From Candidatus Helarchaeota archaeon (GTDB lineage Archaea; Asgardarchaeota; Lokiarchaeia; Helarchaeales; RDOG01), in the NCBI GenBank assembly GCA_019058315.1, contig JAHPZH010000002.1, positions 256,001-320,000 on the forward strand: a DNA stretch of 64,000 nucleotides, in the 5' to 3' direction. The notes below the pieces were generated by a model. That model was given only the letters and a program-made list of their open reading frames with translations, did no database searches and was not told the origin of the DNA. Shown here one piece after another: positions 1 through 64,000 of this stretch (the stretch's first letter is position 1; the number at the start of each line of letters is the position of its first letter). The position numbers and the translations under genes are program-made.

Positions 1-1323
1 CCTCCCCATTGCGTTAATAATCATCTTCGATTGTATGAACGGATTGAAAAATTCAAAAAAAGTCCATATTCTAAAAAATTTGATAAAATTATACCAGGAG
101 ATTCTAAGTTAGGTATATTAACAGCTGGTGTTCCATTTGGATATACTATGGAAGCCTTACGTATTCTTGATATTAAAGATACACCTGTTCTTAAATATGG
201 GGTTATCAATCCTATTAATGAAGAGATCTTTCTAAAATTTGCAGAAAATTTAGATAAAATTATCATATTAGAAGAATTAGAACCTTTTGTTGAAGTAGAA
301 ATTAAAAGAATTGCCCAAGAAAATGGTATTACAATTCCAATTAAGGGTCATGAAATTGTAAGAAAATGGGGAGAATTGAGTACTTCTGATGTTGTTCAAA
401 TTTTGGGTAAAGAAATTAATAAGTCGATTACAACATATGATGCAATTTTAGAAAAAGTGAATAAATATCAGCATCTAATTCCGCCAAGACCTCCTACTTT
501 TTGTGCTGGATGTCCCGAAAGATCTCTACTTTATGCTATTGAAAAAGCAGTTGATAAGAAAAAGACAATAATTGCAGGCGATATTGGTTGTTATGTGATG
601 AGTTTTTTTCCGCCACATGAACTAACTGATTGGGTTATATGTATGTCTGGAGGATTGGGAGCGGCAGTAGGTGCTGCTGTTAAAACGGATCAAGATATTA
701 TTGCTTTTGTTGGAGATTCCACTTTCTATCATACTGGACTACCAATTTTAATTTCAGCCGTTTATAATGGAGCTAATGTAACATTAATCATTTTTGATAA
801 TTCTTGGACTGCTATGACTGGAGGACATGAAAATCCCAATACACCAACACATCTGAGAGCTGCTAATATATTACAAGATCCAATTACATTTAATCTAAAA
901 GATATTTTGAAGGCTTGTGGAGTGCAATACGTCAGAGTTATTGATCCTTATAAACCAAAATCTGCAGAAATGGCTATCCGTAAAGCCATGAAACATAAAG
1001 GAGTAAAGGCTCTTATATCCCGAAGAGAATGTGGTCTGAAATATGGAAGAAGGTTGAAATCTGAGAAGTACAAGTGGATGAGACAAGATAAACCCTTTTC
1101 TAAAGTTATTTATCAAGTTATTCCTGAAAGATGTGTACTTTGCAAAGAATGCACTCAAATACTCTGTTGTACCGCTTTAAGTATAGTAAATAAAGATGGA
1201 ATTGAATGTGTAGAGATTGATGAGGCAAGGTGTAATCGTTGTGGAGTGTGTCATCAAATTTGCCCAAATTCCGCAATAAGAATTACTACAATAAATCCAC
1301 AAGATCCTGAGGTGAGGGTATAA
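1..1323 (+). CDS. iorA: Indolepyruvate:ferredoxin oxidoreductase alpha subunit (5' truncated by window edge)
   Basis: RPPTFCAGCP, GDIGCY, TPP-binding GDSTFYHTG...DN..TAMTG, C-terminal ferredoxin Cys motifs; frame is open back to base 1. Confidence 0.9.
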   Translation, partial: PPHCVNNHLRLYERIEKFKKSPYSKKFDKIIPGDSKLGILTAGVPFGYTMEALRILDIKDTPVLKYGVINPINEEIFLKFAENLDKIIILEELEPFVEVEIKRIAQENGITIPIKGHEIVRKWGELSTSDVVQILGKEINKSITTYDAILEKVNKYQHLIPPRPPTFCAGCPERSLLYAIEKAVDKKKTIIAGDIGCYVMSFFPPHELTDWVICMSGGLGAAVGAAVKTDQDIIAFVGDSTFYHTGLPILISAVYNGANVTLIIFDNSWTAMTGGHENPNTPTHLRAANILQDPITFNLKDILKACGVQYVRVIDPYKPKSAEMAIRKAMKHKGVKALISRRECGLKYGRRLKSEKYKWMRQDKPFSKVIYQVIPERCVLCKECTQILCCTALSIVNKDGIECVEIDEARCNRCGVCHQICPNSAIRITTINPQDPEVRV

Positions 1324-1324
1324 A

Positions 1325-1969
1325 ATGAAGATTTGGAATGCATTAATTGTCGGAATAGGTGGAACTGGAGTTATAACATTAAAAACAATATTAGAATACG
1401 CGGCATTGAAAGATCCTAAAGTTGGAAAATTAATTGGTGCAGAAAAACACGGATTAGCTCAAAGAGAAGGTTCTGTGGATGTTCATGTTCGATTTCTTAT
1501 TCTAGATCCAAATGAAATTATTGATGAATATTTTCTAACTTCTCCTACAATCCCCATTGGTGGTTCTGATATGGCTATAGGGATTGAACCAGTTGAATTA
1601 TTAAGAGACGCGAAGTTTTTTTCTCAAAAAACAACATTTATAGTAAATACTTATACCATGCCTCCTCCCAGTGTCATTTCTGAACGAAATACTTATCCAG
1701 CGTTTGAAACAATAATTAATACTTTAAAAGATACCTCTGGATCAGATGATTTTTTAATTATTGATGCAACTAAAATCGCAATAGAAGAAATGGGAGATGC
1801 TTTATTTGGAAATAATATTTTACTTGGAGCTGCTCTTGCTTCAGGAAAAATACCATTAGAAAAAAAATTGATTGAAAATGTTTTGAGAGAGCAAGTCAAA
1901 CAAGCTGATCTAAATATAGATGCACTAAATCTTGGTTATCAGAGGGGATTAGAAATCCTTAAAAAATAA
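1325..1969 (+). CDS. iorB: Indolepyruvate:ferredoxin oxidoreductase beta subunit
   Basis: GIGGTGVIT, E.HGLAQREGSV..HVR motifs; immediately follows iorA. Confidence 0.88.
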   Translation: MKIWNALIVGIGGTGVITLKTILEYAALKDPKVGKLIGAEKHGLAQREGSVDVHVRFLILDPNEIIDEYFLTSPTIPIGGSDMAIGIEPVELLRDAKFFSQKTTFIVNTYTMPPPSVISERNTYPAFETIINTLKDTSGSDDFLIIDATKIAIEEMGDALFGNNILLGAALASGKIPLEKKLIENVLREQVKQADLNIDALNLGYQRGLEILKK

Positions 1970-2176
1970 TATTAAATATTTTTCATCATTTCGTAAAATA
2001 CAATTATTTTTTTGTATTATACCTTTAATGTCTCCTAATTTTAGCGAAATTAATAAAATGTTTTATGATAATTAAATAACCTTTATTAGTCATTTTAATG
2101 ACTTCTATATTAAAATAAAATAAAAAAGTTTGCAAATTTGCAATATTTTCTTGAATTTTAAAGGTGAGAAATTATC

Positions 2177-3808
2177 ATGGTAACTGGTTCAATAATCAAA
2201 AAAACAAAAAGTTTATGCCCAGAATGTAAAAAAGTGATTGACGCAAATATTATAGAAGAAAATGGGAAAGTTCTAATGAATAAAAAATGCTCTGAACATG
2301 GAGATTTTTCAGATATTTTATCAATTAATCCTACTCATTTTCGATGGAGTCAAAACTTCATGATTGACGGTCAAAAACCAAAAGACCCTTGTGTATCGAC
2401 TAAAAAAGGATGCCCTTATGATTGTGGATCATGTCCCGAACATAAATCCTCTCCAGCTATTGCTATTTGTGATATTACTTATCGTTGTAATTTAAAATGT
2501 CCAATTTGCTTTGCTAATGCTGAAAGCCGTGGATTAAATTATGAACCATCGTTCGAAGAACTAATTCGAATTTATAAACATTTTAGAAATATTAAACCTC
2601 AGCCACCAATTGTTGCAATGTATGCAGGTGGAGAACCAACTGTACGAAATGATCTCCCGGAGTTATTAACCGAATGTGTAAAAATGGGATATCAACAATT
2701 ACAAATTGCTACAAATGGGATACGTTTAGCTAACATTGATTACTTCCAAGAATTAATTGACGCCGGATTGCCAAATTCTACTAATAATAATAGAACTCGA
2801 ACTTGTATTTATTTACAATTTGATGGAATTGAACGTGAAACTTACATAAAAACAAGAGGCGCTGATATTTTAGATAAAAAATTAAAAGTAATTGAAAATG
2901 CTAGAGAGCTAAATTTTCCTAATATGATTTTAGTTCCTACCGTTGCCAAAGGTGTTAATGACCATGAAATTAATAACATTCTACAGTTTGCTATAGATAA
3001 TATTGATGTAGTTTCTACCCTAATGTATCAACCAATGGCTATGTGTGGAAGATTTGATAAAGAAAAACTTCATGAAATGAGAATCACCTCTTCCCATTTA
3101 GCAAAAGAATTACAAGCATATACAAAAGGAAAAGTTGGAAAAACATATCCTCTACCCACTATTTCAAAATTCGCAAAAATAATTGCTTTCTTAAATAATG
3201 AACCTCCTGTGGAATTTACATGTAATGCGGATTGTGGTTTTGCCAACTTCATGTTTGTAGATCCTAAGACAAAACAACTTACCGGGATCGAAGATTTTGT
3301 TGATGCGGATAGATTTCTAAAGATTTGTGATAAATGGTATAATAGAGTAGAAAGAGAGAAAAAATGGGAACAAGAAGGAAAAACAGGACTTTTTGGTAGA
3401 TTTTTTGACAGAGCTAGAAAAGATATTTTAAAAGCAAGAATTTTTGGAGAACTTGCATTAACGATGAGATCTCCACAAGCACTTCTTAATAATTTTTCAG
3501 ACCCAATTTCAGTTGTTAGAAATTTTGCCGATACTGTCTTAAATACATCTTGGGAATCCAGTTCAAATTGGCTTATAAATGGAAATGTTCTGCTTGTAGG
3601 TTTAATGCATTTTCAAGATTTATATAATTTCGATCTCGAGCGTGTAAGTCGATGCTTAGTTCATTACGGCTATATAGATCCTACCACAAACCAAGTAAGG
3701 CAAGTTCCATTCTGTGCAATGAACGCAGTCCATAGAGAAAGAATTGAAAACGAACTAGAACAAGCAGATAAAATGGTTCAATATACACCCGATATTCAAT
3801 CAAACTAA
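2177..3808 (+). CDS. tes: Radical SAM protein, tetraether lipid synthase (Tes/MJ0619) family
   Basis: N-terminal SLCPEC...KKC.EHG, CPYDCG.CPEH, CNLKCPIC SAM motif, GGEPT, YLQFDG, C-terminal RCLVHY...VPFCAMN. Confidence 0.75.
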   Translation: MVTGSIIKKTKSLCPECKKVIDANIIEENGKVLMNKKCSEHGDFSDILSINPTHFRWSQNFMIDGQKPKDPCVSTKKGCPYDCGSCPEHKSSPAIAICDITYRCNLKCPICFANAESRGLNYEPSFEELIRIYKHFRNIKPQPPIVAMYAGGEPTVRNDLPELLTECVKMGYQQLQIATNGIRLANIDYFQELIDAGLPNSTNNNRTRTCIYLQFDGIERETYIKTRGADILDKKLKVIENARELNFPNMILVPTVAKGVNDHEINNILQFAIDNIDVVSTLMYQPMAMCGRFDKEKLHEMRITSSHLAKELQAYTKGKVGKTYPLPTISKFAKIIAFLNNEPPVEFTCNADCGFANFMFVDPKTKQLTGIEDFVDADRFLKICDKWYNRVEREKKWEQEGKTGLFGRFFDRARKDILKARIFGELALTMRSPQALLNNFSDPISVVRNFADTVLNTSWESSSNWLINGNVLLVGLMHFQDLYNFDLERVSRCLVHYGYIDPTTNQVRQVPFCAMNAVHRERIENELEQADKMVQYTPDIQSN

Positions 3809-3896
3809 ATATGATTGCGTTTTCTATTTTTTTAAAAATTCAAATTTCTTTTATTTTTTGTATCAAATTATTTTATTTTTTCAATTAATTTCATAT

Positions 3897-6575
3897 CTAA
3901 ATAGGAAGATTAATTGAAAAAAAGGAAGGTTTGATTATTATCTCATATTCATTATAAACGATTTTATCAGGCAGATGAAGTTTTAAATTTAATTTATAAC
4001 GACCACTTCTTCCTTTAGGTAATAATACGTTTATTTCTCCAATTTTGATCAATGAATCCTTATCTATATTAATATTATATTCATTCTGAAAGATAGCTTT
4101 ACCAGAACTTGGTGAAATATCAACTGTTAATTTAATATCATTAAATTCTTGGTGTAAGTCGTTTGTCACATACAATTCAGTTTTAAATCGTTTTCCTTGA
4201 GTATAATTTTTATTTGGCCATTTCATTATAAACGGATATACTGGTTCAAAGCAATTTTTAACTACATAATAAGCCTTTTTAGGTTCACGCCAATAGTCGA
4301 CGATACTCCATGTGATTCCAGGGAAACAATCGTTGAATAGAAAATGTATTACACCTCCACAATGATCATATTTCAAAAATCTAAATAGTTCTATGTGAAA
4401 TTTTGCTATCTCAGCTTGATAATCTTGAGTCGCTTGTATAAATTCCTCTAAAGTTTTAAAATTTTCTTCTTTAGCATAGTTTCTGACAAACATTTGTTGA
4501 TATCGATGATATTTTATTAAAATCGCTGTATTTAAGGGGAATAAGTCCTCTGGATTATCCTTAAAACATGGAAATTTTTGTAAACTTTCCAAATTTGGAA
4601 ATGCTTGTGCACCAAATTCCGTTACGAATCGAACTTTTCTTCTACTAGTTAAGAATTTATAAGCTGCTCTATATCTAGGAGCTGTTGGCCAATAATATCC
4701 ACAATAACTATGAAGGTCAGTGCCTCCTCGTATTAGACCTGCTATACCCGAATTTTTTACAATTATTCCGTTATGATTTTTTTCAGGTTCGAGCTCCATT
4801 TCAAGGACTTTAACCATTTCTGAATCTAATTTGTCCTTATTAAAATTTCTAACAATATTCCACGGAAGTGCATTAACTGGCAATGTTAAAACACAAAATA
4901 GTAAGAATTCAATTAGATTACCCATCGTTAATATAGTATCTGTGTGAAATAATGGATTTGTTTCTAATACTCCAGGAATTAACGTCATTTCGGGTAAAAA
5001 GAAATCTAAAATTGTTGGAATGGAAAATATAAGGAAAACGCCTATAGCTTCTTTTTCATTTACGAAATTTAATGGTGGCATTTGAAGAAGAAGGGCTATA
5101 GCAATGCCTAATAAAACAGGTTTTGTAATAAATGGAATATCTTTAAAGATATCACGACCCAAATCTAAAAATTCACGTGTTGTTGTTGAAAATTGCCATG
5201 TGCTTATATTAAAAACTGATGACCCAGGAAATAGGGTAATAATTAAATTTACACCAAAAAGTAAGAAAATTAGCCCTATTAAAAAAAGGGGAATTTTTAA
5301 TTTTCCTAAAAGTTCAAAAGGTTCATTATGTGTACAATAAATTGCTTGTGAGGGGTGATTTTGAAGTAATTCAACAGCTTTTTTAGCTTGTTTTTTTGCA
5401 GGTTCCAATATTTTTTTAGAATATCCCCATTGAAAAGGTAAATCTTGCCAAACAAGAACTCCCAATTCATCGCAGGCATTATGAAAAAGAGGTTCATTAT
5501 CAAGATGTGCGTGGACTCGAATCATATTCATATTACAATCCTTAATTAATTGGATGTCTTTTTTATAATCCTTGGGAGTACAGTATGCCAAACGCATATC
5601 ACATGGCGCATAGTTATTCCCTCTTATAAAAATTCTACGTCCGTTTAAGAATATCTTCCAACCCTTCTGCTTTGTAGTCATGTAAATTTCTCGAATTCCA
5701 AAAGTATTTTCTAAAGATTCAGATTCTCCATTTTGAATTAAAATCTGGGATTTTAAAGTATAAAGATTCTGCGCTCCATGATCCCATGTCCACCACAACT
5801 TAGCATCATCTATTTCTATTTCCTCATAGATTGTATTTGTCCCAATTACGAGTTTTTTGGTAAGATCTAAATTAATATTCTTACCTTCAAAATTTTTTGG
5901 ACTTACTTTTATTTTAAGGTTAATTTCAAGGTCTTTTTTTGATTCAATTATATAGATTACTTTAATTTTAGCCTTCTTTTCTGAAAGAATTTTTGGGATA
6001 ATTTTGATATTTTTGAAATAAGCTTGATCGGTGCTTATTAATTCTACACTTTTCCAAATTCCACCTGGATTTGTAACCGGATCGCTGGCGTCCCAATGGC
6101 TTAAAACACCCGTTATTTGTTTTTTATTCCACATATTTTTTTCGTCTTCACAAGTCACCTTTACAGCAATACTGTTTTCTTTTTCAAAATCTATTTTATC
6201 TGAAATATCAAATTCGAAGGGAAAGAAATATCCTTCATTTTCCCCCAATTTCTCTCCATTTAACCAAACAGAAGTCAGATAGAAGACTCCATTAAATCTC
6301 AACCTTATAATTTTATTTTTAAATTCGCTCGGAGGAATAAAATTTGTTCTATACCAAACAATAGGTCCTCCATAATCATTATATATCCCATCTTTACTTA
6401 AATCTGTAATATATTTTTCATTTGCTTGCCAATGTCCTGGTACTTTAATTTTATCCCATGTACTATCATCATACTCAGTGTTAAAAAATTTTTGGACTTC
6501 ACCCTGATTATTCTCATCCTTTATTACTTTCCATGTGCCATCTAACTTCTGTATCAATTGAAAAAACTCCTTCAT
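3897..6575 (-). CDS. Glycoside hydrolase family 2 (beta-mannosidase-like) with internal hydrophobic insertion
   Basis: LDGTW, VPGHWQ, WYRT, F.GV.Y...VWLNG, LWW.WDHG.QNLY, FGIR, MNMIRVH, CDELGVLVWQD, HNEP, FVTEFGAQ, WSIVDY. Confidence 0.85.
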   Translation of the reverse strand: MKEFFQLIQKLDGTWKVIKDENNQGEVQKFFNTEYDDSTWDKIKVPGHWQANEKYITDLSKDGIYNDYGGPIVWYRTNFIPPSEFKNKIIRLRFNGVFYLTSVWLNGEKLGENEGYFFPFEFDISDKIDFEKENSIAVKVTCEDEKNMWNKKQITGVLSHWDASDPVTNPGGIWKSVELISTDQAYFKNIKIIPKILSEKKAKIKVIYIIESKKDLEINLKIKVSPKNFEGKNINLDLTKKLVIGTNTIYEEIEIDDAKLWWTWDHGAQNLYTLKSQILIQNGESESLENTFGIREIYMTTKQKGWKIFLNGRRIFIRGNNYAPCDMRLAYCTPKDYKKDIQLIKDCNMNMIRVHAHLDNEPLFHNACDELGVLVWQDLPFQWGYSKKILEPAKKQAKKAVELLQNHPSQAIYCTHNEPFELLGKLKIPLFLIGLIFLLFGVNLIITLFPGSSVFNISTWQFSTTTREFLDLGRDIFKDIPFITKPVLLGIAIALLLQMPPLNFVNEKEAIGVFLIFSIPTILDFFLPEMTLIPGVLETNPLFHTDTILTMGNLIEFLLFCVLTLPVNALPWNIVRNFNKDKLDSEMVKVLEMELEPEKNHNGIIVKNSGIAGLIRGGTDLHSYCGYYWPTAPRYRAAYKFLTSRRKVRFVTEFGAQAFPNLESLQKFPCFKDNPEDLFPLNTAILIKYHRYQQMFVRNYAKEENFKTLEEFIQATQDYQAEIAKFHIELFRFLKYDHCGGVIHFLFNDCFPGITWSIVDYWREPKKAYYVVKNCFEPVYPFIMKWPNKNYTQGKRFKTELYVTNDLHQEFNDIKLTVDISPSSGKAIFQNEYNINIDKDSLIKIGEINVLLPKGRSGRYKLNLKLHLPDKIVYNEYEIIIKPSFFSINLPI

Positions 6576-6969
6576 AACTTTTTACTAATAATTGTTTCAA
6601 AGATCTATTAAAATGAATCTTTTAAAATGAATATCCTATTCTAATTTAATTCTTTAATGAACAAATGAGAATTATTTTTCAATTTTTTAAATTTTTTTTC
6701 GTTGATAATGAAATATAATGGAATAATTTGAAATTTATGCATTTTTAAAAAGATTTATAAAAAAACTCGTGTGTCTCCTCCATAATTAAAATAGTTTATA
6801 TTTGAAATTCATATAATATTTTGAACTATGTAACATATAAAACACAATTTTTATCGGAAATTTTTTAAATCTAAAAGTAATTAAGGTTTATCATAACTCT
6901 ATTAAGAGTTTCTCTTTTCTAATAAACCAGAAAGAGAAAAATTAAAAAAATTTAACAATAAACCCAAAT

Positions 6970-7398
6970 GTGATTAAAATGGGAGCAGTTGATGAAATTA
7001 AAAAGAAAATTGAAAGCAAAGCTTACGATCTCAAAGATCTACCATTATTCATGAAAGCAGTCGAAGAAGTAGCAGCCTCAAATGAAGATCTTCAAGATGA
7101 ACTAGAAGATCAAGACGATGTTGTAATCATGATGGAAGTACCTGGCATTATTGCAGGTTATATGGAAATTAAAGACGGAAAACTTACTGCAGGTGAAGGT
7201 AAACACTCTGATCCTACAGTCACAATCCAAATGAATGAAGATGTCGCTGCAGGCTTACTCACTGGTGAAGTAGATACCGCAAGTGCCTATATGGCTGGCG
7301 ATATTAAAATCGTCGGCGAAATGGCCAAAGCTATGGCTCTCCGTTCAATCTTAGAAATTGTTGGCGAAGAGCTCGGTGTCGAAATGGGTGGCGGCTAA
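6970..7398 (+). CDS. SCP2 sterol/lipid-binding domain protein
   Basis: G.H..PTVTI...LLTGEVD..SAYMAGDIKIVGEMAKAM is a typical SCP2 C-terminus; true start may be ATG at 6979. Confidence 0.8.
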   Translation: MIKMGAVDEIKKKIESKAYDLKDLPLFMKAVEEVAASNEDLQDELEDQDDVVIMMEVPGIIAGYMEIKDGKLTAGEGKHSDPTVTIQMNEDVAAGLLTGEVDTASAYMAGDIKIVGEMAKAMALRSILEIVGEELGVEMGGG

Positions 7399-7612
7399 AC
7401 TAGAATCTATCAACTCTAACTTTATCTTTTTTTTATTTCTATATTTTTTTCATTACCTAATTACATTTTAATAAACAATTTTAAAATCTTTTACATTTAT
7501 ATGTTAAAAATTCAAATGTTTGACTCTTCATTTTGCCATTTTATATTCATAAAAATATAATAATAGTGCTAAATACACAAGACTTTTTTAGATTTTAGCC
7601 CAAAATTGATAA

Positions 7613-8188
7613 TTGAAAATGCAAACAAAGAAAAAAAAAGTTTTTAAAATTGTAGTATTGGGAGAAGCTGGAGTAGGAAAAACCAGTTTAGTTAGGAGAT
7701 ATTGCGAGGGGACTTTCCTAGAAGGATATAAAACTACAATTGGCAGCGATTTTTATGTAAAATATCTTCGTTGTGAGGATGGAAGTCCCTTAATTCTTTC
7801 AATTTGGGATTTAGCGGGAGAACATCGTTTTCAGTTTGTAATGGAGAATTTTATGAAAGGTGCAAAAGGAGCACTCCTTGTTTTTGATCTAACAAAAAAA
7901 AGAACATTCATAAAATTAGGTGAATGGTTACAAATATTACAAAAAGCAGCTGGATCAGTACCTTTGATTCTAATAGGCAATAAATCAGATTTGATTGATT
8001 CACGTTTTGTTTCTGCTGATGAAGCTAAGGCATATGCTGAAAATAATGGAATTGCTTATTATGAAAGCTCAGCTAAAACAAGCTGGAATGTTGATAATAT
8101 CTTTCAAAAAATATCAAATTTATGTTTAAATAAAGAAGCAACTGAAGTTGTTGAATACAAAGAAGAAGCAAGGCGAATAGACTTATGA
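7613..8188 (+). CDS. Rab-like small GTPase
   Basis: GEAGVGKTS, TIGSDF, WDLAGE, NKSD, ESSAK. Confidence 0.92.
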   Translation: MKMQTKKKKVFKIVVLGEAGVGKTSLVRRYCEGTFLEGYKTTIGSDFYVKYLRCEDGSPLILSIWDLAGEHRFQFVMENFMKGAKGALLVFDLTKKRTFIKLGEWLQILQKAAGSVPLILIGNKSDLIDSRFVSADEAKAYAENNGIAYYESSAKTSWNVDNIFQKISNLCLNKEATEVVEYKEEARRIDL

Positions 8189-8198
8189 GGGGTATATT

Positions 8199-8396
8199 TT
8201 GCCACAAAAAATAATTGTTTGCCCAAAATGCAAAGAACAACTAAATTTTATTGTTGATGATTCAGTAATTGCTAATTCTAAAAGTTTTCCGATACCGAGT
8301 GTTGTTCAACACAAAGATCATTATCTAATAGTCTATCTTGATTCTCAATGTGCAATATGTGATATAGAAATTCCCTTATTTTTTAAAAGTGAATAA
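8199..8396 (+). CDS. Small putative Zn-binding protein
   Basis: CPKC, H.DH and C..C motifs; 10 nt downstream of the GTPase. Confidence 0.6.
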   Translation: MPQKIIVCPKCKEQLNFIVDDSVIANSKSFPIPSVVQHKDHYLIVYLDSQCAICDIEIPLFFKSE

Positions 8397-8429
8397 ATGA
8401 ATATAAACGCTTTAAAATCTCTATTATCT

Positions 8430-8735
8430 TTAAAATCCACATTTAAGAGTTGAATTATAAATATGATTAGCATGCATTTCTATAATTTCAAGCTCTTCTT
8501 TTCCTATTGTTTTTTTAATTAATTTACCATCAATTATTACTCTATCTCCCTTTCGTATGATTATTTGACCTGTACGTGTATAAGTATAAACTAAGAATTC
8601 GTCTGGAATGCCTTCAATTTCTTTATCTAATTTAAGACTAAATTCATAATGACCACCTGCTTGAGAACGTCCATATATCAAATTCGAAGTCGTAGTTCCC
8701 GAGAGAACTCCTTTAAATAACTCCACTTTTCCCAT
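8430..8735 (-). CDS. OB-fold-like paralog family member, single domain
   Basis: ELFKGVLSGT...EIEGIP.EF.V...RKGD.V.I.G...MHANHIYN.TLKCG; ATG at 8735 follows a GGAAG SD-like motif. Confidence 0.7.
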   Translation of the reverse strand: MGKVELFKGVLSGTTTSNLIYGRSQAGGHYEFSLKLDKEIEGIPDEFLVYTYTRTGQIIIRKGDRVIIDGKLIKKTIGKEELEIIEMHANHIYNSTLKCGF

Positions 8736-8740
8736 TAGAT

Positions 8741-9361
8741 TCAACTTCCGCATTTAAGAGTTTTATTATAAATATGATGAGCTTCCATTTCATTTATATG
8801 AAATTCGTCGTTTTCCATTCTGCCTTGGTACAATTTACCTTCAATTAACACTTTATCTCCCTTTTTTATGATTAAACCATAAACATCATGTGAATAAACC
8901 ATAAATTCATTTGGAATGCCTTCAATTTTCATATCTAATTTAATGCTAAACTGACGTTCCAAAAAAGAATAGATTATGTCTGAAGTTGCAGTTCCTGAGA
9001 GAATACCGTTAAAAACCTCCTTCTTCTTAATTTTTAAACCTGCTCCATGTTTAAGTGTTTTATTATAAACATAATTAGCTTTCATTTTTATGTTTTCGAT
9101 TTGCTCTTTACCCAAGAAATATTGATATAAATAACCTCCAATTAATACTATATCTTCTCTTCTTAACACAGTTCCCCTGATATACTTATAGATAGGTGTT
9201 CCTTTGGGTTTGGTACGAAGTCTTTTGTGGTAAATTTCAACTAAAAATTCCTTTGGAATCCCTTCAATCTCCTCATTTAATTTAAAAGCAAAATTAATAC
9301 CGCCATGATATAAAGTAACTGTTCCCGATAACATTCCTTTAAATAATTCAATTTTTTTCAT
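8741..9361 (-). CDS. OB-fold-like paralog family member, two tandem domains
   Basis: Same ~100-aa motif twice; ATG at 9361 preceded by GGAGG (9371-9375). Confidence 0.7.
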   Translation of the reverse strand: MKKIELFKGMLSGTVTLYHGGINFAFKLNEEIEGIPKEFLVEIYHKRLRTKPKGTPIYKYIRGTVLRREDIVLIGGYLYQYFLGKEQIENIKMKANYVYNKTLKHGAGLKIKKKEVFNGILSGTATSDIIYSFLERQFSIKLDMKIEGIPNEFMVYSHDVYGLIIKKGDKVLIEGKLYQGRMENDEFHINEMEAHHIYNKTLKCGS

Positions 9362-9366
9362 TAGAT

Positions 9367-9954
9367 TCAACCTCCGCATATAAGATCTCTATTATAAACA
9401 TTCAAAGCTTTCATTTCTGTATAAGTATATTCATTTTTTCCCATAGTACCATGGAACAAAATGCCTTCAATTAGTATTTTATCTCCTCTGCGTATGATGA
9501 TTAGGTTAGACGAAGAAACCACAAATTCATTTGGAATTCCTTCAATTTCTTTATCTAATTTAATGCTAAATAACCAAATATACTGAGAAAAGGTGAGTAG
9601 ATCTGAAGTTGCAGTTCCTGAGAGACTACCGTTAAATACCTCTTTTCTCTTAATTTTTAAACCTGCTCCATGTTTAAGTGAAGTATTATAAACATTATCA
9701 GTTTTCATAAATATATGTTCGAGTTGTTCTTTACCCTCGAAAGATTGGAATATTTTCCCTCCAATTTTTACATTATCTCCTTTTCTTAAGAATAAGAAAT
9801 GGTGACTAATTTTACTTCTAACTAAAAATTCCTTTGGAAGACCTTCAATCTCTTCATTTAATTTAATACTAAAATTATAACCATCCCTCATCATAAACGA
9901 ATCTGAAGTAACAGTTGCAGATAAAACTCCTTTAAATAATTCTATTTTTCCCAT
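9367..9954 (-). CDS. OB-fold-like paralog family member, two tandem domains
   Basis: Same motif twice; ATG at 9954 preceded by GGAGG (9964-9968). Confidence 0.7.
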   Translation of the reverse strand: MGKIELFKGVLSATVTSDSFMMRDGYNFSIKLNEEIEGLPKEFLVRSKISHHFLFLRKGDNVKIGGKIFQSFEGKEQLEHIFMKTDNVYNTSLKHGAGLKIKRKEVFNGSLSGTATSDLLTFSQYIWLFSIKLDKEIEGIPNEFVVSSSNLIIIRRGDKILIEGILFHGTMGKNEYTYTEMKALNVYNRDLICGG

Positions 9955-9984
9955 TAAATTCAACCTCCATTTTTGCCATAAGAT

Positions 9985-10614
9985 TCAAAATCCGTATTTA
10001 AGATTTGTATTATAAATGTGATCAACATGCATTTCTGTAATGCTAAATTCATTTTTTCCCATAATACCTTGGAATAACTTGCCCTCAATCAATAATTTAT
10101 CTCCGTTTCTTATGAATATATTGGTATGTATTTGTGAACAAACCAAGAATTCATTTGGAATACCTTCAATTTCTTGATCTAATTTAATGCTAAATACTAA
10201 AGGAGGTTGTGCGGATATATAAAGTTTTACATCTGAAGTTGCAGTTCCTGAGAGCTTACCTTTAAAGACCTCTTTTCTTTTTATTTTTAAACCTTTTCCA
10301 TGTTTAAGTGTTGTATTATAAACATAATTAGCCTTCATTCTTATTCTTTCAAGTCTTTCTCTAGGCTCTAAATATTTCAATAATGTACCTCCTATTGTTA
10401 CAATATCTCCTTTTCTTACGAAAAATGGACTTTTAGGATAATTAAATAGTGATTGTCTTGAGTGAAAAGAAACTATAAATTCCTTTGGAAGTCCTTCAAA
10501 CTCTTCATTTAATTTAATGGTAAAACCATAACTTATAAAAGCTCCTGATTTCGAATCTAAAGTAGCAGTTCCAGATAAAACTCCTTTAAATAATTCTTTT
10601 TTCCCGATTTTCAA
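9985..10614 (-). CDS. OB-fold-like paralog family member, two tandem domains
   Basis: Same motif twice; TTG start. Confidence 0.7.
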   Translation of the reverse strand: MKIGKKELFKGVLSGTATLDSKSGAFISYGFTIKLNEEFEGLPKEFIVSFHSRQSLFNYPKSPFFVRKGDIVTIGGTLLKYLEPRERLERIRMKANYVYNTTLKHGKGLKIKRKEVFKGKLSGTATSDVKLYISAQPPLVFSIKLDQEIEGIPNEFLVCSQIHTNIFIRNGDKLLIEGKLFQGIMGKNEFSITEMHVDHIYNTNLKYGF

Positions 10615-10769
10615 AACCCCATATATAAGTTCTTTTAATTAATTATCACAAATAATTGATAATTATTAAAGGAACTAAGTTTTGATATAAAAGTATTATT
10701 TTATAGGAAATTTTATGTATATGTATAAAAAAGTAAGTTATATTCAAGATTACTGTAAAGGGATAAAAA

Positions 10770-11909
10770 ATGAGTGAAAAATGGTTATTTGAAGCTAATA
10801 AAGACGAACCTGTAAAATATTTGGCACATATAAATGCACTTGTAGGAAATATGACAAGCACTTTAGGAAAAAATCCTGACTCACCTGGTTTAATTGCGAT
10901 TGAAGGGTTTAAAGGACATGCAATAAGTCTAGGTTATTTTCAAGATCTGGATACCGAAATTCATTATGATAAATGCAAAGCTGCAGGCATCTTAGTAGGG
11001 CGTAGGTCCGGTGTTGGTGGAGGTACTATCTTTGTGGACCGATCTAGCATGGCTATGGCAATGGTTGCCGACCAAAATAAAGAAATTGTTAATAATACCT
11101 TTCCTGACATGGATTCTGCATTTCATAAAGTGGGTGCTGTTATAAAAAATGCATATGAAATTCTTGGAGTAAAGGATCCTTGGTATAAACATATTGGAGA
11201 TATTAAAATCGGAAAAGGAAGTAATGAACGGAAAATCACAGGATTTGGGTTTGTAAATTTCGGAAATCTTTTAATTTGTAATTGTATTCTTTCAATTGGA
11301 GAGATGGATATCGATAAATTTATAGACTGTGCAAATATTCCTCCAGAAAAAATTAAAGATAAAAATTTTACTCAAATTGCAGATTATTTAAAGGGAGGAA
11401 TAACAAGCATTGAAAGAGAAACCGGTTATTGTCCAACATTTGAAGAAGTTAAAGATGCATTCTACAATTCTTTTAAGAAAGTGCTAAATTTTGATTTTGA
11501 AATACATGAACGGACAGAAAAAGATATTCGAAAAATTGAAAAATCTATTACACGTGATGAACGCAAACATGGAGAAGACTTCCTATTTGAATTTTCTAGT
11601 AAGAAAAAATTTGTAAATATTCCCAATGAGTGGAAGGTTAACTTTGGAAGATACAAATCACGAAAATTACTGGTTGCCCATATAATTACTAACCAAGAAA
11701 TCATAGAAGATGTAATGTTTTCAGGAGATTTTTATTGTAAACCTACTGCATACTTATTTGAATTAGAGAGATCTTTAAAGGGACTGAATTATAAAGATCA
11801 CAAATCTATCGAAAACAAGATAAAAGAGATATTTAATCGCGAAGATTGGGAAATGCCCGAAGTTATTACGGAAGATTTTTTAGAAGTAATTAAAACAGCA
11901 ATAAAATAA
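10770..11909 (+). CDS. lplA: Lipoate-protein ligase A family protein
   Basis: SLGYFQ, RRSGVGGGTIFVD, RKITG, C-terminal SGDF...LE..LKG domain. Confidence 0.8.
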   Translation: MSEKWLFEANKDEPVKYLAHINALVGNMTSTLGKNPDSPGLIAIEGFKGHAISLGYFQDLDTEIHYDKCKAAGILVGRRSGVGGGTIFVDRSSMAMAMVADQNKEIVNNTFPDMDSAFHKVGAVIKNAYEILGVKDPWYKHIGDIKIGKGSNERKITGFGFVNFGNLLICNCILSIGEMDIDKFIDCANIPPEKIKDKNFTQIADYLKGGITSIERETGYCPTFEEVKDAFYNSFKKVLNFDFEIHERTEKDIRKIEKSITRDERKHGEDFLFEFSSKKKFVNIPNEWKVNFGRYKSRKLLVAHIITNQEIIEDVMFSGDFYCKPTAYLFELERSLKGLNYKDHKSIENKIKEIFNREDWEMPEVITEDFLEVIKTAIK

Positions 11910-11920
11910 TTACCAAATAC

Positions 11921-11997
11921 TTATGTATTCCTGAAAAATAGGAAATTAGACACCATAATTCCTGAGAAAACTCCTTTATACAATTCTATTTTGTTAT
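11921..11997 (-). pseudogene. 5' remnant of an OB-fold-like paralog
   Basis: After the TGA-ATCTA junction it reads KIELYKGVFSGIMVSN (cf. KVELFKGVLSGTTTSN); ATG changed to ATA, 1-nt deletion, early stop. Confidence 0.65.
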
Positions 11998-12002
11998 TAG
12001 AT

Positions 12003-12632
12003 TCAAATTCCGGATTTAAGAGTTATATTATATACATGTTTCGCTTCCATTTCCATTATATATAAGTCAGTTTTTCCCATGGTACCCCGGAACAATGTAC
12101 CTTCAATTAATAATTTATCTCCGTTTTTTATGAATAGATATGAAATATGTGGTGTAAACACCAAAAATATATTTGGAATTCCTTCAATTTCTAGATCTAA
12201 TTTAATGCTAAATACAAAGTTAACTTTACGCATACCAATATATTTTAGATCTGAAGTTGCAGTTCCTGAAAGTTTACCCTTAAAAACTTCTTTTTTCTTA
12301 ATTTTTAAACCTAATCCATTTTTAAGTGTTCGATTATAAATATAATTAGCTTTCATAAATATATTTTCGATTTGTTCTTTACCCCTGAAGTACTGGTTTA
12401 ATGTACCTCCAATTGTTACAATATCTCCTTTTCTTAAGAGAAATGGTTTGACACGACCTGCATTCCTATCAAAATTTGATGAATATTTAACAAAAAATTC
12501 CTTTGGAAGCCCTTCAATCTCTTCATTTAATCTAATAGTAAAACTATAAGCATAAGGATCAATAATTACCAAATCTGAAGTAACTGTTCCAGATAATACT
12601 CCTTTAAATAGCTGTTTTTCTCGGATTTTTAA
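12003..12632 (-). CDS. OB-fold-like paralog, two domains; homologous start codon mutated (possible pseudogene)
   Basis: Homology extends upstream of the ORF call (LKIREKQLFKGVLSGT). Position 12632 is TTA where the 9985-10614 paralog has TTG; both span 630 nt. Confidence 0.65.
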   Translation of the reverse strand, partial: LKIREKQLFKGVLSGTVTSDLVIIDPYAYSFTIRLNEEIEGLPKEFFVKYSSNFDRNAGRVKPFLLRKGDIVTIGGTLNQYFRGKEQIENIFMKANYIYNRTLKNGLGLKIKKKEVFKGKLSGTATSDLKYIGMRKVNFVFSIKLDLEIEGIPNIFLVFTPHISYLFIKNGDKLLIEGTLFRGTMGKTDLYIMEMEAKHVYNITLKSGI

Positions 12633-12802
12633 AACCCCACTTTCAAAATTTGTTGTATTAAAAAATTTTGTGTAATTTATGTTATAAATAATAATATAAA
12701 ATAATTAGCAAATAGGTCCACAAATCATAATCATTTTAACAAATTTAATGAAAAGAATTAAAGGAATGAATTTATTTTCAAGAATAATACTTGAAAGGAA
12801 TA

Positions 12803-12862
12803 ATGCACGAGAAGTGGCTATTCGAAGTTAATAAAAACGAATCTATAAGTCATTTAATATAA
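12803..12862 (+). pseudogene. 5' remnant duplicate of lplA
   Basis: MHEKWLFEVNKNESISHLI* versus LplA MSEKWLFEANKDEPVKYLAH; upstream DNA is also similar. Confidence 0.7.
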
Positions 12863-12867
12863 AGTAA

Positions 12868-14172
12868 TCACCAAATACTAATATGTTCCTGACATATTGG
12901 ACATTTCTGAGAGTGCTTTACATATTCTTTCCAACAACATTTATGAAAAATTCTTTTACAATGTGTGCACCTTATTTGACATTCAAATTCCCCTTGAACT
13001 CCGGGAATTGTTCCTGATACATTTTTTTGACAATAAGGACAGACTAAATTCTTACAAATACTGCATACAAATTGAGAGGTATCTGCCATACTATCTCTTA
13101 ATTTATTAAAAAATTCAGCTAAATTAGAGGCAGGAAACCATTCTATAATGAAATCATTAATTGCAGTCTGAAATTTTTCTGAAAGTTGTTGATCTTGGGG
13201 TAAAGTTACTAGGTTTATGGCTGGGGGGGAAGAAGGGTAGTTATTTGGAATTTGGATATCGAATTTGTATTTTTTAGGATTTGTTTTAGATTCTGTAAGA
13301 GAAACATGTATCATATTATTAACTGAATCAAAAATTGCATCCAAATCTTTTTGTTTTAAAAGTTTTAACTCTAAATTTATTCTTAATTTCCTATCTAAAA
13401 TTGCTGAAATTTCTCTTAGTATATGAACTACATGACTGCTACTTGGATTCCAAGATCTTATTGATTTTAAACTATCTAAAAAAATGAATTTTTCCATTTT
13501 TTGTGAAGGAATAATTTTTGGGAGTTGGGGAAACTCTTTCAAGTCAACTTCAAGGTCAAATTGTTCAGCATCCAAACTATAAATATGAATTTTTAATTTG
13601 GTTGATAATTCTGTGGGTTGTTCAACATCAAACTCCTGATAAAGACTTTGAACTTCTTCATCTAATCTTGATTTTCCCATAATTTCTTCTTCAATTGTTC
13701 GAAGAATTTCAACTAGATGAGCTGGAGGTTGTTGAGGAAAATTCTTAATTAAGGCAATTGAATCTGGTGGTCCGAGGAGCTCTATCAGTTCTTGAGGAAA
13801 TGAAATTTCAATTCGTTTTGGATAATCTTGGCATTTAAGTCCTACTGGATAATAAAAACCAATTGAAGAATAAAAATCCACTTTGATATCAGTAACATTT
13901 TCAGGATTTAATTCAACTTGAAAATTATCAATAACTGATTCTATCTCCTTTTTTAGAATTTTTTGCTGTTCTGACAAATCATTTTCTATCGAAGTAATTT
14001 GATTTGATATTTCTTTATTTCTATTTTCTATTTCTTCTATTTTAGCTGTATATTGAGATAAATTAATTTTTCCTGAATTGAAATCACTTTTCAATTCCAG
14101 GTTCTTTAATTTATTTTTCTCAATCTCCTCCTCTAATGTGAAGATTAAATCTAAAATTTTAAAAGAATTCAT
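12868..14172 (-). CDS. Coiled-coil + three RWD/UEV-like domains + RING finger (putative E3 ligase)
   Basis: DYPKRI, EFPQLPKI and NYPSSPPAI motifs, each followed by W/F.P..HL..I helices; C-terminal C..C...FH..CW...CPIC. Confidence 0.7.
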   Translation of the reverse strand: MNSFKILDLIFTLEEEIEKNKLKNLELKSDFNSGKINLSQYTAKIEEIENRNKEISNQITSIENDLSEQQKILKKEIESVIDNFQVELNPENVTDIKVDFYSSIGFYYPVGLKCQDYPKRIEISFPQELIELLGPPDSIALIKNFPQQPPAHLVEILRTIEEEIMGKSRLDEEVQSLYQEFDVEQPTELSTKLKIHIYSLDAEQFDLEVDLKEFPQLPKIIPSQKMEKFIFLDSLKSIRSWNPSSSHVVHILREISAILDRKLRINLELKLLKQKDLDAIFDSVNNMIHVSLTESKTNPKKYKFDIQIPNNYPSSPPAINLVTLPQDQQLSEKFQTAINDFIIEWFPASNLAEFFNKLRDSMADTSQFVCSICKNLVCPYCQKNVSGTIPGVQGEFECQIRCTHCKRIFHKCCWKEYVKHSQKCPICQEHISIW

Positions 14173-14219
14173 GGAATTAATAATCCTAAAAATCTATATA
14201 TGTTTTAAAAAACTATTAA

Positions 14220-14501
14220 TTACGAAATTTTTTGCTCTCTTAATGCTTTTCCTAATGTTTTTCCCCACTTTTCCGCTAAGTCTGCCATTATACCATCTAT
14301 TGGGTCTTGAATTATATCATATCCCCTTAATTCTTCAAGAAAGTTCCATAATCGTAATTTAGTTGTTTTTTTTCGGAGATCTTTTCTCGGAAATCTCTTT
14401 AAAAAACCATCAATTTTGCCTTTAATTTCAGGATCTAATCCGGTCTTTTTACTTAATTCCATAAAATTTTGAATGATTGTACGCGAATTCATTTTGCTCA
14501 C
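14220..14501 (-). CDS. Hypothetical helical protein
   Basis: 93-aa ORF with 4-nt ATGA overlap to the roadblock gene. Confidence 0.65.
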   Translation of the reverse strand: MSKMNSRTIIQNFMELSKKTGLDPEIKGKIDGFLKRFPRKDLRKKTTKLRLWNFLEELRGYDIIQDPIDGIMADLAEKWGKTLGKALREQKIS

Positions 14502-14947
14502 ATCGTAGGAATTTTTAAATCTGAAAAATCTACATCTTTTTTCATTGGTTGTTTTGGACTTAAAGGTAATTTAGCGATCTCTGCAGCTGCTTGATTTAAG
14601 GCTAAGAGAGTAATTCCTAAGGATGCACCAGCTGGCAAATTTACTAAAATCAGTGCACTGTCTCCTGCACTTTTGACAATCATTTGTCCATTTTCAGAAT
14701 CGATTAACATTTTGGATAAAGTTCCATGTTCATAAATATCTGTAGATCTTGTGGCTAAAGCAAGGATACTGGCTCCTAACCCAGCAGCCACAATTTCAGT
14801 CTCATTATCTAGGGGTTTATTTGTTTCTTTATCAAATGAAGTTATTGGGAGTCCATTTTTATCAATTATTACCGCAGATTTTATAGCAGTAGTCTCAAGC
14901 ATCTTCTTTAGGATATCATGCAGTTGAATCTCAATTTTTTTCGACAT
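14498..14947 (-). CDS. Roadblock/LC7 domain protein
   Basis: SAVIIDKNGLPI, AAGLGASILALA, GQMIVKSAG, SLGITLL. Confidence 0.85.
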   Translation of the reverse strand: MSKKIEIQLHDILKKMLETTAIKSAVIIDKNGLPITSFDKETNKPLDNETEIVAAGLGASILALATRSTDIYEHGTLSKMLIDSENGQMIVKSAGDSALILVNLPAGASLGITLLALNQAAAEIAKLPLSPKQPMKKDVDFSDLKIPTM

Positions 14948-15188
14948 TAGTGATTTCCGTCCATAACACTAATAAGAAATAATGATGTTTGGATTATTTT
15001 CTTATATTTCATAATATTTTAAATTATTTTTCCCTATCTGGATAATATCTAAACATTATCATAAATATAAAATGGTGACAAAAAGAAGAATTTTATAAGA
15101 TCAAAATTATATTTATGTTCTTATTTGAAATAAGTAAAAGGAATTTTCAGAAATTTTTGAAGATTCACAATAACTATGAGGAAACCAG

Positions 15189-16241
15189 ATGTCTAATCTT
15201 AAAGATTACATTAAGCTACTAAGACCGCAACAACAATATAAGAATGCTCTAATTTTTTTGGGACCTATTTTTGGTTTAAACTTTCTAAATTTAGATGTTT
15301 TATGGAAACTTTTAAATTTTCAATTATTTGGTCCCTTAATTTTCAGAGTCACTCCTTATGAGTCGTTATTTAATATAAATTTATACATAACTCTAATTAT
15401 TGGATTTTTTTGTTTATGTGGTGTTTCAGCAGCTAACTACATAATTAATGACATTATTGATATGGAAAAGGATAAAATACATGAAGATAAAAAAGAAAGG
15501 CCACTTCCCTCGGGTGCTGTTTCTGTTAGGTCAGCGAAAATTCTATGCGTCATACTTCTAATTGGAAGTATCGGTTCCGCATTTTATTTTAATCCCTATT
15601 TTTTGTTCGACCATCCAGTTTTCGGATATCTAATATTCCCTGATATAATTTTTGGATTTCCTTGGTCAGGGGTTATGGTTATATTAGTCTTCTTAACAGG
15701 TCTTCTTTATAACCTTAAATTGAAAAAAATCGCATTTGCAGATGTGATAACTATATCTGTCAATTATGTTTGGCGTGCGATTACCGGTTGCTTTTTAGCA
15801 TTAATAAATATCTCTGCATGGTTAATTATAATAATATTCTTAGCCGCTTTGTTTATTTCTCTTTGTAAAAGAAAAGCAGACTTAGATCTCCTACAAGAGG
15901 ATGCTCAAAAACATAAAGCAATATATGAATATTATTCTCCAACTTTAATTGAAAATTATATTGTGATAAGCGGCACAAGCTTTCTGCTTGTATACCTTTT
16001 ATACACAATCCAAAAAGAAACTTATTTTGGGGTAGGATGGCTATCAATTACGTTGCCATTTGCATTTTTCTTTATTATGAGATATATGTATCTTGTGTAT
16101 TCTAAAACAGCTATTCCTAGAAAATTTCAAAAAGTCTTTTTCGACAGACAGACACTATATAATTTTATATGTTGGGGAAGTATTGTGTTTGTTGTTTTAT
16201 ATTACTCTCAAATATGTTTTTTCTTGAGTCTGATATTTTAA
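15189..16241 (+). CDS. UbiA-family prenyltransferase (decaprenyl-phosphate phosphoribosyltransferase-like)
   Basis: LLRPQQQYKN, YIINDIID.EKD..H..K..RPLPSG, CKRK.DL; multi-TM. Confidence 0.82.
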   Translation: MSNLKDYIKLLRPQQQYKNALIFLGPIFGLNFLNLDVLWKLLNFQLFGPLIFRVTPYESLFNINLYITLIIGFFCLCGVSAANYIINDIIDMEKDKIHEDKKERPLPSGAVSVRSAKILCVILLIGSIGSAFYFNPYFLFDHPVFGYLIFPDIIFGFPWSGVMVILVFLTGLLYNLKLKKIAFADVITISVNYVWRAITGCFLALINISAWLIIIIFLAALFISLCKRKADLDLLQEDAQKHKAIYEYYSPTLIENYIVISGTSFLLVYLLYTIQKETYFGVGWLSITLPFAFFFIMRYMYLVYSKTAIPRKFQKVFFDRQTLYNFICWGSIVFVVLYYSQICFFLSLIF

Positions 16242-16268
16242 AAAAGAAAAAATAAATTTTTATTCTTC

Positions 16269-17732
16269 TTATCCCTTAGTAACTCCAATCGGTACCATTC
16301 TAACTAATTTTTTTGCTATTTCTAGTTTATCACTGACTTTAGCGACTAAATCAATATCTTTATAAGCTTTTGGAGCTTCTTCGCTTATAATTTTCATAGA
16401 TGCAGCTTTTACATATGTTCCTCTTTTTTGAAGTTCTTTTTTTATAGTCTCTCCCCAAAATTTTCGCTTAGCAGCAGAACGTGATAAAACTCTACCTGCA
16501 CCATGTGCTGTTGATCCAAAGGATAGTTCCATAGATCTTTTTCCGCCAAGTAATAAATAAGATGCTGTTCCCATACTTCCAGGAAGTAGTACAGGTTGCC
16601 CTATCTCCTTATATGCGACACTTAATGCTGGATGAAAAGGAGGAAATGCTCGTGTTGCACCTTTACGATGAACACAAAATGTTTTCTTTTCACCATTAAT
16701 TTCATGTTCTTCTATTTTGGCAATATTATGTGCTACATCGTATATAAGATTTAAATCTAAATCTTCAGCAGATGTATTAAATATTCTTTCAAAGCTGTTC
16801 CTGACCCAATGCATAATCATCTGTCTATTTGCCCAAGCAAAATTTGCAGCACAAGCCATTGCTTTTAAATATCGTTGACCCTCTGCACTAGAAACTGGTG
16901 CACAAGCTAATTCTCTGTCTGGTAATTTTATATTATATTTATGCATTGCTCGCTCCATTTCCCTCAAATAATCTGTGCATATTTGATGTCCAAAACCTCG
17001 ACTTCCAGTATGTATCATGACTAGAATTTGTCCTGGTTCAATTATTTTCAATCTTTTTGCTAGTGCTTCATCATATATTTTATCAACTTTTTGAATCTCT
17101 AAAAAATGATTTCCAGATCCTAAACTACCTAATTGGGGAATACCTCTTTCTTTTGCTCTATCTGAAATAGTATGTGCATCAGCTCCGGCCAATTTACCTC
17201 CTTCTTCGGCATGTTTTAAATCTTCAGGCCATCCATAACCATTTTCTACAGCCCATTCCATACCATTTTCTGCAGCTTGATCCAATTCATTTCTAGTTAA
17301 ACGAATTTTTCCTTTGGATCCCAATCCAGAGGGAACGTTTCTAAAAAGTGAATCTATTAATTCCTTTAATCTTTTAATATCCTTTTGAAAAAGATTAGTT
17401 CTAACTAATCGTACTCCACAATTTATATCATATCCAACTCCACCTGGAGAAACTACTCCTTCCTCCACATCTACAGCTGCAACTCCGCCTATAGGAAAAC
17501 CATAACCTTGATGTGCATCAGGAAGAATAGCGGAAAACTTTGTAATGCCAGGTAGAAAAGTAATATTAGACGCTTGCTGGAGTGTTCGATCCCTTTTCAT
17601 AGCTTCCAGCAATTGCTCATTACAATAAACTCTTGCAGGAACTTTCATTCCCTGCTTAAATTTTGGGGAAATTTCATATACATATTCCTCCAATTTTTTG
17701 ATCGGAATGTTTGAACTGTCTATCTTTGACAT
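16269..17732 (-). CDS. rtcB: tRNA-splicing ligase RtcB
   Basis: LPDAHQGYGFPIGGV, GYDINCGVR, GSGNHFLE, HTGSRG, HRKGATR, HGAGR. Confidence 0.97.
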   Translation of the reverse strand: MSKIDSSNIPIKKLEEYVYEISPKFKQGMKVPARVYCNEQLLEAMKRDRTLQQASNITFLPGITKFSAILPDAHQGYGFPIGGVAAVDVEEGVVSPGGVGYDINCGVRLVRTNLFQKDIKRLKELIDSLFRNVPSGLGSKGKIRLTRNELDQAAENGMEWAVENGYGWPEDLKHAEEGGKLAGADAHTISDRAKERGIPQLGSLGSGNHFLEIQKVDKIYDEALAKRLKIIEPGQILVMIHTGSRGFGHQICTDYLREMERAMHKYNIKLPDRELACAPVSSAEGQRYLKAMACAANFAWANRQMIMHWVRNSFERIFNTSAEDLDLNLIYDVAHNIAKIEEHEINGEKKTFCVHRKGATRAFPPFHPALSVAYKEIGQPVLLPGSMGTASYLLLGGKRSMELSFGSTAHGAGRVLSRSAAKRKFWGETIKKELQKRGTYVKAASMKIISEEAPKAYKDIDLVAKVSDKLEIAKKLVRMVPIGVTKG

Positions 17733-17919
17733 ATTATTTTACCTCAAATATATTATGAAACTATAATTTTCAAACAATCATAATTAATAGAATTCTAAAA
17801 ACTAGGATATGTTACATTTGAAAATTAAATAGCTTTAATTACTACATTATTTCAATTTATAAAATTGAATTAGTTTATTTAAGAATTTTGTTTTTAAGTC
17901 TAATTTACTAATAAATTCT

Positions 17920-18348
17920 CTAGATATCCAATACAAACCTTAAAATTACATTATCAGATAATATTTTAATTTCCATTAAGCTATAAGTTGGTGCTTTTAT
18001 TTCTGTTTTTGATTCATGCTTTTGGGGATCAAATTCTTCACCCCATAATTCCCCAAATAATTCAATTTTCCCATTTATCGATTCTAATTTTAGTATTTTA
18101 ATTTTAGAAAAAATAAGATTTTTTGAATCAAAAATATAAATTAATTCTCCAAGCCAATCAAAAAGTAAAGCTTCTGTATCTTCAGCCTCTAATCTAATTT
18201 CATGTTTAATAATTGGCTCTATTTTTTGAATATTAGTCATCGTCTCAAATACTGCTTTACCCGCCTCTTCAAAGGCTTCGGTCAAATTTCTGGCTTGAAC
18301 TTCAATATAAACATCGCTTATATGCTCAAGAAACTTAAAACTTCCCAT
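17920..18348 (-). CDS. Archease
   Basis: FLEHISDV, EIKAPTY, FVLDI C-terminus; adjacent to rtcB. Confidence 0.93.
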   Translation of the reverse strand: MGSFKFLEHISDVYIEVQARNLTEAFEEAGKAVFETMTNIQKIEPIIKHEIRLEAEDTEALLFDWLGELIYIFDSKNLIFSKIKILKLESINGKIELFGELWGEEFDPQKHESKTEIKAPTYSLMEIKILSDNVILRFVLDI

Positions 18349-18516
18349 CTTAAGTCAGTTCGAAATTAATCTATTATAATATTATTGTTTTGCATTAAAA
18401 AATCAATTTAAAATAAATCTTTTTTAAATATTGTTATAAGGATAATTCAATTTGTTAAATTAAAATTATTTAATATTCATTCTATTACTAATTATTACTA
18501 AAAGTCTAGAAAGAGA

Positions 18517-19344
18517 GTGGACAAGATTCTTCAAGAGTTTTGGATTGTTGAAAAAAAATCAGGAAGATGCATGTTTAATAAAAGTTATGCTAGTGTTTCG
18601 ACAGATCCAGACCTTTTGACAAGCTTTTTAAGTGCACTTTACCGATTCTCAGAGGAGGTATCTACAAAACAGCAAGGCATCGAAAGTGTTGAAATGGGGG
18701 GTTTAAAATGGGTCTATATCGATAAAGATAATCTATTATATATCGCAGCAGCAGATAAAACTGACAAAACTTCCAATCTTCGGTCTCAAGTAAATGTAAT
18801 TAGGATAAATTTTACAGACAAATTTCCAGAATGTAAGGATGATGAATTTAGTGAAAAATGGGATGGAAATATTACTAAATTCGAAGTATTTTCTGATAAA
18901 GTAGATGAATTAAAAGATCATTGGAAAAAACTTGAGAAAGTTACCGATGCGGCAGAAATGATGGATATTTTAGAGGTATATCAACATATATTTAATAGCT
19001 TATCTAAAATAATCCATACAATAAAAAAAGGTAGGGAACAACTTGATGAAAAGATGATACATTTAAAAGAGGTGTTACCAAAATCTTTTCAAAATGCTGT
19101 TTATTCAGATAGCGGATGGGATATCTTAACAATAAATGTCTTTCAACAAGATATTAATGAAGAAGAGCTTAGAACAAGTTTAATTTCTATGCTACAGTAT
19201 TATATAGATATTTTACGAGAAATATTTAAAGATAAAATGCCTGAAATAATAAGAACTCTTATATTTCCTTATATACGTTCTGATTGGAAGAGAATTTCAA
19301 ATTTAAAACTAGATAAGATGTTTATTGACCTATTTTTAACTTGA
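18517..19344 (+). CDS. Longin-like N-terminal domain protein
   Basis: WIVEKKSGRCMF...DPDLLTSFLSALYRFSEEV...IESVEMG, typical of Asgard longin-like domains. Confidence 0.65.
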   Translation: MDKILQEFWIVEKKSGRCMFNKSYASVSTDPDLLTSFLSALYRFSEEVSTKQQGIESVEMGGLKWVYIDKDNLLYIAAADKTDKTSNLRSQVNVIRINFTDKFPECKDDEFSEKWDGNITKFEVFSDKVDELKDHWKKLEKVTDAAEMMDILEVYQHIFNSLSKIIHTIKKGREQLDEKMIHLKEVLPKSFQNAVYSDSGWDILTINVFQQDINEEELRTSLISMLQYYIDILREIFKDKMPEIIRTLIFPYIRSDWKRISNLKLDKMFIDLFLT

Positions 19345-19497
19345 GAAATTTTTTTCTTTGTTCAAATTAAACGAATCATCTTCGATATTTTTATTCGACA
19401 GATTATTATATTTTGGTAGACTCTTTTCATTGAATTTGGACAAATCTATAGGTAATATAAATAGAGATTTATTTTTTATATCTATTAAATAAAACTA

Positions 19498-19595
19498 GCC
19501 GGGATAGCCAAGTGGTTTACGGCGCGGGCCTTGAGTTTTTTAAGAAAGTCCGTGCTCTACGGAGCGCGAGGGTTCAAATCCCTCTCCCGGCGCCA
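19498..19595 (+). tRNA. tRNA-Ser(UGA) with 11-nt intron at 37/38 (19536-19546), CCA encoded
   Basis: GCCGGGA/TCCCGGC acceptor, G discriminator, CGGGC/GTCCG anticodon stem, TGA at 19532-19534, long variable arm, GGTTCAAATCC. Confidence 0.92.
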
Positions 19596-19671
19596 ATATA
19601 ATCAATAAAATGATATAATATTCTCCAAATGGATACATTTTTCAAGCAAAAATTAATTTAAATTTGAATTA

Positions 19672-20184
19672 TTATTGTTTATTAAGCAATGTAGCTGCAA
19701 GATCAGTAAATGCTTCAACAACTTTTATTCCATTTAAAGCACTAGTCTCGAAAAAAGGACAATTCATTTCTGAGGCTAAATCTGCCCCTTGATTACTATC
19801 AATTTTTCTTTTATCCTTTAAATCTACTTTATTTGCAAGTAAAATTTTAGGAACAGAACTAGCGTTTTTTAATAATTCTTCATGCCATCTAGAAATTGAA
19901 TTAAACGTTGTAGGTCTTGTAACATCATAAACCATAAGAGCGCCCTGTGCACCCTTATAATAGAGCTGACGAACTTCTGACCATTTCATTTGTCCAGCAA
20001 TATCATATAATAGTAACTTAATTTGAATATTTCCAATTTCAACTTCTTTAATTAGAATATTTGCACCCAAAGTTGGTTTATATTCTGTTTCAAACTTATG
20101 TTCTGAAAACCTTTTTATTAGCGATGTTTTCCCCACAGCTGGATCGCCAATCACAATAACTTTGAACACAAATTTTCTTGACAT
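19672..20184 (-). CDS. Rab-like small GTPase
   Basis: GDPAVGKTS, YDIAGQ, NKVD, ETSAL. Confidence 0.92.
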   Translation of the reverse strand: MSRKFVFKVIVIGDPAVGKTSLIKRFSEHKFETEYKPTLGANILIKEVEIGNIQIKLLLYDIAGQMKWSEVRQLYYKGAQGALMVYDVTRPTTFNSISRWHEELLKNASSVPKILLANKVDLKDKRKIDSNQGADLASEMNCPFFETSALNGIKVVEAFTDLAATLLNKQ

Positions 20185-20214
20185 AATAGAATATCTCTCT
20201 TTCTAAGTAAATAA

Positions 20215-20826
20215 TCAACCTATTTTCTCTTTAATTTTAGTGGCTTTCTCAGGTTTAATGATAAATTCACAAGCTTCATCCCCCATAGCGATACATTTAA
20301 TTTCTTTGACATGAAATTTTTCACCTGTCGCCTCTTCTTTAAACCTCGCGAGAGTACCACTAATAATATGGCATACGGGGTTATTTGCTGTAATATCTTT
20401 GCTAATTGGGTTATTCTTAATTTTAATATGGATTATATCAGGATCATTTGGATCTTTATAGAATGACCATTCGCCACCTATCCACTCCTCTAACTTTTTG
20501 ATAATATCTTCTAGAGAAATACCAAATGGGGATAAATAGAGTGCGAATTTTCTTCCGGATTCATAAAGTATAGCATGAGTTCCATGACCAAGAAGAGAGT
20601 TCATAGATTTTAAAAGTGCGCTAAAATCTTCAAACGAGATCGACTCACTAAGGCTCGGTTGAACCTCTTCGTTAATGTATCGAGATAAACCCGCAAATCG
20701 GAGGATACTTTTTTTGCCATCTTCTCCCATTATGTCTGTTAGGGCGGTTAATAAAGCTGAAAAAACTACCTTCCTTACACTTTGGGTTATACTCAAAGTT
20801 AAACTCCCGAATATTAGTGATCTCAA
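20215..20826 (-). CDS. V4R-domain protein (TRAPP/Bet3-related fold)
   Basis: NPVCHIISG...VKEIKCIAMGDEACEF; start position uncertain. Confidence 0.85.
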   Translation of the reverse strand: MRSLIFGSLTLSITQSVRKVVFSALLTALTDIMGEDGKKSILRFAGLSRYINEEVQPSLSESISFEDFSALLKSMNSLLGHGTHAILYESGRKFALYLSPFGISLEDIIKKLEEWIGGEWSFYKDPNDPDIIHIKIKNNPISKDITANNPVCHIISGTLARFKEEATGEKFHVKEIKCIAMGDEACEFIIKPEKATKIKEKIG

Positions 20827-20952
20827 ATAGATTGAAAAATTGTTATATCTGTTACTAAAAGAATTTTTTGTTTTAATATATTTTAAACTAGTTATTAATT
20901 TTTTTAAAATGTCTATAAAAGTTTTAACTTGCGATATTGAAATTTATTATTT

Positions 20953-21894
20953 TTAGATTTTTCCAATTTTTTGTTGAAACCATTCAATTTCATCGGAAAG
21001 AGCATCAGATAATGGAGTGAAACTTTTTATATTAAGATCTTTGTTTAATTTATTTGGATTTGAGATTAATTTCAAAATGTCCCCTTTCCAACTGAAACCC
21101 GTGTAGGTTAATTTAGTATTTTTTAAGTTTAATTCTTTCAAAATCTTTGTAGCGAGCTCTGTTATAGAGATTCCTACACCAGTTCCCAAATTATATGCTT
21201 TTCCATCAGAAATTGCTTTTTCAGCACAATCCATAAAAATTTTTACCAAATCACCCACATAAATAAAATCTCGAATATTTTTTCCAGTTCCTAAAATTTC
21301 TAGCTTCGAATTATCATTTTTCAATTTATTCAAAAAATCATAAATTACATATCTTGGCTGACGTGGACCTATTGCATTGAAAATTCGTAATGATGTAAAT
21401 TTAATTCCATAAGTTTCTTGAAATGCAAACCCATATAACTCTCCTGCTAATTTAGAGGCACCATATGGTGATATCGGGTTTGTTGAATGCGCTTCATCAA
21501 TTGGTAAATATTTAGGTTCTCCAAAAATAGCTGCACTTGAAGCAAATACTACCTTTTTTACTTCAGAATCTACACAAGTCTTGAGTAAATTAAATGTACC
21601 TTTCACATTTGACATGTAATCAAGAGTTGGATTTTCTACACTCAAGGGAACATTTGCATTTGCAGCTATATGAAAAATAATATCAATATCAGAAACAACA
21701 TTTTGGACTACTTCTAATTTTGATATATCTTCTTCTATAAATTCAATTTTATCTAAACTATCCAAATTTTTTTTAAAACCAGAGGATAAATCATCTATGA
21801 CTCTAACTGTAACTCCATTTTTGACCAAGGCATCAACTAGATGTGAACCAATAAATCCTGCGCCTCCAGTAACAAGAACATGAGAGTATTTCAT
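20953..21894 (-). CDS. NAD-dependent epimerase/dehydratase (GalE-like)
   Basis: VTGGAGFIGSHL, ASSAAIFG, YGASK, RDFIYV. Confidence 0.92.
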   Translation of the reverse strand: MKYSHVLVTGGAGFIGSHLVDALVKNGVTVRVIDDLSSGFKKNLDSLDKIEFIEEDISKLEVVQNVVSDIDIIFHIAANANVPLSVENPTLDYMSNVKGTFNLLKTCVDSEVKKVVFASSAAIFGEPKYLPIDEAHSTNPISPYGASKLAGELYGFAFQETYGIKFTSLRIFNAIGPRQPRYVIYDFLNKLKNDNSKLEILGTGKNIRDFIYVGDLVKIFMDCAEKAISDGKAYNLGTGVGISITELATKILKELNLKNTKLTYTGFSWKGDILKLISNPNKLNKDLNIKSFTPLSDALSDEIEWFQQKIGKI

Positions 21895-22073
21895 TTTTTT
21901 TACCTTAATGAAAAACCTATTTAATCTTAAAAAATGTATTTGGTTGTTTTATAAAAATATATAAATTGATTATTTACTTCAAAAAAATAAAAGTTAAAAG
22001 ATTAATTTGACTCGTAAAGTTTTTAAAAATAAGACGTATTTGTGGAAATATATTTAACTTGGTCGTTATCTAA

Positions 22074-23201
22074 ATGCCAAATAGACTCGAAGAAATTAAA
22101 AAGAAATTACGAAAAGAAGGATATTTAATCGATCCTAACAATATGGAACCATATCTAAAAAAATTTGAAGGAATTAAATTTAAAAATCTAACTAAACCAG
22201 ATTTTTGGAAAGATAGTAGGGTTTTTATAACTGGAATAAGTGGCTTTGTAGGGAGTCACTTAACTGATAAATTATTAGAATTTGGTGCTAATGTAGGAGG
22301 ATTAATTCGGAGGCATAGTGTTCCAGAATACCCCAATATAAAACATGTTATGAAAGAAATAACCACCTTTGAGGGAGATTTAAAATATTTAGATCCAATC
22401 ATTGGGGCTTTTAGAAAATTTGAACCAGAATATGTTTTTCATCTAGGTGCACAGAGTTTTGTACCAACATCAATAAGAAATCCTATAGAAACTTACGAAA
22501 CTAATGTAATTGGGACTTCTAATGTACTCGAGGCTGTCAGAATTCTTGATGGTGTTAATATTAATGCAGTACAGATGGCATGCTCATCTGAACAATACGG
22601 TAGGGTGTATATAGACGAGTTACCAATAAAAGAGACTAATCCTAACCGCCCATTATCTCCTTACGCTGCCTCAAAACAAGCTTGTGAACATATTTGTATT
22701 ACACATTTCGAAAATTATAAAATTCCAGTCAGAATTACTCGGGGTTTCAATCATACAGGTGCCCGGCGTGGATTACAGTTTGTTACTTCAGTAGTCACAA
22801 GACAAATCGCCCGTGCTAAAAATTCTGATAATAAAGAGATAATTATTGGTAATCCTGCACCAGTTAGAGATTTCACTGATGTCCGAGATATTCTACAAGG
22901 ATATTTATTAAGTGTAGAAAAAGGTAAAAATGGAGATATTGTAAATTTGGGCCATGGGGCGGGTATATCAATAGGAGATTTAGTTGTTTTATCCGCAAAA
23001 GTAGCTAATTTGGAAAAATATGATCTTATTATAGATGAAAGTCGATTTCGTAAAGCAGATGTTGAAGTATTAATATGTGACTATTCTAAAGCAAAAAAAG
23101 AATATGGATATCATCCTCAGTTACCTATTACTCAATCAATAAAGGATAGTATTGAGTACTTCGAGAAAAATCCAAGATTAATGTATATGGAAAGACATTA
23201 A
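22074..23201 (+). CDS. gmd: GDP-mannose 4,6-dehydratase family
   Basis: ITGISGFVGSHL, HLGAQSFV, SSEQYG, SPYAASK, FNHTG. Confidence 0.8.
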   Translation: MPNRLEEIKKKLRKEGYLIDPNNMEPYLKKFEGIKFKNLTKPDFWKDSRVFITGISGFVGSHLTDKLLEFGANVGGLIRRHSVPEYPNIKHVMKEITTFEGDLKYLDPIIGAFRKFEPEYVFHLGAQSFVPTSIRNPIETYETNVIGTSNVLEAVRILDGVNINAVQMACSSEQYGRVYIDELPIKETNPNRPLSPYAASKQACEHICITHFENYKIPVRITRGFNHTGARRGLQFVTSVVTRQIARAKNSDNKEIIIGNPAPVRDFTDVRDILQGYLLSVEKGKNGDIVNLGHGAGISIGDLVVLSAKVANLEKYDLIIDESRFRKADVEVLICDYSKAKKEYGYHPQLPITQSIKDSIEYFEKNPRLMYMERH

Positions 23202-23323
23202 AAATTAAATAAAACCTTTTAATCTTTTATTTCTTCAATTCATCCTAAATCATAAAATTGATTAATACCTTTAAACAAGATTTTTATCAGTAGTTCATTT
23301 GATTTAACTTCGGGCAATGTAAA

Positions 23324-24562
23324 ATGGCTTTAACTTTATTAGACAATGTAACTATTGCGGTTATAGTTGTTAGTGTATGGTATATAATATATCATATTGC
23401 TATTTATTACGGAATTTACCATAGAGTTCAATGGAATGAATTCTTATATGGTGAAGGTTTTAACCCCGCTATTTCTGTAATTATAGCTTCCAAAAATGAA
23501 GAAAAAGATATTGAAAATTGTTTAAATGCTATTCTTAATCAAGATTATCCTGAAAATAAATTTGAAATACTCGTTGTTGATGAATCCACCGATAATACCC
23601 CTGAAATTATTACTAATATAGCTAAGAGATACCCCGAAGGAAAAATCAAATTAATTAGACCTCCTCCACCCCCTCCGCATATTAATGGTATCTCTTATTC
23701 AATTACTATTGGTGTAAAAGCAGCAAAAAACGAAGTTATTGCTGTTACTGAAGCTGATTGTATACCCTCACAAGAATGGCTAAAACTAATAGTATATCCT
23801 TTAACTCCTCATAATCCCGATGAAGTAGGAATAGTGGGAAGTCATGGTATTATTATTGGTGATAGTTTAAGTGCAAATCTTCAAAGACTCGAGTTTAGTG
23901 GATTTTTATTTGAATTTTTTGGAGCACTTGACAGAGCGAGGCAGTCAGTGGGAGTAGGTGGCGCCTCATGGGGTGGAAGTATGTGTTTCAGAAAAAAATC
24001 ATTCGAACAAATTGGGGGCTATGAAGGTGTTGAACATATTCACTTACAAGATATTGCTCTTACTTGGAAATTTGCAAAAGCTGGCTTTAAAACCGCATTT
24101 CTATTTAATCAAAGAGTTAAAGTAGTAACTAGACCTCACCCACAGCCAATTAAACAACGTCTTAGATGGTTTCGTGGTGGTTGGCAATGTCGCTTTCACT
24201 ATACCTATCATATCGGAGCAGTAAATATATATGGAGTTCCTTTAGCAATCGAGATGTATTCACTAATTCTAATAATTCTAGCAATTTTTGAGATAATACC
24301 TATTCATTTAGGTCATATAGGGTTTATCTTGATTTTTATCACTACTCTCATGAAATATTTGACTTTATTACAATTCACTAAATCTAAATTATTGTTAGGA
24401 AATTATAAGCATAGTTGGAAAGCGATTCTCCTTTATGGATTTTGGATATTTATAATACAATGGATTTGGTTCATTAGTATATTTACAAAACCAACATATA
24501 AATGGAAAGAAGTAGAGAAATATAAAGATGAAGAAATTTCTTCTTATATTAATACCATATGA
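23324..24562 (+). CDS. GT2 membrane glycosyltransferase
   Basis: SVIIASKNEE, QDYP, VVDESTD, EAD, QRLRW, terminal TM helices. Confidence 0.88.
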   Translation: MALTLLDNVTIAVIVVSVWYIIYHIAIYYGIYHRVQWNEFLYGEGFNPAISVIIASKNEEKDIENCLNAILNQDYPENKFEILVVDESTDNTPEIITNIAKRYPEGKIKLIRPPPPPPHINGISYSITIGVKAAKNEVIAVTEADCIPSQEWLKLIVYPLTPHNPDEVGIVGSHGIIIGDSLSANLQRLEFSGFLFEFFGALDRARQSVGVGGASWGGSMCFRKKSFEQIGGYEGVEHIHLQDIALTWKFAKAGFKTAFLFNQRVKVVTRPHPQPIKQRLRWFRGGWQCRFHYTYHIGAVNIYGVPLAIEMYSLILIILAIFEIIPIHLGHIGFILIFITTLMKYLTLLQFTKSKLLLGNYKHSWKAILLYGFWIFIIQWIWFISIFTKPTYKWKEVEKYKDEEISSYINTI

Positions 24563-24613
24563 TAACTTATCTAGTTTTCAGATTATTATATAAAAAAAAT
24601 TTGAAAATAAATA

Positions 24614-25789
24614 CTAATTAGCTTCAATTTCTTTATAAAAATCTTCTTTTTTGTAGTAAAATAATAATGGAATTAATAAAATAAACCAATAATGGTATAA
24701 ACCTGTCTGGTTAGCAAAAATTAGAGCACAATAAGTAATAATCATGTAATCAAACGTTCGGTCTCTATCATTACTCTTAAAATTATGAAGTAACAATATA
24801 CAAAAGGTAACTATTGCTAGGACTGTTAAATATGTACTAATTTGCATTCCAAAATCAAATTGAAAATTAAAAGGATAGAGTAACCATATAAAGGGAAGAG
24901 ATTCAGAAGATAAGCTATTTAAAATGTAAAATACCTGATACGCGGGTAAATTTAACCCACTTCCAGTCATATTAAATATCAAAGCAGGTAATGAACAAGC
25001 GTAAGCAATTGGGACATCTCTAGCCCAAATACTCGTCCAAGGTATATATTGGCGTCCAAATTGCATTAAAAGAACATCATTAATAAAAACTTTTGGTCCC
25101 ATCATAAAAAAAACTCCTAAAACGAGTAAAGCAGGTAAGAGGCTAATAATAAATTTCTTCAATTCTTTTCTGTGATAAATAAAAACAAAACTTATGAAAA
25201 TCAAGATATATTGATATGATATTGAAGCTAGGGCAAAATAAAATGAAGATAATTTAGGATTTTCAAGATTTATAAATCCTAATGCCATTAAGAAAAAAAT
25301 TGAATTAAAAAAACTGAAAGCTCCAACTAATACCATAATTGGATTTACCCAATAAATCCATGAAACTTTTTTAAAGGTCTCATATTTGTACAGATGATAA
25401 AAAGTAAGAAAATCAAACACATTGTTCATTATCACAAAAGCTGGCATAAAATCCATTGCGCCAATTGAGGCAAATTTAGAAGGCCATAATAGAGTCGGTA
25501 AATATAAAATAAACATAAATGGACCATAACCAAAATAGGTTTGATTGTGGCCTTCGAAATAACCATAATTGAAAATCTTTAAAAAATACCACTGTCCATA
25601 TGGATTGATTCCTCGACTAAGATAAATCAAACCTTCATAAACGATTTCATTCATATCATTTAAATCATTTAGTAAATTCACAAGACCTAAAAGAACAAAG
25701 ATTGATATAATTCGAATAATTAAACCAAAAATAAATGCTTTAGTTCGGATTAGTTCCTTGAGATAATCCAGACTAATATTTATAAACAT
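24614..25789 (-). CDS. Polytopic membrane protein, GT-C-like glycosyltransferase
   Basis: G.NPY, YGP...LYLP, YWVNP, many TM segments. Confidence 0.55.
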   Translation of the reverse strand: MFINISLDYLKELIRTKAFIFGLIIRIISIFVLLGLVNLLNDLNDMNEIVYEGLIYLSRGINPYGQWYFLKIFNYGYFEGHNQTYFGYGPFMFILYLPTLLWPSKFASIGAMDFMPAFVIMNNVFDFLTFYHLYKYETFKKVSWIYWVNPIMVLVGAFSFFNSIFFLMALGFINLENPKLSSFYFALASISYQYILIFISFVFIYHRKELKKFIISLLPALLVLGVFFMMGPKVFINDVLLMQFGRQYIPWTSIWARDVPIAYACSLPALIFNMTGSGLNLPAYQVFYILNSLSSESLPFIWLLYPFNFQFDFGMQISTYLTVLAIVTFCILLLHNFKSNDRDRTFDYMIITYCALIFANQTGLYHYWFILLIPLLFYYKKEDFYKEIEAN

Positions 25790-26071
25790 GAATTTGAATC
25801 ATCCTTTAATAAATAAGTAAGTACTAAATTTTTACTATTGAATATAGTTAAAATATTAAGAAATATTAATAAAATTATTTAATAATGACTACATTAGAAA
25901 AAAGGTAGATCTTAAGAATAACCAGCAAGATGAATTTGATAGATAAGAGTTTTAAATTATCCCTCATCTTCATATATTACACTGATAAAGAAATAAGAAA
26001 AAAATTAAATTAGAATATAAGAAAAAATTTCATATCTAATAAGTATATTAAATAAATAAAAGGAAATTTTT

Positions 26072-26539
26072 ATGTCATCGGAATTTCGTCATATTATTCG
26101 TCTATTTGGAACAGATTTAGATGGTACAAAACCATTAAAATATAGTATTATTAAAATTCGTGGTATAAACCAACGATTTGCTAGTGTGGTTATTAAAAAG
26201 GCAAATTTATCTCCAAATGTTCGTCTTGGCACTTTAACCGATAAAGAAATAAGTAAAATAGAAGAGATAGTACTCCACCCACAAGATAATGGAATTCCTT
26301 CTTGGTTATTGAATAGGCAAAAAGATGTAATCAAAGGAGGAGATCACCATATTATTGGATCTGACTTGATCTTAGTAAATAAAAGCGATATCGATAGACT
26401 GAAAAGAACTAGAAGTTATAAAGGAATCCGACACCAACTTGGACTAAAATTAAGAGGACAAAGAACACGTACTACAGGAAGAAGAGGTGGGGTTGTAGGA
26501 GTACACCGCAAAAAACTAATGAAACAGAAAAAGAAATAA
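26072..26539 (+). CDS. rps13: Ribosomal protein uS13
   Basis: FRHIIRL.GTDLDG, YKGIRHQLGL..RGQRTRTTGR. Confidence 0.97.
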   Translation: MSSEFRHIIRLFGTDLDGTKPLKYSIIKIRGINQRFASVVIKKANLSPNVRLGTLTDKEISKIEEIVLHPQDNGIPSWLLNRQKDVIKGGDHHIIGSDLILVNKSDIDRLKRTRSYKGIRHQLGLKLRGQRTRTTGRRGGVVGVHRKKLMKQKKK

Positions 26540-26552
26540 AAGGTGGAAATTT

Positions 26553-27065
26553 ATGGGAGATCCTAAAAAACATCGAAAAAAATACTCTAAACCTAGAAAC
26601 AAATGGCAAAAAGAACGATTGGAAAAGGAATTAAATATTATTGGGAAATATGGTCTAAGAAATAAGAAAGAAATATGGCGACTTCAATCAATGATGTCAA
26701 ATTTTAGAGGACGTGCAAGAAAACTACTTTCACTTTCTGGAGAAGAAAGAGATTTGGTTATGAAAGAGCTCAATAACCGGCTAAATAAAATTGGACTTCT
26801 ACCAGAAACTGCAAATGTTGAAGATATATTACGATTAACAATTGAAGATATTCTTGAAAGGAGATTACAGACTATGGTATTTAACCTTGGTCTAGCAGTT
26901 ACCATATATCATGCTCGTCAGCTCATTACACATGGTCACATAGCAATTGGTGGGCAACGGGTCACTTCGCCAGGGCATTTGGTAAAAAGAAATGAAGAGA
27001 ATAATATAAATTACTCGCAAAACTCTCCTTACAGCAATCCAGATCATCCTATGAGAAATATATAA
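26553..27065 (+). CDS. rps4: Ribosomal protein uS4
   Basis: MGDPKK, YGLRNKKEIW, LERRLQT, ARQLITHGHI. Confidence 0.97.
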   Translation: MGDPKKHRKKYSKPRNKWQKERLEKELNIIGKYGLRNKKEIWRLQSMMSNFRGRARKLLSLSGEERDLVMKELNNRLNKIGLLPETANVEDILRLTIEDILERRLQTMVFNLGLAVTIYHARQLITHGHIAIGGQRVTSPGHLVKRNEENNINYSQNSPYSNPDHPMRNI

Positions 27066-27095
27066 AATAGAATGTTACTTGAGGTTTAAATTAAA

Positions 27096-27494
27096 GTGAG
27101 TAAAGAAAAAGAAATAAAATGGGGCATGGCACACATCTATAGCTCTTATAACAATACAATTGTTCATATCACTGATTTAAGTGGCTCTGAAACAATAGCG
27201 CGATACTCAGGTGGAATGATCGTGCGTGCGGATAGGGATGAGAGTAGTCCCTATGCTGCAATGCAAGCCGCTGCCCGTGCCGCAGCAGAAGCTCAAGAAA
27301 AAGGAATAACCGCAATTCATATCAAAGTTAGAGCCCCTGGTGGACATGGACCAAAAACTCCAGGACCGGGAGCACAAGCCGCAATTCGTGCCTTAGCAAG
27401 AGCGGGTTTACGTATAGGTAGGATTGAGGAGGTAACCCCTATTCCACATGATGGGACTCGACGCCCTGGTGGACGGCGAGGTAGAAGAGTATAA
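27096..27494 (+). CDS. rps11: Ribosomal protein uS11
   Basis: [30 protein letters not shown]. Confidence 0.98.
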
Positions 27495-27527
27495 TTATTA
27501 TTAAAATTTCTAATTTTGGTGTAATGT

Positions 27528-28340
27528 TTGGATATTAAAATTATTGAAAAAAATCATGAAAGTATTAAATTTATAATAGAAGACTTTGATCCCAGCTTTG
27601 TAAACGCCTTACGCCGTATTATGTTAGCCGAAGTTCCTACTTTAGCTATAGAAGATGTTTGGATTGTTGAAAATTCTAGCCCCTTATATGATGAAATTAT
27701 AGCTAAAAGATTAGGATTAATACCAATAAAGACTGATTTAGAATCATTTATATTACCAAATGAATGTTCATGTGGAGGAACGGGCTGCCCCCAATGCCAA
27801 GTGGCTTTTACTTTAAGGAAAGAAGCGATTGAAAGTGAAGGGGCAACGGTATATTCTGGAGACTTGGAATCTCAAGATCCTGAATCAGTTCCTTCGTCTG
27901 AAAAGATTCCAATTGTAAAATTAGAAAAAGGACAAAAAATAGTACTTGAAGCATATGCTAAATTAGGACTAGGAATGGACCATGCGAAGTGGCAAGCTGT
28001 GGGAACTTGTTCATTTTCATATTTACCAATAATAAATATTGACTATGAGAAATGTACAGGTTGTGGAACATGTGCTAAAGAATGTCCTCACAATTTAATT
28101 AAAATAGAAAATGATAGAATCTTCATAGAAAATATTTTAGATTGTTCTCTATGTAAGATATGTGAGAATGTCTGTGAAGAAGACGCTATAAAGATTAGTT
28201 GGAATAAAAAGAACTGTATATTTAAAGTTGAGAGTACTGGTGCTTTACCACCTGAAAGAATAGTAATAGAAGCAGCAACAATTTTAAAAAATAAAGGAAA
28301 AGAATTATTAGAAAAATTAGAAGATTTAGAAAGTTTATAA
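27528..28340 (+). CDS. rpoD: RNA polymerase subunit D (Rpo3) with ferredoxin-like Fe-S domain
   Basis: NALRRIMLAEVP, HAKWQ, CTGCGTC...CP and CSLCKICENVC. Confidence 0.96.
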   Translation: MDIKIIEKNHESIKFIIEDFDPSFVNALRRIMLAEVPTLAIEDVWIVENSSPLYDEIIAKRLGLIPIKTDLESFILPNECSCGGTGCPQCQVAFTLRKEAIESEGATVYSGDLESQDPESVPSSEKIPIVKLEKGQKIVLEAYAKLGLGMDHAKWQAVGTCSFSYLPIINIDYEKCTGCGTCAKECPHNLIKIENDRIFIENILDCSLCKICENVCEEDAIKISWNKKNCIFKVESTGALPPERIVIEAATILKNKGKELLEKLEDLESL

Positions 28341-28352
28341 CAAGTGATATGA

Positions 28353-28712
28353 TTGCCTAAAGTAGATATATTTAAAACTCCAAATCCAGATAAACAAGAT
28401 TTATTAAAGAAATTGTGGAGCACAAAAAGAAGAATTTGGAGAACAGTTGCAAAAAATCTATCAAAAAGAAGAAAAGATCACATTGTAGTAAATTTGGGTA
28501 GAATAAATAGATTGGTAAAACCAAATGAAACAATTGTAGTCCCAGGTAAGGTTCTTGCTACAGGAAACTTAGATAAGAAAATCATTTTAGCTGCTTATGC
28601 TTATTCTAATGATTGTGAAGAAAAAGTAAAGAAAGTTAAAGGTGAATGTATTTCTATTCAACAATTAATAGAACGAAATCCAGAAGGAAAAAATGTAAAA
28701 ATAATTGTATAA
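28353..28712 (+). CDS. rpl18e: Ribosomal protein eL18
   Basis: VNLGRINR, VVPGKVLATG; operon position. Confidence 0.94.
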   Translation: MPKVDIFKTPNPDKQDLLKKLWSTKRRIWRTVAKNLSKRRKDHIVVNLGRINRLVKPNETIVVPGKVLATGNLDKKIILAAYAYSNDCEEKVKKVKGECISIQQLIERNPEGKNVKIIV

Positions 28713-28730
28713 AAAGGAGTATTATAGATT

Positions 28731-29177
28731 TTGAAAGCTACTATAATTGATGCTGATGGACTTATATTAGGTAGACTAGCAAGTATTGTTGCAAAAAGAT
28801 TATTATTAGGGGAATATATCCAGATTGTAAATGCTGAAAAAGCAATAATATCTGGGAGGAAAAAAGAAATTATTGAAAGATATAAAAGTTGGTTAAAAAA
28901 AAGGACTGCAACAGCACCTTGGCGTGGACCACTTCATCCCAGGCGACCCGACCTTTTATTAAAGCGAACAGTTCGTGGTATGCTTCCTTGGAAGAAAGAA
29001 AGAGGAAAGGTGGCATATAAGCGATTAAAGGTCTTTATAGGAATCCCTTCTGAATTAGAAAATAAGACAATCTCAACATTTGAAGACATTAATTTGAATC
29101 ATATAAGAGGAAATTATATGAAATTAGGTGAGTTAGCTCAAGAAATTGGTTGGACACCATTAGAAAAGAGGATTTGA
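28731..29177 (+). CDS. rpl13: Ribosomal protein uL13
   Basis: ILGRLASIVAK, RTVRGMLP. Confidence 0.96.
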   Translation: MKATIIDADGLILGRLASIVAKRLLLGEYIQIVNAEKAIISGRKKEIIERYKSWLKKRTATAPWRGPLHPRRPDLLLKRTVRGMLPWKKERGKVAYKRLKVFIGIPSELENKTISTFEDINLNHIRGNYMKLGELAQEIGWTPLEKRI

Positions 29178-29186
29178 GGTTTATTA

Positions 29187-29591
29187 ATGGTAAAAGTAGT
29201 ATTATCCTCAGGTAAGAGAAAAACAGCTATTGCAAGGGCCACAATACGTGATGGAAAAGGTAAGATTCGAATAAATAAAAAACCTCTTGAAATTTACGAG
29301 CCTGAATTTGCAAAATTAATTATTATGGAACCTCTTATCATCGCTGGGGAAAAAGTTATTGAAAAATTGGACATTAAGGTATTTGTTGAAGGAGGAGGAT
29401 TTGTAGGGCAATCTGAAGCTGTTAGAATTGCAATTGCACGTGGTTTATATAAATGGACGAATTCTGAGAAGATAAGGAAAAAATTCATTCAGTATGATCG
29501 GACCTTACTATCAGGTGATTCGAGAAGAACCGAACCAAAGAAATTTGGGGGTAGAAGTGCTAGAGCGAAAAGACAAAAAAGCTATAGATAA
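29187..29591 (+). CDS. rps9: Ribosomal protein uS9
   Basis: [20 protein letters not shown]. Confidence 0.97.
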
Positions 29592-29636
29592 TTATTATAC
29601 TCCCTTTAATTATGTTTAGACCGTAGGTGATAAATT

Positions 29637-29843
29637 GTGATAATACCCGTTAGATGTTTTACTTGTGGCAAATTAATCGCAGATAAATGGGAAATATTTA
29701 CACAAAGGATTCAACAAGAAGGAGAAAAAAATACGAACAAAATTCTGGATGATATCGGACTTAAACGTTATTGTTGTCGAAGAATGCTGATTTCTCATGT
29801 TCCCTTACTTAAACCTATAAGCGAATTTAGTCAAAAAGGTTAA
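29637..29843 (+). CDS. rpoN: RNA polymerase subunit N (Rpo10)
   Basis: IPVRCFTCGK, RYCCRRM. Confidence 0.97.
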   Translation: MIIPVRCFTCGKLIADKWEIFTQRIQQEGEKNTNKILDDIGLKRYCCRRMLISHVPLLKPISEFSQKG

Positions 29844-29888
29844 CTAAAAATCTTTTTTATTAATCTATTAGTTAAGAGGGGTTAAACA

Positions 29889-30866
29889 TTGATATCTTGC
29901 ACTGCATCAGCACCGGGAAAATGTATTCTTGTTGGAGAGCATGCTGTAGTATATGGAACAAAAGCTATTGTCACTGCTTTAAATTTACGTGCATTTAGCT
30001 CTATAGAAATTATTTCTGATAAAATAATTGATATTGAGGCAATAGACTTTCAACTCCAGAAAAAATTTCCATTTATTAAAGAGACCATGTTGGATAAAAA
30101 ATTCCTTCCTTTAAAACCAATAGTAAATTGCTGTCAAATCATGATAAATAAATTTAAATTAAATAAAGGAATGAAATTAAAAATTCGGTCGGCAATACCT
30201 TCTAGCGCTGGATTGGGTTCTTCTGCTGCTGTATCTGTAGCAACAGTTAAAGCAATAGAGAGTGTTTTTGAACTAAATCTTACTAATGATGAAATTTCTC
30301 AGATTGCATTTGAAGTAGAAAAAATTGTCCATACTAGACCATCTGGGATTGACAATTTTATATGTACTCACGGCGGGTGTATTCAATATTCAAAGAAAGA
30401 ACAAATTAAAAAAATTGAGCTTCCCAAAAATTTTTCATTAATAATTTGTAATTCGGAAATACCTAGAAATACTGGAGTTTTGGTAGAAAAAGTTGCTAAA
30501 TTACATAATAAATTCCCTAATATCACAGAGAAAATCTTTGATGCAATTAATTTATTGTCGATAAAAGCACTCGAATCATTGAAAAAAGGTGATCTCGTTG
30601 AATTAGGTGAAATCTTTAATTTAAATCAAGGATTATTGGAGGCTTTGGGTGTATCAACAGCCATTCTCTCCAAATTTATTAATATTGCAAAAGAAAACGG
30701 AGCTTATGGTGCAAAACTAACTGGAGCTGGGGGAGGAGGCTGTATTATAGCTATTTCACCATCTAGTAAACAAAAAAATATTGTAGAGGCCTTAAAAAAA
30801 ATTGGTGGAGTTCCCATATTAACTGAATTTTCTCAAGATGGTGTAAAAGTGGAAGATTTAAAATAA
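29889..30866 (+). CDS. mvk: Mevalonate kinase
   Basis: APGK.ILVGEHAVVYG, GLGSSAA, PSGIDN, AKLTGAGGGG. Confidence 0.94.
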   Translation: MISCTASAPGKCILVGEHAVVYGTKAIVTALNLRAFSSIEIISDKIIDIEAIDFQLQKKFPFIKETMLDKKFLPLKPIVNCCQIMINKFKLNKGMKLKIRSAIPSSAGLGSSAAVSVATVKAIESVFELNLTNDEISQIAFEVEKIVHTRPSGIDNFICTHGGCIQYSKKEQIKKIELPKNFSLIICNSEIPRNTGVLVEKVAKLHNKFPNITEKIFDAINLLSIKALESLKKGDLVELGEIFNLNQGLLEALGVSTAILSKFINIAKENGAYGAKLTGAGGGGCIIAISPSSKQKNIVEALKKIGGVPILTEFSQDGVKVEDLK

Positions 30867-30929
30867 AAAATTTTATTAATAAAATAAGTATTAAAAAGAA
30901 AAATGAAAAGTTATTATTTAATTACTAAA

Positions 30930-30949
30930 GATGAAGGCTTTATGCCAGA
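30930..30949 (+). promoter_or_regulatory. Putative kink-turn-like element in rpl7ae leader
   Basis: GAT-GA-A-GGC-TTTAT-GCC-A-GA: tandem GA pairs closing a GGC/GCC hairpin just upstream of the ATG at 30964. Confidence 0.45.
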
Positions 30950-30963
30950 TAAAGGTAAGAAAT

Positions 30964-31332
30964 ATGTCAAAATTTATACGTTTTGAAACCCCCAAAGAAC
31001 TGCAAGATGAAGCTTTAAAAGCTTTAGAAATGGCAAGAGACACTGGAAAAGTTAAAAAAGGAACGAATGAAGCTACAAAAGCAATTGAAAGAGGAATTGC
31101 AAAATTAGTGGTAATTGCAAGCGATGTAGAACCTGCAGAAGTTGTTATGCATCTACCTCTTCTTTGTAACGAGAAAAAAGTCCCATATTTATATGTTCCA
31201 GGTAAGAGACAATTAGGTAGAGCAATAGGAATAGAGGTTCCTGCAGCAGCAGCAGCTATTACTCAACCAGGTGAAGCAGAAAAAATGATTGCAAGTATTA
31301 AGGATAAACTTAATACACTAGGTTTGAAGTAA
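30964..31332 (+). CDS. rpl7ae: Ribosomal protein eL8 (L7Ae)
   Basis: KKGTNEATKAIERG, HLPLLC.EK; start re-set to MSKF. Confidence 0.96.
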   Translation: MSKFIRFETPKELQDEALKALEMARDTGKVKKGTNEATKAIERGIAKLVVIASDVEPAEVVMHLPLLCNEKKVPYLYVPGKRQLGRAIGIEVPAAAAAITQPGEAEKMIASIKDKLNTLGLK

Positions 31333-31353
31333 TAAGAGGAGATTATATAAATT

Positions 31354-31572
31354 ATGAGCGAAGAAATAGATGAAGCAATTCCCGGTGAAATAATACAACT
31401 TATTGGTAGAACTGGGATGACTGGTGAAATTTTACAAGTAAAAGTAAGAGTTTTAACAGGTCGAGATAAGGGTAGAATATTAACAAGAAATGTAAAAGGA
31501 CCACTTCGAATAGGCGATGTATTAATGATGAGAGAAACTGAACGAGAAGCTAGAAAAATAAAAGCGCCATAA
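31354..31572 (+). CDS. rps28e: Ribosomal protein eS28
   Basis: [21 protein letters not shown]. Confidence 0.97.
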
Positions 31573-31592
31573 AAATATTTAGAGGATAAAAA

Positions 31593-31775
31593 ATGGTAAG
31601 AATAAGACAATGCGTTTTCTGTGGTAATGATATTGAACCTGGTACAGGAACAATGTACATAAAGTTAGATGGTAGTGTAAATTTCTATTGTACAAACAAA
31701 TGTCGTAAGAATCATTTAAAATTACGTAGAAATCCAAGAAAACTGAAATGGACAAAATTTTATAGAAAAATTTAG
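31593..31775 (+). CDS. rpl24e: Ribosomal protein eL24
   Basis: C.FCG.DIEPGTG.MY, C..KC, PRKLKWT. Confidence 0.96.
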   Translation: MVRIRQCVFCGNDIEPGTGTMYIKLDGSVNFYCTNKCRKNHLKLRRNPRKLKWTKFYRKI

Positions 31776-31790
31776 AAATAGACCGATATT

Positions 31791-32447
31791 TTATAATTTA
31801 CAAGCGTCTATAATTACATCAGTAAATATTTTTACTTTTTCTTCATCAGATGTGTAACATTCTTCTTTTAGTAATTCAATTATTTTTTTTCGAATTACAT
31901 CTTCTGTTTTTTTAGAGTTGACTAGCTCGGAACACCATTTTTGCAGTTTTTTAGAATAATTATTATCATTTAAAGACCATTTAGAAACATAATCTTTTAT
32001 TGCGCTTTCCACATTTTTATCAATCGTTAAACCGATTTCTTCGTTCCATATTTTTAATTCTCTTTTTGCAGTTTTAGCACTATCTGATGCATGTACTAAG
32101 TTAACTCCTCCATAAATTCCTAAATCCCCACGAATACTCTGAGAATCGGCTTCTTGACACTTTGTAGCTCCTATCCAATCTCTAAATTTCTGAATATTAC
32201 CTTCCACTATCATTGCTAGAACGGGACCGAGTTTGATAAATTTGAGTAACCAAGGAAAAAAATCCTTGCCTTCATGTTCTTGATAATGTCTTTTAGCATG
32301 TTTATCGGTCATTGTAACTTCTTTAAAAGCTAAAATCTTATAATCCTTATTTCTGTGTATAATATCTAAGATTTTTGCTCCAACATATTTTCTTAAATAA
32401 GCATCTGGTTTTAGAAACACTAAAAATCGTTCTTTCTCTGAATTCAT
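31791..32447 (-). CDS. ndk: Nucleoside diphosphate kinase with C-terminal extension
   Basis: LKPDA, HY.EH.GK.FF, IRGDLG, NLVHASDS. Confidence 0.92.
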   Translation of the reverse strand: MNSEKERFLVFLKPDAYLRKYVGAKILDIIHRNKDYKILAFKEVTMTDKHAKRHYQEHEGKDFFPWLLKFIKLGPVLAMIVEGNIQKFRDWIGATKCQEADSQSIRGDLGIYGGVNLVHASDSAKTAKRELKIWNEEIGLTIDKNVESAIKDYVSKWSLNDNNYSKKLQKWCSELVNSKKTEDVIRKKIIELLKEECYTSDEEKVKIFTDVIIDACKL

Positions 32448-32480
32448 ATTTAAACACTATTTAAATTAGAAGTTCTAATA

Positions 32481-33725
32481 TTACATATTCTTAATAATTT
32501 CATTACCATACTCTGAACATTTAATTGGCTTTATATTTTCCATTAATCTTGCTAAATCATATGTTACTTTTTTTTGCTTTATAGTCTTCTGGATTGCATT
32601 AGTAATAATAACACCAGCTTTATCCCAACCCATATAATCTAACATCATCACACCAGATAAAATAAGACTAGAAGGGTTAACCTTGTCTTGTCCTGTGTAT
32701 TTAGGTGCTGAACCATGTGTAGCTTCGAACAAACCAATAAAATCTCCGATATTGGCACCAGGAGCCATTCCCAAACCTCCAATTTGGGCAGCCGCCGCAT
32801 CTGAAAGGTAATCACCATTTAAATTAGGAGTTGCAATAACTTGATATTCATTTGTTCTAGTTAATATCTGCTGAAACATACTATCTGCTATTCTATCATT
32901 AATAAGTATCTTTCCTTCGGGAATATTTCCATTATATATCTCCCAGAGATCATCTTCAGTTATTATTTGATCTTTGAATTCTCTGTGAGCCAAATTATAT
33001 CCCCAATCTCTAAAAGAACCTTCAGTAAATTTCATAATATTTCCCTTATGAACAAGGGTTACTCGATTTAATTTTTTATTAATTGCATATTTTATTGCTG
33101 CTCTAACAAGCCTTTCGGTTCTTTTTATGCTAATTGGTTTAATTCCAATACCAGAATCGCTGGCGATGTCGATTTTATAGGTATTTTTTATAAAATCAAT
33201 GATTTTTTTGGCCTCCACGGTTCCTTCCTTCCATTCAATACCTGCATAAACATCCTCTGTATTCTCCCTGAAAATTACTACATTCATTTGTTCAGGGTGT
33301 TTTACAGGGCTAGGTACCCCATTGAAATACCTCACAGGTCGGATGCATGAATATAAATCAAATTTTTGTCTAAGAGTAACATTTAAGCTACGATAACCGC
33401 CTCCAACTGGAGTTGTTAGGGGTCCCTTGATTACGATTAAATAATTTTCTATAGCCTCGAATGTATCTTCTGGTAAGACAGTCCCATATATTTTTTGAGC
33501 TTTCTCCCCAGCAAAAATCTCAAACCAAATAATCTTTTTTTTCCCCTTATATGCTTTTTCAACAGCTGCGTCAATGACCTTCCTTGTAACTTTCATAATA
33601 TCGGGACCTATTCCATCTCCCTCAATAAAAGGGATAATAGGATTATCTGGAACAATTATTTTATCATCTTTGATTTCTACTTTCTGCCCAGTTTTAGGAA
33701 TTTTAATTTTTTCAAATTCTATCAT
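32481..33725 (-). CDS. icd: Isocitrate dehydrogenase
   Basis: [51 protein letters not shown]. Confidence 0.96.
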
Positions 33726-33771
33726 ATGGAGTCCTCTTATAATAAAAAAAACAAAGATAAAAAATAAAAAA

Positions 33772-34476
33772 TTATTGCTTAAGTTTATCTACAATCTGTT
33801 TAATCGTCGGAGAAAGCCATAACATTTCTAAAAAATAATCAACGTGAACTAATTCACGTACCTCGAGAAATCGCAAATATTTTTTAAGATCTACTTTCGT
33901 TACTCCTAAATCTTTTGCTAATTTATCAAAAGATTTCATCTGCCCATGATAATTATTTAATTTAGAAATCATAGGTAATATTTTATCTAAGCTTCTCTTT
34001 AATAATTCATGCATTGCCTGGTCTAAATGTTCTTTAGTTTTGGTACTAGTTTCTATAATTTTACAATTTTTTAAAAACTCAAAGGTTTTTTTTAATTCAG
34101 CAGTGGATCGTGAACTTGGAAGATCTTGCTTATTCGCAAGCACAACTATTGGAACTTTTGGTACGTATTTTCTAGCTTCAGCCCAAATTTCTCCAACTTC
34201 TTTATCTTTAGAAGAATCAGCAGCATCTATAATAAAAACTATTCCGTCTGCTCCATTAGATAAAATTTCACGAATGGTAGAAAAATGTGACATACCGGGT
34301 GTTCCAAAAACGAAAAGTTTAATATCTTCGAAATCTTTTACACCAAAATCCATTGCGACCGTTGTAGCCAGACCATCCCTTCCCATTTTATCTAAGCTCA
34401 TTGCGTTTTCACCACAAAATTGTTTAACAAAAGTAGATTTACCTGCATGAAATGGTCCGAGCACAACTATCTTCAT
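33772..34476 (-). CDS. MglA-like small GTPase with C-terminal wHTH-like extension
   Basis: [26 protein letters not shown]; tail [23 protein letters not shown]. Confidence 0.8.
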
Positions 34477-34642
34477 TTTATATTAACCTAATAATTTCTA
34501 TTGATTATTTTTCAATTTTAAATAACAAATATTATCTTATGAAGTATTTAACAATTATACTATAAGTAGTAAAAAGTTTTGTTTTCCTTAGTTTCAAAAT
34601 CATTTTTCTAGTTAATTAACTCATAAAAGGAGATGGTTTGGT

Positions 34643-35800
34643 TTATTTTTTCCAAATATAAGAAATATCCTCTAATTTATCAGATGTAACCCAAAATTTT
34701 TCTAATTTCCGTCTTGCTTCTTCACGCTTTTTTTGGTGATTTTGCAGAAATTGATTAATTCGATTTATTAAATCTTTTTTACAATCTCCGCAAATAATTC
34801 TTCCAGCTTTACAATCTTCGTAATTCTGCTTGTATTCTTTTTCATCCCACATAAATAAGCAGTAATAATATTTATGTACTGAGCAAATGTCGGGATTTCC
34901 GCCTTTTTCTCTTTGTTCTTTTACTGTTGCACGCCCACCCGTAAAAGCTCCGCTTATTTTCTTCTTTACATCTTCTGAGGAATCAGTTGTGTAAATGGCG
35001 CTTTCTTTGATCGAGGCACTCATTTTTTCAGTTTTTTTACCTAATCCTGGTAAAAATATACAGTGAATAGAAGATGGTTTTAAATATCCTAACTTTGGTG
35101 CAACGTCGCGAGTTACTCTAAAATGAGGATCTTGATCAATAGCGTGAGGAATTAAACATGGAATGTTTTTTTTCACCAAAATCGATGGTAAAACTGCAGG
35201 GACTGCTTGCATTGAAGTATAAAATATTTCTCCCAAATTATTTTGATGCTTAAAATCAAATACTGCTTTCGCAGTTGAAAAAGTAATTTTTTTAGCAAAT
35301 AAAGCAGCAACTGGATAGAGATGACTAGCAATTTCAATATTAGAAAATATATGAGTCTTTTTTTCGTCAAAGCCTAAAGCGATAACATCAAGTGCATTTT
35401 CATGTGCATAGAAGTTTGATTCTTTTAACTCAATATTTCTTTTAAAATAAAATTTTTCATCGTCCGTCATTTGGAACCATAAAGGGACATCGAATTTATC
35501 CTGTAACCATTTCGTGAAAATCCAAGGCATTAAATGTCCTAAATGAGTATCTCCAGAAGGACCTCTACCTGTATATAAAAAGAAATTTGGATCTTTTTCA
35601 TATTGGTCTAAAAGCCAATCAACATCTCTATGAGAGAAAAAAATCTGCCTTTTTAAAAGAGGATGAAGGTCTCCGGTGATTTCTTTTATTCTAAATATCA
35701 AATCTGGCGTAATTTTTTTAGTCCCAAAGTCTTCAATTAATTGATTATAATCTACTTCACCAGAAACTTCCCAAGGTGTGACTTTAAATGACAAATTCAT
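34643..35800 (-). CDS. trpS: Tryptophanyl-tRNA synthetase
   Basis: YTGRGPSG..HLGH, DQDPHFR, KMSAS. Confidence 0.96.
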   Translation of the reverse strand: MNLSFKVTPWEVSGEVDYNQLIEDFGTKKITPDLIFRIKEITGDLHPLLKRQIFFSHRDVDWLLDQYEKDPNFFLYTGRGPSGDTHLGHLMPWIFTKWLQDKFDVPLWFQMTDDEKFYFKRNIELKESNFYAHENALDVIALGFDEKKTHIFSNIEIASHLYPVAALFAKKITFSTAKAVFDFKHQNNLGEIFYTSMQAVPAVLPSILVKKNIPCLIPHAIDQDPHFRVTRDVAPKLGYLKPSSIHCIFLPGLGKKTEKMSASIKESAIYTTDSSEDVKKKISGAFTGGRATVKEQREKGGNPDICSVHKYYYCLFMWDEKEYKQNYEDCKAGRIICGDCKKDLINRINQFLQNHQKKREEARRKLEKFWVTSDKLEDISYIWKK

Positions 35801-35810
35801 CGCACTTCCT

Positions 35811-36704
35811 TTATTTGAAATGAATTTTTTGTGGGTAAAAATAATTTACAAACAATTCTTTTAATAATTCTGATAATTCTTGTGAAAAGTCTACTTTTTG
35901 AATATTCAAAACCGCGAAATAATAATTAGTATAAGGATCTTTTGAGACATTCGCTTCATAGCCAATATTTTGAAATCTTTTCTCAATTTTTCTACATTTT
36001 TCTTTAAAATATCCTTTAATTAAAAAGTCATTTCTTCGAAATCTGCCATAAGATTCTGTGAAAATATGTGCCCATATCTTTTTTGGGTTCAGTTGATAAT
36101 TTATTCGATAATTTGTTCCATAATAATTTGGAATAATATTTCCATCTAATTCTTTTTCAATAAAATTCTCAAAATCATTAAAAAAAGATTTCATACTTTG
36201 AGATATTATTTTTAAATGGTGATATATTCTCTTTAATCCATTTTTCAACTTTAATTTAATTGGATATTTTATATTTTGAAGTTTTTTCTCTTTAATATGA
36301 TAGATATGACAGTCAATGTCCTCATATTTTGATGAAATCGTGAATTTATATGGATCAATAACTAACCCAATTGCTTGTGGTAAAAATTTTTGATATCTAG
36401 TTTGAGTGTTTATATCAGTATGGGAAAAGAAATGAGCCCCCATCTTTGGGTGAGAGTGATACCATCCTAAAATAATTTGCTTACTCATCCTTTTTTCTAA
36501 TAGTTCTGTTACTTTTATTATTTCCAAATCATTCATTTTTACATGAGTAGAGGTAGCTTTTTGTTGAGTCGTGGCAGTATCAATAATCTTAATTATTCCT
36601 CTTTTTATCTTACCAATCAAATAGCCTGCGACTTCTTTATGTAGATCTTTGCTTGAATGTTCAATTATTTTATAAAATGCCATAGGGTGAATTAAAATAC
36701 GCAC
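35811..36704 (-). CDS. JAMM/MPN+ metalloprotease (Rpn11/CSN5-like) with C-terminal extension
   Basis: EVAGYLIG, GWYHSHP...S.TDINTQ, GLVIDP. Confidence 0.88.
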   Translation of the reverse strand: MRILIHPMAFYKIIEHSSKDLHKEVAGYLIGKIKRGIIKIIDTATTQQKATSTHVKMNDLEIIKVTELLEKRMSKQIILGWYHSHPKMGAHFFSHTDINTQTRYQKFLPQAIGLVIDPYKFTISSKYEDIDCHIYHIKEKKLQNIKYPIKLKLKNGLKRIYHHLKIISQSMKSFFNDFENFIEKELDGNIIPNYYGTNYRINYQLNPKKIWAHIFTESYGRFRRNDFLIKGYFKEKCRKIEKRFQNIGYEANVSKDPYTNYYFAVLNIQKVDFSQELSELLKELFVNYFYPQKIHFK

Positions 36705-36736
36705 TTAAGCTGCTCCATTAATTAGGAATTTTATAT

Positions 36737-37681
36737 TTAATCTATTGTATCTTGTTCTAAAGCTTTTATAGCAATTTCCAGACACTCTACTCCAAATTTC
36801 AACGGTACTGGATTTTTTTCATCGTATAGGAATGAATGTAGTTCTCTTTTCAAAGGCTCTTCAAAAACATAAGGTTGAGAATGTGTTTCCATTCTATAAG
36901 AGCGTTCGTTAGGTTCTAAAGTCTCTTTAACTAATTTTAGCTCTTGTGAATTATAATCTACTTCGAGAACTCCTGTCTTTCCATATATAGTCATTTTACG
37001 ATATTTTGTAGGTGTTAACCAATTAACCTCAATTAGACTGTTGGTTCCATTTTTAAATTTTAAAAGAATAAACGCAGCATCTTCATAATTTTTTAATTCC
37101 CCTTTATGAAAATACCCAAGCATACTTTCAACTTTTTCAATTTCCCCTAAAAGGATCTTATGGATATATATTTCATGGATGCCTAAATCTAGAATTACTC
37201 CATGATTCCAATGTCTATGAGGAAATCGTCCAATTCGTCTTGAACTAATCATTAATATATCATCAATTTCTTTAATTTGGTCTTTTAGGCGATCAACAAC
37301 TGGATTAAATAGTTCTATGAAACCACATGTCATCCTGATTTGATTTTCAAATTTCAATAGTTTTTTTACTGAATTTAAATCGATCCCCATCGGTTTCTCT
37401 AAAAGAAGGTCAATATTATGTTTCGCTAGGTCTTCTGCAACAATAGGTATGTATTCTGGGGGTAGGACGATACTGACTGCATCTATTTCTTCATTTTCTA
37501 ACATATCTATATGGGTTGGATACGAATTCACTCCATATTTTTCTGCAATATTACGCCTAGTTATCTCATTGGAATCACAAATTGCTTTTAAATTAGATAT
37601 TTCGTTATAAACTCGGCAATGAGCTTGTCCAAACCAGCCTACACCAATAACCGCTGTATTTTTCAAAATTTTATCTCCCAC
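36737..37681 (-). CDS. Gfo/Idh/MocA oxidoreductase
   Basis: VIGVGWFG, EKP, DLGIH, NWLTP.KYR. Confidence 0.9.
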   Translation of the reverse strand: MGDKILKNTAVIGVGWFGQAHCRVYNEISNLKAICDSNEITRRNIAEKYGVNSYPTHIDMLENEEIDAVSIVLPPEYIPIVAEDLAKHNIDLLLEKPMGIDLNSVKKLLKFENQIRMTCGFIELFNPVVDRLKDQIKEIDDILMISSRRIGRFPHRHWNHGVILDLGIHEIYIHKILLGEIEKVESMLGYFHKGELKNYEDAAFILLKFKNGTNSLIEVNWLTPTKYRKMTIYGKTGVLEVDYNSQELKLVKETLEPNERSYRMETHSQPYVFEEPLKRELHSFLYDEKNPVPLKFGVECLEIAIKALEQDTID

Positions 37682-37838
37682 AAATTTCTAATATATTGTT
37701 CTAAAAATACCTTGATATTTGTTATAACTCCTTGTATTCTAAAATAAATTATGATATTTTTGTTAACTTATGATTAAAGGAAAATTTTAAAGCAATTTAT
37801 TCCATATTTTGATTTTTACACTACGTGTTTTGAGAAAA

Positions 37839-38843
37839 ATGAAGCCATCGAAACAAGTTATTAGCGGTTCCGACTTTATTACAACACAAGAGTTGGAAAA
37901 AGAAAATCTTGAGTTGTTAATAGAAAAAGCGTTCGAACTAAAAAATGCAAAGGATCCCTCAAAATACAGCGAAATTTTAAAAAATAAAACTCTAATCATG
38001 CTTTTTTTCAACCCATCAACTCGAACACGTACCTCATTTGAAGTTGCTATGACTCAATTAGGAGGTCATGCAATTTTTATGAGTGGAAATGATATTTGGT
38101 TAGGAAAAAATTCCGAATCTGTCAAAGATACTGCTAAAGTCTTTTCTCGTTATGCAAATATAATAGCAATTCGTATGTTTCCTGATATTTCAAAAGGAAA
38201 TTATGGAACAATTAATAAAATTATGAGAGAATTCGCTGAATGGTCAGAAATACCTATTATTAATATGGAGGATGATTTATTTCATCCTTGTCAAGCACTT
38301 ACAGATATCATGACTATAAAAGAAAAACTAGGCAGCTTAAAGAATAAAAAAATTGTTATTAGCTGGGCATATCATCCAAAACCTCTCCCTGTAAGTGTAC
38401 CTAATTCCATAGTTTTGAACTCTACTCGTTTCGGTCTTGATGTAACACTATGTCATCCAAAAGGATTCGAGCTACAGCCATATATTTTAAAAACAGCAGA
38501 ACAAAACGCAAAAGATAATGGAGGATCATTTAGAATTGTAAACACAATGGAAGAAGGATACAAAGATACGGAAATTGTATATGTAAAATCTTGGGGTGCC
38601 CTACAATATTATGGTAATAATAAAGAGGAAAAAAAACTTAGACAACCATATAGGGGAAAATGGATATGCAATGAAGAAATTATGAAAAGAGCAGATAAAA
38701 ATTCTATTTTTATGCATTGCCTTCCTGTTTTAAGAAATGTGGTGGTTGAGGATGCCGTAATTGATGGTCCTCATTCTGTGGTTTATGATCAAGCAGAAAA
38801 TCGATTACATCTACAGAAAGCACTATTAAGCGAAATTGGATAA
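37839..38843 (+). CDS. N-acyl-ornithine carbamoyltransferase (AOTCase/SOTCase-type ArgF')
   Basis: STRTR, HPCQAL, WAYHPKPLP, HCLPVLRNV; start re-set to ATG at 37839. Confidence 0.78.
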   Translation: MKPSKQVISGSDFITTQELEKENLELLIEKAFELKNAKDPSKYSEILKNKTLIMLFFNPSTRTRTSFEVAMTQLGGHAIFMSGNDIWLGKNSESVKDTAKVFSRYANIIAIRMFPDISKGNYGTINKIMREFAEWSEIPIINMEDDLFHPCQALTDIMTIKEKLGSLKNKKIVISWAYHPKPLPVSVPNSIVLNSTRFGLDVTLCHPKGFELQPYILKTAEQNAKDNGGSFRIVNTMEEGYKDTEIVYVKSWGALQYYGNNKEEKKLRQPYRGKWICNEEIMKRADKNSIFMHCLPVLRNVVVEDAVIDGPHSVVYDQAENRLHLQKALLSEIG

Positions 38844-38849
38844 TTAAAT

Positions 38850-39950
38850 TTATTTCTTAACCTCTAGGAGCAGTTCGATTATTTTCTTATAAACTTTTAT
38901 TGAATTTAGAAATTCTTGAATTTCTATATATTCATTATCAGTATGTTCAGCTTGAGGATCTCCGGGACCGTAGCTAATAATCGGAATTTGCATCTTTTGT
39001 CCAATAATATTCATAAAGCAAGTACCAGTTTTTCGAAGAACTTTAGATTTTTTATTTAAAACCTCAGTAATGGCATTAATTGTAGCTTGAACAATTTTAG
39101 ATTTCTTATCGGTTCTGTATCCCTCAATTCGATTTAGTATTTCATATGAAATTTCGATTTCTTTTTTTTTCGTGAATTCTTCTAATTTTAGATCTATTTC
39201 CTTAATCAATAATTCAGAGGAAACTCCGGGTGGAAATCTAATATCAATATTTATTGAGCAACTTTCAGGTACAACATTTACAGCAGTTCCACCTTGAATT
39301 ATGGTTAAATTAGGTATTACTGAGAAAAATGGAGATTTTCCCTTATATTTTTGTTCAAAATAGTTTTTCAATTTAGTCCATAATATAGATGCTTCCTCTA
39401 TTGCATTAATATAAAGCCAAGAACTAGCTACATGTCCCTGACCTTTTTTAGATTTTATTGTAAACTTTAATCCCAACCGACCTTTATAGGCAGCACCAAT
39501 TCTATCATCTCCCCCAGGTTCTCCAAAAATTGCATAATCCACATTAAATTGATTTTTAATTAGCTGTTCTACTCCTTTCAAGCTAATTTCTTCTTCTACA
39601 AGACCAGCAAATATGATCTTCCCTTTAATGTTTTTCTTTACAAAATTTGAAATCGCTAATATCATGGCAGCAATAGAACCTTTTGCATCAACGCTACCTC
39701 TACCATAAAGTTTTTCACCTTCTATTTTAACTGGAATTTCGCCGGGAACGGTATCCATATGTGAAGAAAATAAAATTACAGGCTTATCAGAACCTATTTC
39801 GCCTATTACATTTCCCACTGGATCATTCCAAACTTTAAAACCTAATTTTTTCATTTCTTTTTTCAAAAAATCTGCAATTTTTTCTTCTTTTCCAGATGGA
39901 CTGTAAATTTCCACTAGCTTTTTTAAAAAGGCAGTCTGTTCATTATTCAA
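38850..39950 (-). CDS. M20 deacylase, LysK/ArgE-like
   Basis: SHMDTVPG, YGRGSVDAKG, EEE, GEP, YGPGD...EHT. Confidence 0.85.
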   Translation of the reverse strand: MNNEQTAFLKKLVEIYSPSGKEEKIADFLKKEMKKLGFKVWNDPVGNVIGEIGSDKPVILFSSHMDTVPGEIPVKIEGEKLYGRGSVDAKGSIAAMILAISNFVKKNIKGKIIFAGLVEEEISLKGVEQLIKNQFNVDYAIFGEPGGDDRIGAAYKGRLGLKFTIKSKKGQGHVASSWLYINAIEEASILWTKLKNYFEQKYKGKSPFFSVIPNLTIIQGGTAVNVVPESCSINIDIRFPPGVSSELLIKEIDLKLEEFTKKKEIEISYEILNRIEGYRTDKKSKIVQATINAITEVLNKKSKVLRKTGTCFMNIIGQKMQIPIISYGPGDPQAEHTDNEYIEIQEFLNSIKVYKKIIELLLEVKK

Positions 39951-40385
39951 AGTAATACCACCCTAAAAGATAAGTAATGTAATTCAACAAAAAAAATAAT
40001 TATAAATTTTGTTTATTTTATTGCTTAAACCAAGAAAATTGTTATGTATCTAATAAATTTTCAATTTATTATAATTCAAATTCTTAAACCGTAATATAAA
40101 ATCCAAATATGAAATTACACAAATGAAATAATTTATCATGAGATTTACAATTTTTAGAGTATTTTATTATAAGAAATAAGATATTTACATTTTTTTTTGA
40201 GAAATCTATAATAATATTTGAAAAAAATTTCGAATTTCTATTCGTCTTAAAGAATTAGTTTATCTAAAAAATCTCTATTTTATTCTCTATCTAATTAAAT
40301 TTTTAATATAATACTTGTTAACTTCATTTTAACATATTCATCTCTAAAAAATCTTCTCATCTATACGATCTTTGTAGATGATAAT

Positions 40386-40401
40386 GAAAAATTTTTAAAT
40401 A
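40386..40401 (+). promoter_or_regulatory. Putative BRE/TATA promoter of the actin gene
   Basis: GAAAAA-TTTTTAAATA about 155 nt upstream of the ATG; AT-rich context limits certainty. Confidence 0.4.
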
Positions 40402-40555
40402 GTAGGGGAAATTTAACTACTATAAGTGAATATTGCATAACAAATTCCAAATTTATAATAATTTGGGTTAAAACTTGGATTATAGAAGAAAACCGAAAGG
40501 TTCTATAATCTAAAATATTTGCTACAAAAATTTGAAAAAAAATTGGTGAAATTAT

Positions 40556-41692
40556 ATGGAAGAAGAAATATTAGGTAAACCGGTAGTAGTTGACAACGGA
40601 ACAGGTATTACCAAAAATGGTTATGCCGGTGAAGACCAACCAAGATCTGTTTTCCCAACGCTTATTGGATATCCCAAATATACATCAATTATGACCGATG
40701 TAGAGCATTACACACGTGAATACTATATTGGGGAAGAAGCATTACAACTCCGTGGTGTTTTAAGACTAAATTATCCTATTGGCCATGGTATAGTAGAAGA
40801 TTGGGGTGCTATGGAAAAAATTTGGCATTATACTTTCTACACTGATTTGAGAATTGACCCTGCAGAGCATCCAGTTCTTTTAACAGAGCCTCCCTTGAAT
40901 CCTAGACCCAATAGAGAAAAAATGTGTGAAATCATGTTTGAGACTTTTAACACTCCTGCCATCTATGTAGCAATGCAAGCAGTTTTATCATTATATGCCT
41001 CCGGTCGTACTACAGGACTTGTATGCGATTCCGGTACTGGTGTAACGCACGTTGTCCCTATTTATGAAGGATTTGCTCTTACACATGCTATCTCAAGATT
41101 GGACCTTGCAGGACGTGATATCACCGAATATTTAATGAGACTCTTGCGCCAAAGAGGTTATTCTTTAACAACTTCTGCTGAGAAAGAAATTGTTAGAGAT
41201 ATTAAAGAAAAACTTTGTTACGTAGCATTAGATCCTGAAAAAGAGCTAAAATTAGCAGAAAAAGTTTCTGGAATGGAAAAATCTTACATGCTTCCTGATG
41301 GTGAAACTCTAACTGTGGGAGTAGAAAGATTCCTTGCACCTGAAGTAGTCTTCAATCCTAGCGCAGTAGGAAAAGAAAGTCCTCCTATGGATGAAGTTAT
41401 CGTCGAAGCAGTTTCTAAATGCGATATCGATTTACGCCGAGACCTATATTCCAATATCGTCCTATCTGGCGGTTCAACTATGTTTCCAGGTCTTAAAGAA
41501 CGCTTAACAAGAGAAATAAGCGAAATGATCCCTGAAAACGTAGAGGTTAAAATTATCGCACCTCCTGAGCGAATGTATTCGGTCTGGATTGGTGGATCGA
41601 TTCTATCCTCGTTAAGAACCTTCCAGAAGATGTGGGTAACTCGTAAAGAATATAAAGAAATTGGTCCATCTGTAATACACAGATGTTTTTAA
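40556..41692 (+). CDS. Actin (Lokiactin-type)
   Basis: [73 protein letters not shown] end. Confidence 0.97.
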
Positions 41693-41708
41693 TTCAAAAT
41701 TTAAAAAA

Positions 41709-41732
41709 CTCTTTTTTTCTTTTTTTAATTTT
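41709..41732 (+). terminator. Oligo-T terminator region downstream of actin
   Basis: ctctttttttcttttttt shortly after the stop, between convergent genes. Confidence 0.5.
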
Positions 41733-41774
41733 AATAAAAATTCTTTAAAAAATAAGATTTATTTATAATTAATA

Positions 41775-44588
41775 TTATAGAAGTTGAGGTCCTTTCTTCT
41801 TTTTTTTCTCTTCCTCTTCAATCTGCTTTTCAACTTTTTTTAGTTTCTTTAAATCTTCTTCTGATAAATCTCGATCTATTTTCAAAAATGTAGGAGCTGC
41901 TTTGGCTTTTTTTAATTCTTCTTCCTTCTCTTTTATTATTAATTGATCTTCAGACAATACAGGACGAAACACAACATCTCCTAAAAGCATCAGAAATTCA
42001 TATAATTCGATTCTTTGCAATCTTTCCTTCTTATATTCTTCTAATTCCGCCTCTTTTTTACGTCCTTCATAAGGTCTTGATGCTAATAATCCCTCTTTTT
42101 GTTCTTCGTGTTTAAGTTTATAAGTTCGGGTCTCACCGGTCTCGTCCATGTATGTCACATAACTTGCTTTATCTTTTGCAGCTTTCTCTTGTAATTCGTC
42201 AAAATAGGACTTAGTTTTTTCTTTCTTAACTTCACCAACTACACCAGATTCCTCCCAATCTTTTTGACGTTCCGAATCCAAATCCTTAAATGAAGGTTCT
42301 TTAACTTTTTTATATTTTCTTTCTACTTTTTTAAATGGTTTATAATCTTCTGCTGCATATCTTGCAGTGTCCTTTAATTCAAGCTTTCTCTTACCTTTTA
42401 ACTCTTCCGGGATATAGTCTTTAGCTTTCTCTCTTGCATCATCCTTCAATTCTAGCTTTCTTTTTCCTTTTAATTCCTCTGGAATGTAATCCATAGCCTT
42501 ATAGCGAGCATCATCCTTTAATTCAAGCTTTCTCTTATAATCTTTATACTCTTCAGGGATGTAATCTTTTATTTCATCCTTATAATCATCAGTTAATTCT
42601 AATTTTCTCTTATATTTTAACTCCTCTGGAATATAATCTTCAGCCTTATAGCGGGCATCGTCCTTCAATTCAAGTTTTTTCTTATATTTTAACTCCTCCG
42701 GGACGTAATCTTCAGCCTTATAGCGAGCATCGTCCGTTAATTCAAGTTTTCTTTTATAATCTTTATATTCTTCAGGAATATAGTCAGTAATTTCTTCCTT
42801 ATAATCCTCCGATAGTTCTAGCTTTCTTTTGTATTTTAGCTCCTCCGGGACATAATCTTCAGCCTTATAGCGAGCATCATCCGTTAATTCAAGCTTTCTT
42901 TTATAATCTTTATATTCTTCAGGAATATAGTCAGTAATTTCTTCCTTATAATCCTCCGATAGTTCTAGCTTTCTTTTGTATTTTAACTCCTCCGGGACAT
43001 AATTCTTAGCTTGATAACGTGCATCATCCGTTAATTCAAGTTTCTTTTTATAATCCTTATATTCTTCAGGAATGTAGTCAGTAATCTCTTCCTTATAATC
43101 CTCAGATAGTTCTAGTTTCCTCTTATAATCTTTATATTCTTCAGGAATATAGTCTTTAATCTCTTCCTTATAATCCTCAGATATTTCCAGTTGTCTCTTA
43201 TACTTTAACTCCTCTGGAACATAATCTTTAGCTTTATAGCGAGCATCGTCTTTTAATTCTAGTTTTCTTTTATAATCTTTATACTCTTTGGGGATGAAAT
43301 CTTTAATTTCCTCTTTGTAATCTTCAGATAATTCAAGCTTTCTTTTATAATCTTTATATTCTTCTGGAATAAAATCCTTTATTTCCGCCTTATAATCCTC
43401 TGAAATCGCTTCTCTCTCTACTTTTTTATAAGGCATAAAATCTTTTATCTCTTTCTTATAATCATCTGTAATTTCTACTTTTTCCTTTTTTGGAACAGGT
43501 TTCCAATCCTTGGCAACAAATCTAGCTGTATCTTCAATTTCCAACTTTTTCTTTGGAACACCTTTTCCCGCTGCTGCATCAAGAATATCCTTACGTTGAG
43601 CATCAATTGTTTTAAAAGTTAAACCAGTTGGAACCTTAATTTTTCCCTTAATTGTTTGTGTTTTATCAGTAATTACTGTTTCATCTTGTTTCCATTGTTC
43701 AGCCATCGTCGCATCTATTTGTTTAAAAGTCGGTCCTGTATCATCCAGAAGTTGTTTCTTCATAGCAGGAGTTTCTTGGGTTGGTAATAGGTCAGATTGC
43801 ACTGTTTCTATTCGTTTATATGTACCTTCTGTATCCTCTAATAGTTCTTTTTTGTGAACAACAGGAGTGACTCCAGGCTGTAATAGAGATTCTTTAGTAC
43901 CAAATTGTTTAACCTCATCTTGAGGATAGGTAACTGGAGTCTGTTGAGCTTTTAATTTTGATTCTATTTCCTCTTCATATTGAAGGAAAGTTGGACTAGT
44001 AGTTTCTTCTATTTTTTGTTTTGGTTGTTCTGTGGGAATTTGATAGTCGATTTGTTTTTCTACTTGTTCATAAGTTGGTATGTATGTTTCAGGTATAGGT
44101 TGTTTTGTTATTTCTGGTTGTTCTATTTGGTTTTGATAACTTATTTGACCTTCTACTTGTTTATATGTTCCTTGATAGAGGGTTTCTTCAGAGGGAGTTT
44201 GACCATATTTGGGTGAAGGTTGGATGGTTTCTGGCATTTGTTCTTCAACAGTTTCATAAGTGGGTCTATAATATTCTTCTTGTTCCACATACGTTTCTGG
44301 AGGTTGAGTTGTTGGATAATCATAAGTTTTTTGTTCCTCTATGGGGGGTTGCTCAACAACAGGTTGCTGAACAGGAGGTTGAGGATAAGTAGCTGTTTCT
44401 TTTTGAGTAATAGCGGGGGGTATTGGTTCCGTCACTTGTGTTTTAGGAATACCTTGTCTACATTGAGGGGAACAAAAATCCCCTTCTATGAAGAAGCACT
44501 TTGAGCACATAAACCCTCCACAAACAGCACATTTATAATTATGTCGAGGGTTTTTTATATTTTTTCCACAACTTGAACAAATCGGCAA
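41775..44588 (-). CDS. 937-aa Zn-finger + P/Q/T/E linker + 24/25-aa tandem-repeat protein
   Basis: N-terminal four Cys pairs; repeats KRKLELSEDYKEEI.DYIPEEYKDY and KRKLEL.DDARYKA.DYVPEELKY. Confidence 0.85.
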   Translation of the reverse strand: MPICSSCGKNIKNPRHNYKCAVCGGFMCSKCFFIEGDFCSPQCRQGIPKTQVTEPIPPAITQKETATYPQPPVQQPVVEQPPIEEQKTYDYPTTQPPETYVEQEEYYRPTYETVEEQMPETIQPSPKYGQTPSEETLYQGTYKQVEGQISYQNQIEQPEITKQPIPETYIPTYEQVEKQIDYQIPTEQPKQKIEETTSPTFLQYEEEIESKLKAQQTPVTYPQDEVKQFGTKESLLQPGVTPVVHKKELLEDTEGTYKRIETVQSDLLPTQETPAMKKQLLDDTGPTFKQIDATMAEQWKQDETVITDKTQTIKGKIKVPTGLTFKTIDAQRKDILDAAAGKGVPKKKLEIEDTARFVAKDWKPVPKKEKVEITDDYKKEIKDFMPYKKVEREAISEDYKAEIKDFIPEEYKDYKRKLELSEDYKEEIKDFIPKEYKDYKRKLELKDDARYKAKDYVPEELKYKRQLEISEDYKEEIKDYIPEEYKDYKRKLELSEDYKEEITDYIPEEYKDYKKKLELTDDARYQAKNYVPEELKYKRKLELSEDYKEEITDYIPEEYKDYKRKLELTDDARYKAEDYVPEELKYKRKLELSEDYKEEITDYIPEEYKDYKRKLELTDDARYKAEDYVPEELKYKKKLELKDDARYKAEDYIPEELKYKRKLELTDDYKDEIKDYIPEEYKDYKRKLELKDDARYKAMDYIPEELKGKRKLELKDDAREKAKDYIPEELKGKRKLELKDTARYAAEDYKPFKKVERKYKKVKEPSFKDLDSERQKDWEESGVVGEVKKEKTKSYFDELQEKAAKDKASYVTYMDETGETRTYKLKHEEQKEGLLASRPYEGRKKEAELEEYKKERLQRIELYEFLMLLGDVVFRPVLSEDQLIIKEKEEELKKAKAAPTFLKIDRDLSEEDLKKLKKVEKQIEEEEKKKKKGPQLL
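42321..43553 (-). repeat. Coding tandem repeat array of 75-nt (A) and 72-nt (B) units, about 17 copies
   Basis: Near-identical DNA units, e.g. 'ttataatctttatattcttcaggaatatagtcagtaatttcttccttataatcctccgatagttctagc' recurs. Confidence 0.92.
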
Positions 44589-44978
44589 TAAAATTCCCTC
44601 TATGGGTTATTTTATTTTCAATATTTTATGATAAATAGTACATTTTATACTTTTTGATCATTTATATTAGAAATATTAACAAATTATAAAATATAATTCC
44701 TACATTTTAATTTAGAATAAAAATATCTTTTTTCTTAAATCATATATTCGTATGATTCATTAAATTTATTGGTTTTTATACTGAATTAATAATACCTAAT
44801 TACAAATTATATTAAATATGGAATTTCCTTAAAATCATAATCAATTATAGATATTGACTTTATTCGATAAAAATATTATAAACGATGAAATAAATAATAA
44901 TGATAGAACTACTATAATTGATTAAAAACTGTTTGCAATACACACCTAAAAAATTTAGAAAAAATATGGGATATAGAT

Positions 44979-45647
44979 ATGGAACGTGTGGATATAGAGA
45001 AAATCATTGCTGGAGTCGAAGCCCGGCGGATTATTCTAAATTGCTTATTAGATGGGCGAAAAACAGGGAGCGAAATAAGATGGGCTCTTGCAGACAGTTT
45101 CGATAGACGAATCGATGGTGTTTCTGACACTCTTTTATATTTTAATCTCCAACACCTCGAAAACTGTGAAATTATATCTCGGACAAAAGAATGGAAACTT
45201 AAATATTCTGAAATCCACCCAAGTAAAATTCAAAGTATTCGAAGATTTTTCCACAAGATTGTACCTATTACGATAATTGGAGGAATAGATGATGATATTA
45301 CTGTTATTCGAAGCCTCCGGAGTCGTTTACGTGTTGAAAAGTCAATGACCCCGCCAGAAAAATACTTTTTCATCGGACCGGAAACCCTAAGGAGAAAAAT
45401 TGCTGGTTTATTCCCTGATGTAAAACTTTTATATGCAAAAGAAGAAATATATAAAAATCCGGCCGAATTACGCGATTTTATCAAACTAGAAATGTTAGAT
45501 CCTGAGATAATGAACAATGAAGTTATAATTGATGTCTCTTCAGGATCTAGAGTTTGTTCATTAGCATTACTTAGCCTTGCTTATGAATATGGCCTAAGAT
45601 GCATTTATCTGGACGAAAATGAGAAGTTAACTTGGTTAATTGAATAA
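44979..45647 (+). CDS. wHTH + CARF-like domain transcription regulator
   Basis: N-terminal RRIILNCLL...LLYFNLQHLE..EII; C-terminal IIDVSSGSRVCSLALL...CIYLDE. Confidence 0.62.
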   Translation: MERVDIEKIIAGVEARRIILNCLLDGRKTGSEIRWALADSFDRRIDGVSDTLLYFNLQHLENCEIISRTKEWKLKYSEIHPSKIQSIRRFFHKIVPITIIGGIDDDITVIRSLRSRLRVEKSMTPPEKYFFIGPETLRRKIAGLFPDVKLLYAKEEIYKNPAELRDFIKLEMLDPEIMNNEVIIDVSSGSRVCSLALLSLAYEYGLRCIYLDENEKLTWLIE

Positions 45648-45661
45648 ATAGCGTATTTTAA

Positions 45662-46177
45662 TTATTTTTCTAAAATCTTATCTGTAAGGAGTCTAAATGC
45701 TTCTTCTACGTTTTCTCCTGAGCTAGCTGAAGTTTCAAAAAAGGGGAGTTTTTTCTTTTCACCATATTCTTTGCCCATATCTTTTGTAACTTTCCGTTCT
45801 TTATCTGCCAAATCCGATTTATTACCTAATAAAACAACTGGAACATCGCCACAATAAGTCCGAAGATTTTCAAGCCAGTCATCTAATTCATTAAAAGTCT
45901 CCTTTCGGGTAATATCATAAACCAGAATTGCTCCTTGAGCTTCAGAGTAGTAGTCTGGACGTATCCATTTGAATTTTATATCCCCTGCAATATCCCAAAT
46001 TTGTAGTAAAACTCTAATATTCTTATCTGGATAGTCTAAATATTTAATAGTGAAGTCTGCACCAATAGTTTTTAAATAAGACTCACTAAATTTTCCAGTA
46101 GTAAAACGTCGAACTAAACTTGTTTTTCCTACTGCTGGTTCTCCAATTGTAACACATTTAAATCCCAAAGTTCTCAT
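45662..46177 (-). CDS. Rab-like small GTPase
   Basis: GEPAVGKTS, TIGADF, WDIAG, NKSD, ETSAS. Confidence 0.92.
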   Translation of the reverse strand: MRTLGFKCVTIGEPAVGKTSLVRRFTTGKFSESYLKTIGADFTIKYLDYPDKNIRVLLQIWDIAGDIKFKWIRPDYYSEAQGAILVYDITRKETFNELDDWLENLRTYCGDVPVVLLGNKSDLADKERKVTKDMGKEYGEKKKLPFFETSASSGENVEEAFRLLTDKILEK

Positions 46178-46404
46178 TTAATTCCACCATAAATATTTAT
46201 AATTTTGGATTTCCTAATTGAGCTCCCTCTTTCTTCAATTTTTATTTACAACCATAATAAAGGGACTTTTTAATTTTGTATAACTTTCATAGTATATAAT
46301 TATTTTTTTATATCAATAAAATGATCTTATTTTTTATTTCTGTCGATATAATATGACATATTTTATACTATTTATGAGATTTTTATAAAGTATGATAATT
46401 TTTG

Positions 46405-47064
46405 TCATCTCTCTAGACTAAAATTTCGTTCTTTTTTATTGATTTTTATTCCATAAGAAATAATTCGAAATAATGCAGTTAAATTTGAAAATATTGCTAA
46501 AAAAATTAGCCCAAAAATTGGTAATAATATCAATGAAGAAATAGTTAGCACTAGTAATCTTTCTGATCTGCCTAAAAGACCAATATCTGTATCTTCCATT
46601 CCAAATTTTTCAGCTAATGATCTAGAATAGCTTGTAAGTAAAATTCCTATTATTGTGATAATTACCCATATATAGAGAGGTAAATAGTAATTGTAATTAG
46701 CATCTGATATAAGATCGGGTTCATAAAAAACGATGAAACCAAAAATCAAAATAAAATCTGTGTAACGATCCATAGTTGAATCGAAGAATCCTCCAAAATT
46801 TGATTGACTTCCTGTTAATCGTGCTAAGGCTCCATCCACCCCATCAAATAACATAATAAAGAAGATTATAATACCAAATAAAATCGAACCTATTATCGTT
46901 CCTGCAAAATAAAATAATATTACAGCTATTATTGCAAATATTGGTCCAATTAATGTAACATGGTTAGGTTTAACATTAACAGTAGCGAATTTTTCAGCTA
47001 TAAAATTAACTAATTTTCCTTTGAATAATTTCCTTATCCGAAATTTTGAGGGCAATAAATTCAC
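46405..47064 (-). CDS. CDP-alcohol phosphatidyltransferase (archaetidylinositol-phosphate synthase-like)
   Basis: PNHVT, DGVDGALAR...FGGFFDSTMDR, SYSR..AE, RSERL. Confidence 0.88.
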   Translation of the reverse strand: MNLLPSKFRIRKLFKGKLVNFIAEKFATVNVKPNHVTLIGPIFAIIAVILFYFAGTIIGSILFGIIIFFIMLFDGVDGALARLTGSQSNFGGFFDSTMDRYTDFILIFGFIVFYEPDLISDANYNYYLPLYIWVIITIIGILLTSYSRSLAEKFGMEDTDIGLLGRSERLLVLTISSLILLPIFGLIFLAIFSNLTALFRIISYGIKINKKERNFSLER

Positions 47065-47083
47065 TCAAATAATTTAACTAAGA

Positions 47084-48139
47084 TTAACTCAAATTTACAT
47101 CAATTATATTGTTTTTATAAATAATTGTATTTTTTATTTTAGAATCTTCTAAAACTTGTGAGTTTCCAAATACAATTGAATTTTTAATTTCTGAATTTGC
47201 TTCTAATCCACAATTATCATATATTGAAACATATGGACCTATTTTAGATTTAATTTTCGAATAACAATTCTTCCCAATTATTATAGGGGGTATGATTTCA
47301 GTTGTTGGATGAAATAAATTTATTCCAGGCAATTTCATATCCTTTATTTTTCCTTCTCTTAAAGGGCTGATATGGTTAATTGGTGTGATATTATTTTTTA
47401 ATGCAAACTGATTTACAACCAAGAGATCATTTAAATTATCCATATCAAACCAATAATCATTAGGAAAGTCAAAATAATTTAGTGGTTTTAAATTTTTAAT
47501 ATAAATATTTAAAGCGGAGGTAACATTTTCCGCATTTTGTGCTATCGCATCTTCAACATAATCAAAGATATCAGGAGAACAAATAGTTAAAGGGATAGCA
47601 ACCCCAAAAGCGTCCGATTTATTCAAAACGCGATTATTAAAACCAGATACTTTTCCATACTTAACGAATTTATGCTGTGAATTAAGGCGCGATTGAGAAT
47701 AAGTAAATACCTTAGTGCCCTGTTTGTGTTGTTTAGAAGAGTCAATAGCTATAGAAATAGACCCTTTCTTATGATATTGTGTTAAAGATGAAATTATTTT
47801 TGGACTTACGAATAAATCGGATGGGCATAAAATGAAATCTTCTTCAATATCTTGGTTCTTAGCAGAATAAAATGTATAAATCGGTCCTTTTTCATAATTT
47901 TTAGCCTGGACTATCTTTATATCCATAGATGGTAAATTTATTGTTTTTAAAAATTCAATTATTTGATCTTTCAAATGACCAACTAATATAATAATCTCAG
48001 AAACATTAGCTTTCTGAAAATTAAGAATTAGATGTTCAATTATTGGTCGATTTGCAATTGGTATTAAAGATTTTGGCGTCATATCTGAAAGGGATTTCAT
48101 TCCACTCCCTAATCCTGCTGCCAAAATAACAACTTTCAA
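47084..48139 (-). CDS. Sugar-phosphate nucleotidyltransferase with C-terminal beta-helix
   Basis: VILAAGLGS, PKSLIPIANRPII, W.DMD, IGPYV. Confidence 0.85.
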   Translation of the reverse strand: MKVVILAAGLGSGMKSLSDMTPKSLIPIANRPIIEHLILNFQKANVSEIIILVGHLKDQIIEFLKTINLPSMDIKIVQAKNYEKGPIYTFYSAKNQDIEEDFILCPSDLFVSPKIISSLTQYHKKGSISIAIDSSKQHKQGTKVFTYSQSRLNSQHKFVKYGKVSGFNNRVLNKSDAFGVAIPLTICSPDIFDYVEDAIAQNAENVTSALNIYIKNLKPLNYFDFPNDYWFDMDNLNDLLVVNQFALKNNITPINHISPLREGKIKDMKLPGINLFHPTTEIIPPIIIGKNCYSKIKSKIGPYVSIYDNCGLEANSEIKNSIVFGNSQVLEDSKIKNTIIYKNNIIDVNLS

Positions 48140-48149
48140 TAAAAATCTC

Positions 48150-48764
48150 CTAAAATGAAATTTTAATGGGTCCTTTACGAATTACTTTTGGAGGTCTTTT
48201 TGTTAAGTCTACAACTGTTGAAGATACTCCCAATTTTGAAGGTCCACCATCTAAGATTAAATCTACTAACTCACCAATTTGGCGGGTCGCTTCTTCAGCA
48301 TTGGTGGGGCTTTTCTGATTTGATATATTTGCACTTGTTCCAATCATTAGACCATTGCTTAAATGCGTAAGAAGCAAAGCAATCTTATTTTGAGGTATTC
48401 TAACAGCAACATTAGGCCGCCCTCCGGTAACAATTGATGGTAGACTGTCTAATTTGGGAATAATAATGGTTAATGGACCGGGCCAGTACGTATTTGCCAA
48501 GACCTCAACTTGCATATTAACCTTTGCAATACGTTTGATTGCATTTAAAGAAGATGCTAATATTGGTAATCCTTTTTTTTCATCTCTCCTTTTAATTATT
48601 AGAAGATTATTAACAGCCGTTACATTCATGGGATCTGTTCCTAGCCCATATACAGTATCGGTAGGATAGACCACTAATTTTCCTTGTTTGATAAATTCAG
48701 CTGCTTTATTTAAGACTTTTAGGTCTAATTTATTTGGATCGAGACTAATTATCTTATCATTCAA
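48150..48764 (-). CDS. tsaC: Threonylcarbamoyl-AMP synthase (TsaC/Sua5 catalytic domain only)
   Basis: YPTDTVYGL, K.R, WPGPLT, AVRIP, TSANIS, SSTVVD. Confidence 0.92.
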   Translation of the reverse strand: MNDKIISLDPNKLDLKVLNKAAEFIKQGKLVVYPTDTVYGLGTDPMNVTAVNNLLIIKRRDEKKGLPILASSLNAIKRIAKVNMQVEVLANTYWPGPLTIIIPKLDSLPSIVTGGRPNVAVRIPQNKIALLLTHLSNGLMIGTSANISNQKSPTNAEEATRQIGELVDLILDGGPSKLGVSSTVVDLTKRPPKVIRKGPIKISF

Positions 48765-48832
48765 AATTCTTCAACATATGATTTAATAAAGATCATTTAT
48801 TTTTTTAGCCAGTACTAAAGAATAGAAATGAA

Positions 48833-49366
48833 ATGATAAAAAAATTTAATTTTTTAATTTCTTGTCCAAGATTGCGTGAACGGGACGCTTGTGCAGAAAT
48901 GTGGTATTTTTTCTCCTTTATAGGGGATGAAGAGGCTAAATGTAGAAAATCCAAGTTTCCAGGCCTTTTATACGCAAAAACAACTTTGGATCCATTTAAT
49001 GCTATAAAAAAATTAAGAGAACTTGCTATGGATGATCCTTATTCCTTTAAATTGGTGTTAAAAATTCAGCCTATTGAAGATATAGTTCCTTCAGATATTG
49101 ATAAAATGATTGAATGGATTAAAAAAAAGGTTGGGAGTATCTTAAATTCTCAAACGTTTAAAATCAATGTAGAGAAAAGAATGACTGATTTAGATAGAGA
49201 TGAAATTATAAAGGCATTGGCAGAATATGTAGATAGAAAAGTTGATTTAACAAATCCAGATAAAATCATAATGGTTCAAATCTTGGGCGACTATACCGGA
49301 TTATCTATTATAGAACCAGAAGATATTATATCAATTCCTAAAATAATTGCTCAATCCCAAAAATAA
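48833..49366 (+). CDS. THUMP-domain protein
   Basis: TFKINVEKR, KVDLTNPDKII.VQILG. Confidence 0.85.
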   Translation: MIKKFNFLISCPRLRERDACAEMWYFFSFIGDEEAKCRKSKFPGLLYAKTTLDPFNAIKKLRELAMDDPYSFKLVLKIQPIEDIVPSDIDKMIEWIKKKVGSILNSQTFKINVEKRMTDLDRDEIIKALAEYVDRKVDLTNPDKIIMVQILGDYTGLSIIEPEDIISIPKIIAQSQK

Positions 49367-49368
49367 TC

Positions 49369-49965
49369 TCATTTTTCAAATACTAAAAATGCAATTCGAT
49401 TCAATATAATATCTTTCAGAGCCTCCATTTTATCATCCTGCTTACTAGAAACTGAAGTTGTTTCAATTTCTAATTGGGTGATATTAAAATTATTACATAT
49501 GGATTCGTATTTTTTTCCATCAATATTTAGAACTGATTCATTTTCAGTCCCATTTATCAATTCTGATATATTTAATTTTGAATTTTCAATTTCCTCCTTA
49601 GAATTTCCCAAAATAATCATAGCAATATTCTTTATTTCCTCATTTACACCAAATCTTTCAATTGCAACTTTTATTTGATGTTGCGCAGAAGTATATAATA
49701 AAATTTCAAGTTCTAATTTATTAGAGATATTCATTCCTTGTTTAAACGCTTTTAAAGAATGAATAACACTAAAAAATAAATGTTGCCAGCTCGCAATTAA
49801 CTTGGAATTAAAAAATTGAATAATAACTTTGTGATTATTTTGAATTTTACCAATTTCATCTTCTATTTCTCTATAACTAATCTTGATATTTGAAAATCCG
49901 GTTATATAAACCCATTTATAAGAAAATTCTTCATCTTTTAGTTCTTTGAACATTTTTTCTAACAC
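49369..49965 (-). CDS. cgi121: KEOPS subunit Cgi121
   Basis: HL.FS..HS.KAF..G.NIS..LELEILLY.SA.HQI..AI..FG. Confidence 0.85.
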   Translation of the reverse strand: MLEKMFKELKDEEFSYKWVYITGFSNIKISYREIEDEIGKIQNNHKVIIQFFNSKLIASWQHLFFSVIHSLKAFKQGMNISNKLELEILLYTSAQHQIKVAIERFGVNEEIKNIAMIILGNSKEEIENSKLNISELINGTENESVLNIDGKKYESICNNFNITQLEIETTSVSSKQDDKMEALKDIILNRIAFLVFEK

Positions 49966-49974
49966 TCTAACTTT

Positions 49975-50544
49975 CTACATAAAATCCAGTAATTTATCAA
50001 TGATTTCTTTTTCAACTTCGAGTTTAGATAGTTGATTTTTAATATTTGATATATCTTTTTTTGATTTTTGTAATGCATAAATAGTCTCGTTAATTTCCCA
50101 AGGATAAATTATCCAAGCATCTACTTCTTGAATATAAAAATCAGGGGTGAATTTAGAATGAGGTTTTTTATGTAGTGTAGCAGTTTTCATAACATCACAA
50201 CCTCTGCTTCTAATATAATTAGATATAAAATCCATAGTTTCCCCAGTATCCACCAAATCATCACAAATAAGAATTTTGCGATTTTTTATATTACAAGAAA
50301 AGTCGTTTATAAGTCTAGGTGATGATTTCTTTTGATTTATCGTTTTATAATATTCTAATTGTAATGTATCAATCTCTTTAACTTTAAGAAAATCAGAAAG
50401 TAATCTTGAAATTATAAGTCCTCCCCTTGCTAGACCTAATATTAAATCAGGAAAAAAGTCTTCTTTCTTAATTTTTTTTGCTAGTTCAAGACATTGAAAA
50501 TAGATTTTAGACCAATTGAAGTAGATATAATCCAATTTAATCAC
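49975..50544 (-). CDS. Purine phosphoribosyltransferase
   Basis: GLARGGL, ILICDDLVDTGET, WIIYPWE. Confidence 0.9.
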   Translation of the reverse strand: MIKLDYIYFNWSKIYFQCLELAKKIKKEDFFPDLILGLARGGLIISRLLSDFLKVKEIDTLQLEYYKTINQKKSSPRLINDFSCNIKNRKILICDDLVDTGETMDFISNYIRSRGCDVMKTATLHKKPHSKFTPDFYIQEVDAWIIYPWEINETIYALQKSKKDISNIKNQLSKLEVEKEIIDKLLDFM

Positions 50545-50630
50545 AAATTATACATTATATTGAAAGATTTAAAAGATTAGAAATTTAATTAAATTCGGTG
50601 AAACATAAGTAGATATCAAGGAGTAATATT

Positions 50631-51641
50631 TTGATCATTGCGCATAAAGATTTCGATGGATTCTGCGCAGCTGGAATTCTTATTTTAGCAGAATTAGATA
50701 AACTAAAAGATTTACACTATGCAACTGTTGGTTATATAAATAAATTTTTAAAAAAATTAGCAGTAAATGACAAACCAAAGGAAATATATTTAGTAGACAT
50801 TAATGCAGATAATAGTAATTTATATCTAAAAAGATTAACTGATTTAGCGGTTAAAGGATTCAAGATTAACCTAATAGATCACCATAGATTTCCATATGAT
50901 GCCCAATTGAAAGCAGCAGGGATAAATGTAATTCGAAACACAAATATTTGCTGCACTCAATTAGTTTATGAGAGGTATATTGAAAAAATAAATGAAAATA
51001 AAAAGCAGAAGGCAGATTTTCTCTTATGCCTTGGAGCTAATGATGATCGAATAATAACTCCCTTAGTCGAGAAAAGAATGACCAGAATGCGAACTGAAAC
51101 TTTATTTGATGTTTATGCATGTATCATGTCAGGATTACAAAATGGTAGAGAATTCCTTAGCAATCTATTCTATGAACGAGATAAAAATGGTGTCGGTTTT
51201 ACTAAAAAATTATTTGAAAATGCTACCAATCGGCGTTTTATTTTAGAAAAAATAAAAAAAGAGACATTAAATAAGCAAGAAGTTATAAAAAATGTTAGAA
51301 TAATTCATGCTTATACTAGTTATATAGGTATTGCGGCAAGTTATTTAATTGAGCAACCAAATACCGATTTTGCAATTGCGGTTGGGGATGGTCAAGCAAA
51401 TATTTCAATTCGCTTTAAAGATTTTATGAAAAATTTATTTCGACGAAATCTTCAAGCTTATACAAATATAAGAGTAAGTATTCGGTCTAGGAAGCCAATC
51501 AATGAAATAGTGTCCGGATTAGCTAAAAAATATAATGGTTATGGAGGAGGTCATGCGCTTGCTTGTGGTGCTACAATTCCTATAGAAAATATTAATGAAT
51601 TTTTATTGGATTTAACACAAAATTTTCTAAAATTAAGATAA
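50631..51641 (+). CDS. DHH/DHHA1 phosphoesterase
   Basis: HKDFDG, IDHH, SIRS, GGGH..ACG. Confidence 0.85.
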   Translation: MIIAHKDFDGFCAAGILILAELDKLKDLHYATVGYINKFLKKLAVNDKPKEIYLVDINADNSNLYLKRLTDLAVKGFKINLIDHHRFPYDAQLKAAGINVIRNTNICCTQLVYERYIEKINENKKQKADFLLCLGANDDRIITPLVEKRMTRMRTETLFDVYACIMSGLQNGREFLSNLFYERDKNGVGFTKKLFENATNRRFILEKIKKETLNKQEVIKNVRIIHAYTSYIGIAASYLIEQPNTDFAIAVGDGQANISIRFKDFMKNLFRRNLQAYTNIRVSIRSRKPINEIVSGLAKKYNGYGGGHALACGATIPIENINEFLLDLTQNFLKLR

Positions 51642-51723
51642 TTTTATGTAATAATTCTCCAAATAATGGATTACAGATGTTTAAAAATCGTTAGATATTT
51701 AGGGATCGATCTAACATGGAGGT

Positions 51724-52926
51724 ATGATTTTCACGACCCCCGATCAAGGACAAAGAATTTCACAGGGTGAACGAAAGGCTTTAAAGGATTTAGAAAAACT
51801 ATTTCTAGATGAAATTAGTTTAATTTCATTTGAAACTGAAAATGAGCATATCACGCGATTATGGATTTCGACAGAGGCAGATTTTGAACAAGAAATAACA
51901 ATAAATGAACTTCCAGAGTCGATAGGTAAGCTGAAGTGGCTTAAAGAATTGGAAGTAGTTGATAACGAATTGTGGGATCTCCCCGAGTCAATTGGTAATT
52001 TGGAATCACTCCAAGTATTAAAGTTAGATGATAACCCGATAACTAAATTCCCTGAATCGATTGGTAACCTCACTTCACTCCGAGAATTAAGTTTATATCA
52101 CGTCAGGGTATCGAAATTCATGAATTATCGATTAAACACACTTCCAGAGTCGTTTGGGAAACTGGGATTGCTTGAAAAGCTGGCTCTGTCAGATAATAAC
52201 TTAAACACACTCCCAGAGTCGTTTGGGAACCTGAAATCGCTCCGAAAACTAAATTTAAGTTATAACAAATTAAGGGCACTCCCAGATTCGTTTGGAAACC
52301 TAAAATCACTCCAAGAATTACAGTTGAGAGGGAACAAGTTAAGGACGCTCCCGGAGTCGATAGGTAACCTAGGGGTACTCCAGATATTAGATTTAAGTTA
52401 TAACAAATTAAGGATGCTCCCAGGATCGATTGGTAACCTAAACTCACTAAAAGAATTAAATTTAGAAGAGAACTTACTGAAGACGCTTCCTGATTCCTTA
52501 TTAAAACTGTTTAACCTAAAAAAAATAGCAACCATAGATAATCCATTGAGTAAAGATGCCCAAAGAATCCTGGAACACTTGATGTTTCACGCTTATGTTG
52601 ATGGTAATCAGACATTTTTCAATTATAAAGTAACTCTCCCAATACCCTTAATAGAACGCATTGACCAATATATCGCACACTACAAGGAAGAAAGATGCTC
52701 TTCCATCTCGGAATTAGCCAAGCAAGCGATTCAAGAAAAACTTAAAGAATCACGAGATATACCAGCTAGCTTTTCTCAAGAAGAAAACACTTTAATAGCA
52801 AAACTATCGACTTCTTTAACTGACAGCATTAAACAGTACATTGAAAACCATGAGGAAGAGGGATACTCCTACGTCCCAAGTTTTATTAAGCGAGCTATCC
52901 AAGAAAAACTTGAACGAACCGAATAA
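51724..52926 (+). CDS. Leucine-rich repeat protein with tandem C-terminal RHH-like domains
   Basis: About 9 repeats of LPESxGNLxSLxxLxLxxNxL; two V/KL...L...I..YI....Y.S...F/L...AIQEKL units. Confidence 0.85.
   Translation: MIFTTPDQGQRISQGERKALKDLEKLFLDEISLISFETENEHITRLWISTEADFEQEITINELPESIGKLKWLKELEVVDNELWDLPESIGNLESLQVLKLDDNPITKFPESIGNLTSLRELSLYHVRVSKFMNYRLNTLPESFGKLGLLEKLALSDNNLNTLPESFGNLKSLRKLNLSYNKLRALPDSFGNLKSLQELQLRGNKLRTLPESIGNLGVLQILDLSYNKLRMLPGSIGNLNSLKELNLEENLLKTLPDSLLKLFNLKKIATIDNPLSKDAQRILEHLMFHAYVDGNQTFFNYKVTLPIPLIERIDQYIAHYKEERCSSISELAKQAIQEKLKESRDIPASFSQEENTLIAKLSTSLTDSIKQYIENHEEEGYSYVPSFIKRAIQEKLERTE
51907..52550 (+). repeat. 69-nt LRR-coding repeats
   Basis: Recurrent 'cttccagagtcg...ggtaacct' units. 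Confidence 0.85.
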
Positions 52927-52934
52927 TTTTCCAA

Positions 52935-53522
52935 TTATTTGGATAAATGTTCATAAACTATTTTAGGGAGTGGTTTATAAGTGATAGTTTTGGGATTTAA
53001 TTTTAATAATGAAATACTTTTTTGAAATTTCATGTAAATATCTTTAGTATTTTCACCCCAAAGTTCAATTTCGGCTGTATATCCTAGATTTTTTATTTTT
53101 TCCAAGGCAATTGTTAATTCAAATGGTTTTATAATCTTATATAAATATCCTTCTTCTTTTTCAATTAAAAACCACAATTCAAAATTCCAATCTTTTAGTA
53201 GTGTTTGAGCTTCTTGCAAAGTTCCTTCATAGAGAACTAATTTTCCTTCTGGAAAAAAGGATTGCTTAAATGAAATATCTTTGAATTTAATAATTTTCAT
53301 TCTTGTGAATAATAATTGGGATTTTTCTTCCCATTCTCTGATTCTCATTATCTTCTTTTCTAAATCCCAATCAATTCCTTTAGGTTTATAGCAATGGTCT
53401 TTAAAAGAGTAACTTTTAATGATTTTAGCATTGAATGAATTTAAAATTTTCTTAAATGGATTGACATCTTCAAATATTATTCTAATTTCGCTCTCAAATT
53501 TATCTTTAGTCATAAAAATCAT
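52935..53522 (-). CDS. CYTH-domain protein (class IV adenylate cyclase/TTM family)
   Basis: ESEIR, MRIRE, LGYTAEIE. Confidence 0.72.
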   Translation of the reverse strand: MIFMTKDKFESEIRIIFEDVNPFKKILNSFNAKIIKSYSFKDHCYKPKGIDWDLEKKIMRIREWEEKSQLLFTRMKIIKFKDISFKQSFFPEGKLVLYEGTLQEAQTLLKDWNFELWFLIEKEEGYLYKIIKPFELTIALEKIKNLGYTAEIELWGENTKDIYMKFQKSISLLKLNPKTITYKPLPKIVYEHLSK

Positions 53523-54520
53523 TATTGATTGTTATTATTAAGGTTCGAAAGTAGATTATTTAAAATCTTGATTATTTGTTCATTGGCTTCTTTTGCATTT
53601 TGAGTACCATTACAACCAGCTGCTGTAGAATGTCCTCCACCAACTCCATTTATAATTAAACCTATTTTTTCCATTATATTTTTTCCTAAATGAATTCTAG
53701 TTTGTTCGTAAAATTCAGTGGTACTCCTTGCACTTATTCTAACTTCATTTTTTTTCTCTGCGGTTACTATTACAACATCAGCACCTAAATTTAATAAAGC
53801 ACGACAAGCACTAGCTTCATACGAACTAACATGTGATGTCAATATTATCCAATCTTTGATTTCAAGTATTTCTAATCGCTGAGCTGCTTTGATTCGAGCA
53901 ATTTTTTCAGGTCTTTTCATGGGGATCTTTAACATAGATATTGCTCGAGAATAATCAGCCCCACTTTCTATTAATTTAGGAACAATTGAGAAGCTCTTTA
54001 AACTACCTAATATAAAATGTCTCGAATCATATAACATACCTAATAAAATAAGAAGTGCCTCTTCTGGGGTTAATTGAATATCTAATTGATCAAATTGATG
54101 AAAAATAATTTCTGTGGCAGAAACTGCACTATCATCGACAACAGATAATGGAGAAAAATCTTCAATATTAGGTGGAGGTGCGTGATGGTCTATTATTATA
54201 ATTGATTTTAAATCGAGTTTAATTTTTTCAGAAATGCTACCTATATGATTAAGATTATTGACATCAAATAAAATAACTAAATCGGGGGTATAATTTTGTA
54301 TTTTAGTTGATATTTCAATATTTAATTCGGTGGCAATTTGCTCAGATAGAGAGCTCAATCCCTCAGCGAAAAATTCAATTTCAAGATCGGAATTAATCCT
54401 ACTTAATATTAATTTTAATGCATATAAACCGCATAATGCATCTGGATCTGCGTTTGGGTGTGAGATTAATAAAATTGTTTTTATTTCTTGTGATTTAATA
54501 TGGGATATAAGCTGTTTCAT
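53522..54520 (-). CDS. DHH phosphoesterase (NrnA/RecJ-like)
   Basis: HPNADPDA, IDHH, ISARS, GGGHSTAAG. Confidence 0.9.
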   Translation of the reverse strand: MKQLISHIKSQEIKTILLISHPNADPDALCGLYALKLILSRINSDLEIEFFAEGLSSLSEQIATELNIEISTKIQNYTPDLVILFDVNNLNHIGSISEKIKLDLKSIIIIDHHAPPPNIEDFSPLSVVDDSAVSATEIIFHQFDQLDIQLTPEEALLILLGMLYDSRHFILGSLKSFSIVPKLIESGADYSRAISMLKIPMKRPEKIARIKAAQRLEILEIKDWIILTSHVSSYEASACRALLNLGADVVIVTAEKKNEVRISARSTTEFYEQTRIHLGKNIMEKIGLIINGVGGGHSTAAGCNGTQNAKEANEQIIKILNNLLSNLNNNNQ

Positions 54521-54552
54521 AATTAACTGCCCCTAAAAATAAGGAGAATCAA

Positions 54553-54678
54553 TGGTGCAGGGAGGGGGATTCGAACCCTCGAACTCCTTCGAGACTGGAT
54601 AACTTATTTTTTGATCTTGAGTCCAGCGCCTTTAGTCTTCCTTGACTAAAGCTAGTTGACCAGCTTGGCTATCCCTGC
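54553..54678 (-). tRNA. tRNA-Leu(CAA) with two introns (21/22: 54655-54632; 37/38: 54615-54601), CCA encoded
   Basis: GCAGGGA/TCCCTGC acceptor, A discriminator, CTGGA/TCCAG stem, CAA at 54619-54617; removing both inserts gives a canonical cloverleaf. Confidence 0.88.
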
Positions 54679-54860
54679 GACTTTATTCTTTAATTATTAA
54701 CGTAATCTTTGTTTCACTAGCTTGATTATTATTCTTTTATATTCCATTTTTTTAAATATTTTTATTTCTTATAGAATATAATAAGAGAAATAATATAAAA
54801 ATAACTGATTGAAACAATAAAATAAGTTGTTTTGTTTGAAAATATAAAATTTTGAGGTTA

Positions 54861-55973
54861 TTAAAGCCCTAATTCTTTTAATTTTTTCAAAGCCTCTTTT
54901 TGATCTTTATTAATATTGCCAGGAATGACGATATAGACCTGTACGAACTGATCTCCCCTCGCGTTCTCCTCAATATAGTCATTCCCTATTGTTATACTAA
55001 TTTTAGGCATACCTTTTCCTTTTATTTTAAAAATTTTACCATATTCTGTTCCTTTTGGTATTTTTAATTTAGTTTCTCCATCCAAAGTAGGGACGGTAAT
55101 TTCATCTCCTAAAACCATTTGAGAATATGTTAATGGCATTTTTATAGCTATATTATAACCATCTCTGATGAAAAGATCATGTTCTTTCACATATACTATG
55201 ATATAGAGATGTCCTGGATTTGCACCCCTAAGACCGGCATTTCCCTCTCCAGTCATCTTCAATTTTAAGCCAGTATATGCACCCTTAGGGATGTTCACCG
55301 TAATATGTTTAATTTTTTCAACTAGTCCTGTTCCTTTACAAGTCTTACATGGATCTTTTACAACCTCACCAGATCCATGACATTTATTACATGTAACAAT
55401 ATTAACCATTTGACCAAAAGCAATTTTTCTTACAATTCTTTTTTGACCTGTTCCATTACACTCAGGACAATTTATTGTTTTAGTACCAGCTTTTGAACCA
55501 GAACCTCCACAAACTGTACAAGCTTCCTTTCTTGGAATCTCAAGTTTCTTTTTTGTTCCAGAAAATGCTTCATCAAGTGTTATTTCTAAATCATATCTTA
55601 TACTTTCTCCTCGTTGAGGCTCTGGACGAGAAGGTCTTGCGTAATTTCTACGTCTTCCAAATACATCCCCGAATCCAAAATCACCAAATATATCTCCAAA
55701 TCCACCAAAACCCCTCCCAAATATCTCACTAATTATATCTCCAAATCCTCCAAGACCACCCCGATCGTAACGTCTCCGCTTTTGTTCATCTCCAAGAATT
55801 TCATAAGCTAAATTAATTTCCTTAAACTTTTCTTCTGCATCTTTACTTTTATTTATATCTGGATGGTATTTCCGAGCTAATTGTCTGTATGCTTTTTTTA
55901 TTTCATCTTGTGTTGCATTTTCATCAACACCTAATATTTTATACAAATCTTTTCCATAAATATCGCTTGACAT
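54861..55973 (-). CDS. dnaJ: Chaperone DnaJ
   Basis: HPD J-domain, G/F region, four CxxCxGxG. Confidence 0.97.
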
Positions 55974-56011
55974 AAATAAATTACCATTTTATTTATTAAA
56001 AAAAGAGTAGA

Positions 56012-57916
56012 TTATTTTTTTTCTTCATCTTCGTCTTCGATAACATAATCTGCATCAACAACGTTTGCTTCGTCTTCTGTTTTTTCAGTCTTTGGAGGTG
56101 TCTGCTGACCGGGTTGTGGACCCGTTTGTTGGTAAGCCTGTTGTGCTGCTTGTTGTTGTGACGCAGCTTGATATATTATTGTTGACATTTCATGCAATGA
56201 CTTTTCCAATTCATCCATTTTAGATTTCATTTTTTTAGAATCATCTGTTTTGAGAGCTTCCTTTAATTCTTCAATTCCTTTTTCAATTTTTTTCTGGAGA
56301 TCTTCTGGAATTTTATCTTTATTTTCTTTCAAAAGTTTCTCGGTGTTATAAGCCATGGAATCAGCTTGATTTTTAATCTCTATTTTTTCTTTTATTTTTT
56401 GATCTTGATCTGCAAATTTTTCGGCTTCTTGTACTTTCTTCTTAATTTCCTCTTCAGATAATTTTGTAGTGGCTGTAATTGTTATTTGTTGGCTTTTTCC
56501 AGTTCCTAAATCTTTTGCAGAGACGTTTAAAATACCATTGGCGTCAATATCAAAAGTCACTTCAATTTGTGGTATTCCTCTTGGGGCAGGAGGAATCCCA
56601 ATAAGATGAAATTTACCTAATGATAAATTATCGGCTGCCATTTTACGCTCTCCTTGTAAAACATTGATTTCGACAGCAGGTTGATTATCAGCAGCGGTAG
56701 AAAATATTTGACTCTTTTTAGTTGGAATTGTTGTATTTCGCTCTATTAAGGGTGTAGATACTCCACCTAGCGTCTCAACTCCTAAAGTTAATGGAGTAAC
56801 GTCTAATAGTAATAATTCCTTTGTTTCTCCTTCCATCACAGCTGCTTGAATAGCAGCTCCCATCGCAACACACTCCATTGGATCTATTCCTCTTTCGGGC
56901 TCTCTACCAAAAATCTCTTTAAATTTTTCCCTCACACAAGGCATACGTGTAGGTCCACCAACAAGAATTATTTTATCTATTTGTGATGGTCCCATTTGTG
57001 CATCTTCTAATGCACGTCTAATTGGTTGGTCTAACCTTCTCAGAACAGGATCAATAATTTCTTCCAATTTTGCTCTAGTTAAATTTAAACTTAAATGTTT
57101 TGGACCAGCACTATCAGCTGTTATGTAGGGTAAGTTTATATTGGTTTGCATTGTAGTAGATAATTCAATTTTTGCTTTTTCTGCAGCTTCCCTAACTCTC
57201 ATCATAGCCATAGAATCTCCTCTTAAGTCTAATCCTTGTTCTTTTTGAAATTCTGCAACTATCCAATCAACGAGCAATTTGTCCATATCCGTTCCGCCTA
57301 ATGCAGTATCACCACTTGTAGCTTCTACTTTAAATACACCGTCTCCCATATCCATTATTGTGACATCAAATGTACCTCCACCAAAATCTAGAACACAAAT
57401 TTTCAATTCTTGTTTCTCTTTATCAATACCAAAAGCTAAACATGCAGCTGTAGGTTCATTAATTAATCGTTTTACTTCTAACCCTGCAATTCTTCCAGCA
57501 TCTTTAGTTGCTTGTCTTTGATTATCGTTAAAAAATGCAGGAACGGTAATAATAGCTTCTTCAACTTCCGCATCAAGAAATGCTTCAGCATCTCGTTTTA
57601 TTTTTTGTAAAATCATTGCTGAAATGTCTTGAGGTGTAAACTCTTTATCGTCAATTTTTATTTTATAATCTGTTCCCATTTTCCTCTTGATTGCAGTTAT
57701 AGTTCTATCAGGATTTGAAACCATTTGTCTTCTCGCAGGTTCTCCAATTAAGCGGCTTCCATCTTTTAAAAATGCAACGACAGATGGAAACATCTTTCCT
57801 CCTAGACTTGTTCCTTCAGCACTAGGTATAATTGTAGAACGACCTCCTATAAATGCTGCTGCAGCTGAATTGCTTGTACCCAAATCAATACCTATGACTT
57901 TTTTCTTTTTTGGCAT
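56012..57916 (-). CDS. dnaK: Chaperone DnaK
   Basis: [34 protein letters not shown]; start re-set to ATG at 57916. Confidence 0.97.
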
Positions 57917-57920
57917 TTTA

Positions 57921-58526
57921 TCACTTCCTTTCTTTATTTTTGGCAATTTTAACTAATGCCGGACGTAAAACTTTATCTTTAAAATAATAACCTTTTTTAA
58001 TTTCTTCCAAAACAGTATCTTCTGGACATTCATCTGTAATTTCATTTAATAAACATTCATGGATAAAAGGATCAAAAGATTCACCTACACTTTTGATAGG
58101 TTTTACTCCTTCCTTTTGTAACATTTCAATAAATTTATTATAAATAATCTCAATACCTTCAATTTTTTTCCCTTCCCCAAATTGTTTTTTTAGAGCATTT
58201 AAAGCTATTTCATATTCATCAATTATATCTAATATTTTTAATAATATTCCCTTTTCAGCATAATTTAAATATTCTATCTTTTGTTTATCTAAAATCTTTT
58301 TATAATTATCAAAATCAGCTTGTGCACGTTTTAATTTATTTAAATTTTCATCTGCTAATTCTTTGTATTTTTTGATTTCTTCTTTTAATTTTAAATATTC
58401 AGATTCTGAAATTTCTATAATTTTATCTTCTTTATTATTTTCTTCAACCTCTAAATCAACAAAATCCTGATCATTTGTTGAATCAGAGTTATTTCCACTA
58501 GATTTCGAATCTTTTTCTTTATCCAT
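57921..58526 (-). CDS. grpE: Nucleotide exchange factor GrpE
   Basis: [19 protein letters not shown]....VLRPALV. Confidence 0.95.
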
Positions 58527-58553
58527 ATTACTCCTCCACTATATTGAAAAGAA

Positions 58554-59120
58554 TCATTCAATATTGATTGTTGTTTCATCGGCTTTACCGATTTTCTTTT
58601 TTAGAAGTCGAATCTCTAATAAGCCATTATTATAATTAGCTTTAGATTCACTTGGAATGATTATTTCGGGTAATGAAATTGTTTTTTTAAATTTTGTTCC
58701 TGCTTTTATAGTAATTTCGGTCTCAGTGGATTTTAATTTTATATCTTCTTTTTGTACACCAGGAGTTTCTGCAATAATTACAATCTCATTGTCTTGATTT
58801 AAAATGTCAATAATGGGTTCTCTATTCTCCTCAACAGTTTCTTCTTTTTCTTGTTTTTTTGGAGAATGACCAAATTTTCTAATAACAGGTTTACCATCCG
58901 GTCCGATATGGACTGACCATCCCATAATTAATGGTCGAAAAATTTCATCACCAGAAGGAGTTTTAAATTTTGGAAAATTTTTTTCATCAAGTATTTCATC
59001 AAAAATACTATGATCTGAAACAACATCCTCCATCATATCTCTAATTTGGTCAAATATATCATCAAATGACCTTTTACGTTTTTTTTTCTTCTTATATTTA
59101 TCTTCCTCATCATCAAACAT
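58554..59120 (-). CDS. Small heat-shock protein (archaeal Hsp20)
   Basis: IGPDGKP..RKFG, AETPGV.KEDI, ANYNNGLLEI. Confidence 0.92.
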   Translation of the reverse strand: MFDDEEDKYKKKKKRKRSFDDIFDQIRDMMEDVVSDHSIFDEILDEKNFPKFKTPSGDEIFRPLIMGWSVHIGPDGKPVIRKFGHSPKKQEKEETVEENREPIIDILNQDNEIVIIAETPGVQKEDIKLKSTETEITIKAGTKFKKTISLPEIIIPSESKANYNNGLLEIRLLKKKIGKADETTINIE

Positions 59121-59220
59121 TAAAAAAACTCCCTATAATTTTTCAGAGAGTTATAAACTAAATTTTAAATAAGCTCTTATTTATATACTAAAAAAAAAGA
59201 TAAAAAGTTGTGGGATTGTA

Positions 59221-60864
59221 TTAATCCTCGTCGCCGCCACCTGGCATACCACCTGGAGGCATACCGGGAGGTCCGCCTGCAGATTTGGATGATGCAATTA
59301 CGTCATCAATCCTAAGAATCAATTGGGCGCTTTCTGAAGCGGATTTAATAGCTTGTTTCTTGACCACAACGCCTTCATATACGTTCTTCTCTGCCATATT
59401 TCCGACTTTTCCTTCGAGAACATCTACACCGAAATTAATTTTTCCTTCCTTATGCGCAGCTCTCAGTTCAACCAAAATGTCCATAGTTTCTAAACCACCA
59501 TTTTCAGCTAATGTTATAGGAATTATCTCCATTGCATCAGCAAAGGTTTTGATGGCCATTTGGACACGTCCTGAGAATTTATTAGCGTAGTCTTGAAGTT
59601 GCTTTGCGACCTCAATTTCTGAGGCACCACCTCCAACAACAACTTTGGGTTCTTGGACTGCATTTCTCACAACACATAACGCATCATGTAGGGCACGGTC
59701 CGCCTCATCTACTATCATTTTAGTTCCTCCTCTAATAAGGATACTGATCGCATGAGGATTTGTACATTTTTCAACAAATATCATTTCGTCATTTCCGATT
59801 TTTCGTTGTTCAACAAGACCAGCTTTACCGAGATCACCTTCAGTTAAATCATCAATATTTGTTATTACTGATCCACCTGTAGCTTTAGCTAATTTTTCCA
59901 TATCACTTTTCTTAATTCTTCGAGCAGCTGTAATACCAGCCTTCGATAAGAAATGTTGGACCATGTCATCTATGCCTTTTTGACATAGGACAACGTTTGC
60001 TCCACTTGCTTTTATCTTGTCTACCATCTTTCTTAGCATTTGCTCCTCTTGATTTAAGAAAGCTTGCATCTGTGTTACTTCTGTTATATTAATTTTTGCA
60101 TCGAATTCCGTTTTTTCAATTTCTAATGCAGTTTCTAAAAGTGCAACTTTAGCATCGCTTACTGTCTTTGACATACCCGGATGAACTACTTCTTTATCTA
60201 GAATAAGACCGCTAATTATTTTAGAGTCGTCTATGCTGCCTCCTTCCTTCTTTTGGATACTAATATTATCTAGATCTGCAATTAATTTATCATCACGTTT
60301 TTCTACAATAGCTTTAATTCCTTTTACAGCAATATCAGACATAAGATCACTAGATGTCCCAATGACTTTGCTTATCATTGATGTATTTGCAATATTTTTT
60401 AGCATTGCTTCATCGTCGACACTAATTGGAATTGCGATATTATCTAATATTTCAATTGCCTTCTCTGAAGCTAGCCTATATCCTTCAATTATAATTGCTG
60501 GATGAATTTTTTGTTCTAATAAATTTTCAGCACTCTTCAAAAATTCTCCTGCTAAAATTACAGCTGTTGTAGTACCGTCTCCTACTTCATCGTCTTGTGT
60601 TTTTGCAATCTCTACCATCATTTTTGCTGCTGGTTGTTGTACGTCAATTTCTTTTAATATTGTCGCACCATCATTTGTGATAGTTACATCACCAAAAGAA
60701 TCAACAAGCATTTTGTCAAGACCTTTTGGACCAAGAGAAGTTCTAACATTTTCTGCTATAACTTTTGCAGCCATAATATTCGTATTTTGAGCATCACTAC
60801 CTCTAGTTCGTTCTGCTCCTTCTTTTAGAATCAAAACTGGGGTTCCACTTAATTGTGCACACAT
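59221..60864 (-). CDS. Thermosome (group II chaperonin) subunit
   Basis: [32 protein letters not shown]. Confidence 0.96.
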
Positions 60865-60880
60865 ATCATTTCACCTCTTA

Positions 60881-62542
60881 TTACATCATTCCTGGTGGCA
60901 TACCCATACCACCCATGCCACCCATACCTGGAGGCATTCCACCTGGAGGCATTGGGGGTCCTGCGGATGCTTTTGCAGCAATAACATCATCAATTCTTAA
61001 AATCATATTTACTGCTTCCACTGCTGATTTAATTGCTTGTAACTTTACTACCATAGGTTCTAATACTCCTGCCTGAAACATGTCTTCAACTTTTCCCGAA
61101 ATTACGTTAATTCCATAATTCTTCCCATCTGATTCATGTTTAGCTCGTAATTCTGCTAAAATATCGATAGGATCTAACCCTGCATTTTCAGCTAGAGTTT
61201 TTGGGACAATCTCCAGTGTCTCAGCTAGAGAATCGATAGCAAATTGTTCTCTACCACCAATTGATTTTGCATATCCTTTCAATTGTTTTGCGAGCTCAAC
61301 TTCAATTGCACCACCGCCAGCAACGACATAATTGTCTTTGATTATATCAGCTGCCACACAAAGAGCATCATGCATGGATCTATCCGCCTCATCTACAACG
61401 TGTTCAACGCCGCCACGAATTAAGATACTAACTGATTTTAAATCTTTAGTACCAGTTACAAAGATCATTTTATCATCACCAATTTTTTTCTCTTCGATTA
61501 ATCCAGCAGTTCCAAGATCTGTAGGAGTTAGGTCATCAAGGTTCATTATTACTTTAGCACCAGTGCTTCTGGAAATTTTTTCCATGTCAGATTTCTTCAC
61601 TCTTCGAACTGCGGCTACACCAGCCTTGGAAAGGAAGTGCTGAGCCACATCATCAATTCCCTTTTGGCATGCAATAAAATTAGCACCCGAATTCTTTACT
61701 TTATCTACCATACTACGTAATAATTTTTCCTCTTCATCAAGAAATGCTTGAACTTGCGTTGGATCACTAATTCTAATTTCAGAATCAAATTCTGTCTTTT
61801 TAATTTCTAATGCAACATTAAGTAGTGCAACTTTTGCATCATGGACTTGTTTTGGCATACCTGCATGAACAATTTCCTTGTCAATTATAATACCATCAAT
61901 TAATTCGGTATCTAATAAGCTTTTACCTTTCTTTTTGATGATTTGAATTTGTTCAATATCTACGTAAGGCTTGCCCTCACGAGTTTCCCTAACTTTTTTA
62001 GTAGCACTAACTGCAATTTCTGCAAATGTACCTCTTACACCAGAGACGTTTTTGGAGTTCATACTTGTAATAGTAGCTTTAGTAATTTCTGAGCCTTCAA
62101 TATCAACTTGAGTTGCAATATTTTTTAGAATTTCACGAGCTTTATCAGCCCCTTTCTTCAATCCTGAAACTAAAGTTGTGGGATGAATTTTTTGATTAAT
62201 TAATTTTTCCGCTCTTTTAAGTAATTCTCCAGCAAGAACTACTGCCGTTGTGGTTCCATCTCCAACTTCATCATCTTGTGTTTTAGCTACTTCGACAAGC
62301 ATTTTTGCAGCTGGATGTTGTACGTCTATTTCATCAAGTATTGTAGCACCGTCGTTTGTAATCGTAACATCGCCAAGGCTGTCCACAAGCATTTTATCCA
62401 TACCTCTAGGTCCAAGAGTCGTTCGCACAGTCTCAGCAATTATTTTGGATGCCGTAATATTATTTTTTAAGGCATCCTTGCCTTTTCTTTGCTCAGTTCC
62501 TTCTTTTAGGATAAGAACTGGCGCTCCACTTAAATAAGCCAT
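60881..62542 (-). CDS. Thermosome (group II chaperonin) subunit
   Basis: [19 protein letters not shown]-rich tail. Confidence 0.96.
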
Positions 62543-62872
62543 ATATTTTCACCTTTGATTTTTGTTTATTATTAAAAATATATCAGATTTTTGTTTTATA
62601 CTAGAATTTTATGGGTTTTATCCCTAATTCTTGATAAATCTAGTTTTTGTCGTATTTTGAAAATCTTTTAATCACATATTGTGATAAAATGTTTAAAAAG
62701 TTTACTTATATATACGTCCAAAGGTAAAATTTTAAATCTTCTTATATAACTAAAAACAAATCGAATACTATAAAATATCAGAATTAATTTTAAAATAAAA
62801 GAAAAATCTGGAACTTTATTTATAAACATTGTAAATTATTAAGAAATTGATGATTAAAAAGATGATAAAGAT

Positions 62873-63664
62873 ATGAAAGAGTCCAAATCTGCTCAATATC
62901 ACTCAAAAATTTCAAAAGATTATGATGTTATGTTTCAAGACAAATATTGGGATATCCATACAGCAGTTGAGTCATCAAAACTTAACAAATATCTTCCAAA
63001 ACAAAAATCTCTAATTTTAGATGCAGGAGGTGGCACAGGAAATTTCTCTATAGAATGCGCAAAAAAGGGACATGAAGTTGTTTTAACTGATATTTCATCT
63101 GGAATGCTTGAGGAGGCTAAAAAGAAAATCAAGAAATTAGGATTGGAAGAAAAAATTACAATTTTAAATCAAGATATTATAAATATGAATGATCTAAAAT
63201 CTAATCATTTTGATTTTGTAGTTTCGTTAGGAGATCCTGTTTCATATTGTCAGAAAGAAGAAGATGCTATTAAAGAATTAGCAAGAGTTGCAAAATCGGG
63301 GTCATTTGTTTTTATTACGGGTGATTCTTTCTTTGGTAGGATGTTTAAACTGATAACAGATATGAATTATAAAGAGCTTGAAAATTTAGAAAAATCAAGT
63401 AAAATACAAAACCAATTTGATTTCATTGAACATGATTTCAAGGTAGAGGAGCTCAAAAACTTGTTTGAGAAATATAATCTCCAAGTAATAGAGGTTTTTG
63501 GATTATTAAGCTTTATTAATAAAATTGTAAAAGAAAAACTAGAAAAAATTCTTTCTAATGAAAAAAATTTCAAAATTATTAAAGAATTAGAGTTAAAATT
63601 TTGTAATGAACCCTCAATAATTGGTACAGCTGGTCATTTAGGTATTATTGGCAAGAAAAAATGA
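62873..63664 (+). CDS. Class I SAM-dependent methyltransferase
   Basis: ILDAGGGTG, DISSGML, FDFVVS. Confidence 0.88.
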   Translation: MKESKSAQYHSKISKDYDVMFQDKYWDIHTAVESSKLNKYLPKQKSLILDAGGGTGNFSIECAKKGHEVVLTDISSGMLEEAKKKIKKLGLEEKITILNQDIINMNDLKSNHFDFVVSLGDPVSYCQKEEDAIKELARVAKSGSFVFITGDSFFGRMFKLITDMNYKELENLEKSSKIQNQFDFIEHDFKVEELKNLFEKYNLQVIEVFGLLSFINKIVKEKLEKILSNEKNFKIIKELELKFCNEPSIIGTAGHLGIIGKKK

Positions 63665-63706
63665 GAACATAAAAATTTATATAATGAATAGTTGGAAATT
63701 GATTTA

Positions 63707-64000
63707 ATGAAAGATACAGACGATAATGAAGAAGAAGAAGAAGTTTTTTGGTTAGTTTCACCAGAAAATACCGAAGCAAGACAATGGTTACATAAATTAG
63801 ATAAATTAAAACGGATAAATACAAAAGACATCAAATTCACTAGAGTAGATGATTATTGGGATGGACCTTTAGCAGGTATTGTCGAATATAACGGTAAAGA
63901 GTATTATTCTGTAGCTATCTTTGATGAAGAAGCTCCTTCCTTAAATATCAACGTCGGGCGGTGTTATTTATTATTAGAAATTAGTGATAGATTAAAAGCA
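63707..64000 (+). CDS. Hypothetical protein (3' truncated by window edge)
   Basis: Open frame MKDTDDNEEEEEVFW...DDYWDGPLAG... runs to the window end. Confidence 0.6.
   Translation, partial: MKDTDDNEEEEEVFWLVSPENTEARQWLHKLDKLKRINTKDIKFTRVDDYWDGPLAGIVEYNGKEYYSVAIFDEEAPSLNINVGRCYLLLEISDRLKA

Follow-up and report, generated by a model that had tools for sequence, protein, structure and literature searches.

Within the window, by which we mean the whole stretch of 64,000 nucleotides of Candidatus Helarchaeota archaeon DNA that was analysed, an actin gene faces a long open reading frame on the opposite strand. The question raised by this locus is whether the encoded protein, P0001, belongs to the actin cytoskeleton and, if so, in what manner. 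An earlier note had proposed a filament scaffold reminiscent of nebulin and LASP. Both open reading frames that it described are present, and so is the layout that it gave for P0001, namely an 8-Cys module, a linker, 17 repeat units and a charged tail. The corresponding features are the following.

40556..41692, + strand: actin, canonical Asgard (Lokiactin type), 378 aa (Pfam Actin, 450 bits)
41775..44588, − strand: P0001, zinc-finger, motif-tail and tandem-repeat protein, 937 aa (open reading frame convergent with actin)
44454..44588, − strand: residues 1-45, 8-Cys two-zinc module of the cross-brace FYVE/RING/B-box type (Cys conservation)
43944..44276, − strand: residues about 105-215, four type-1 motifs Y-x-P-T-Y/F-x-x-V/L-E/D (motif scan)
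43554..43838, − strand: residues 251-345, type-2 motifs T-F/Y-K-x-I-D/E followed by an amphipathic helix (motif scan)
42318..43553, − strand: residues 346-757, array of 17 tandem 24/25-aa units, type A accounting for 8 and type B for 9 (Tandem Repeats Finder, unit tables)
41778..42317, − strand: residues 758-937, C-terminal module (alignment of seven relatives)

Compared with the canonical actins of 22 other genomes and contigs of the phylum, the window actin shows 74-100% identity. RNA contigs from two wetland metatranscriptomes matched the actin gene alone, at 90-97% identity, and have no bearing on the expression of P0001. The P0001 gene is present as a single copy in the G000 genome. Its start codon is TTG at 44588, and its relatives begin at the same place with M-P-x-C. 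The protein is acidic (pI 5.2, net charge -30) and has no membrane-spanning segment. A tail anchor was rejected, the top 19-residue hydrophobic window having a value of 1.33 and containing Glu, Asp and Arg, and the acidity of the protein makes nucleic-acid binding unlikely. Relatives of P0001 were found as P0003/P0051, P0021-P0025 and P0028. Metagenome contigs were scanned with an alignment of the C-module and again with one of the full-length proteins, and neither scan yielded a relative. The ESM Atlas gave no usable match to P0001, and a sequence search of the PDB returned nothing significant for P0001 or for the 222-aa product of a neighbouring gene. Within what was searched, the family is restricted to one order of Lokiarchaeia.

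All eight cysteines of the N-terminal module, spaced C-x2-C-x12-C-x2-C-x4-C-x2-C-x7-C-x3-C, are kept in three lineages. Pfam gave sub-threshold matches alone on this module (FYVE, C1_2, Prok-RING_1 and B-box), FYVE (PF01363) reaching 13-14 bits against a cut-off of 27.8. The first three Cys pairs have a FYVE-like spacing, and the full-length relative P0051 is named 'FYVE zinc finger domain-containing protein' at NCBI. FYVE domains carry the basic motif R-R/K-H-H-C-R; at this position P0001 reads R-H-N-Y-K-C, which is not kept in G001 or P0023. LIM domains are spaced C-x2-C-x16-23-H-x2-C-x2-C-x2-C-x16-21-C-x2-C/H/D. The spacing in P0001 is wrong for such a domain, no His ligand is present, and no Pfam match to LIM (PF00412) was obtained at E up to 1 with whole P0001 and four N-termini, nor at E up to 10 with repeat segments.

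The linker of about 200 aa rich in Pro, Gln, Thr and Glu that the earlier note had described is indeed there, but it is not featureless, as it holds four Y-x-P-T-Y-x-x-V-E and three T-F/Y-K-x-I-D/E motifs. The type-1 motifs are spaced by 28-31 aa. The three type-2 motifs lie about 37 aa apart, and the last of them terminates in a WH2-like A-G-K-G-V-P-K-K-K stretch. The consensus of WH2 peptides is L-L-x-x-I-x-x-G-x-x-L-K-K-V/T; the type-2b motif matches this pattern provided that one residue fewer precedes the Gly. Nevertheless, a check against Pfam WH2 (PF02205) at E up to 10 gave no match, either for five fragments of 38-45 aa that each cover a motif, of which P0001 supplied four and P0025 one, or for one Arp tail of 248 aa. 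The terminal L-K-K-V of P0001 was discarded as a WH2 signature, since close relatives read K-E-I or K-K-I and Arp tails I-K-E-F. In the C-terminal module, a type-3 motif is followed by K-S-Y-F-D-E, a beta-hairpin with a hydrophobic helix, P-T-F-L and a charged helix ending in L-L. The AF2 model of residues 685-937 was of low confidence (mean pLDDT 59, pTM 0.18).

A relationship emerged from the comparison of this motif tail with other proteins. A profile built on P0001/P0003, run with hmmsearch against 1.8 billion proteins, matched P0006, a protein consisting of an Arp, a winged-helix domain and a tail (E 5e-6, five stretches). Conversely, the tail of another such protein, P0004, had P0001 as its sole match in the G000 proteome (E 7e-8). 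An hhalign comparison of the C-module of seven relatives with the Arp tails gave a probability of 97.7% (E 2.2e-12, 173 columns). The motif tables show that the motif series is collinear in the two families, with equal order and spacing, type-1 motifs included; P0001 thus carries the PTF-tail module as defined in this analysis. Proteins of the Arp-tail family (P0004-P0020) appear in databases as 'hypothetical protein' or 'cell division ATPase FtsA'. Sixteen of them, 694-939 aa long, all carry PF00022. In the AF2 model of an Arp-tail protein, the Arp and winged-helix parts are well folded and the tail motifs appear as isolated helices, those of type 2 being 14 residues long.

Arp-tail proteins come from MAGs that bear the label Helarchaeota or Lokiarchaeota and that belong to sister families within the same order. 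The Arp carries the tail in families f2 and f3; in f1, the window's own family (G000, G001), the tail sits on the zinc-finger protein. The Arps of f1 (570 and 483 aa) are without such a tail, and they are sister to the Arp-tail clade with a support of 91/86 in a tree of 20 rows with long branches. The tail is homologous and collinear in the two kinds of protein and complementary in its distribution. Being fused to Arp in sister families and carried by a separate zinc-finger protein in f1, it would be a module working with an actin-fold protein. A tail common to Arp and P0001 denotes joint use and is not in itself proof of actin binding.

Co-folding of the window actin with residues 282-350 of P0001 and ATP gave a weakly supportive score of 0.53 (runs 0.48, 0.55, 0.53), against a best score of 0.00 for three unrelated controls. 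Among 80 solved complexes, 58 reach the mark applied, as do 2 of 110 mismatched pairs, and the band up to 0.60, where our score falls, contains 7 of the 80 solved complexes together with both passing mismatches. The runs agreed in at least 38% of contacts, with a partner pLDDT of at least 49. This co-fold was run with our own alignments and a riding ligand, and the benchmark counts hold only roughly for it. Solved actin-peptide complexes are numerous, and the pass obtained for residues 282-350 may reflect memory of them.

The neighbourhood of the P0001 gene comprises two further genes.

44979..45647, + strand: 222-aa protein, divergent neighbour of the P0001 gene (PadR-like winged-helix N-terminus, by eye)
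45662..46177, − strand: Ras-family small GTPase, 171 aa, upstream neighbour of P0001 (Pfam Ras, 171 bits)

The 222-aa protein has no Pfam or PDB match and belongs to no known family. Its gene adjoins the zinc-type gene in four lineages (G000, L002, L007/L050 and L049, the L049 homologue being 49% identical), and in G003 and G006, of family f3, a homologue immediately precedes actin, in the same orientation. The Ras-family GTPase keeps its position in L002 and L007/L050 and is missing from it in L049. The adjacency with actin was retrieved in G000, in a syntenic JGI contig and in a related strain from another study, where the 3′ ends of actin and P0001 lie on one contig; it was absent from the G001-type and P0023 lineages. 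Overall, the link with the actin cytoskeleton drawn by the earlier note is likely to hold, by way of Arp-tail homology, a shared neighbour gene and the weak co-fold, while nebulin likeness and conserved adjacency fell away as grounds for it.

Taken together, the tail homology, the existence of a real Arp-tail family, the complementary distribution, the weak co-fold and the neighbourhood lead us to propose, tentatively and at somewhat less than even chances, that P0001 is a multivalent actin- or Arp-binding scaffold whose layout is closer to the tandem-WH2/FYVE arrangement of SPIRE than to nebulin. P0001 is in this sense a candidate new actin-cytoskeleton factor of Asgard archaea. On this view the scaffold would reside in the cytoplasm, would be disordered over most of its length and would offer many short motifs for binding. 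Its amphipathic helices recur at even intervals, with a Gly and then basic residues after each, and may act like tandem WH2-type peptides, each helical motif holding one actin or Arp subunit. By gathering or tethering several subunits, P0001 could help them to assemble, to be stabilised or to be anchored. Through its zinc finger it might attach to a membrane or a partner, and the 17 tandem units might be a spacer or a lateral filament-binding array. Counting against the scaffold reading are the lack of a Pfam WH2 match and the loss of actin adjacency in the G001-type and P0023 lineages.

The same tail could also be a localisation or hub-binding module making no contact with actin, the Arp in one case and the zinc finger with its repeats in the other being what is positioned. 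Docking partners might then include the product of the neighbouring 222-aa gene, a small GTPase or some factor associated with membranes. Actin is a less constant neighbour of P0001 than are the 222-aa gene and the Ras-family GTPase, an Arf-like GTPase is encoded downstream in L050, the tail motifs are generic amphipathic helices that the WH2 HMM does not match, and the co-fold support for actin is weak. However, actin did score where the unrelated controls gave nothing, the P0023 locus has no GTPase neighbour, and the many motif copies, regularly spaced by 29-38 aa, suit a polymeric partner. We regard such a hub module as unlikely, though deserving serious consideration.

When units were anchored on D-[YFW]-x-P, the tandem array resolved into the 17 units listed above. 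Between 42370 and 43400, Tandem Repeats Finder detected repeats with periods of 72, 75 and 147 nt, and three copies of 147 nt were 93% alike. Contigs assembled from short reads of the likely source sample are identical to the flanks but break within the array at 42777-43335, so that exactly how many units its homogenised centre contains is not bridged independently. Tabulation of P0001 and five relatives gave a family-wide unit core L-E-L/V .. A/I-R .. A-x-D-Y/F-I/V-P-E-E-L-K, with a period of 24-26 aa in the five relatives and about 7 to 17 units among relatives. AF2 modelled the units as short helices with low confidence.

These units might be distant relatives of DUF4116 repeats (PF13475) or convergent with them, forming a solenoid or protein-protein platform unrelated to actin, in which case the adjacency in G000 would be a local rearrangement. 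The P0001/P0003 profile indeed matches proteins confirmed as DUF4116 (E 2e-13 to 2e-7), of which the cross-matched P0027 and P0030 score 201-228 bits with the DUF4116 HMM. A period of about 24 aa is common to both kinds of repeat, as is the Y-V/I-P-E-E-L-K with which their units end. However, Pfam DUF4116 at E up to 10 found no match in the P0001 or P0023 arrays, and the unit-level hhalign probability of 61% was anchored on the shared motif and is thus partly circular. The positions forming the hydrophobic core of DUF4116 are mostly charged in P0001 units, and the homology with Arp tails would be left unexplained. A kinship of this kind is improbable as an account of the protein.

Nebulin repeats are modules of about 35 aa with a conserved S-D-x-x-Y-K, placed one per subunit along the filament side. 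A nebulin/LASP-like ruler, in which every 24/25-aa unit would contact a single subunit on the filament side, with the zinc module standing for LIM, is very doubtful: there are 17 near-identical units with a core conserved in four lineages, a mostly extended 24-aa unit could by simple arithmetic span the 5.5-nm subunit repeat of F-actin, and D-D-A-R-Y-K in the type B units of G000 agrees with S-D-x-x-Y-K at 5 of 6 positions, but Nebulin (PF00880) gave no match at E up to 1 with whole P0001 and residues 390-760 nor at E up to 10 with residues 563-660 and the P0023 array, the period is not 35 aa, Tyr-Lys is replaced in P0023, P0024 and P0025 (e.g. IRDSA, ARDAA, AREAA), the unit number varies, the cysteines do not fit LIM and the actin adjacency is not conserved.

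Returning to the scaffold, a bolder version of it can be formulated, which we consider a long shot. The tail motifs would be Asgard-specific tandem actin-monomer-binding peptides, and their fusion to Arp in f2 and f3 would create a nucleator in a single chain, combining the logic of Arp2/3 with that of SPIRE, with the fused Arp as first subunit of the nucleus. In the window's family the tail lies on the zinc-finger protein, which would link the assembly of actin with a membrane or a Ras-family GTPase and whose 17 repeats would run alongside the newly formed filament. Profilins and gelsolins would thereby be joined by a third kind of actin regulator in Asgards. More generally, if a multi-motif family sharing its tail with Arps does bind actin, a new kind of regulator is added, and the fused and separate forms would offer a natural pair for dissecting the cooperation of an Arp with short actin-binding peptides. 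As far as the searches reached, the family does not extend beyond one order, and it would therefore speak to eukaryotic origins indirectly, as a case of tandem-motif actin regulators invented independently and not as a sign of ancestry.

Among known systems, nebulin/LASP proteins resemble P0001 in combining a zinc module with a long tandem array of short charged units, and differ from it in repeat period and in the spacing and ligands of the zinc module, P0001 matching neither the Nebulin nor the LIM HMM. SPIRE, a tandem-WH2 nucleator with a FYVE-type finger (PMC11231147), is alike in layout alone, through spaced helical motifs and a FYVE-like finger. There is no sequence homology, P0001 falling short of Pfam WH2 and FYVE; moreover, the finger is N-terminal in P0001 and C-terminal in SPIRE, and P0001 has no KIND domain. 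The FYVE_2 region of SPIRE binds RAB GTPases and membranes (PMC11231147), a Ras-superfamily GTPase being a bound partner for SPIRE and a gene neighbour for P0001. Compared with the Arp-tail family, P0001 carries a two-zinc finger where the Arp and winged-helix domains sit, 17 inserted units between type 2 and type 3 and an additional beta-hairpin/helix segment, and it is without the K-K-V-M-I-x-D-L-L-K-P-K element. Both families possess type 1, type 2, type 3 with K-G/S-F/Y-F-D/E, P-T-F-L and the charged helix ending in L-L.

The window was taken from contig C5 (256001-320000) of the 12-contig, 5.8-Mb assembly of the Helarchaeota genome (G000), in which the following genes were considered.

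40556-41692, + strand: actin, 378-aa ORF (Pfam Actin, 450 bits)
41775-44588, - strand: P0001, 937-aa zinc-finger, motif-tail and tandem-repeat protein, ORF with a TTG start
44979-45647, + strand: 222-aa protein, divergent from the P0001 gene, of no known family
45662-46177, - strand: Ras-family small GTPase (Pfam Ras, 171 bits)

The actin and P0001 genes are convergent, with stop codons 82 nt apart. The actin is the housekeeping gene of the Lokiactin type: canonical actins from 22 other genomes and contigs of the phylum are 74-100% identical to it. P0001 is encoded by one copy in the genome, and its TTG start is backed by relatives starting with M-P-x-C at the equivalent position. The protein is acidic (pI 5.2, net charge -30) and no membrane-spanning segment was found in it.

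When the genomes of relatives were searched, P0001 matched the tail of a 775-aa protein of a sister family, the N-terminus of which has the actin fold. This protein belongs to a family of 16 database proteins of 694-939 aa, all 16 carrying PF00022; the MAGs that encode them are labelled Helarchaeota or Promethearchaeota, and a third family of the order has more distant members. In an AF2 model (17-row alignment), the Arp and winged-helix domains were confident and the tail was a string of isolated 14-residue helices. The Arp tails carry the non-repeat motifs of P0001 in identical order and spacing:

type 1 (Y-x-P-T-Y/F-x-x-V/L-E/D), about 29-31 aa apart
type 2 (T-F/Y-K-x-I-D/E and an amphipathic helix), about 38 aa apart
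type 3, then K-G/S-F/Y-F-D/E
terminal P-T-F-L, with a charged helix ending in L-L

When the C-module of seven relatives was compared, profile against profile, with the Arp tails, the probability was 97.7% (E 2.2e-12, 173 columns), and a search of 1.8 billion proteins with the family profile retrieved an Arp-tail protein (E 5e-6). At the level of sequence, the similarity is statistically significant.

In what was searched, the tail module is confined to one order of Lokiarchaeia; it is present in 7/7 species genomes of the order, G000 being counted on earlier evidence since it scored just under the cut-off in the class-wide search; a search of the other 154 genomes of the class did not find it. 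The zinc-finger form turned up only in the family of G000 (f1) when 400 genomes of the phylum were searched. In f2 and f3 the module is fused to the Arp, and the zinc-finger form is absent. The f1 Arps, of 570 and 483 aa, lack this tail; in a 20-row tree they are provisionally sister to the Arp-tail clade (support 91/86), this placement being provisional because they sit on long branches. This is the pattern of a module that some lineages fuse to an Arp and another encodes separately, which argues that the zinc-finger protein and an actin-fold protein act in the same process.

Other actin-like genes of G000 lie outside the window. The 570-aa Arp (L080; C5, 147758-149482, - strand), which groups with the 483-aa protein of G001, another f1 genome, contains a winged-helix-like segment and ends in a coiled coil; PTF motifs are absent from it. 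Contig C2 carries a 308-aa actin-like ORF (about 90998-91972, - strand), 46% identical to actin residues 68-375 and with a TGA inside a longer match, as well as a 1667-aa ORF of which one stretch is actin-like (reverse-strand offset 285615; partly covered by L081).

Binding was modelled by co-folding actin (23-row alignment), P0001 residues 282-350, which contain two type-2 motifs, and ATP. The score was 0.53 (runs 0.48, 0.55 and 0.53) as compared to 0.00 for the best of three controls, a result graded as weak support; contact agreement was at least 38% and partner pLDDT at least 49. The mark was reached by 58/80 solved complexes and 2/110 mismatched pairs, scores of 0.60 or below comprising 7 of the 80 solved complexes and both mismatches that passed; these counts are approximate here because of the custom alignments and the riding ligand. 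Since solved structures include many actin-peptide complexes, the pass may reflect likeness to them. No motif matched Pfam WH2, and the likeness of the last type-2 motif to the WH2 pattern holds only if one residue fewer precedes the Gly. Our best, if tentative, reading makes P0001 a multivalent scaffold in which the helical motifs would bind actin or the Arp. The main rival, with the tail docking on a different partner, we consider somewhat less likely.

Synteny with actin, by which the earlier note had proposed to judge its actin-filament scaffold, proved weak. The actin-P0001 pairing is found in G000 and on a JGI contig, the latter not being independent evidence because the entire neighbourhood is syntenic; a single contig of a related strain, taken from a different study, also spans the 3' ends of both genes. 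In G001, actin lies mid-contig among genes other than the zinc-finger gene. Arf-like GTPase genes, not actin, follow a complete G001-type locus, and a hydrolase gene, with no actin, follows that of the relative P0023. Three of the lineages with the zinc-finger gene have the Ras-family GTPase in the same place. The steadiest neighbour is the 222-aa gene, which flanks the zinc-finger gene in 4/4 lineages with context (49% identity in the most distant) and whose product has, by eye, a PadR-like winged-helix N-terminus. Its homologues stand directly upstream of canonical actin, on the same strand, in two f3 genomes without the zinc-finger gene (L071, 1489-2274; L072, 1489-2280), and elsewhere in f2. 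Both pairings are combined in G000, where actin, P0001 and the 222-aa gene are consecutive, and the 222-aa protein may be a regulator of both genes.

The N-terminal eight-Cys module and the tandem units that the earlier note described in P0001 are real. All eight Cys are kept across three lineages, and the array comprises 17 units of 24 or 25 aa (eight A, nine B; DNA periods of 72, 75 and 147 nt). This unit number lacks an independent check in the homogenised centre of the array because the contigs assembled from short reads of the probable source sample, identical in the flanks, break at 42777-43335. AF2 gave short helices of low confidence for the units. Relatives in other genera emerged from an exhaustive profile search: P0023 (987 aa), P0024 and P0025, and the fragmentary P0021, P0022 and P0028. 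The arrays have the core L-E-L/V .. A/I-R .. A-x-D-Y/F-I/V-P-E-E-L-K in common and repeat every 24-26 aa. The homologue of the G001-type lineage is divided between two ORFs, one with the zinc finger and type-1 part and one with the remainder (L007, 1-2645, - strand; L050, 4843-8118); present in two separate assemblies, this split may be genuine.

The kinship with nebulin or LASP proposed in the earlier note failed every test run: Pfam Nebulin and LIM gave no match at E up to 1 on whole P0001, its N-terminus or residues 390-760, nor at E up to 10 among repeat segments, and the Tyr-Lys by which DDARYK recalls S-D-x-x-Y-K is replaced in the arrays of relatives. Overall, its observation stands and its nebulin/LASP reading finds no support, while a cytoskeletal role of P0001 is plausible on independent grounds.

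The nearest look-alikes of the array are DUF4116 repeats, which likewise recur at about 24 aa and end in Y-V/I-P-E-E-L-K, as seen in the database proteins P0027, P0029 and P0030. The family profile cross-matched confirmed DUF4116 proteins (E 2e-13 to 2e-7); the Pfam DUF4116 model matched neither P0001 nor P0023, and comparison of the units, partly circular, gave 61% probability. Distant kinship or convergence may account for this likeness. In the zinc module, the first three Cys pairs are spaced as in FYVE domains and the full-length relative P0051 is named a FYVE-domain protein at NCBI; the Pfam FYVE score is 13-14 bits for a cut-off of 27.8 and a conserved basic motif is absent. We treat the module as a putative cross-brace two-zinc finger outside assigned families.

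The P0001 family has no existing name. In a 2026 study of an Asgard archaeon in culture, profilins and gelsolins are the only main actin regulators listed (PMC13716822), so the family, if it binds actin, would be a real addition to them. In layout, P0001 resembles SPIRE (PMC11231147) and similar tandem-WH2 proteins that carry a FYVE-type finger, by analogy and not homology.
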